Source: Candidatus Methylomirabilis limnetica
GTDB lineage: Bacteria; Methylomirabilota; Methylomirabilia; Methylomirabilales; Methylomirabilaceae
DNA length: 32,000 nt
Assembly (NCBI RefSeq): GCF_003044035.1
Contig: NZ_NVQC01000023.1
Location: forward strand, 60,001-92,000
Direction: 5' to 3'
Within the stretch, counting starts at the first letter, position 1. Each line of letters begins with the position of its first letter. Both the position numbers and the translations under genes were made by a program. The notes beneath the pieces were generated by a model, which saw nothing but the letters and a program-made list of their open reading frames with translations, was not told the origin of the DNA and searched no databases. Below, piece after piece: positions 1-32,000 of this stretch.

Positions 1-227
1 CCTGGGTGGCAGACCGGCTCGCCCTCGAACGTGTCCTCGTTAGGGATGCCGATCTCCTCGATCTCGCCACCGACGTTGCGGACGCGAAACATGTGCAGGT
101 GGTAGTCAAGCCAGCCCATAGCATCCTGAATCGCGACGTGGAGATCCCAGAAGCTGTACCTCGCCGGAACCTCAATGCGGCGCCACACGAGCGGCTCGAC
201 GTCCCGGAGCGTCACCTTGAACTGCAT
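1..227 (-). CDS. pRiA4b ORF-3-like domain protein (N-terminal part; gene continues past the left edge)
   Basis: Own translation of the minus strand from the ATG (complement of 225-227): MQFKVTLRDVEPLVWRRIEVPARYSFWDLHVAIQDAMGWLDYHLHMFRVRNVGGEIEEIGIPNEDTFEGEPVCHP..., open to position 1. The xQFKVTL...WRRIxVP...DLHxxIQxAMGWxDxHLHxF pattern is the hallmark of the plasmid pRiA4b ORF-3 (PF07929-type) domain. It is missing from the supplied ORF track (no stop in the window). The + strand ORF 6..251 is its antisense shadow. Confidence 0.75.
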   Translation of the reverse strand, partial: MQFKVTLRDVEPLVWRRIEVPARYSFWDLHVAIQDAMGWLDYHLHMFRVRNVGGEIEEIGIPNEDTFEGEPVCHP

Positions 228-284
228 CGCATCACGTCTCAGGTCCACTAGCTCTCCTCTGCCGCTGGCTAACGTCCAAATTGA

Positions 285-310
285 GGGACGCGCCGCCCGC
301 GGCACGTCCC
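285..310 (-). terminator. GC-rich hairpin just downstream of the 325..1473 gene (candidate terminator)
   Basis: GGGACGCGCCGC-CC-GCGGCACGTCCC: 12-nt arms with one mismatch, about 15 nt past the stop codon at 325-327. On the transcribed minus strand it is followed by TCAATTT, which is only a weak U-tract. Confidence 0.35.
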
Positions 311-324
311 GCTCGAATGCAGGG

Positions 325-1473
325 TTAGGCGAAAAACGTGATTGAAAGGCCCAACCCTGCGCTTTCGACCCTGGCTCCATTGATTGTGCCTTTGATTCTG
401 GCCCCTTTGATTTTGTGCTTCCTGGCGCGGTGCACGGCGGTCACTGCACGTTGAAGCGCCAGCGTACGGTGAGCTATCCCGGCATCGCCGAATTCGCCCT
501 TCAACACCACCACCTGTTCACCGGCCTGGCTGCGACAGCCGCCCTTGAGTGCCACGGTGAACGGTTTGTTGTTTCCGTCGGCGCTGGTGCGAAACACCAG
601 TTGCTTGGGCTGGGGCCCCTTGGGTGTGGGCGTGTCGCGGGCACCGTCGGGCTCGTTGGTGGTGATGGTCTCGGTATAGGGCAGTGGCAACAGCGGCACG
701 GGCAGGGCGACGGTCAGCGTGTTCTTTGCTGTATCCACCTCGACCGCGTAGAACAAACCGACGTCTCTTGCCGTGGCGGATCGAGGCGGTACGGTGCCCG
801 AGCCCTTGTGCGCCTGGTTGCGCGTGCAACGCAGCGTAGGCTGGCAAATTGGGTCGGCGAGTACCGAATGCGCCGTCTCATCGATCGCGTAGCTGCCCTT
901 TTGCGCGGTGGCATACCGGACCTGGTAGCGTGATGCGCCGGGCTGGACCGCCTGCGCGGTTTCCTTGCCGGTTTTGATCATGGCGTCCCCCTTCTTCGTG
1001 CCCGCCAGTGCCGTGCCCATGTTCTTGATCTCGCGCTCCATACACTTCTCGTCGAGATTCTCGACGCCGCCGCACTTAGCCATGATCTTCCCGATGTCGG
1101 CCGTCATAGGCGCCATCTCGGTGACCATCTTTCCCATCTGGCCGGCCTGTTTGTCGAGCTCGGCGGTTTGCGCCGCATCGAGCGCCTGCATCGTGGGCAG
1201 CGGGGTCGGTGACTGGCTCGCCAGATCGGCCACCAGGCTCACGCTGCGCTTGGAGCGCCATTCGCGCAGGTCGTTTATGTCCTGCTTCTTGCCGACCGAC
1301 TCGTAGACGTAATCGACGCTGAGCGTGGCCTTTGCGCCAGCAGGTGCGAAGGCGTAGGCTGTATGAATTGCTGTCGTCATGACTGCCAACATTATGACCA
1401 AGGCTGCCGATACAAGCTGCATTGCATCGCTCAGCTTTGTTTCATCCCTGACTTTTCGTCCTAAGTTGCGCAC
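325..1473 (-). CDS. secreted protein of unknown function (signal peptide, Met/Lys-rich segment)
   Basis: Long ORF 325..1554. I prefer the GTG at 1473 because AAGGAGG (complement of 1480-1486) lies 6 nt upstream. That start gives VRNLGRKVRDETKLSDAMQLVSAALVIMLAVMTTAIHTAYA/FA: a basic n-region, a hydrophobic core and an AxA-type cleavage site. No family recognised. Confidence 0.6.
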   Translation of the reverse strand: MRNLGRKVRDETKLSDAMQLVSAALVIMLAVMTTAIHTAYAFAPAGAKATLSVDYVYESVGKKQDINDLREWRSKRSVSLVADLASQSPTPLPTMQALDAAQTAELDKQAGQMGKMVTEMAPMTADIGKIMAKCGGVENLDEKCMEREIKNMGTALAGTKKGDAMIKTGKETAQAVQPGASRYQVRYATAQKGSYAIDETAHSVLADPICQPTLRCTRNQAHKGSGTVPPRSATARDVGLFYAVEVDTAKNTLTVALPVPLLPLPYTETITTNEPDGARDTPTPKGPQPKQLVFRTSADGNNKPFTVALKGGCRSQAGEQVVVLKGEFGDAGIAHRTLALQRAVTAVHRARKHKIKGARIKGTINGARVESAGLGLSITFFA

Positions 1474-1618
1474 AAATGTCCTCCTTGGTTTTGTCGAAGA
1501 ATTCTTCACCTGAACTTCGGCTTGCTGCCGGCTAATCGAGCTGGGCTGGTTCACTGCCGCCTAACGCCGCGATCAGCCGCCGGAGCAGCCGGTCGGCTGC
1601 ATTGCCTGGTTCGCTGTT

Positions 1619-2149
1619 CTATTTGTCCTGTAACTGATCCTTTACCCTTTGAGGGAGCAGGGCGGTTAATTCTGGATAGGTTTCAATTATTCTTGAAATG
1701 TCGGCAAGATCCTTTTGTCTCTTGCTCCTCCGTCGTGCTTCATCCATGAATGCCCACAACTTGCCTTGCAGCACATTTTCTAACGATGCAACCTTTATTT
1801 CGTATCCTAGAACCTCTTGCATCGTGGCGCTAGCGATAAAACTCTGATATCGAGGGTCAGTCTGTACCTGAATCCGAAGATCTGAATCCGAGCCGCTGAG
1901 ATTGATGCTATAAGGAAACTCCTCTACTTTCATTTTCTTCGATCTTGCGGTGTTGGCTACTGCTTGAATACTATCGACTGCAACCACAATATCGACATCT
2001 AGGCTGACGACAGGCTCAACGTAGGCGTTTACGGCGAGCCCACCAATCAGACAATAGTGAGAACCTGTTTCAGTGAGAATGCCGAGAAGCTGTTGCAGGA
2101 TATCCGTTTTCCCCTTTGCCAGAGAATTCAGGAATTCCTTTGCAGTCAT
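1619..2149 (-). CDS. minimal nucleotidyltransferase-fold protein (AbiEii/DUF2204-like superfamily)
   Basis: 176-aa ORF with a purine-rich RBS (GAGGGGGAAAG before the ATG). It has the NTase signature CLIGGLAVNAYVEPVVSLDVDIVV (GG...S/T.D.D) and a C-terminal KLWAFMDEARRRSKRQKDLADISRI helix typical of these small NTases. G+C is visibly lower (by eye) than in both flanking genes. Confidence 0.7.
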   Translation of the reverse strand: MTAKEFLNSLAKGKTDILQQLLGILTETGSHYCLIGGLAVNAYVEPVVSLDVDIVVAVDSIQAVANTARSKKMKVEEFPYSINLSGSDSDLRIQVQTDPRYQSFIASATMQEVLGYEIKVASLENVLQGKLWAFMDEARRRSKRQKDLADISRIIETYPELTALLPQRVKDQLQDK

Positions 2150-2226
2150 CTTTCCCCCTCTTTCCTTTTTCCAGCAAACGCTCCGGTTCAGCGGCGGCGC
2201 CTAGCGCCGGCCGCTGCAACCGCTTA

Positions 2227-3264
2227 TTAGGCGTCGCTCGCCTGCCTCTCCACGTCCCATTCGAGTGCCCAGCGTAGCCAGCTTGAGCGCGATGGACGGC
2301 GACCAACGGTTCCCGTCCACAGAGCCGAGGCCACGGACACGAGGCTACCCCCAATAGCGGCCGCTGGCGCAAGAGCAGGCGCGGCGCCCGCGAGGCCAAT
2401 CAAACCTGCCGTGACGCCCATGATTTTACCTGCAGCGCTGAGACGCGCGGGTAGGCCTAAGAGAGCCGCGACCTCTCGCGTCGCTTCGCGATCCAGGGAG
2501 CCCGCCTTGAGTTCATGGATATTTCGATCTCGGATCACTCCTCGCGCCTCATGCAAGAAGGTGGCGTACGCTTCGAGGGTCATTGATGGAGCCATGCCCG
2601 CAACGGCGTCAGCGAGCGAAAGCGCGATGTTCGGAGCAGGCCCGGTCTCCTTGCTCATTGTGGGAAGGGCCTGGAGTTCACGAATCGGGTGAGCCAGAAA
2701 ATACGAATCAGTACCAACGAGTTCACCGTACAGCGGGTACCGGAGAACGACATCGAAGGCGTAGAGGATGTCGTCTACCGACATTCCGACAACCGCGGCC
2801 AGCTCCTCCAGAAGCGGATCCTCGTGAAGACGTTCAACGTCAAAGACATACCTGGGCCTGATACGGGCCAAGTGACCATCCCGTATCCATGGTTCGGCGT
2901 GGAGCTGAAGCCATCGTCGGAGCGCGTCCTTGCTATTGCGCGCCCATCGAGCAAAGCCTCGGAAGGCCTCACCCAAATACTCCGGGTGGAGCGTCCTTCT
3001 CTCCTCGATTTGGTAGATCAGAGGAGCGAACAGCTGGCTATCACGGGACCGGAACTGCGCAAGGATGGGCGGTAGGGCAGGGTAGTCCGGTGAAACGACT
3101 CTTGCCCAGACTGGCATCGTGAGCCGGGCGACGTCGCTGTAGACGAAGAAATCCGCCAATCTTCCGGCGAGTCGCGGGCCCCATGGATCACGCGTTCCAC
3201 CGCGGAATAGCGACTCAACGGCGTTGAGGGAGGTGATATCAACGACTGGAGAAAGGTCAGCCAT
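2227..3264 (-). CDS. hypothetical protein (345 aa), Ala/Gly-rich hydrophobic C-terminal region
   Basis: Long ORF in a high-GC frame. AAGGAGG (complement of 3270-3276) lies 5 nt upstream of the ATG at 3264. No recognisable domain. The C-terminal stretch GKIMGVTAGLIGLAGAAPALAPAAAIGGSLVSVASALW looks membrane-associated. Confidence 0.6.
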   Translation of the reverse strand: MADLSPVVDITSLNAVESLFRGGTRDPWGPRLAGRLADFFVYSDVARLTMPVWARVVSPDYPALPPILAQFRSRDSQLFAPLIYQIEERRTLHPEYLGEAFRGFARWARNSKDALRRWLQLHAEPWIRDGHLARIRPRYVFDVERLHEDPLLEELAAVVGMSVDDILYAFDVVLRYPLYGELVGTDSYFLAHPIRELQALPTMSKETGPAPNIALSLADAVAGMAPSMTLEAYATFLHEARGVIRDRNIHELKAGSLDREATREVAALLGLPARLSAAGKIMGVTAGLIGLAGAAPALAPAAAIGGSLVSVASALWTGTVGRRPSRSSWLRWALEWDVERQASDA

Positions 3265-3415
3265 CTGTTCCTCCTTTGGAGCGACCGCTGCTGTCTCGCA
3301 TGCTTCCCGGCGACGCCTAACGTGTTAGGTATCAGCTGCAGTTCGCCCCAGCCGACTCGCCTGCCGAGACCATCTCACACGGGCGAACTGTCGGCTGGAT
3401 ACCTTTGTTAGCGAC

Positions 3416-3994
3416 TTATCGTAGCCATGCGCAGTACGGTTCGACCAGCCGCGCCACGGCCACGATGGTCCGGTACCTCGACTTCATCCGCTGAGGATGC
3501 GCACTCATGTCTTCCCGCACAGCGCACACGGTCGAGCAGCCGAGAACGAACCTCACCGGGCTGCCCATATCTGAACCATCAGCGTACTGCCATAGGTCGA
3601 GCACCCGGCTCGTATCCGTAGTCAGTTGGTCGAACACGAAGGCCGTCGTCGCGTCGTCCATCTTGCCTGTAACGGGGCCCATGCCCTGGGGTAACGGCAG
3701 CCACCTCGCACGATCGCCAGAGTACTCCGACGCCGAATCAGAGGCAGTCGTTGGCCTTGCTCCTCCTGTGGTAGCTGGTTCCACGAAGATCACGTACCCG
3801 CGCTCGCCTGCGCACAGCTCCTGGACCAGGCCCGGGCGAGCCTTCGCTGATCTGGCGACCCAGAACGTGCGCCCCACGGCGTCAACGTCGGCCATCTTCC
3901 GCTTGAAGATAGCGTCGACTCCTTCGCCCGCGTGGTCGCCCATGACGCTGATGACACAGCCCGAGGCGGCGAGCGCCTGATCAACGAGTTCCAC
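3416..3994 (-). CDS. hypothetical protein (192 aa)
   Basis: ORF with a GTG start at 3994, preceded by AGGAGG (complement of 3999-4004) and a TATACT -10-like box further upstream on the same strand. No family recognised. Confidence 0.6.
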   Translation of the reverse strand: MELVDQALAASGCVISVMGDHAGEGVDAIFKRKMADVDAVGRTFWVARSAKARPGLVQELCAGERGYVIFVEPATTGGARPTTASDSASEYSGDRARWLPLPQGMGPVTGKMDDATTAFVFDQLTTDTSRVLDLWQYADGSDMGSPVRFVLGCSTVCAVREDMSAHPQRMKSRYRTIVAVARLVEPYCAWLR

Positions 3995-4621
3995 GCTGCC
4001 TCCTGATGTCGCTAACCATTGAGTATACTGACCGGCATATCACGGTCCGAAACGTTTGACGACTGCGGCGATTCTCCTGTCTTTTCAGGAACTTGTCAAG
4101 TCCGCACGGCACCGATTGTAGTCGGCAAAGGCCGACGGACCTACTTACTCTTTAGTATTATACATATAACTACTACGTCAAGAAAAAAATGGCATCGCGC
4201 TCTCCAGGTTGCAACGGACGGCGGCGATGGGCGGACGCGTTGAGATTTATGAAGTGGAGCAGGGGAGTGGTCCTGATTCGTAGTTGCGCGGGGCCTTGTG
4301 TCGATCGGCTGTTGTGAGTTATACTCCACCCGTGTTGCGCCACAGAAGAATGGCTCGTAATAGCTAAGTTGCTGATGTAGATGTGCTACCACAGAGGGTT
4401 TAGTGGTTCCTGTGCTTTCCCCTCTATTCCCCATGTTTCCTCTGTTTTGCCCTACCGATTCACACCAATATTTACACCATCGAAGAGAGTATCTTAGGCA
4501 TATGACGCTTCATCCGGAAATATTTCCAACAGCACCCGTTCGGTTGTTGTGGATGCGATTACCGTTCAGGGCCGTTCTTATCGGCAGGGCTTATCGTTAT
4601 ACGCTTTGAAAACATATTCCA

Positions 4622-4834
4622 ATGAGTGATCCTCTACACGGCATAACGCTCCAGGCTATCCTCGATCGTCTCGTTGAACATTACGGTTGGGAAGTATTAG
4701 GACGGCGGATACGCATCCGTTGTTTTATGTCGGATCCGAGCATCAAGTCGAGTCTTACGTTTCTACGGAAGACTCCATGGGCTCGCCTCAAAGTGGAACG
4801 CTTGTATCTTGCGCTGGTCGGAGAGGCCGAGTGA
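4622..4834 (+). CDS. DUF2132 / VF530-family small protein
   Basis: 70-aa [66 protein letters not shown]. The [15 protein letters not shown]...I.I.CF...[22 protein letters not shown] pattern is the conserved DUF2132 core. Confidence 0.85.
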
Positions 4835-5301
4835 CCCAGGTCTATGTTGACTCCGATGCCTGCCCGGTTAAGGCGGAGGTGATCCGCGTGACCAAACGGT
4901 ATGGGCTCGGCGTGACGTTCGTATCCAATTTCTGGATGCGCCTTCCAGAAGAGTGGGGCGCAAAGCTTGTCGTGGTCGAGGGGCAGTTCGATGCGGCAGA
5001 CGACTGGATCGTCGAGCATGTTGTGATGAACGATGTTGTCGTGACGGGGGACATCCCTCTCGCTCACCGCTGTATTAAGGTAGGAGCTCGGGTGATCGGG
5101 CCGGCCGGACGCCTTTTTGATGAGGATAACATCGGAAGCATTCTCGCGACGCGTGACCTTCTGCATGTTCTTCGCGGGGCGGGGGAGATTACGGGTGGGC
5201 CGGCCCCGTTTCAGAATAAGGACCGGTCAAAGTTTCTTCAAGCGCTCGATCAGGTCATTCAAGACATTAAGCGATCCCTGACAAATCCCAATGCAAACTG
5301 A
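4831..5301 (+). CDS. yaiI: YaiI/YqxD-family protein (UPF0178, DUF188)
   Basis: In-frame GTG at 4831 overlaps the upstream stop (GTGA). It gives [25 protein letters not shown]...VVTGDIPLA..., matching the V.VDADACP ... T.DIPLAA pattern of UPF0178. The longer track ORF from 4687 would overlap the DUF2132 gene. Confidence 0.85.
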
Positions 5302-5373
5302 ACGTTTTCAATCAATATTCTGGTTAGCTCAACCCGTCCCTTTGGTAAGTGGACACTCCCGATGAATACCACC

Positions 5374-5402
5374 TTGACGCAAGTCCTCCGACCCCTTATA
5401 AT
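5374..5402 (+). promoter_or_regulatory. near-consensus sigma70-type promoter (TTGACG-17 nt-TATAAT) upstream of tRNA-Arg
   Basis: TTGACG at 5374-5379, an exactly 17-nt spacer, TATAAT at 5397-5402. It lies about 130 nt upstream of the tRNA 5' end. A weaker GATAAT at 5520-5525 sits 7 nt before the tRNA. Confidence 0.4.
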
Positions 5403-5532
5403 CGGGCACGCCTCAGACGACCCGACCTTCAAGAGCCCGGAGGGGAGTCGTACCGCTTCTTGTGAATGGTTTTTACGACGCCCTGAGGAGTGATCTTCAA
5501 GAGTGAAGCTTACTAAAGAGATAATATGGCAG

Positions 5533-5609
5533 GCGCCCGTAGCTCAGATGGATAGAGCAAGGGTTTCCTAAACCCTGTGTCGCAGGTTCAAATCCTGTCG
5601 GGCGCACCA
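5533..5609 (+). tRNA. tRNA-Arg (anticodon CCT), CCA encoded
   Basis: Hand-folded cloverleaf. Acceptor GCGCCCG/CGGGCGC; D arm GCTC-AGATGGATA-GAGC; anticodon arm AGGGT-TTCCTAA-ACCCT (U33, CCT, A37); variable loop GTGTC; T arm GCAGG-TTCAAAT-CCTGT; discriminator A; CCA. 77 nt in total. Confidence 0.95.
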
Positions 5610-5706
5610 GCGCCCTCCGGTTCACTGGGGAGGTAAAATACATAATGACAATGATGGGGCTTGGTATAAAGAATATCGTTAGCGCATTAGCCCGCGTCGC
5701 TCAGTA

Positions 5707-6357
5707 ATGGAAAGTGGGAGCGGGCTCATAACTTTCGTCACCGACAGGTGGAAGGGGGCTGTCGCAGCGGTTATTGGGCTATTAGCTCTCTCGGCCGTCA
5801 TCGCCGGGTATTCCGCTTGGAACAGCAGCAAGGAAGTGAACGCCGGGGTCCTCCTGCGTAAGGCAGTGAGTCGGTTGGAAGCAAACTCGCAAACCGGACA
5901 GGATACCACGAAACAGGAGGAGGGTGTTCGATCATTGCAAGAGGTAATGTCTCGTTATGCCCAAAGCGCCGCCGCAGTGGAGGCTACACTTCGCTTGGGT
6001 ACCCTCTACTATACGGGAGGTAAATACGACGAGGCTCGAAGTGTGTACACCGCCTATCTCAGCAAGAACCCGAGGGGTCGCATCGCCTTTTCGGCCGGCA
6101 TCGGGGTGGGGGATACGTATCTAGCACAGCGTAATTATGCGAAGGCAGTAGACACGTACTCACGGCTTATCGAACAGTTTTCTCAGGAGCCTTTGCTTCC
6201 TGAGGCGCATCTTCATCTGGCCAGAGCCTATCTTGGAATGAATCGACTGAAAGATGCCGGCGCGGTTTATGAGAAGCTTGTCGCAGCCCATCCCAATACT
6301 GGCTGGGCTCGGAGCGCACAGGGCGAGTTGTACAGGCTCAGCCTAACCTCGCGATAA
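5707..6357 (+). CDS. membrane-anchored tetratricopeptide-repeat protein (YfgM/YbgF-like architecture)
   Basis: 216-aa ORF. N-terminal TM helix AVAAVIGLLALSAVIAGYSAW, followed by TPR-like repeats (LRLGTLYYTGGKYDEARSVYTAYL, GVGDTYLAQRNYAKAVDTYSRLI, LHLARAYLGMNRLKDAGAVYEKLV). Confidence 0.75.
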   Translation: MESGSGLITFVTDRWKGAVAAVIGLLALSAVIAGYSAWNSSKEVNAGVLLRKAVSRLEANSQTGQDTTKQEEGVRSLQEVMSRYAQSAAAVEATLRLGTLYYTGGKYDEARSVYTAYLSKNPRGRIAFSAGIGVGDTYLAQRNYAKAVDTYSRLIEQFSQEPLLPEAHLHLARAYLGMNRLKDAGAVYEKLVAAHPNTGWARSAQGELYRLSLTSR

Positions 6358-6499
6358 GAAGCCATCGTTCCGCTTGTGTTCCCGCTGCTTGACACCCCGT
6401 AAGCTCACCCCTCAAAACAGCCTTCAGATGCGTAGCGGTATCAGAAGCCTAACGTCGTATAAGAAATATTATGGTAACTACTCAGACGGGGCAGGCTGG

Positions 6500-6780
6500 T
6501 CAAACACGGAATGACTGGCCAGAATAGAAGACGATACCCCGCAGCTTAATGCTGGGTAGTTCATGCGCGTCACCTGTCAAGGCGCCGGTGACCGCCCCCA
6601 CCACTGCGTCAATAGCCGAACCCCTTCCCGGCGCTCCCGCAATCCCGCCAAGAATGGCACCCGTGGCGGCACCGATCTCGGCATCAGTCAGCGTCCCGCT
6701 CTCACGGGGGGGGTCAGAGGTGTAGCACACCCTGTAAGCACCAACAAGAAGATCGCACTTACCGCTATGGTGTATTTCAT
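6500..6780 (-). pseudogene. OsmB-like small glycine-zipper lipoprotein, frame broken at a C8/G8 homopolymer
   Basis: The ATG at 6780 gives MKYTIAVSAIFLLVLTGC (lipobox) ATPLTPPVRAGR-stop. The glycine-zipper part (PRESGTLTDAEIGAATGAILGGIAGAPGRGSAIDAVVGAVTGALTGD...) continues in another frame as track ORF 6500..6730. The frames change at the G8 run 6706-6713. Paralogue B reads through in a single frame with 2 fewer nucleotides here. A TTGCTA-17-TATATT promoter and an AAGGTGAG RBS lie upstream on the minus strand. Confidence 0.55.
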
Positions 6781-6883
6781 TGCCCTCACCTTTTGTCCAA
6801 TATAGAGCACAAACTCAACGGTAGCAATAACCATGACAGTGCAACTCAGGCGTAGACACCGAAGTTCGGAGTTGCACCTCGGA

Positions 6884-6912
6884 TTGACGGGGTCATGAAG
6901 GGCTGCTAAGAT
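6884..6912 (+). promoter_or_regulatory. candidate promoter of the 211-aa lipoprotein gene, with an inverted repeat across the -10
   Basis: TTGACG (6884-6889), 17-nt spacer, TAAGAT (6907-6912). The inverted repeat GGGGTCAT (6889-6896) / ATGACCCC (6911-6918) spans the spacer and the -10. AGGAGG RBS before the ATG at 6957. The same arrangement occurs in copy B with one arm mismatch. Confidence 0.4.
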
Positions 6913-6956
6913 GACCCCATAAAGGGGGATGACATTTCCGCTGAAAGGAGGAGACG

Positions 6957-7592
6957 ATGCAGATAATTTTTTCTCTCAGGCAAGGGGTGGCTGTGCTGCT
7001 ATGTCTATTTTTGGTCGCCGGTGGCACGTTTGGCTGCGCAGCGATCGAAGAGCAGGTAAAGGCGCATCCCGAGACGGCTCTTGGCGCCGGCATCGGGACT
7101 GCTGCCGGCATGTTGACCGGAGGGCTGATCTTCGGTAGCGCCGCCGGGACTCTGTTGGGGGGTCTTGTGGGGGGCCTCACAGGCGGCGTCATTGGCAACG
7201 TCATAGAGGCGCGAACCCAAGATCGAGCGGCAACATCCCAACAATACCACTATAGCCCGGCGCAGGGAACCATGGTCAAGATCGAAGCTGTCGAGGTTCA
7301 TCCGACTCAGATCCGCCCTGGCGACACGATCAACCTCAACATGAGGTTTGCCGTGCTCGCTCGAAACGCTCAGCAGGCCATCCAAGTCTCAGAGCGCCGA
7401 CAAGTCTTTCTCAATAGTTCCGTGGTTGGCGACTCGACCTTGCAAGTGCAGCGAATGGGTGGAACCTGGACCAGCAGTCAGCCGCTCACCCTCCCCGCGA
7501 ACACGGCAAGCGGGAGCTATCGGGTAGTCATGAGCGTGACGGCTGATAGCACGGAATCAACCCAACAGACCACCTTCACTGTTGTCCCATAA
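6957..7592 (+). CDS. glycine-zipper lipoprotein with C-terminal beta-rich domain, paralogue A
   Basis: 211-aa ORF with a strong RBS (GAAAGGAGGAGACG-ATG). Lipoprotein signal LCLFLVAGGTFGC, glycine zipper GAGIGTAAGMLTGGLIFGSAAGTLLGGLVGGLTGGVIG, then a roughly 120-aa Ser/Thr/Val-rich domain. Differs from 12840..13475 at 16 of 211 residues by my count. Confidence 0.85.
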   Translation: MQIIFSLRQGVAVLLCLFLVAGGTFGCAAIEEQVKAHPETALGAGIGTAAGMLTGGLIFGSAAGTLLGGLVGGLTGGVIGNVIEARTQDRAATSQQYHYSPAQGTMVKIEAVEVHPTQIRPGDTINLNMRFAVLARNAQQAIQVSERRQVFLNSSVVGDSTLQVQRMGGTWTSSQPLTLPANTASGSYRVVMSVTADSTESTQQTTFTVVP

Positions 7593-7628
7593 ATGGCCAT
7601 ACGCGTCTGATGCGTGGGATCGCTCAGA

Positions 7629-7849
7629 TCACCCCATCGGTGAGAGACGCTCCGGCTGAATCTTGTACAGCACGCGCACCTCGTCCACCCTTCGGTGGGG
7701 GTAGCTGTCCAGCCCCAGATACTTTTCCGCCAACAGGTCGATGTGCGCATCGGCCCCGTCCTCGGTGATCTCCACGACGCGACCGCGCACCCCGAGGTAG
7801 CGCACTATGGGTTATCGGGCTCCATGATCTCCAGCGCCACCTGTGGGTT
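7629..7849 (-). pseudogene. remnant of a PPOX-class (pyridoxamine 5'-phosphate oxidase / F420-dependent-like) gene, 5'-truncated and frameshifted
   Basis: The minus strand from 7849 reads NPQVALEIMEPDNP-stop. After a frame change it reads YLGVRGRVVEITEDGADAHIDLLAEKYLGLDSYPHRRVDEVRVLYKIQPERLSPMG-stop (TGA at 7629-7631). This is the typical C-terminal half of PPOX-family proteins. The fragment is cut at the IS630 junction (7850/7851), and no N-terminal half is present on the other side of the IS. Confidence 0.65.
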
Positions 7850-7851
7850 TA

Positions 7852-8943
7852 CTCACAAGTCAGTAATATAGTCTACACATTGCTCTGGATATGCTCTACT
7901 GCGTGGCATGCATCGAGACGGTCGCATACTGGATCACCGGACACTGGAGACGCTGCGCGTCATGGCGGTGGGGCGGGTGCGCGCAGGCGAGGCGCCGAGC
8001 GCGGTGATGGCGTCTTATGGATTTAGCCGAACGACCATTTACAAGTGGTTGCGGCAGGCAAAAGGCCGGGGCAAGGGGCTGCGGGCGCTTTCTGCCCGTA
8101 AGAGCACGGGACGGCCGCGGTCGCTGACTTCTGCCCAGGAACGGCAGGTCTTCCGCTGGGTGAACGGCAAGAATCCGATGCAGTACGGCTTCGACTTCGG
8201 GCTGTGGACGCGCCAGGTCGTGCGGGAGTTGGTGCAGCAGCGGTTCGGCGTGACATTCAGTCTGGCCTCGGTGGGGGTGTTGCTGGCGCGCTTGGGCCTG
8301 ACGGCGCAAAAGCCCTTGCAGCGAGCCTACCAGCGCGACCCGGAGGCCATCGAGCGCTGGAAGCGCGAGACCTATCCCGCCCTGGCGCGCCGCGCCAAGG
8401 CCGAGCGGGCGGACATCTACTTCTGGGACGAGTCCGGATTTCGCGCGGATGCGGTGCACGGCAAGACCTGGGGGGTGCGGGGTCAGACCCCGGTCGTCTG
8501 GCGTCCGGGGCAGCGTCAGTCCATCAGCGCCGCTTCGGCGGTCAATACCAAAGGGGCATTCTGGTTCTGCACCTACCCATGCGGGTTGAACGGCGAGATG
8601 TTTGTGTACTTGCTCCAGAAGCTGATGGCCCGGCGTCGCAAGCCGCTGCACCTGGTGGTGGACGGCCTGCCCGCGCACAAGAAGGCCGTGGTGACACGCT
8701 ATGTCGCCGCCACCCAGGGCAAATTGACGCTGCATTTCCTGCCGGGTTACGCCCCGGACCTCAATCCGGACGAGTTGGTGTGGAGCCATGCCAAGCGCAC
8801 CGGCACTGCGCGCCGCCCCTTGCAAAAGGGCGAGCAGCTCGAAGCGCGCATTCGCGCACAGCTGTTCGACATCGGCAGGAATCGCCCCCTGGTGCGTTCG
8901 TTCTTCCGGCATCCCGATGTAGTCTATGTTACTGGCTTGTGAG
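7852..8943 (+). mobile_element. IS630-family insertion sequence (1092 bp) with 26-bp terminal inverted repeats and TA flanks
   Basis: Left end CTCACAAGTCAGTAATATAGTCTACA (7852-7877). The complement of the right end (8918-8943) is CTCACAAGCCAGTAACATAGACTACA, a 23/26 match. TA lies immediately outside both ends (7850-7851, 8944-8945), which is the IS630/Tc1 target duplication. A single transposase ORF lies inside. Confidence 0.9.
7908..8942 (+). CDS. IS630-family DDE transposase
   Basis: 344-aa ORF. N-terminal HTH region (YGFSRTTIYKWLRQ; FGVTFSLASVGVLLARLGLT) and a DDE-type core (IYFWDESGF ... LHLVVDGLPAHK ... LPGYAPDLNPDELVWSHAK). The stop codon lies inside the right terminal repeat. Confidence 0.92.
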   Translation: MHRDGRILDHRTLETLRVMAVGRVRAGEAPSAVMASYGFSRTTIYKWLRQAKGRGKGLRALSARKSTGRPRSLTSAQERQVFRWVNGKNPMQYGFDFGLWTRQVVRELVQQRFGVTFSLASVGVLLARLGLTAQKPLQRAYQRDPEAIERWKRETYPALARRAKAERADIYFWDESGFRADAVHGKTWGVRGQTPVVWRPGQRQSISAASAVNTKGAFWFCTYPCGLNGEMFVYLLQKLMARRRKPLHLVVDGLPAHKKAVVTRYVAATQGKLTLHFLPGYAPDLNPDELVWSHAKRTGTARRPLQKGEQLEARIRAQLFDIGRNRPLVRSFFRHPDVVYVTGL

Positions 8944-8955
8944 TAAGATACTGGC

Positions 8956-10554
8956 ATGACTCAAAGACGGGCTATCATTATTGGCGCAGGTCCCTCCGGA
9001 TTGACCGCCGCCTACGAATTGCTCACCCGGACCGGGATCAAGCCGATTGTCCTTGAAAAGAGCACCTGCATGGGTGGAATTTCCCGCACGGTGAACTACA
9101 AAGGGAATCGGATCGACATCGGTGGTCATCGCTTTTTTTCGAAATCCAACCGCGTCATGGAGTGGTGGTTGCAGGTGCTCCCACTCCAAGCGTCCGAAGA
9201 TGATCCGGTTGCCATCAAATACCACCGCATGGAGCGGGAGAGTGCGCCCTCCGCGTTCGGCCATGACCCGGACGCCGCGGACAGTGTAATGCTACTGCGG
9301 CCCCGCAAGTCTCGCATCTACTATCTGCGCCGTTTCTTCGATTACCCGATTTCACTCAGCAAGGACACACTGCTCAAGCTTGGCCTGTGGCGCACCTTGA
9401 AGATCGGGGTGAGCTACGTTCGAAGCGCCTTATTTCCGCTCAAACAGGAGGAAACCCTGGAGCAGTTCTTTATTAACCGTTTCGGCCGGGAACTGTACGG
9501 CACGTTTTTCAAGTCCTACACGGAGAAGGTCTGGGGCGTGCCGTGTAACCGGATCAGCGCCGAGTGGGGAGCCCAGCGCATAAAGGGCCTTTCTGTCTGG
9601 TCGACTCTGATGCACGCCTTGCGGAAGGTGTTCAAGGGCGGCGGGGGCGACATTTGCCAGAAGGGCACCGAGACCTCGCTGATCGAACAGTTTCTATACC
9701 CCAAGTTCGGTCCTGGGCAAATGTGGGAAGAGGTCGCTAGCCGCATCATCAAAATGGGCGGAGAGATCTACACCGACTGCCGGGCCGAGCGGCTGATCAC
9801 GGATGGCTGGCAGGTCAAGGCGCTGGAGACCACCAACGCCACCGGGGACCGGAAGACCTTCGAGGGCGACTATTTCTTCTCCACAGCCCCAGTACAGGAG
9901 ATTATGCGGTCGTTCGACGTTGCGCCCCCAAAAAACGTTTTGGAGGTGTCGGATGGGTTGGTGTACAGAGACTTCATCACCGTCGGCCTCCTGCTCCGCT
10001 CGCTGAAGATAAACGACGAAACGTCGCAAGGGAAGCAGTTGATCCGTGACAACTGGATCTATATTCAGGAACCAGACGTGCAACTCGGCAGGCTCACGAT
10101 CTTCAATAATTGGAGCCCGTTCATGGTGGCCGATCCAGCGAACGTCTGGTTGGGCATCGAGTACTTCTGTAACGAGTCAGACGAAATCTGGAACCTCTCC
10201 GACGATCGCATGGTCGCGCTCGCGACGGGGGAACTTAGCAAGATCGGTATCATCGACGCCGATGAGGTGCTTGACTCAGCAGTCCTACGGATGGAAAAGA
10301 CCTATCCCGCGTATTTTGGCACCTACGACCGGTTCGCCGAGATTCGCGAGCATGTGGACCGGTATGGGAACCTGTTTCTAATCGGCCGTAATGGCATGCA
10401 TCGCTACAATAACCAGGACCACTCCATGCTGACAGCCATGATGGCGGTGGACGACATCATCTCTGGCAAGACGGACAAGAGCGACCTCTGGGCGGTCAAT
10501 ACAGAGATGGACTACCACGAGAAAAAGGGGAAGTCCGATGTCCAACACGGCTGA
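8956..10554 (+). CDS. NAD(P)/FAD-dependent oxidoreductase (amine-oxidase / UDP-galactopyranose-mutase-like fold)
   Basis: 532-aa ORF. N-terminal dinucleotide-binding motif [17 protein letters not shown]...VLEKS...GG, and a C-terminal [19 protein letters not shown] typical of this oxidoreductase group found in polysaccharide loci. The ATG is only 12 nt beyond the IS630 right end. Confidence 0.8.
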
Positions 10555-11944
10555 GACTCCATCACTAGTACGGGAATCTACGTTCGTGCCGTTCCGAGGA
10601 TGGCAGCCATGGCTTGTTCTCTTTCTCCTGGTAACATCCCGCCTACTCCTGGTCGTCTTCGCCCACTCCCTCTCCGGTGATGATGGCGATCGGTATCTGA
10701 CGGAAGCGATAAATATGTGGACGCACGGAACCTTCTCAATGGCTTCTGGAGATACTCCATCCCCGACTGCTCATGATTTACCGCTATTTCCATTCATAAT
10801 AGCGGGCTTTATTTCAGTGGTTAAGGTCCCCCTTCTCGCTGCGAAGATAACCTCGCTGTTGAATTGCATCCTCTTTGGAGTCGCTGCCAGGGGTATCTAT
10901 GACTTGGGATGGCGATTGACCGGGAGTTGCAGAACGGCGGCTTTGGCAATGCTAATCTTTGGATGCTTTCCGGAATCATTCCCTTACTCGGTTTTCTACA
11001 TGCCGGAGAGTCTCTTTCTTGCGTTTTTTGTATGGTGCCTTGTCAAGTTCGTTGAGTTCTTGCGCACGGACCATCTTCGCCCTCTGATGTGGGCCTTCCT
11101 GCTGTGGGGCATCAGCATACTGGCCAAGCCGATCTCACTCTTTCTAGGCCCAGTACTGGCGCTGATAGCCATCACTGTTGCTTTCAGTCAGCGCCAGAAT
11201 CGTATCCGCAGAATCTCAGGCATCACGGCCGGTCTAGTTATCGGAGCGTCTGTTGTTGCACCATGGCTTGTCCGCAACTACGTTACCTTCGGAGTGCTCG
11301 GGATAAGCTCGATAACTGGCACCAATCTGTTTTACGGCAACTACTTGTACATGCTCGAAGACATGGGCGTCCTGAACGCTCAAGCGGTTTTGGCAAGCAA
11401 GGAAACCGAAGTTACTGCCACAATTTCTCCGGAGCGCGATAATCCGATGGTTCGCGCGAACTTGCTAGGTGCACTTGCCAAGAGGGAAATCTTGGCCCAT
11501 TTTAGTCATTATGTCGCAACAACGCTCAAGCGGCATCCAGGGCTATATTTAGGCACTGGGTCTACTGGTACTCTGCGTTTGCTTGGTGATGCTGAGGGTG
11601 TATTGGCGATGAAAAAGGTCCTCGCCGACCGCCACGCCTGGCGCAAGGTGCCTCTGCGGGTGCTTCTTTTACTGATTGGATCGGGGCTTATTCTTGTAGT
11701 TGTCTACACCTCTGCTGTTGTTGGGATGATGAGACTGGGTTGGCGTCGAGACTGGATTGCTCTTGGTGTAATTCTATTGGCTCTTTTGTATTTCGCGGTC
11801 CTAATCGGTCCTATGACGTTCGTTCGTTATCGCGTCGCGATGCTACCCGCTCTTTCTGTTGCAGCTGCCATCGGGTTAAGAGGGGGGCGTTGGTGCCCAG
11901 AAGCGGTCATAGCCAGAATCCCTGTAAAAGCTTTAGAAGTGTAG
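10538..11944 (+). CDS. polytopic membrane glycosyltransferase, GT-C fold (ArnT/PMT, GT39/83-like)
   Basis: 468-aa ORF overlapping the oxidoreductase stop by 17 nt. About 10 or more hydrophobic helices. The first loop [20 protein letters not shown] resembles the D(E/D)xRY...A motif of ArnT/PMT-type enzymes. G+C is lower than the window average by eye. Confidence 0.7.
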
Positions 11945-12282
11945 CCTCCTAAGAATCACAACCGAAAGAGGGGCATTGAGCGATGCCCTCACAGGAGGCT
12001 ACACTATGGGGAAGAAGGTGCTACCGAGTCTGAAGATGGAACAAGAGCTTTACACGGGCCTGATCACCAGCGGCGATCCCTTCGGGGAAGCGGCCCATCG
12101 GGGTGCGCGGCTGCACCTCTTTGAGCGGCCCACCTTGTAACGCTACGATCACGTCCGCTGGGGAGGCTTTTCTTCCCCGGTGAGGTTTCATAGGATTACC
12201 GGCGAGGCAGAAGTGTTATACCGGAACGGATGGGGGAAACTGAAAAAGACCCCGACAAAATAGAAACAATAGGGACAGACAC

Positions 12283-12384
12283 GAATGGCGCTAGCTTAAG
12301 GATTATTTGCATGAAAACACAGGTGATAATATTGGCTAAATCGGAACAGCTATTGTGCGGCAACAGCTTAAGCTAGCGCCATTC
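12283..12384. repeat. 102-bp element with perfect 18-bp terminal inverted repeats (MITE-like or long hairpin)
   Basis: GAATGGCGCTAGCTTAAG (12283-12300) and its exact reverse complement CTTAAGCTAGCGCCATTC (12367-12384) enclose a 66-nt AT-rich core. The element is flanked by near-identical direct repeats GGGACAGACAC (12272-12282) and GGGACAAACAC (12385-12395). Confidence 0.6.
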
Positions 12385-12663
12385 GGGACAAACACTACTA
12401 TCGTGACGATTCGTGGTGTTTACGGTCATGATCGTTGGCCAGGCGGCTCCCGCAATCCCGCCAAGAATGGCACCCGTGGCGGCACCGATCTCGGCACCAG
12501 TCAGCGTCCCGCTCTCTCGAGGGGTCAGAGGTATAGCACACTCCTCCACTATGAAGTCACAGAGTAGTGGTGAGCCTGTCCCGCTCTCTCGAGGGGTCAG
12601 AGGTGTAGCACACCCTGCAAACACCAGCAAGAAGATCGCACTTACCGCTATGGTGTATTTCAT
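12373..12663 (-). CDS. OsmB-like small glycine-zipper lipoprotein, paralogue B (3'-replaced, 24-codon internal duplication; possibly non-functional)
   Basis: The ATG at 12663 gives MKYTIAVSAIFLLVFAGC (lipobox) ATPLTPRESGTGSPLLCDFIVEECAIPLTPRESGTLTGAEIGAATGAILGGIAGAA. The sequence then becomes unrelated (WPTIMTVNTTNRHDSSVCPEWR) beyond the duplication boundary. The promoter and RBS are identical to copy A. Confidence 0.55.
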   Translation of the reverse strand: MKYTIAVSAIFLLVFAGCATPLTPRESGTGSPLLCDFIVEECAIPLTPRESGTLTGAEIGAATGAILGGIAGAAWPTIMTVNTTNRHDSSVCPEWR

Positions 12664-13557
12664 TGCCCTCACCTTTTGTCCAATATAGAGCACAAACTCA
12701 ACGGTAGCAATAACCATGACAGTGCAACTCAGGCGTAGACACCGAAGTTCGGAGTTGCACCTCGGATTGACGGGGTCATCAACGGTTGCTAAGATGATCC
12801 CATAAAGGGCGAACACGTTCCCGCTGAAAGGAGGAAACGATGCAGACGACTCTGCCTCTCAGGCAAGGGGTAGCTTTGCTGCTGTGCCTGTTCTTGGTCG
12901 CGGGCGGCACGCTGGGTTGTGCGGCCATTGAGGAGCAGGTGAAGGCACATCCCGAGACGGCCATCGGCGTTGGCGTCGGGACTGCTGCCGGCATGTTGAC
13001 CGGCGGGCTGATCTTCGGCAGCGCCGCCGGGACACTGTTGGGGGGTCTCGTGGGAGGCCTCACAGGTGGCGTCATTGGCAACGTCATAGAGGCGCGAACC
13101 CAAGATCGAGCGGCAACGTCGCAACGGTACAACTATAGCCCGGCGCAGGGAACTATTCTCAAGATCGAAGCTGTCGAGGTTCATCCGGCTCAGATCCGCC
13201 CTGGCGACACGATCAACCTTAACATGAGGTTTGCCGTACTCGCTCGAAACGCTCAGCAGACCATCCAAGTCTCAGAGCGCCGACAAGTCTTCCTCAATAG
13301 TTCCGCAGTTGGCGACTCGACCTTGCAAGTGCAGCGAATGGGTGGGACCTGGACCAGCAGTCAGCCGCTCACCCTCCCCGCGAATACGGCAAGCGGGAGC
13401 TATCGGGTAGTCATGAGCGTGACGGCTGATAGCACGGAATCAACCCAACAGACCACCTTCACTGTTGTCCCATAAATGGCCATACGCGTCTGATGCGTGG
13501 GATCGCTCAGATCACCCCATCGGTGAGAGACGCTCCGGCTGAATCTTGTACAGCACG
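12446..13557. repeat. segmental duplication, copy B (1112 bp)
   Basis: See copy A. Both ends of copy B fall inside genes. The small lipoprotein loses homology after ...GGIAGA, and only the stop plus the last 14 codons (VLYKIQPERLSPMG) of the PPOX-type gene are present (13512-13557). Confidence 0.9.
12840..13475 (+). CDS. glycine-zipper lipoprotein with C-terminal beta-rich domain, paralogue B
   Basis: 211-aa ORF with RBS AAAGGAGGAAACG-ATG, lipobox LVAGGTLGC and the same architecture as 6957..7592. Confidence 0.85.
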   Translation: MQTTLPLRQGVALLLCLFLVAGGTLGCAAIEEQVKAHPETAIGVGVGTAAGMLTGGLIFGSAAGTLLGGLVGGLTGGVIGNVIEARTQDRAATSQRYNYSPAQGTILKIEAVEVHPAQIRPGDTINLNMRFAVLARNAQQTIQVSERRQVFLNSSAVGDSTLQVQRMGGTWTSSQPLTLPANTASGSYRVVMSVTADSTESTQQTTFTVVP

Positions 13558-13605
13558 GACAGAGTCTCGGTTCGCACACTCAGTTCTTGTCTCAGTACTG
13601 CGTCT

Positions 13606-15174
13606 ATGACGTCAGAGCCATCAGGCATAACGCACGGAAAGCAGGAACCACGGACGTTCCCTGCCTTTCTCACTCTGTCCACCCTCTTTGGCTTTTTCCT
13701 GGTGGCATTCCTGTCGGTCTCTAGCGGCACCATTGCCTCAAGTGATGGTGTGACCGTCTTCAACGTCACCCAGGCCCTCGTGGAGTGTGGCGAGATCGCG
13801 GTGAAGGGTGACAATGTCGCCGAGGGGGTTGCTGGAAGGCTGTATTCCCGCTATGGGATCGGTCTGTCCCTTGCGGCCATCCCCTTCTATCTGTTGGGAA
13901 AGGCGATGACCCTCTTTTCGCCTGCGCACCTTGATCCACTCGTGCTGAAGGGGGCCGTGTCGATCACGAATGCGGCCATCGGTGCGTTAGCTTGTATCCT
14001 CCTGTTCCTCACGGCCTTACGATTAGGTTATTCCCAGAGCGTTGCCTTTCTGCTGACTGTTGCCTTCGCATTCAGCACCTTCTTTATCGTGTATACGACT
14101 AAGTCGTTTCTTACCCAGCCTCTCGAGACCTTGTCTATGCTCGGATCGATCTACCACCTCGTCAGGAGCCGCGACGATGGCATTCCCTGCCGACCATTTT
14201 ATGCCGGGCTGTTTGCAGGAGTTGGGATCCTGACCAAGTGGTTCTTCGTGATCAATCTGCCGATCCTGACGGCCTACCTCTTGATCACCTCAGTCCGTGG
14301 CCGTCGGGTGCGGGATCTTGTCTTTTTCTCGATTCCTGTCGGGATGGCATTCGCCTTAGGACTGGGCTATAACTACATGCGGTTTGGCTCGGTCTGGCAG
14401 ACCGGATACGCCGGGATTCTGTCCTTTTCTACCCCCCTGCTTGTCGGCCTCTACGGTCTCCTCCTGAGCTCCGGAAAGAGTCTCTTTCTCTATGCGCCGG
14501 TCACGTTGCTGGGTGTCGCATCGCTGAGGCCCTTTGCCAAAGATCGTAAGTACGAGATGTGGTTGTTCCTCGGACTTCTACTGGTCAACTTGCTGGTGGT
14601 CTCTAAGTTCTACGATTGGAGCGGTGAAGGGGCATGGGGTCCACGATACCTCACCTTGGTCTTGCCGTGCCTCATCCTTCCTATCGGATCGCTACTCGAG
14701 GGCGGGTCGAGGACAATAAAGCGTGGTTTCATTGGGCTCATGCTATTGGGAGTGCTTGTACAATTTGGAGGGCTTTCGGTCTACTATGGCACCTACTACC
14801 GCACAATCGGCGAGTTTCCGTATCAACTTGAGCGAGAGAATCCGCTCTTTCTGTACAAGGTCCGGTTTATCCCCAACTACTCACCCGTTTGGGGGCAGTT
14901 CGACATGGCGGTGCGCAATTGGAAGGCGTTTGTTCATGGGGAGAAACCGGTGTTCGCAATTGAGGCAAGGGACGAACGGATTCCTCTGTCAGAGACCGAC
15001 CGTAACAAGCTGAGCGAGACGCTGGATCTCTGGTTCGCGTATGCCTATTATGCCGGTGTACCGCTCGGCCTCTGCCTCACCGGGATGGTCAGCCTGATGG
15101 GGAGTGCGGTCGTCCTCGGCTGGGTTGCAGCTCGGTCGTGCCGAGGGTGCTCCCGGCCGCGTCCTCGAATTTGA
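13606..15174 (+). CDS. polytopic membrane glycosyltransferase-like protein, GT-C fold (GT39/ArnT-like)
   Basis: The track ORF starts at a TTG (13546) inside the repeat, so I prefer the in-frame ATG at 13606 (MTSEPSGITHGKQEP...). About 12 hydrophobic helices, with a periplasmic first loop SSDGVTVFNVTQALVECGEIAV...YSRYGIGLSLAAIPFYLLGK. The overall architecture matches lipid-carrier-dependent glycosyltransferases. The fold assignment is by pattern only. Confidence 0.65.
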   Translation: MTSEPSGITHGKQEPRTFPAFLTLSTLFGFFLVAFLSVSSGTIASSDGVTVFNVTQALVECGEIAVKGDNVAEGVAGRLYSRYGIGLSLAAIPFYLLGKAMTLFSPAHLDPLVLKGAVSITNAAIGALACILLFLTALRLGYSQSVAFLLTVAFAFSTFFIVYTTKSFLTQPLETLSMLGSIYHLVRSRDDGIPCRPFYAGLFAGVGILTKWFFVINLPILTAYLLITSVRGRRVRDLVFFSIPVGMAFALGLGYNYMRFGSVWQTGYAGILSFSTPLLVGLYGLLLSSGKSLFLYAPVTLLGVASLRPFAKDRKYEMWLFLGLLLVNLLVVSKFYDWSGEGAWGPRYLTLVLPCLILPIGSLLEGGSRTIKRGFIGLMLLGVLVQFGGLSVYYGTYYRTIGEFPYQLERENPLFLYKVRFIPNYSPVWGQFDMAVRNWKAFVHGEKPVFAIEARDERIPLSETDRNKLSETLDLWFAYAYYAGVPLGLCLTGMVSLMGSAVVLGWVAARSCRGCSRPRPRI

Positions 15175-15387
15175 AGAGGATCTAAGGATTGGAGCCCCCA
15201 TCCTCGATATCGTAGGGAACGATGAACACAATCTGCCCGTTAGCGTGCTTATGCAGAAATGGAATTACTGGTCCTTCCGGCTTTGGAGTGGGTAGTCCAA
15301 ACCCCTCGCAAGGGCCGGCGGTGAGTCTGTGATCACGTCAATGTCTATTTTCTGAAGATCCTCAGTTCTTGTTTCAGCCCCGCGCCT

Positions 15388-16614
15388 ATGCTATGGTCTG
15401 ACCGATATTTGCCAAGTTTCGACCCGCAGAGAGGCGCGCCCAGGATGCCATTCAAGGACGAGATCGTCGCGGCGGTCGATCGACTATCGAGCAAGCTGAT
15501 CGCCACCAGCCGCTTCCTGCACCTGCATCCGGAGTTGGCCTATGAGGAGCGGGAGTCCTCGCGACACCTGACCTCACTCCTGAAGGCGCATGGCTTTGAG
15601 GTGGTCGAGGGGGTTGGCGGCCTACCGACTGCCTTTGTCGCCTCGGCGGGCGTCGATCACCCATCAGCAACCATTGCCTTTCTTGCCGAATACGATGCGC
15701 TGCCCTCGCTCGGTCATGCCTGTGGCCACAACCTGATCGCTACCAGTTCCATCGGCGCCGCCATGGCTTTACAACCGTCTCTGCCGATGCTCGGGGGACG
15801 AGTATTGGTGATCGGCTGTCCCGCCGAGGAGAAGGGCGGGGGCAAGATTGCCTTGGTGAAGGCCGGCCTATTCGCCAACGTCAGTGCCGCGCTTCTGGTC
15901 CACCCCAGCAATCGAACTGAGATCTTCAAGAGTGCTCTGGCGATGCGGGCGCTCAAGGTTGAGTTCTTCGGAAAGGCGAGCCACTCCGCCGCAGCCCCCC
16001 ATCTCGGCATTAATGCCCTCGATGCCGTGGTGCTCAGCTTCACGAACCTCAACGCTCTTCGCCAACAGCTTCGGCAAGATGCCAGGATTCATGGGATCAT
16101 CACCGACGGCGGTCTGGCACCCAACATCATCCCGGACTATGCCGCCGCAAGGTTTTGCATTCGAGCGCTGGACCTTGAGTACCTGCACGACCTGCAGCGT
16201 CGCGTGGTCGCCTGTTTCGAAGCCGCCGCCCAAGCTACAGGAGCAACGGTTGCGATTCACGAGGAAGGCGAGGAGTATCATCCCATGCAGTGCAATCGAG
16301 CACTAGGTACTCTCTTCAGGGTAAACCTGGAGGCATTGGGTGAGCGGGTGGAGCAAACGCCAGAGGATCAAGATCTTGGTTCTACCGATGTAGGTAATGT
16401 CAGTCAAGTCGTCCCTACGCTCCAACCAACCATCGCCTTGACTGACCAACTTGACGTAGTCTGTCACTCCACCGCCTTCGCCGAGGCCGCCGGTGGGCCC
16501 GCCGGCGACCGAGCCATACTCATCGCGGCCAAGGCGCTTGCCATGACTGCGGTGGATCTGTTCACCGACCCTGCCACATTGCGGCAGGTCCAAGAAGAGT
16601 TTCAATGGGCGTGA
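15388..16614 (+). CDS. M20/M25/M40-family amidohydrolase (AbgB/aminoacylase-like)
   Basis: ORF containing RFLHLHPELAYEERESSRHL...GLPTAFVA...IAFLAEYDALPSLGHACGHNLI...GCPAEEKGGGK, the typical M20 amidohydrolase metal-site context. The start is either the ATG at 15388 (same upstream motif and spacing as the 13606 start) or the ATG at 15445 (MPFKDEIVAAV...). Confidence 0.85.
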   Translation: MLWSDRYLPSFDPQRGAPRMPFKDEIVAAVDRLSSKLIATSRFLHLHPELAYEERESSRHLTSLLKAHGFEVVEGVGGLPTAFVASAGVDHPSATIAFLAEYDALPSLGHACGHNLIATSSIGAAMALQPSLPMLGGRVLVIGCPAEEKGGGKIALVKAGLFANVSAALLVHPSNRTEIFKSALAMRALKVEFFGKASHSAAAPHLGINALDAVVLSFTNLNALRQQLRQDARIHGIITDGGLAPNIIPDYAAARFCIRALDLEYLHDLQRRVVACFEAAAQATGATVAIHEEGEEYHPMQCNRALGTLFRVNLEALGERVEQTPEDQDLGSTDVGNVSQVVPTLQPTIALTDQLDVVCHSTAFAEAAGGPAGDRAILIAAKALAMTAVDLFTDPATLRQVQEEFQWA

Positions 16615-16708
16615 GTGTTCCTCAGCGAAGCGCCGCCCGCCCTGTTCTGACCTGCCGACCATTCTCGCGTTGCATAGCCCGGTATCGGCGTTCGCATCAC
16701 GAGGCCCT

Positions 16709-17398
16709 ATGAAGCTCTCTGTACTCATTCCAGTGTATAATGAGCGGGACACCGTGGAGCTGCTCCTTAAGCGGGTGGAAGCGGCGCCCTACGAGAAGGA
16801 GATTATCCTTGTCGATGACGCCTCAACCGATGGGACGCGTGAGATTCTCACTCGGCTGGCGAGGGACCACCGGGATCAGGTGCGCCTGATCCTCCACCCA
16901 GACAACCGTGGGAAGGGGGCTGCGATTCGGACCGCGATCGAGCACGTGACGGGCGACATCGTCATCATCCAGGACGCCGACCTGGAGTACGACCCGCAAG
17001 ATTACCCGAAATTGCTGGAGCCAATCCTGGACGGCCATGCCGACGTCGTCTTCGGCAACCGGTTTCATGGCGGCCCGCATCGGGTCTTGTACTTCTGGCA
17101 CTCTGTTGGGAATCGGCTCCTGACCACCCTCTGCAACATTGTCACGAATCTGAACCTGAGCGATATGGAGGTCGGGTACAAGGTCTTCCGATCCGAAATC
17201 CTCCAGCGCCTGCGGCTAAAATCGAACCGGTTCGGCATCGAGCCGGAACTGACCGTGAAGGTGGCGAAGTTGGAATGCCGGATCTATGAGGTCCCAATCG
17301 CCTATCACGGCCGGACCTATGCCGAGGGGAAGAAGATTGGATGGAAGGATGGCATCGCCGCGCTCTATTACATCCTCCGCTTCCGGCTGTTCGATTGA
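16709..17398 (+). CDS. family 2 glycosyltransferase, DPM1/Ppm1/ArnC-type (polyprenyl-phosphate sugar synthase-like)
   Basis: The in-frame ATG at 16709 (GAGG 5 nt upstream) gives MKLSVLIPVYNERDTVE...IILVDDASTDGT...IIQDADLEYDP. This is the GT-A core with a DxD (DAD) motif. 229 aa with no TM helices. Confidence 0.85.
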   Translation: MKLSVLIPVYNERDTVELLLKRVEAAPYEKEIILVDDASTDGTREILTRLARDHRDQVRLILHPDNRGKGAAIRTAIEHVTGDIVIIQDADLEYDPQDYPKLLEPILDGHADVVFGNRFHGGPHRVLYFWHSVGNRLLTTLCNIVTNLNLSDMEVGYKVFRSEILQRLRLKSNRFGIEPELTVKVAKLECRIYEVPIAYHGRTYAEGKKIGWKDGIAALYYILRFRLFD

Positions 17399-17479
17399 CG
17401 CAAAGGGCCACCGACCCGCGCCCCTTACCCTCCTCTGGCCGTCTCAAGGACGCGATCGGTGGACTGTGAAACGGTAGCC

Positions 17480-18658
17480 ATGAAAGTCATCGGGCTCATG
17501 TCTGGGACGTCGGCGGACGGAATCGATGTCGCCCTTCTGGAGATCGGTATCAACAAAGGGCTGCCGCAGCTCCGGCTGCTGCGCTTCGCGGTATTTTCTT
17601 TTCCCAACGGGCTCCGGGAGCGAATTTTGCGAGTGGCAGACGCTGGATCGGGTGCCACCTCTGAGATCTGTCGTTTGAATGTTCTGCTTGGTGAGCTTTT
17701 CGCGAAAGCGGCAATCTCGGTGGCCCGGAGTGCCCGCGTGCCGCTACGGGACGTGGCGCTCATTGGTTCGCACGGGCAGACCATCGCCCACCTCCCTGAC
17801 CCTGCGGTTGAACACGGGGTATCGGTCCGCTCCACGCTACAGATCGGGGAGTCATCAGTCATTGCCGAGCGGACTGGCGTCACGACTGTGGCCGACTTCC
17901 GCCCTCGGGACATGGCGGCGGGCGGCGAGGGCGCGCCGCTCACCCCTTATTTGCATGCGCTGCTCTTTCGGCATCCTCGTCGGGACCGGATTGTCCTGAA
18001 CCTGGGTGGGATCGCCAACCTCACCTTCCTGCCGAGGGGCCGCGGCCTGCGCGGCGTGTTGGCGTTTGACACGGGACCGGGCAATGTTTTGATCGATGGG
18101 CTTGTGGCACGCCTGACCGGCGGCGCGATGAGCGTTGACCTGGATGGCCGGATCGCCGCCTCTGGGGAGGTAGATCCGCGTCTGCTGCGATGGCTCATGG
18201 CTCATGCCTACTTTCGTCGCAAGCCACCCAAAAGCACGGGGCGGGAAGAGTTTGGGCCGACACTGATCGACGCCCTGCTCCGCCGCGCGGCAGCCCGTGG
18301 CATTACAGAGGAGGATCTAGTGGCAACTGTTACAGCCTTCACGGCGCAGTCGGTGGCGCTCCACGTCCGACGTGAACTTCCACACAATACCGTTTCGCCA
18401 GAACTGATCACCTGTGGCGGCGGGGCCAACAACCCGATGCTGATCAAGGGACTTGAAGCCGCGCTGCCTGAAAGCCGTCTCCTTTCCGCTGATGAGGCTG
18501 GCTTTCCAGGGCGGGCTATCGAGGCCTCAGCCTTCGCACTGCTCGCCTACCTCACCGCCCACGGCCTGCCAGGCAATCTGCCCCGCATCACCGGGGCGAC
18601 CCATAGCGCGATCCTGGGCAAGATCGTTCCGGGACGGGCATTTCAGGGGCTACGATGA
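17480..18658 (+). CDS. anmK: anhydro-N-acetylmuramic acid kinase
   Basis: The in-frame ATG at 17480 gives MKVIGLMSGTSADGIDVALLEI..., the AnmK N-terminal signature. Later motifs are DFR.RDMAAGGEGAPL and CGGGANNPMLI. Length is about 392 aa. Confidence 0.9.
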   Translation: MKVIGLMSGTSADGIDVALLEIGINKGLPQLRLLRFAVFSFPNGLRERILRVADAGSGATSEICRLNVLLGELFAKAAISVARSARVPLRDVALIGSHGQTIAHLPDPAVEHGVSVRSTLQIGESSVIAERTGVTTVADFRPRDMAAGGEGAPLTPYLHALLFRHPRRDRIVLNLGGIANLTFLPRGRGLRGVLAFDTGPGNVLIDGLVARLTGGAMSVDLDGRIAASGEVDPRLLRWLMAHAYFRRKPPKSTGREEFGPTLIDALLRRAAARGITEEDLVATVTAFTAQSVALHVRRELPHNTVSPELITCGGGANNPMLIKGLEAALPESRLLSADEAGFPGRAIEASAFALLAYLTAHGLPGNLPRITGATHSAILGKIVPGRAFQGLR

Positions 18659-19392
18659 CAAATCCAGCGTACTATGAAGCCGTGGTTCGATTGCTCAGCG
18701 AGATCCAGCGAAGCCAGGCGGAGGCGATCGACCGGGCTGCCGATCTGATCTTCTCATCCCTCGTGGCTGACGGTGTCCTGCACATCTTTGGAAGTGGTCA
18801 CTCCCATTCAGTGGCCGAAGAGGCGTTCCATCGCGCTGGGGGGCTGGTTCCCGTCAATACCATGACCGAGCCGTTTCTGAGCCCGCTCACGTCTCCAAAG
18901 AAGAGCGGGCGGCTAGAGCGGCTCAGCGGCCTTGCGGTGATTCTACTCGACTACCACGATCCGCAGCCCGACGAGGTCCTCATCATCGTCTCCAACGCCG
19001 GGATCAACCCGGTCTCAGTCGAGTTAGCGTTGGAAGCGAAGAAGCGAGAACTTATGGTCATCGCGATCACGTCGCTCCGTCACTCCCAAGCCGTGGCCTC
19101 GCGCCATCCGAGCGGCCAGCGCCTCTTCGAGGTGGCTGACCTCGTTATCGACAACTACGGCGAGGCCGGCGATGGCGCCCTCACCTTCCCCGGCCTTACG
19201 GCGAAGGTGGGGCCGACCTCACTTATAGCCGGGGCCTTCATCGTCAACTCCATCGTCTGCGGCGTGGTGGCGCGATTCCTCGCGAAGGGGCTTACGCCGC
19301 CAGTCTATCTCAGCGCTAATCTACCAGGTGGCGATGAGCATAACCGCCAGCTTGAGGCGAAGTATAAAGGACGGATCAAATTATTGGGTTGA
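18655..19392 (+). CDS. SIS (sugar isomerase) domain protein, short UPF0309-like type
   Basis: 245-aa ORF whose ATG overlaps the anmK stop (ATGA). It contains LHIFGSGHSHSVAEEAFHRAGGLVPVN and IIVSNAGINPVSVELA, typical of the UPF0309 SIS family. It is shorter than, and different from, the roughly 300-aa MurQ etherase. Confidence 0.8.
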   Translation: MTNPAYYEAVVRLLSEIQRSQAEAIDRAADLIFSSLVADGVLHIFGSGHSHSVAEEAFHRAGGLVPVNTMTEPFLSPLTSPKKSGRLERLSGLAVILLDYHDPQPDEVLIIVSNAGINPVSVELALEAKKRELMVIAITSLRHSQAVASRHPSGQRLFEVADLVIDNYGEAGDGALTFPGLTAKVGPTSLIAGAFIVNSIVCGVVARFLAKGLTPPVYLSANLPGGDEHNRQLEAKYKGRIKLLG

Positions 19393-19426
19393 GAAAGCGC
19401 CAGACTTGATTAGCCAACAAACCCAA

Positions 19427-19462
19427 CCCCCCTTTGGCAAAGGGGGGGTACGGGGGGATTTC
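19427..19462 (+). repeat. REP-like intergenic element: C6TTT-GGC-AAAG7 hairpin + G6ATTT
   Basis: CCCCCCTTTGGCAAAGGGGGGGTACGGGGGGATTTC between the SIS and D-aminoacylase genes. The same module occurs at 25132..25169 and 30145..30180. Confidence 0.75.
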
Positions 19463-19488
19463 AACCGTGGGCGATTTTCTGAGCAACT

Positions 19489-21069
19489 ATGTATGATCTG
19501 ATAATTCGCGATGCGAACCTCATTGACGGGACTGGCGCCTCCGCACGACGCGCCGACCTTGCCGTCGTAGGTGACCGTATCGCAGAGATCGGGCATATCG
19601 CCCCATCCTTGGGGCATCGGGTGATCGAGGCGGCCGGCCTTACGCTTTCTCCCGGCTTCGTGGATATCCACTCGCACTCCGATTACCATCTCCTGCTTCA
19701 GCCGACGGCTGACAGCGCCGTTCGACAGGGGGTGACCCTCGAGATCGGGGGCAATTGCGGATATGCGGCCGCCCCGATATGGGGACCCTGGCTGGAAGAA
19801 CGGACGGCCACCTATCGTAACCTCTACGGCCTCGACCATGCCTGGCAGGCGGTGGCGGACTACTTCGCGCGACTGGAGGCGACTGGGATCTCCGAGAACT
19901 TCGGTCTCCTGATCGGTCATAACACGCTGCGGGGCTCAGCCATGGGCGGTGCTAACCGCCCGCCCTCATCGCAGGAACTTGAGGCGATGATCGAGGGAGC
20001 GCGACAAGGGATGGCCGAGGGCGCGCTTGGTTTGTCCACAGGTCTGGTGTATGCCCCGGCCTGCTTCTCCAGGCCTGACGAGCTTGCGATGATTGCAGCC
20101 GCAGTGCGGGAGGCTGGCGGCATCCTCACCTGCCACATGCGGAGCGAAGGCGACGGGCTGATCGAGGCGATCGATGAAATTATCGGAGTGGCGGAGAAGG
20201 CGGAAATCCCCCTTCAGATCTCTCACCTCAAGACATCTGGAGAGCGCAACTGGCCGAAGCTTCACGAGGCGCTTCGGCGTATTGAAGAGGCGCGAGCACG
20301 CGGCCTTGACGTTTCCTGCGACCGGTATCCCTACACTGCCTCCAACACCGGGCTTCAAGCGGTCCTGCCGGATTGGGCCTTAGAAGGCGGGCAACGGGAT
20401 CGGACCGAACGGTTAGGCAACCCGGCAGCGCGCGCCCGGATTACGCAGGAACTGACCACGCACTACCCACCTGATTACTGGTCCCGACTGATGATCTCCG
20501 AGGTCACGCGCGAGGAGAATCGACGGTATGAGGGATTGCGTGTCGCTGAGGCGGCGAAACTGGCCGAGACGCAGCCGGTCCACTTCGTCCTCGATCTGCT
20601 GCTAGCAGAGCAGATGCAGGTCGATGCTATCTTCTTTACCATGTGTGAAGAGAACCTGGAGGCGATCCTAGCACAGCCATATGCGATGATCGGGTCAGAC
20701 TCCGGGTGTCGCGGACACGAAGGTCCGCTCAGTCATGGTCGGCCTCATCCAAGAACCTTCGGGACCTTCCCGCGGGTGCTGGGCCACTTCGTGCGGGAAA
20801 GGCGTCTACTCGATCTGCCAACCGCCATCAGGAAGATGACCTGGGATCCTTGCCGCAAGCTCGGTATTCTGGACCGGGGACATCTGCAGCCTGGCTGCGC
20901 GGCCGACCTTGTCCTCTTCGACTCGGCGACCGTGTCGGACAGGGCGACCTACGAGGCCCCGTTACAGTACCCCACCGGTATCCATCACGTCTTCGTCAAC
21001 GGGGTCCCGGTCGTTGAGAGCGGCGAGCACACCGGTGCCAGACCCGGCCGCGTCGTGCGGAGGGCATGA
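19489..21069 (+). CDS. D-aminoacylase family amidohydrolase (N-acyl-D-amino-acid deacylase-like)
   Basis: 526-aa ORF: MYDLIIRDANLIDGTG...DLAVVGDRIAEIG...LSPGFVDIHSHSD...GVTLEIGGNCG. This is the canonical N-terminal beta-sandwich plus HxH metal motif of D-aminoacylases. C-terminal VFVNGVPVVESGEHTGARPGRVVR. Confidence 0.88.
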   Translation: MYDLIIRDANLIDGTGASARRADLAVVGDRIAEIGHIAPSLGHRVIEAAGLTLSPGFVDIHSHSDYHLLLQPTADSAVRQGVTLEIGGNCGYAAAPIWGPWLEERTATYRNLYGLDHAWQAVADYFARLEATGISENFGLLIGHNTLRGSAMGGANRPPSSQELEAMIEGARQGMAEGALGLSTGLVYAPACFSRPDELAMIAAAVREAGGILTCHMRSEGDGLIEAIDEIIGVAEKAEIPLQISHLKTSGERNWPKLHEALRRIEEARARGLDVSCDRYPYTASNTGLQAVLPDWALEGGQRDRTERLGNPAARARITQELTTHYPPDYWSRLMISEVTREENRRYEGLRVAEAAKLAETQPVHFVLDLLLAEQMQVDAIFFTMCEENLEAILAQPYAMIGSDSGCRGHEGPLSHGRPHPRTFGTFPRVLGHFVRERRLLDLPTAIRKMTWDPCRKLGILDRGHLQPGCAADLVLFDSATVSDRATYEAPLQYPTGIHHVFVNGVPVVESGEHTGARPGRVVRRA

Positions 21070-21072
21070 CCA

Positions 21073-21798
21073 ATGCGTCCGAGAATCGGAATCACGAGCT
21101 GGCATTATCGGGATGACGAAGAGCGGTGGGAGGCGGTACTGGAAGGTTACTCCCGCGCCGTCCTCGGCGCTGGTGGCTTGCCGCTGATCCTTCCTGTTGC
21201 CTCCGCGGAGCCTGCCCTGATCGAGGCATACCTGGAGACGATCGACGGGCTCATCTTGACCGGAGGGGCCGATATTCACCCCTCCTTTTATGGACAGACC
21301 GTTCTCGAACGATGCGGTGAGATCGACGAAGAACGCGATCGCTTCGAAATGGAGTTGGTTCGTGCGGCCCGCAATCGTGACCTGCCGCTCTTAGGGATCT
21401 GCCGCGGCCTCCAGGTCGTCAACGTGGCCCTGGGCGGCAGCCTATATCAGGACCTCTCTTACCGGCACGAGACCGACCCGGCCCACCAGAGCCCTCGCGA
21501 GCGGCGCGGGGAGCCAGCCCACGCGGTGGCGATTATGGAAGGCTCTCGCCTCGCTCAGTTGCTCGGTGTTCGAGAGTTGGACGTGACCAGCACCCACCAC
21601 CAGATCATCCGCGACCTGGCGCCCAATCTTACGGTCAACGCGGTCGCTCCAGACGGGGTCATCGAGGGGGTTGAGGGCGCTGGACGCTTTCTTCTCGCCG
21701 TCCACTGGCACCCCGAGCGGATGGTTACCCGCCACCCCGAGCAGCTCGCGCTCTTTCGGGCTCTCGTTGAGGCAGCCGGCACAGCCCATCGCCACTGA
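21073..21798 (+). CDS. class I glutamine amidotransferase-like peptidase C26 (gamma-glutamyl hydrolase, PuuD-like)
   Basis: 241-aa ORF, 3 nt after the previous stop, with a GGAGGG RBS. Contains RPRIGITS..., LILTGGADIHPSFYG, the nucleophile context LLGICRGLQVVNVALGGSLYQDL, and SFHHQ-like THHQ and HWHPE. Confidence 0.85.
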   Translation: MRPRIGITSWHYRDDEERWEAVLEGYSRAVLGAGGLPLILPVASAEPALIEAYLETIDGLILTGGADIHPSFYGQTVLERCGEIDEERDRFEMELVRAARNRDLPLLGICRGLQVVNVALGGSLYQDLSYRHETDPAHQSPRERRGEPAHAVAIMEGSRLAQLLGVRELDVTSTHHQIIRDLAPNLTVNAVAPDGVIEGVEGAGRFLLAVHWHPERMVTRHPEQLALFRALVEAAGTAHRH

Positions 21799-21818
21799 TT
21801 ACCTTGCTGTCGCACTGA

Positions 21819-21839
21819 GGGCAGCCACAAGGGCTGCCC
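21819..21839. terminator. GC hairpin between convergent genes (candidate bidirectional terminator)
   Basis: GGGCAGCC-ACAAG-GGCTGCCC: an 8-bp perfect stem located between the stop of the C26 gene (21798) and the stop of the minus-strand M48-like gene (21894). There is no clear U-tract on either strand. Confidence 0.3.
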
Positions 21840-21893
21840 CTACGTCCCGCGCAGCAAATCCCCCTTATACTCTCCCCGCACCGCTCTTCACCG

Positions 21894-22532
21894 CTACCCC
21901 ACGCACTCCTCCTTCGCAGCGGTAATGAGATCGTCGAAGGGCGGGGGTACGTCTTTGATCGGCTCATGCCAGCTCCTCCCCTGCTCCTTCTGCTTCTTAC
22001 GTAACGCAATCCACATAGTACACGGCCGACCGTTATGAAGCCAGAGCCGTAGGCCGATGCGCTCTGCATTGATCTCCTGACCTAGGGTATACTCTCTGCT
22101 CCCCACCATTCCATCCACAATTCCTGTCAGCAGGAGACCTCCAGGCACAACAGCGATAGCGGTCAGCTCTGCGGCCTGGCGACTGTCTGAAACATCCGTT
22201 TTGCTGACGGGATGGGCCAACAGGTCGTGACCGAGACTGTGGGCGATAAGCTGGGCCAACTCGTCGTCGGACGCATCATGAGCTGCCGGCTGGCTGATGT
22301 AAATGATGCCTGGGGCGATATTCCATTCGGAGGCCCGATCGTCGCCGACGATGTGGAACGCGAACGATCTTCGGCGAATACTCAACGGGAGCGTCTTCAG
22401 CAACATGTGAGCGCTCCGCTCCACGCGGATCTTTTCAGTGGGGGCAGAAAGGACTTGCAGACCGGCACCTGCACTGCACGCGGTGAGCGCCAGCATGCAG
22501 AAAGCTCCAACCGCTCGACCTAGACGCTTCAC
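21894..22532 (-). CDS. M48-like lipoprotein with degenerate zinc motif (HSLGH instead of HExxH)
   Basis: 212-aa ORF whose GTG start overlaps the nagZ stop (GTGA). Lipobox MLALTAC. DDELAQLIAHSLGHDLLAH aligns with the DELA.V.AHE.GH core of M48 (Ste24/HtpX/YcaL-like) peptidases, but the catalytic Glu codon is AGT (Ser). Confidence 0.7.
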   Translation of the reverse strand: MKRLGRAVGAFCMLALTACSAGAGLQVLSAPTEKIRVERSAHMLLKTLPLSIRRRSFAFHIVGDDRASEWNIAPGIIYISQPAAHDASDDELAQLIAHSLGHDLLAHPVSKTDVSDSRQAAELTAIAVVPGGLLLTGIVDGMVGSREYTLGQEINAERIGLRLWLHNGRPCTMWIALRKKQKEQGRSWHEPIKDVPPPFDDLITAAKEECVG

Positions 22533-23611
22533 GACCCCTTGTCGTCCATCCCGACGCTCTCGGCGAGGCGCCGGTGGGCATCACAGCCCACAACCGCGCG
22601 GATCTCCCCGGTGGATGCTGCCATCTTACGGTGCAGGTGCTGGGCCTTGGCATCGGCGATTCGTTTGCACGAAGCCAGCACCCGCGCCTCGGATAGCCGC
22701 CCGGTCTCTACCGCCTCGGTCACGACAACAAGCGCCTGTCGTTGCGCTGCCTCGTCCTCGCAGATCAGCATGAGATCGCCTCCGGCCTCAATGAACCGAA
22801 CAGCCGCCTCACCGGGATGGGTGCTGTCTGCGATCCCCTTCATCAAGAGGTCGTCACTAATGACCAGATTACGAAAGCCCAATTCCTGCCTTAGCAGATC
22901 GGTCAGAATACGTCGCGATAGCGTGGCCGGATGTTCCGGGTCCAGGGCAGGCAGCAGGAGATGAGCCGTCATCAGCGCCGGGATACCTGCCTTGATTGCG
23001 TATGCGAATGGGGCAAGTTCTACTGCCGAGAGGCGGCCAACGTCGTGCGGCACGACTGGCAGCGCCAGGTGAGAATCGACTGTCGTATCACCGTGGCCAG
23101 GGAAGTGCTTGCCTACCGCAATCACACCCTCGGACGCGAGCCCTCGGTAAAAGGCGATCCCATGTTGGGCCACCACCTGCGCGTCTGAACCGTAGCATCG
23201 ACCCGCCATGACCGGGTTTGCCGGATTGCTCAGGACATCAAGCACCGGCGCCATATTCATGTTGATCCCCACCACCATGAGCTCCCTGGCTATCGCGGAA
23301 GCCACCGCATGGGTCAGCTCGGTCGAGCCAACCGCTCCAACCGCTGAGGCGGATAGCCACCGGGTAAAGGGGGGTGCGAGGCGACTAACCTTCCCACCTT
23401 CCTGGTCAATAGCGAAAAAGAGTGGGGTCGGCGAGGCAACTTGTAGTGCGTTCGTAAGAGCCGCAATCTCCTCCGGATCGCCAAGGTTGCGCCCAAACAG
23501 GATCAAGCCGCCGGGAGTGAGGTCGCGCACGAAGGTCTTGAGGGCCTCGGATGGCGTGTGACCTTCAAACCCAAGGATGAAGAGCTGACCGATCGCCTCT
23601 CGCAGGGTCAT
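22529..23611 (-). CDS. nagZ: beta-N-acetylhexosaminidase (GH3)
   Basis: 360-aa ORF: IGQLFILGFEG...GGLILFGRNL...IDQEGG.V.RL... and the catalytic region KHFPGHGDTTVDSHLALPVV. The ATG overlaps the upstream stop (ATGA). Confidence 0.9.
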   Translation of the reverse strand: MTLREAIGQLFILGFEGHTPSEALKTFVRDLTPGGLILFGRNLGDPEEIAALTNALQVASPTPLFFAIDQEGGKVSRLAPPFTRWLSASAVGAVGSTELTHAVASAIARELMVVGINMNMAPVLDVLSNPANPVMAGRCYGSDAQVVAQHGIAFYRGLASEGVIAVGKHFPGHGDTTVDSHLALPVVPHDVGRLSAVELAPFAYAIKAGIPALMTAHLLLPALDPEHPATLSRRILTDLLRQELGFRNLVISDDLLMKGIADSTHPGEAAVRFIEAGGDLMLICEDEAAQRQALVVVTEAVETGRLSEARVLASCKRIADAKAQHLHRKMAASTGEIRAVVGCDAHRRLAESVGMDDKGS

Positions 23612-24402
23612 CGCGCTTGTGCCTCCTTACTAAGGAAGGCCTGTCGAAAGGCCTCCAGGTCTGCGGGTTGGACCTCTGGCCACGTAGCCATCTGCCGGTA
23701 GAGCCCCTCGGGATCTGCGCGCACCTGGTCGAAGAGCTTGCTTGTCGCCTCAACTATTATGTTCACGCGCCTATCTATCAATGAGGTAATGAGCGGTGAC
23801 AGGAGCTTCGTCACGAAGTGGAAGAACGGATTATCGATCTGGAGGTAGAACTCCGGGTCGCTCTCCATCGAGGTCCGGCTCCCTTCCCGCACTTCACGAT
23901 ACTGCAGGATCAGGACCATCCGACTGGTAAAGCGGAGGAGGTTCGCAAGGGATCGAAACTCTCCCTGAAACCGATAGATGCGCTGATCGCCAGTCGCTGT
24001 GATCAACCTCGCTTCGCCTCTTAAGGCGCCACGGTCTTCGACCGTGTAGACGCCTTCCCCGACCTGAGTAACGGTGTACCGATCGAGGGGTGGGTGCAGG
24101 CGCCTGGCCAGTTGCGTCGCCAATGGCGGGTGACCCACCAGGAACTCGTAGGTTCGGCGATCTCCTGAAAACCGAATCCGCGGAATCTGCCGGCGCAGGG
24201 TCGGCTTCGCGATGATCTCAATCGTCTGAGGGTCCTCAATGGTCCGGCCGATGTCAACTGCGGCCTCCGCCTCGACCGGCCAGGCGAGGGCGGCAGACAG
24301 ATCAGTCAAGGGCAACGCGCGGAGTGCGGGGTACGGGGTGCGGGGCACTACAAGGAGACCAACGACCAAAATGAGGCCCAAACCAGGACTAGATGTCAGC
24401 AC
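23608..24402 (-). CDS. hypothetical membrane-anchored protein
   Basis: Track ORF 23608..24510 overlaps the methyltransferase by 115 nt. The in-frame GTG at 24402 (7-nt overlap with the upstream stop) gives VLTSSPGLGLILVVGLLVVPR... (an N-terminal TM helix). No family recognised. Confidence 0.55.
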   Translation of the reverse strand: MLTSSPGLGLILVVGLLVVPRTPYPALRALPLTDLSAALAWPVEAEAAVDIGRTIEDPQTIEIIAKPTLRRQIPRIRFSGDRRTYEFLVGHPPLATQLARRLHPPLDRYTVTQVGEGVYTVEDRGALRGEARLITATGDQRIYRFQGEFRSLANLLRFTSRMVLILQYREVREGSRTSMESDPEFYLQIDNPFFHFVTKLLSPLITSLIDRRVNIIVEATSKLFDQVRADPEGLYRQMATWPEVQPADLEAFRQAFLSKEAQAR

Positions 24403-25097
24403 GGACGACCCTGGTCGGCGCGCCGCACATAAGTTGGACGCTTCCGCATGAGGACGTGGAAGAAGCCGTTCAGTCCCTCGCGCTCCTCCTCGATCTCCAG
24501 GATCTCGCACCGGTCGCTGAAGATTTGGGCGAAGTCGCGCTTGACGAAGAAGTGGTCATAGTGGTTACGGTGGACCTGCCAGTTGCGTGTCCGCCGCTCT
24601 CCGGGATAGTGTTTGAACTTGGTGCTGAAGACCGTCAGGTGGAAGTACCCCCCTGGCTTCACAAGCCCCAGCACGCGGTCAAAATAGATCGGCCAGTCGG
24701 CCTTCTTGATGTGATGGAATACTCCGCTGTCCACGAGCGCATCAAAACTATCCGGCTTCAATGGCGGTGCAAGGGCATCTCCTAGCAGAAGCCTGATCCT
24801 TGGAGTGAGTCGCTTCTCACGTGCTCGCTGCGCAACTGTCCTCAGTGGTGCAGCCAGATAATCAAGGCCAACAGTAAAGAGTCCGGCCTTGGCGAAGAGG
24901 AGCACGTGCCGTCCCTCGCCACAACCCAGGTCGAGGACCCGACCACCCCCCTTACGCCGCTTCAGGAGATGCGACAAGCGGCTGACGGCCGGTGTCGGTT
25001 CAGTGGAAGGCCAGGGGGTCAGCCCGCCCGACTCGTAGACCTGCGCAAAGAAGTTCCGCTGCCGGGTGTATAACGCACTTTGCCACTCGGATCTCAT
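24396..25097 (-). CDS. class I SAM-dependent methyltransferase
   Basis: 233-aa ORF. Motif I RVLDLGCGEGRH, post-I FTVGLDY, motif II/III FDALVDSGVFHH ... LVKPGGYFHL. Confidence 0.85.
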   Translation of the reverse strand: MRSEWQSALYTRQRNFFAQVYESGGLTPWPSTEPTPAVSRLSHLLKRRKGGGRVLDLGCGEGRHVLLFAKAGLFTVGLDYLAAPLRTVAQRAREKRLTPRIRLLLGDALAPPLKPDSFDALVDSGVFHHIKKADWPIYFDRVLGLVKPGGYFHLTVFSTKFKHYPGERRTRNWQVHRNHYDHFFVKRDFAQIFSDRCEILEIEEEREGLNGFFHVLMRKRPTYVRRADQGRPC

Positions 25098-25118
25098 GCT
25101 CGTGAAATCTCCGATACC

Positions 25119-25169
25119 AAATTCCCCCGTACCCCCCTTTTACAAAGGGGGGGAACTGGGGGGATTTTT
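25119..25169 (+). repeat. REP-like element, extended palindromic version, abutting the cytochrome c stop codon
   Basis: AAATTCCCCCGTACCCCCCTTT-TAC-AAAGGGGGGGAACTGGGGGGATTTTT: an inner C6TTT/AAAG7 hairpin plus outer C5/G6 arms. It lies between the cytochrome c stop (25168-25170) and the methyltransferase start (25097), so it may act as a terminator or attenuator. Confidence 0.7.
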
Positions 25170-25779
25170 AATGGGCGTGCGCACCAGCGGTCAAACTCTT
25201 CATGTAGGCTACTACGTCGATGAGCTGCTGGATGGTCATCGAATCGTTGTAGCTGGGCATCTTTGATTTGCCATCAGGACCGAGATATCCTTTATTTTCA
25301 GACTTATGGTGATTGATTCGCCAGGCCACGGAGGCGTTCGGATCGATCATCACCTCGACAAAATACTCCGCCGTGTGCATTGCTCCCATCCCCGAGAGAA
25401 CAGACCCCACATCTCCTTGTTCAGCTTTGGGTGAGGGAAAGTCTTCGCCACGCACTTCATGGCACTTGAAGCATTCGAAGTCGATAAAGACCTGCCGCCC
25501 GGCGTGATGATTTCCGGCCGGCATGGCAAACTGCCACCCTTTTGGCATCGCGAGGCCAGACTGCTGCTTCACTGGACCGCCAGGTTGCACCATCGTCTTC
25601 TGTGGGGGTGTCACCGCCGGATGATGGTGATGTTCACTGCTCATCTGGGGCTCAGCGCTCCACCCGCTCACAACCCGGAATGCTAGAAGACCACACGTTA
25701 AAACAACTCCGCCTATTAACGCCGCGCTTTTGAGAACATGGCGACCTTCGCGTCTTGCCTCTCTCCTCATTACCCACAT
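25168..25779 (-). CDS. membrane-anchored monohaem c-type cytochrome
   Basis: Single CxxCH (CFKCH) with a distal KMPSY Met context and an N-terminal TM helix AALIGGVVLTCGLLAF. I prefer the ATG at 25779 (AAGGAG 7 nt upstream) over the track GTG at 25797. Confidence 0.8.
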   Translation of the reverse strand: MWVMRREARREGRHVLKSAALIGGVVLTCGLLAFRVVSGWSAEPQMSSEHHHHPAVTPPQKTMVQPGGPVKQQSGLAMPKGWQFAMPAGNHHAGRQVFIDFECFKCHEVRGEDFPSPKAEQGDVGSVLSGMGAMHTAEYFVEVMIDPNASVAWRINHHKSENKGYLGPDGKSKMPSYNDSMTIQQLIDVVAYMKSLTAGAHAH

Positions 25780-25830
25780 TGTCTCGCTCCTTCTCACTCT
25801 CGATGATATCTTCTTGTTGCGAGGATTACT

Positions 25831-26358
25831 TTACGAGACAAAGACCCACACCGTGCCCCTCCATCGCTCGATCGAGCGTTCAACTGTGAGCTTGAGCCCC
25901 ACCCGATAAGGCGCCTCGATCGACTTGCCTCCTGACGCCACTGGCTTGCCGTCTTTGGCGAGGGCGATGACCGTCACCCGGATCGTGCTATTGGGCTCAA
26001 TGGTGGTGGGCTCCGTTGACGACCCGTCCGGCCCAGCCTTCACCCCAATCGGGTACGACATACTGTCTGCCGTGATGAATATCCCCTCTGTCCAGACCAC
26101 CCGGATAGTAGAGGCGGTAGGATTTGAGAAAGTGAGACTCACCTCTGCTGATCCAGCATTCGCTTGATCAATCTTGAACGGCACAGGACCCATCCCCTGG
26201 GCAGACTGAACCGTCACCTCATGCTTGAGCGGAGACAGCCTGATCGGAGACTTTATCGACCTGAGCTCTGGCGGCAGGAACTGACACCCTGACAGCCACA
26301 ACAGGGCCACCAACCCTCCCATACCTGCGATCCTCGACAAAACCCTATCAGACAACAT
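25831..26358 (-). CDS. lipoprotein of unknown function
   Basis: 175-aa ORF with RBS GAGGAGGAGG before the ATG at 26358. Lipobox LLWLSGC, and the remainder is beta-rich. Confidence 0.7.
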   Translation of the reverse strand: MLSDRVLSRIAGMGGLVALLWLSGCQFLPPELRSIKSPIRLSPLKHEVTVQSAQGMGPVPFKIDQANAGSAEVSLTFSNPTASTIRVVWTEGIFITADSMSYPIGVKAGPDGSSTEPTTIEPNSTIRVTVIALAKDGKPVASGGKSIEAPYRVGLKLTVERSIERWRGTVWVFVS

Positions 26359-26445
26359 CCCTACCTCCTCCTCGGCTCTACCCCTTACCGTGTCCGGCGT
26401 TCGTCAAAGGCTGCTGCATATTGCTCGATCAGCCCTTCATCAGCA

Positions 26446-26487
26446 GTAACTACTCAGGTGTTTAGGCTGTAGGCTGAAGGCTGTTAG
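26446..26487 (+). repeat. 42-nt repeat GTAACTACTCAGGT-N4-(AGGCTGW)x3, copy downstream of the NRAMP-like gene
   Basis: GTAACTACTCAGGTGTTTAGGCTGTAGGCTGAAGGCTGTTAG. It matches 29926..29967 at 37/42 positions in the same orientation (hand alignment). Confidence 0.8.
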
Positions 26488-26702
26488 CCGCTGCGCATAG
26501 ACCGAATCAAGGCGCCCAGGACTTTCTTCTCCTCGGCCATCAGGCGGCGGACCAACTCCAAGGCCGCCTTGATCTGGGCGCTCCTCCACCGGCCACGCAT
26601 TGATCGCTGACGCATATCGCTGCTTTGGCCCCATGCCCGCCATCCGCCCTTTTTACCCTTGCAAGCAGAAATCTGTCACGCAAAAGCCCTCGGCCGGTCG
26701 CC

Positions 26703-27938
26703 CTAAAAAATTGAGGTCACCAGCAATAAGAGCGTGAGCACAACTATCACGAAGGCCGTTCCCCAGCCGATTAGGTTGGAGATCGGCGAGTTCACCTGCG
26801 CGCCCATGATCTTTCGGTCGTTGATCAGCAGGAGCATGAAGACCAGGACAGCCGGGAGCAGGATGCCGTTTAAGGTCTGGGAGAGATACATGATGGTGAT
26901 GAGCGGCGCCTTGGGCCAGAGGATCAGCAGCGCGCCGGCGCCCACCATGCTGAGGTAGATGCTGAAGAACCCGGGAGCCTCGCGAAAGGTCCGATTGATG
27001 CCCGTGTGCCAGCCAAGCCCCTCGCAGACCGCATAGGCGGTGGAGAGGGGCACGATGGCCGCGGAAAAGATGGAGGCGTTCAGCAGACCCACGGCAAAAA
27101 GGAGCGTGGCGTACTGGCCTGCGAACGGTTCGATCGCCATCGCAGCCTGTTCGGCCGTCTCGATCTGAATACCGTTCGCATTGAGGGTGGCACCGCACGC
27201 CACGATGATGAAGAACGCCACGGCTGACGCGACAATACTGCCTGTCCAAACATCGAACTTGACGTACCCATAGTCCTGGCGCCGAACTCCCTTATCGACG
27301 ATCGACGCCTGGATGTAGAACTGCATCCAGGGCGCAATGGTGGTTCCCACGAGGGTGATGAGCATAGTGAGATAGTCGCGCTCGATATGGAAGGTTGGCC
27401 TGGCAGTCTGCCGCAGGACGGTGGGCCAATTGGGGCTGGCCAGAAAGGCCGACACCAGATAGACGACATAGAAGAGGCTGGCGCCGAGGAAGATCCGTTC
27501 CACGAGGCGGTACGTCCCCTTGACGACCAACCAGCCCACCAGGAGCGCGGCCAGCGGCACCGTTGCGTATCGGCTCCACCCAAAGATCTCCATGCTCGCC
27601 GCCACGCCCGCGAATTCGGAAACGGTGTTGGCCAGGTTCGCCAGCACGAGAACCACCATCACGCCAACAGTGATCCGGACCCCAAACCGCTCGCGGATCA
27701 GCTCGGCCAACCCCTTGCCGGTCACGACCCCCATCCGCGAGCCCATCTCCTGGACGATGCCGAGGGCGATGGTGATGAACAACAGCGACCAGAGCAGACC
27801 ATAGCCGAACTGGGCGCCGGCAAGGGAATAGGTCGTGATCCCCCCCGCGTCCTGATCGACGCTGGCGGTAATGATCCCCGGGCCCATGATGGCGAGGAAA
27901 CGGAGGATCCGCCGCTTCTTGATCCGCGAAAGCCGCAT
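26703..27938 (-). CDS. NRAMP/SLC11-fold transporter with an NRMT-type (Mg2+-like) site rather than an MntH-type site
   Basis: 411-aa ORF with about 11 TM helices. TM1 reads GPGIITASVDQDAGG (D-A-G-G where NRAMPs have D-P-G-N). TM6 reads GTTIAPW (where NRAMPs have GA.VMPH). Otherwise it has typical Nramp blocks (LAGAQFGYGLLW, QEMGSRMGVVTGKGLAE). Confidence 0.85.
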   Translation of the reverse strand: MRLSRIKKRRILRFLAIMGPGIITASVDQDAGGITTYSLAGAQFGYGLLWSLLFITIALGIVQEMGSRMGVVTGKGLAELIRERFGVRITVGVMVVLVLANLANTVSEFAGVAASMEIFGWSRYATVPLAALLVGWLVVKGTYRLVERIFLGASLFYVVYLVSAFLASPNWPTVLRQTARPTFHIERDYLTMLITLVGTTIAPWMQFYIQASIVDKGVRRQDYGYVKFDVWTGSIVASAVAFFIIVACGATLNANGIQIETAEQAAMAIEPFAGQYATLLFAVGLLNASIFSAAIVPLSTAYAVCEGLGWHTGINRTFREAPGFFSIYLSMVGAGALLILWPKAPLITIMYLSQTLNGILLPAVLVFMLLLINDRKIMGAQVNSPISNLIGWGTAFVIVVLTLLLLVTSIF

Positions 27939-27962
27939 CGAGTGTCCTGGGTGGTGAAACGG

Positions 27963-29270
27963 TTAGATGTACTTTTTCGCTGCCCGTTGTTTCCATATCA
28001 TCGGGAGGAGTAGGTTCAGGACGTCATCGACAGTGACGATCCCTCTGAGCTCCCCCCCCTCATCCACCACCGGCACGGCCATTAGATTGTACCTGGTGAA
28101 GGTCTCGGTGACCTCGCGCAGGCCGGTCTCCGGCCGAACACTGATGGTTTGCCGCTCCATGATCTCATCAAGCCGCTGGCTCTGGTCGGCCAGGATCAGC
28201 TCCCGAAGGCTCAGTACCCCTACCAGCCGATCCAGGTCGTCGGTCACGTAGATGTAGTAGATAGTCTCGGCCTCGGCCCCCTCCACAGATCGGAGCCGAC
28301 CAATCACGTCGGCCACTAGGAAGTCTGGCCGCAGAGCAAACGCCTCTGTGGTCATGAGCCCACCGGCGGTATCTTCCTCGTGCGTGAGCAGCTCAACCAC
28401 ATCCTGGGCACCATCTTCCTCCATCGTATCGAGGAGCTCCTGCGCCTTCGCCTCCGGCAGGTCGCTCAAGATGTCGGCCGCCTCATCAGGCTCCATGCGC
28501 TCCAGGATATCGGCGGCCTGCTCACTCTCCATCATCTGGACCATCGAGGCTTGAACCTCCGGCTCCGTCTCGGTCAGCGTCTCGGCGGCGGTCTCTTCGT
28601 CTAAGGACTCCAACACCCCTGCTCGCTCGCTCGGACTGAGTTCCTCGATGATGTCGGCGATGTCAGCCGGATGCAGCTTCGCCAGTTTGGCATAGGTTGC
28701 GCGTCGCTTGGTCTTGGTCAGCTCAGTCTCTACCGGCTCGACAACATCCCAGGAGATCGTCTCACGTTCCAGGTGGGTCTTGAACAGGCTCGCGATCTGC
28801 TCAGCCATTGCCTCGGAGCCGAGATGCCTGAGTAGGCCACGCAGACCTGCCTCGACCGCCACAAGCTGCAGCCGCCCTTCTACCTCCTGGAATTCAAGAT
28901 CGTTGACCCGGATCACCTTGCAGCGCTTGGTATCCACCACCTTATGGTCCAGGAGGCTCTGCGCCAGCTCCATCTCCTCAGGCCGCAACGGAACAGGCTG
29001 AAGCGCCTTAGCCGCTTGAGACAGATGAATCGCCGCCGGCCCCCGCTCAATACGCGCCACAGCCTCCCACGGCAAAATCAGCTCTTCCTTCTCGGATGTC
29101 AGGATCGCGAGCTTGGTCACCGGGGGCAAGGCCCCCAACGGTAAGAGGATCAGGTCCTTAAGGTGACCCACAAGCTGCCCATCGGTATCGAGTACCGGAC
29201 AGCGACGCAACGCGGAGAAGAGGAGAGGCATACTCTCCGCCGGCATTTGACCCTCTACCTCCCCCTTCAT
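27963..29270 (-). CDS. cytosolic MgtE N-domain + CBS-pair protein with PRC-barrel-like N-terminus (no MgtE membrane domain)
   Basis: 435-aa ORF. N-terminal VLDTDGQLVGHLKDLIL (PRC-like). Acidic helical repeats HPADIADIIEELSPSERAGVLESLDEE...EQAADILERMEPDEAADILSDLPEAKAQELL (MgtE_N-like). Two CBS motifs (GGLMTTEAFALRPD...; IMERQTISVRPE...NLMAVPVVDEGGELRGIVTVDDVLN). It ends 12 residues later with no hydrophobic helices. Confidence 0.85.
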   Translation of the reverse strand: MKGEVEGQMPAESMPLLFSALRRCPVLDTDGQLVGHLKDLILLPLGALPPVTKLAILTSEKEELILPWEAVARIERGPAAIHLSQAAKALQPVPLRPEEMELAQSLLDHKVVDTKRCKVIRVNDLEFQEVEGRLQLVAVEAGLRGLLRHLGSEAMAEQIASLFKTHLERETISWDVVEPVETELTKTKRRATYAKLAKLHPADIADIIEELSPSERAGVLESLDEETAAETLTETEPEVQASMVQMMESEQAADILERMEPDEAADILSDLPEAKAQELLDTMEEDGAQDVVELLTHEEDTAGGLMTTEAFALRPDFLVADVIGRLRSVEGAEAETIYYIYVTDDLDRLVGVLSLRELILADQSQRLDEIMERQTISVRPETGLREVTETFTRYNLMAVPVVDEGGELRGIVTVDDVLNLLLPMIWKQRAAKKYI

Positions 29271-29890
29271 ATCTGACCGCTTCGCATGCCTCTGCGGACC
29301 AGCGCATTGAAGGTGGAGGAGTTGGCAATCTCCTTTTTGTAGATGAGCGGATCGTTCTGGAATCGTTTCTGGATGTAGCTGTCCACTCGATCCTTTAACT
29401 CGTATGGCAACGGTCTATCATCACCTGTAGTCTCAGACGTGTCAGCCGGATCGCCGTACATCGGGTGAAGCTTCCTTAGTGCTGCTGCCGCTTGCCCTGG
29501 TGTGTGACCCTCCCCTGACCCTTTTAGACAAATTGTATACCGCTGGAGCCCGTCAACCTTTTCGATGAGTACTCGCTCAATGGCAGGAAGATTCCACCAC
29601 CACCGTATATCTGCATCAGTCACACCTTCCTGTCTCTTCCTGGCAAGTTGTTCTTTAATGAGCGGATCTGTCGATTCTCGTTGAAGCAACTGATCTCCGG
29701 AATCTTGAGCCATGCCATCTGCCTTCGAGCGTTTCAACTCCTCTTTCGCGTCATGGATCATGTCTCTAGCGGTGCGTAGTGCCTCACTGGCCGGTATGCC
29801 CATCATCGACTCAAACATCCGAGCATGCGTTGCCTCAAGCTGCCGTTCGTAATCTGACTGCTTTAAAAACAGATCGGAAAGGAAGCCCAT
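29267..29890 (-). CDS. hypothetical protein (207 aa), first gene of the transporter operon
   Basis: ORF with a GGGAGGG RBS 7 nt before the ATG at 29890. Its stop overlaps the next ATG (ATGA). Hydrophilic and helical, with no family recognised. G+C is lower than its neighbours by eye. Confidence 0.65.
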   Translation of the reverse strand: MGFLSDLFLKQSDYERQLEATHARMFESMMGIPASEALRTARDMIHDAKEELKRSKADGMAQDSGDQLLQRESTDPLIKEQLARKRQEGVTDADIRWWWNLPAIERVLIEKVDGLQRYTICLKGSGEGHTPGQAAAALRKLHPMYGDPADTSETTGDDRPLPYELKDRVDSYIQKRFQNDPLIYKKEIANSSTFNALVRRGMRSGQI

Positions 29891-29925
29891 TGGTAACCCT
29901 CCCTACGATTTTTACAAACCACAAC

Positions 29926-29967
29926 GTAACTACTCAGGTAGATAGGCTGAAGGCTGAAGGCTTTTAG
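29926..29967 (+). repeat. 42-nt repeat GTAACTACTCAGGT-N4-(AGGCTGA)x2.5, copy upstream of the transporter operon
   Basis: GTAACTACTCAGGTAGATAGGCTGAAGGCTGAAGGCTTTTAG, starting 35 nt beyond the operon start codon. See 26446..26487. Confidence 0.8.
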
Positions 29968-30068
29968 GGGTGAGTAATGCGCGATCAAAGAAAACTCAGA
30001 AAAGGTCTTGAATGGCTCGATTCGTGCCTTGCGAGATAATTTATAACCTTCAGCTCAGTTACGGGTGG

Positions 30069-30180
30069 AAAAATCTCCCCCCGACTTAATACATGCCGGG
30101 GCAGGCTCTAGCCCCTCTTTTCCAAAGAGGGGGACTATCCGTTTCCCCCTTTGAAAAAGGGGGATTAAGGGGGATTTTAT
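30069..30180 (+). repeat. composite REP-like element (two C/G-run hairpins between AAAAATCTCCCCCC and GGGGGATTTTAT ends)
   Basis: AAAAATCTCCCCCC (30069-30082); CGGGGCAGGCT (30097-30107); hairpin CCCCTCTTT-TCC-AAAGAGGGG (30112-30132); hairpin CCCCCTTT-GAA-AAAGGGGG (30145-30163); then ATTAAGGGGGATTTTAT (to 30180). Confidence 0.75.
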
Positions 30181-30290
30181 AAAAACATACCACATTTTAT
30201 TTAATGATTTCCCGCCTATCACTGAATGGTTACTTCTTTACGTTCATTTTCGTTGAGGGTCGATACCCTGCGGCTTGCCGCGAGTTCGTC

Positions 30291-30374
30291 ATACCGGCGG
30301 AAGCCGGTATCCAACAGGGCCGACTGGATTCCCGCATATCCAGTACGGGGCAGGCTTGTCAAGCACGGAATGAC
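30291..30374 (+). repeat. intergenic repeat with two hairpins and a 30-nt block shared with 6486..6515
   Basis: ATACCGGC-GGAA-GCCGGTAT (30291-30310); CTGGAT-N8-ATCCAG (30324-30343); ACGGGGCAGGCTTGTCAAGCACGGAATGAC (30345-30374), which matches 6486..6515 at 28/30. The + strand track ORFs here merely translate this repeat. Confidence 0.7.
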
Positions 30375-30468
30375 AATCAAAAGAAAAGGACATCTGGCGC
30401 ACTATCCTCGTTTGTCCGTAGGCAGGAACGCAGCACACCTGCCGCATAGGAGGCGCAAGTTCTGTAGC

Positions 30469-32000
30469 CTAGTGGGCGCGGCTGACCTCAGCCTTGTCCG
30501 CTACGTCATCCTCCTTCACGATCGAGCCTCGCTTGCTGAAGAGCACCGACAGCCCCAGGACGGTCACGCAGGTCAAAACGATAATAGACCGAGTGCCAAA
30601 CCCAATTTCACGGATGGCCAAGGGTGCGATCAGGATCGCGACCAGGTTCATGACCTTGATCATCGGGTTGATGGCCGGCCCTGCGGTGTCCTTGAACGGA
30701 TCGCCGACCGTATCGCCGATGACCGCAGCCTTATGACAGTCAGTTCCTTTGCCGCCGAACAGCCCCTCCTCGATCTTCTTCTTGGCATTGTCCCATGCCC
30801 CGCCGGTATTCGCGAGGAACACCGCCATTAGCTGACCGGTGAGAATCGCTCCGGCAAGGAAGCCGCCAAGCGCAGGCGCGCCGAAGGCGAACGCGACCAG
30901 GATCGGGCTGACAATCGAGAGGACGCCCGGTCCCAGCAGTTCCTTCTGCGCCGCAGCCGTCACGATCTCCACGCACCGACCGTAGTCGGGCTTCTCCTTA
31001 AACTCCATGATCCCCGGCTTCTCCCGGAACTGCCGACGGACCTCTTCAACCAGAAGAAAGGCCGCCCGGCTCACCGCCTGGATCGCAAAGGAGCAGAAGA
31101 GGAACGGAACCGCCCCACCGATCAGGAACCCGATGAAGACCTCTGGCAGGTTTACCTGGATCCCCGTCTCTAAGAGGTGCGCCTCGTCGATAAAGGAGCG
31201 GAAGAGGGAGACGGCCGCGATGACCGCGGTGGCGATGGCCAGCCCTTTCGTCAGGGCCTTGGTCGTATTGCCGACCGCGTCGAGCTTGGCGACAATCCGA
31301 TGTGCCTCAATTCCAGAGGGCGTCCTGGGGGCGTTCTTCAGCGCGCCAGACATCTCGAAGATGCCGCTGGCGTTGTCGGAAATGGGGCCGAAGGTATCTT
31401 CGGCCAGCACGAAGCCGGTGGTCGCCAGCAGCCCCAGCCCGGCCAGGGCGATCCCATAGGCTGACAGCGAAACGCTCCCACCGAAGATGCTGTATGCGCC
31501 AAAGATAGTTGCGGCGATGGCCAGGATGGCCCACACGCTCGACTCGAGGCCTGCGGCAAACCCGGAGAGGATCAGCGTCGCCGGCCCTGTCCGGCTGGCA
31601 TAGGCAATCTCGGTCACAGGCTTCTTGTCGGTCGCGGTGAAATACTCCGTCAGCCACGAGATCACCAGCGCCAGGGCGATCCCCATCGTATTGGCCAGAA
31701 AGACGCGCCACCAGAGTGTGCCGTACTTCGGGCTCACGATGTCGCCAAGGTAAAAGTAGCTCACAATGAAAAAGCCGACAACCGAACTGAGCGCAGCTAC
31801 CCAGAAGCCGAAGTTGATCGGCTTCATCGGGTTCATGTCGGGATCATCCTTGCCCCGAACGCACCAGGTGCCGAGGATCGAGCCGAAGACACCCACGGCG
31901 CGGATCAAGAGGGGATAGATGATCAGGGCCAGGACGACCTTGGAGGCGCTGGCAGTACCGCCGAACGACTCGACAAAGTCCTTATCCAACATGGCCCCGG
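30469..32000 (-). CDS. hppA: membrane-bound proton-translocating pyrophosphatase, K+-independent type (C-terminal ~510 aa; gene continues past the right edge)
   Basis: The ORF is open to the window edge, so the M at 31992 is internal. Characteristic blocks are GGAWDNAKKKIE, DCHKAAVIGDTVGDPFKDTAGPAINPMIKVMN and AVGNTTKALTKG. The Lys in GNTTK (Ala in K+-dependent enzymes) marks the K+-independent class. Confidence 0.9.
   Translation of the reverse strand, partial: GAMLDKDFVESFGGTASASKVVLALIIYPLLIRAVGVFGSILGTWCVRGKDDPDMNPMKPINFGFWVAALSSVVGFFIVSYFYLGDIVSPKYGTLWWRVFLANTMGIALALVISWLTEYFTATDKKPVTEIAYASRTGPATLILSGFAAGLESSVWAILAIAATIFGAYSIFGGSVSLSAYGIALAGLGLLATTGFVLAEDTFGPISDNASGIFEMSGALKNAPRTPSGIEAHRIVAKLDAVGNTTKALTKGLAIATAVIAAVSLFRSFIDEAHLLETGIQVNLPEVFIGFLIGGAVPFLFCSFAIQAVSRAAFLLVEEVRRQFREKPGIMEFKEKPDYGRCVEIVTAAAQKELLGPGVLSIVSPILVAFAFGAPALGGFLAGAILTGQLMAVFLANTGGAWDNAKKKIEEGLFGGKGTDCHKAAVIGDTVGDPFKDTAGPAINPMIKVMNLVAILIAPLAIREIGFGTRSIIVLTCVTVLGLSVLFSKRGSIVKEDDVADKAEVSRAH

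Follow-up and report, generated by a model that had tools for sequence, protein, structure and literature searches.

The locus described here raises the question of whether a soluble Mg2+ sensor of the MgtE type can be encoded beside, and act in trans on, a metal transporter of an unrelated fold. It lies in a 32,000-nt window (the whole stretch of DNA analysed) from Candidatus Methylomirabilis limnetica, in which three ORFs of 411, 435 and 207 aa were confirmed on the minus strand (Table 1). An earlier note on this DNA had read them as an Nramp-type transporter with a Mg2+-type ion site, a membrane-less MgtE_N/CBS partner and an orphan, and both transporter peptides that it quoted, GPGIITASVDQDAGGITT and LVGTTIAPWMQFY, were found in the sequence.

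Table 1. Features of the locus, in window coordinates
Feature	Coordinates	Strand	Remarks
NRMT-type Nramp/SLC11 transporter	26703..27938	-	411 aa; Pfam Nramp, 7QIA alignment
Intergenic spacer, 24 nt	27939..27962	-	AGGA ribosome-binding site 6 nt before transporter ATG
Soluble MgtE-like sensor	27963..29270	-	Longest ORF, 435 aa
C-terminal tail of sensor, LLPMIWKQRAAKKYI	27966..28007	-	Pro, then basic stretch
CBS pair	28008..28358	-	Residues 305-421; Pfam CBS x2
MgtE_N helical domain	28371..28676	-	Residues 199-300; strongly acidic, 33 D/E of 102
Second beta-rich domain, probably PRC-like	28752..28967	-	Residues 102-173; two short helices next; AF2
PRC-barrel-like beta domain 1	29022..29225	-	Residues 16-83; Pfam PRC; AF2 strands 25-83
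207-aa protein, unknown function	29267..29890	-	Neighbour, not a conserved module component
Promoter-like site (weak evidence)	30194..30222	-	Inside 578-nt region upstream of 207-aa gene

The 411-aa protein matches the Pfam Nramp family (PF01566, 9e-93) over profile positions 1–356 of 357. Its best solved relative is the NRMT of E. lenta (EleNRMT; 7QIA; phmmer E = 2.9e-111, 375.6 bits), with which it forms a gap-free alignment of 403 residues at 46% identity. Scores were 96.1 bits (E = 2e-26) against the best MntH-type (DPGN/MPH-type) chain, 78.6 bits against DraNramp, 46.9 bits against NRAT and 144 bits against the NCBIfam MntH model, for which the cut-off is 430; the placement with NRMT rather than MntH is a comparison of these bit scores, not a formal tree. 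The ion site comprises D30 and G33 in TM1 (DAGG), T199, A202 and W204 in TM6 (GTTIAPW) and Q354 in α10, all identical to D55, G58, T224, A227, W229 and Q379 of EleNRMT (7QIA, 7QIC, 7QJI, 7QJJ; Ramanadane et al. 2022, PMC8806188). The canonical TM1 Asp is kept and the Asn is replaced by Gly; in TM6, Ala is replaced by Thr, Met by Ala and His by Trp. These residues are conserved in 72–81 of 81 NRMTs from the census described below (Q354 in 78; D30, G33 and T199 in all), although for D30 and G33 this is partly circular, as DAGG was one search pattern, whereas T199 lay outside the search pattern. The alignment to 7QIA and the residue conservation bear out the reading of the earlier note and, at the level of sequence, establish the protein as an NRMT, a member of the Met-less and Asn-less branch of the Nramp family. 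EleNRMT, for which transport and H+ uncoupling were measured whereas the present protein is likened to it by sequence alone, is an H+-uncoupled uniporter of Mg2+ and Mn2+ that does not transport Ca2+, and its T224A substitution abolishes Mg2+ transport but not Mn2+ transport (PMC8806188). We infer that Mg2+ rather than Mn2+ is probably the physiological substrate of the transporter at this locus.

The 435-aa protein contains MgtE_N (PF03448, 1.7e-27) and two CBS domains (PF00571, 3e-20), and it ends 14 residues past the second of these. The Pfam search gave no match in it to the MgtE membrane domain (PF01769), as had been expected, and its sole hydrophobic stretch (residues 40–58) was modelled as β strands of the first PRC-like domain. 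Because PF01769 is absent and the match to TIGR00400 is both partial (model positions 11–251 of 450 only) and below the cut-off (181.8 against 232.75 bits), we rejected the possibility that the protein is an MgtE channel. Residues 184–421 match the cytosolic domain of Thermus thermophilus MgtE (2YVY, E = 8e-39), and the best Foldseek matches in the PDB were MgtE cytoplasmic domains (E of about 1e-18). At the N terminus, the PRC match (PF05239) covers residues 19–42 only, at 22.0–24.2 bits with a cut-off of 21.2; it is stronger in homologues (7e-07 to 5.8e-14, up to 52 bits, in two stretches), and the AF2 strands of residues 25–83 have pLDDT values of 79–93. The second β domain is probably PRC-like as well, an assignment made from homologues only, among them a sensor from Coriobacteriia (L084) with two PRC stretches. 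The arrangement of the domains relative to one another is uncertain in the AF2 model (pTM 0.39). Pfam, the 2YVY match, AF2 and Foldseek thus agree on the membrane-less partner with a PRC-like N terminus that the earlier note had described: a soluble protein of two PRC-like domains, MgtE_N and a CBS pair, in effect a PRC-type MgtE that lacks the pore. Bona fide PRC–MgtE_N–CBS–MgtE channels (for example, P0395, 605 aa, and P0377, 656 aa) have the tandem PRC-like region, MgtE_N and the CBS pair in common with it but still possess a genuine membrane domain of MgtE, which matches PF01769 with up to 100 bits. There was no NRMT beside the channel genes examined.

The cytoplasmic Mg2+ sites of MgtE are Mg4 (D91/D247), Mg5 (D226/D250), Mg6 (D95) and Mg7 (E59) (PMC5882242). 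Compared with T. thermophilus MgtE (2YVY, 2YVX, 2ZY9, 5X9G), with which it shares the N domain and CBS pair at about 41% identity, the sensor keeps the Mg4, Mg6 and Mg7 carboxylates, in that E230, D262 and D266 align with E59, D91 and D95, and D416 corresponds to D247; by contrast, both Mg5 positions are Asn (N395 and N419). Across 66 sensors, Asp is found at the position of D91 in 56, of D95 in 65 and of D247 in 55, and D or E at that of E59 in 48. The Mg5 ligands are not conserved among sensors, and neither are the ATP-site residues, which are Y339, R356, E357, E372 and L396 in the present protein. At the position of MgtE E216, which we take to be a TM-facing Mg2+ ligand, the sensor has Arg. 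Because of this change and the replacement of the Mg5 aspartates by Asn, the MgtE sensing apparatus is retained only in part. Relative to MgtE, the sensor also lacks the plug helix and pore, has Leu in place of the ATP-stacking Phe, gains about 180 residues of N-terminal PRC-like domains, and ends in the short basic tail LLPMIWKQRAAKKYI at the point where MgtE continues into the plug helix and pore. Such tails have a median length of 11 aa and a median net charge of +4 in 65 sensors, with at least three K/R in 38 and a Pro within the first four residues in 45.

The transporter ATG follows the stop codon of the sensor after the 24 nt noted earlier, and this spacing is identical in Ca. M. oxyfera. 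The sensor had also been said to overlap the stop of the 207-aa ORF through its ATG (ATGA). The literal overlap is present in the sequence, but translational coupling is unsupported because the overlap probably rests on a mis-called sensor start. In the 435-aa reading, 'codons 2–5' contain a strong GGGGGAGG Shine–Dalgarno sequence that precedes a second ATG; homologues are 422–425 aa long and cover 97% of the query; and in Ca. M. oxyfera about 100 nt separate the orphan stop from the earliest possible sensor start. Together these observations point to a true start that is probably the second in-frame ATG, at 29246 (427 aa), or the third, at 29231 (422 aa), which would place it 21–36 nt past the orphan stop.

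NRMT motifs occur in at least 596 species representatives, and the census covered the best 80 NRMT loci of species-representative genomes, 76 of them informative, taken from over 15 phyla of Bacteria as well as from Archaea. A TM-less sensor gene adjoins the NRMT gene in 70 of the 76 informative loci (92%), and it lies immediately upstream on the same strand in 65, with gaps mostly from −22 to +100 nt. The co-occurrence of the two genes seen here is therefore conserved, and the pairing of an NRMT with a soluble MgtE-like sensor is near-universal. The remaining six informative loci have no sensor nearby, and NRMTs can therefore work without one. The sensN HMM detected a tandem PRC-like N-terminal region in each of the 64 complete sensors of the census. 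Two loci (L084 and L091) carry, directly upstream of the NRMT gene, sensor variants of about 600 aa (610–620) with a degenerate MgtE-like membrane tail.

The locus is an instance of an already described type of system, the pairing having been known since 2014, and the earlier suggestion that such a hybrid module was uncharacterised did not hold. Shin et al. (2014, PLoS Genet, PMC4072509) found most NrmT genes to adjoin a gene for a stand-alone MgtE cytoplasmic domain, an arrangement that the authors called 'mgtE-nramp operons' and for which they speculated on cytoplasmic feedback regulation. In their test, co-expression of one pair, Acp2976/2977 of A. capsulatum, in B. subtilis did not improve Mg2+ rescue, and the transporter was mainly a Mn2+ importer (PMC4072509); because an inhibitor is not expected to improve rescue, this assay was unsuited to the question of gating. 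The operons of C. acetobutylicum (Ca_c0685) and A. capsulatum have the order seen here, with the MgtE-fragment gene immediately upstream of an NrmT gene, and their NrmT proteins likewise lack the DPGN/Met site. The A. capsulatum locus has no M-box, as here, whereas in C. acetobutylicum an M-box controls the operon and the MgtE fragment is split into two genes; Shin et al. used the M-box as a marker of the high-affinity Mg2+ subset (PMC4072509), and the NRMT family does not require it. The present host belongs to the phylum NC10/Methylomirabilota, unlike those of the Shin et al. operons, and its partner protein, like all 64 complete census copies, is roughly 420 aa long and bears a tandem PRC-like region at its N terminus, compared with a 'small' MgtE N-terminal homologue in that paper, whose text does not mention CBS. 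The EleNRMT study dealt with the transporter alone; its text contains no CBS or operon and refers to MgtE solely as a comparison (PMC8806188). Among the Mg2+ importers of prokaryotes, NRMTs make up a fourth class, which is widespread; their constant MgtE-like soluble companion, noticed in 2014, has had no demonstrated function since. To this the census adds a quantified association, an invariable tandem PRC-like region, conserved Mg2+ ligands that bridge the N and CBS domains, and membrane-anchored variants, which make the hypothesis of gating in trans concrete and testable.

The reading that we favour as probable is an operon of the 'MgtE-fragment + NrmT' type whose two genes serve Mg2+/Mn2+ uptake and in which the sensor would inhibit the NRMT at high Mg2+. 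An uncoupled uniporter acting under an inside-negative membrane potential would need a brake, and the NRMT itself lacks a cytoplasmic domain. When Mg2+ in the cytoplasm is high, the retained Mg4/Mg6-type carboxylates D262, D266 and D416 would let the acidic N domain close on the CBS pair, and the closed sensor, held at the membrane by its Pro and polybasic tail, would inhibit the NRMT; at low Mg2+, the sensor would open and the NRMT would be released. Action at the membrane is supported by the membrane-tailed variants, the basic tail and the PRC–MgtE channels without an NRMT neighbour. Neither the present analysis nor the literature searched holds direct evidence of a sensor–NRMT interaction. 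Further points against the reading are the A. capsulatum co-expression result, although that assay was unsuited to it, the lack of an M-box at this locus, the changed Mg5 and E216 positions, the six loci with no sensor and the uncertain domain arrangement of the AF2 model. In KtrAB/TrkAH K+ uptake, a separate cytoplasmic RCK subunit encoded by its own adjoining gene gates the membrane subunit in trans; the concept is alike, but folds, ligands and stoichiometry are unrelated, and an NRMT–sensor complex is hypothetical. Going further, and with slightly less than even confidence, we suggest that the sensor could be a detachable gating subunit, a pore-less descendant of a PRC-type MgtE that closes an H+-uncoupled LeuT-fold uniporter in trans; taken jointly with that proposal and sharing its tentative standing, the anchored degenerate-pore variants beside NRMTs could be extant intermediates. 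If the detachable-subunit proposal were true, it would provide the first example of an MgtE sensor recruited to control a transporter with an unrelated fold. It would also explain how NRMTs, a very widespread family found in Archaea and Bacteria and in at least 596 species representatives, escape Mg2+ overload.

The pair might instead be mainly an importer of Mn2+ or of divalent metals in general, with the MgtE-like protein sensing Mn2+ or another cation. We regard this as unlikely, even though the A. capsulatum NrmT, which has an MgtE fragment and no M-box, gave full rescue of a Mn2+ mutant and partial rescue of a Mg2+ mutant, and Shin et al. suggest that the fragment may respond to Mn2+ (both PMC4072509); EleNRMT, too, transports Mn2+ besides Mg2+ (PMC8806188). 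T199, the equivalent of the EleNRMT residue whose loss kills Mg2+ but not Mn2+ transport, is invariant (81/81), and the best-conserved sensor residues are the Mg2+-bridging carboxylates of MgtE. The M-box (RF00380) had no match in the window at the gathering threshold or at E ≤ 1, an Rfam scan of positions 26300–30500 returned no family at all even at E ≤ 1, and among 26 census loci that were sampled just 3 had an M-box, all from Firmicutes or Coriobacteriia; these observations also suit a Mn2+ importer, but since M-box riboswitches occur mainly in Firmicutes, little can be read into their absence from NC10. A still lower probability attaches to the idea that the MgtE-like protein does not gate the NRMT and is a metal buffer or chaperone for the imported ion, or a CBS nucleotide sensor, perhaps with another target. 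'Metal chaperone activity' is named as an alternative by Shin et al. (PMC4072509), and 33 of the 102 residues of the MgtE_N region are acidic; however, the tight, same-strand and near-universal adjacency to NRMTs and the membrane-anchored variants are more in keeping with a direct partner than with a general buffer. As for a nucleotide sensor, CBS pairs commonly bind adenine nucleotides, Y339 and R356 are kept and MgtE gating needs ATP (PMC5529423), but the Phe227 that stacks on adenine in MgtE, where F227A prevents ATP from binding, is replaced by Leu in the present protein and in 44 of 66 sensors, and the position of MgtE N203 is not conserved.

The two-gene reading that we prefer leaves out the 207-aa orphan, which the earlier note had taken as part of the module. 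A three-gene module, with the orphan acting as the third subunit or as a regulator and being coupled in translation to the sensor, appears very improbable, despite the common strand, the close spacing, the literal ATGA overlap and the retention of the trio in Ca. M. oxyfera and on further contigs of NC10. The overlap hinges on a start that is probably wrong, and the Ca. M. oxyfera genes are at least about 100 nt apart. Moreover, the orphan occurs in none of the 80 census loci, and only relatives of Methylomirabilis have it upstream of the pair. Beside its homologues in four other lineages (40–50% identity) there is no MgtE_N, CBS or Nramp gene, nor any neighbour that these homologues share. 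Because it is missing from all census loci and its distant homologues lie in unrelated contexts, the orphan is merely a lineage-specific Methylomirabilis neighbour; the three-gene reading is largely refuted, and we dropped the gene from the model of the module.

The promoter-like site upstream of the orphan has 9 of 12 consensus matches, and such matches are no more frequent than in shuffled sequences. The good ribosome-binding site attributed to the orphan was confirmed as a GGGAGGG Shine–Dalgarno sequence 7 nt before its ATG. Its product has no match in Pfam, NCBIfam, PHROGs or PADLOC, and its all-α AF2 model (pLDDT 88) has none in the PDB or BFVD. About 198 homologues, none of them annotated, share the conserved motifs EGVxDxDIRWWWN, GDDRPLPYELKDR and SSTFNALxR.

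The 411-aa open reading frame (ORF) is a member of the Nramp family (Pfam Nramp, 9e-93) that scores 144 bits against the NCBIfam MntH model, for which the cut-off is 430. Its best match among all PDB sequences is the Nramp-related Mg2+ transporter (NRMT) of Eggerthella lenta, EleNRMT (7QIA; E=2.9e-111, 375.6 bits, 403 residues aligned gap-free); the runner-up, an MntH-type chain in which DPGN and MPH motifs are present, reaches 96 bits, and DraNramp 78.6 bits. Because the 7QIA alignment pairs D30, G33, T199, A202, W204 and Q354 with EleNRMT site residues D55, G58, T224, A227, W229 and Q379, the replacements that the earlier note had read in the metal site (Asn to Gly, Ala to Thr, Met to Ala and His to Trp) are correctly mapped. 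T199, which was not in our search pattern, is invariant among the 81 NRMTs of the census described below. EleNRMT transports Mg2+ and Mn2+, and not Ca2+, as an uncoupled uniporter without proton coupling, and its T224A variant loses Mg2+ transport with Mn2+ transport spared (Ramanadane et al. 2022, PMC8806188).

The transporter ATG lies 24 nt from the stop of the 435-aa ORF, and the spacer carries an AGGA ribosome-binding site. Pfam bore out the domain order proposed for the 435-aa protein (the sensor), with MgtE_N at 1.7e-27, two CBS domains and a PRC domain at 22 bits (barely over the 21.2 cut-off); as had been expected, the MgtE membrane domain was not found. The NCBIfam mgtE equivalog covers the protein in its cytoplasmic half only (model positions 11-251 of 450), and residues 184-421 align with the cytosolic domain of Thermus thermophilus MgtE (E=8e-39). 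An AF2 model (pLDDT 78) has beta-rich domains at residues 16-83 and 102-173, followed by an MgtE_N domain with nine helices and the CBS pair, and its closest structural neighbours are MgtE cytoplasmic domains (E about 1e-18). Residues 40-58, the sole hydrophobic stretch, make up strands in the first beta domain, and the chain ends 14 residues past the CBS pair, in LLPMIWKQRAAKKYI. When the whole model was searched with Foldseek, the top 50 consisted of MgtE and CBS hits alone, so the PRC fold was not independently confirmed in this way.

We took the Mg2+-site definitions of T. thermophilus MgtE from Maruyama et al. 2018 (PMC5882242) and verified the numbering offset on all six reference residues. 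The sensor (numbered on the 435-aa reading) retains Mg4 (MgtE D91/D247, sensor D262/D416), Mg6 (MgtE D95, D266) and Mg7 (MgtE E59, E230), and both Mg5 aspartates are replaced by Asn (N395 and N419). An Arg occupies the position of MgtE E216, which we take to be one of the ligands facing the plug/TM region. Among 66 sensors from many phyla, Asp is found at the D91 position in 56, at D95 in 65 and at D247 in 55; at the Mg5 position D226 it is found in only 7.

The pairing of an NRMT-type transporter gene with a gene for a pore-less MgtE sensor is conserved. Scanning one genome per GTDB species with an NRMT alignment yielded at least 596 stretches encoding a relative. We analysed the 80 top-ranking loci (identity 51-66%), drawn from Methanocellaceae, Methanobacteriaceae and over 15 bacterial phyla, with HMMs made for the N and C regions of the sensor, for the 207-aa orphan and for the NRMT. 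In the 76 loci that extend far enough for a verdict, the TM-less gene lies directly upstream on the same strand in 65, downstream in 1 and adjacent on the opposite strand in 4, and was not found in 6; the co-occurrence that the earlier note had named as a check is thus seen as adjacency in 70/76 (92%). The PRC-like N region is present in all 64 complete copies of the sensor, and all but one of these end 0-27 residues past CBS2. In one Spirochaetota MAG (L042:3213-4974) the NRMT has upstream of it a sensor gene split into three overlapping frames, which reflects a pseudogene or else a frameshift in the assembly. Three census loci also hold, within a few kb of the pair, a second and far more distant Nramp-family paralogue. 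Of 26 loci sampled for M-box riboswitches, 3 have one, and these three are from Firmicutes or Coriobacteriia. In one of them, from Peptococcaceae bacterium CEB3 (L054:4554-4720), an M-box of 137 bits stands directly ahead of an NRMT with no MgtE-like gene closer than 5 kb, which suggests that regulation at the RNA level can stand in for the protein partner.

Used as the query of an exhaustive search, the sensor N region matched 941 representative proteins at E<=0.001. In the best 150 of these, the full-length proteins mostly have about 410-436 aa and about 16 measure 593-656 aa, the remainder being shorter or fragments. The long proteins form two groups. One consists of bona fide PRC-MgtE_N-CBS-MgtE channels, for example P0395 (PF01769, 100 bits) and P0377, beside which no NRMT was found. 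The other has a hydrophobic C-terminus of roughly 200 residues with a weak or absent PF01769 match, as in L084 (24.5 bits, under the 27.6 cut-off) and P0424 (no match), and is encoded directly upstream of an NRMT. The long variants at loci L084 (preceded by an M-box) and L091, both directly upstream of NRMT genes, may represent a stage between PRC-MgtE channels and the soluble sensor. Taken together, the two groups of long proteins suggest that the soluble sensor descended from a PRC-type MgtE through pore loss, that its PRC region was inherited and not invented for NRMT docking, and that it acts at the membrane. The idea that the PRC domains are an NRMT-specific docking adaptation is weakened by the same N region in full-length MgtE channels without an adjoining NRMT. 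Soluble sensors usually end in a Pro and a basic tail (median net charge +4; at least three K/R in 38 of 65), a feature that would fit a protein associating with the membrane or the transporter.

The earlier note presented the module as an uncharacterised hybrid; both the association and a feedback hypothesis are, however, already set out by Shin et al. 2014 (PLoS Genet, PMC4072509). According to that paper, most NrmT genes have in their genomic neighbourhood a gene for a homologue of the MgtE N-terminal cytoplasmic domain ('mgtE-nramp operons', Fig. S5 there), and the MgtE homologue is speculated to give cytoplasmic feedback regulation or to act as a chaperone. The module in the window is of the kind described in 2014. 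We found no later literature on the accessory protein, including in reviews of 2023 and 2026, Cellier 2022 and the eLife NRMT paper.

According to the introduction of the 2014 paper (PMC4072509) and to PMC5882242, CorA and MgtE channels are both shut at millimolar Mg2+ by cytoplasmic Mg2+ sensors. Because the NRMT has no cytoplasmic domain, its brake would be supplied by the separate sensor: Mg2+ bound at the conserved Mg4/Mg6-type carboxylates would link the acidic N domain to the CBS pair, and in this closed form the sensor would inhibit transport. Such gating in trans is the most likely reading, and the earlier note, accurate in its reading of the sequence, was reasonable in its functional inference. 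In the experiments recounted in Shin et al. 2014 (PMC4072509), the Acidobacterium capsulatum pair co-expressed in a Bacillus subtilis Mg2+-transport mutant gave no better rescue; this does not bear on trans-gating, since an inhibitor is not expected to improve rescue under Mg2+ limitation. Alternatively, Mn2+ may be the physiological substrate and ligand: the A. capsulatum transporter fully rescued a Mn2+-uptake mutant (PMC4072509). Against this alternative, the residue whose loss in EleNRMT abolishes Mg2+ transport alone is the invariant Thr. The sensor protein might instead act as a chaperone or buffer, or might sense nucleotides. By the ATP-site residues of MgtE (Tomita et al. 2017, PMC5529423), MgtE-like ATP sensing is supported in part: Y170 and R187 (MgtE numbering) are retained. 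Nucleotide sensing appears doubtful because the key adenine-stacking F227 is Leu in the window sensor and in 44/66 sensors, and N203 is not conserved.

The earlier note had placed the 207-aa orphan in the same operon module. This does not hold: the orphan HMM matches 0/80 NRMT loci, and distant homologues sit in unrelated contexts, so we rejected the orphan as a module component. The trio of orphan, sensor and NRMT was found solely in Methylomirabilis relatives, and in the complete Ca. M. oxyfera genome the orphan gene adjoins a toxin-antitoxin-rich stretch. The orphan is a real conserved family outside the transporter/sensor module, with about 198 homologues, none annotated, and near-invariant motifs in its alignment (EGVxDxDIRWWWN, GDDRPLPYELKDR and SSTFNALxR). 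Members come from NC10-, Kiritimatiellae- and Verrucomicrobiae-labelled MAGs, among others, in varied contexts. Four distant contexts on long contigs, with homologues of 40-50% identity, showed no MgtE_N, CBS or Nramp nearby and no conserved neighbour in common; some homologues are close to integrase, HTH or DruA genes (loci L004 and L005). Searches of Pfam, NCBIfam, PHROGs and PADLOC gave no match. AF2 predicts an all-alpha fold with confidence (pLDDT 88, pTM 0.81), for which neither PDB nor BFVD gave a structural neighbour (best E above 1).

All three ORFs lie where the earlier note placed them, and the peptides it quoted are found in their translations. Judged by the names of the closest homologues, the window comes from a Methylomirabilis (NC10) relative. 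The ATGA overlap that it described between the 207-aa gene and the 435-aa reading is literally there, but is probably not the sensor's true start. Because a strong GGGGGAGG Shine-Dalgarno within the first codons of this reading precedes a second ATG at 29246, sensor homologues are 422-425 aa long and the orphan-sensor gap in M. oxyfera is about 100 nt or more, the true start probably lies 21-36 nt past the orphan stop.

Features of the window and of the comparison loci
Feature	Location	Strand	Remark
tRNA gene	5533-5606	+	Rfam 66.7 bits; unrelated to the transporter/sensor pair
SAM-methyltransferase	24396-25097	-	syntenic with M. oxyfera
c-type cytochrome, 209 aa	25168-25797	-	syntenic with M. 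oxyfera
175-aa protein without Pfam hits	25831-26358	-	syntenic with M. oxyfera
NRMT, 411 aa	26703-27938	-	
Sensor, 435 aa	27963-29270	-	
Orphan, 207 aa	29267-29890	-	
Membrane H+-pyrophosphatase	30469-31992	-	truncated by window end
Long variant, 613 aa	L084:3145-4983		PRC x2 + MgtE_N + CBS x2 + hydrophobic C-terminus; MAG Coriobacteriia, DASXUP010000019.1
Long variant, 621 aa	L091:792-2657		PRC x2 + MgtE_N + CBS x2 + hydrophobic C-terminus
Distant Nramp-family paralogue	L020:1-1281		E=3e-40 vs NRMT HMM
Distant Nramp-family paralogue	L045:2240-3814		E=2e-77 vs NRMT HMM
Distant Nramp-family paralogue	L050:2-1537		E=3e-37 vs NRMT HMM

Promoter and terminator scans gave matches no better than in shuffles, and upstream of the operon neither an M-box nor any other Rfam family was found at the gathering threshold or E<=1. 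The H+-pyrophosphatase and 207-aa genes are separated by 578 nt (29891-30468), in which several short G/C-rich inverted repeats (for example ccccc-tttttcaaa-ggggg and tccccctctttggaaaagagggg around 30110-30170) lie beside an AT-rich stretch; the repeats match no Rfam family and, with the AT-rich stretch, may represent an hppA terminator plus promoter. On the other side of the pair, a 245-aa RadC-family gene separates the NRMT from the next conserved gene in M. oxyfera (L009:8566-9303). Its counterpart in the window, 26443-26652, keeps only a 23-residue similarity at 78% identity, and is either a deletion remnant or the site at which the RadC-family gene was inserted in M. oxyfera.
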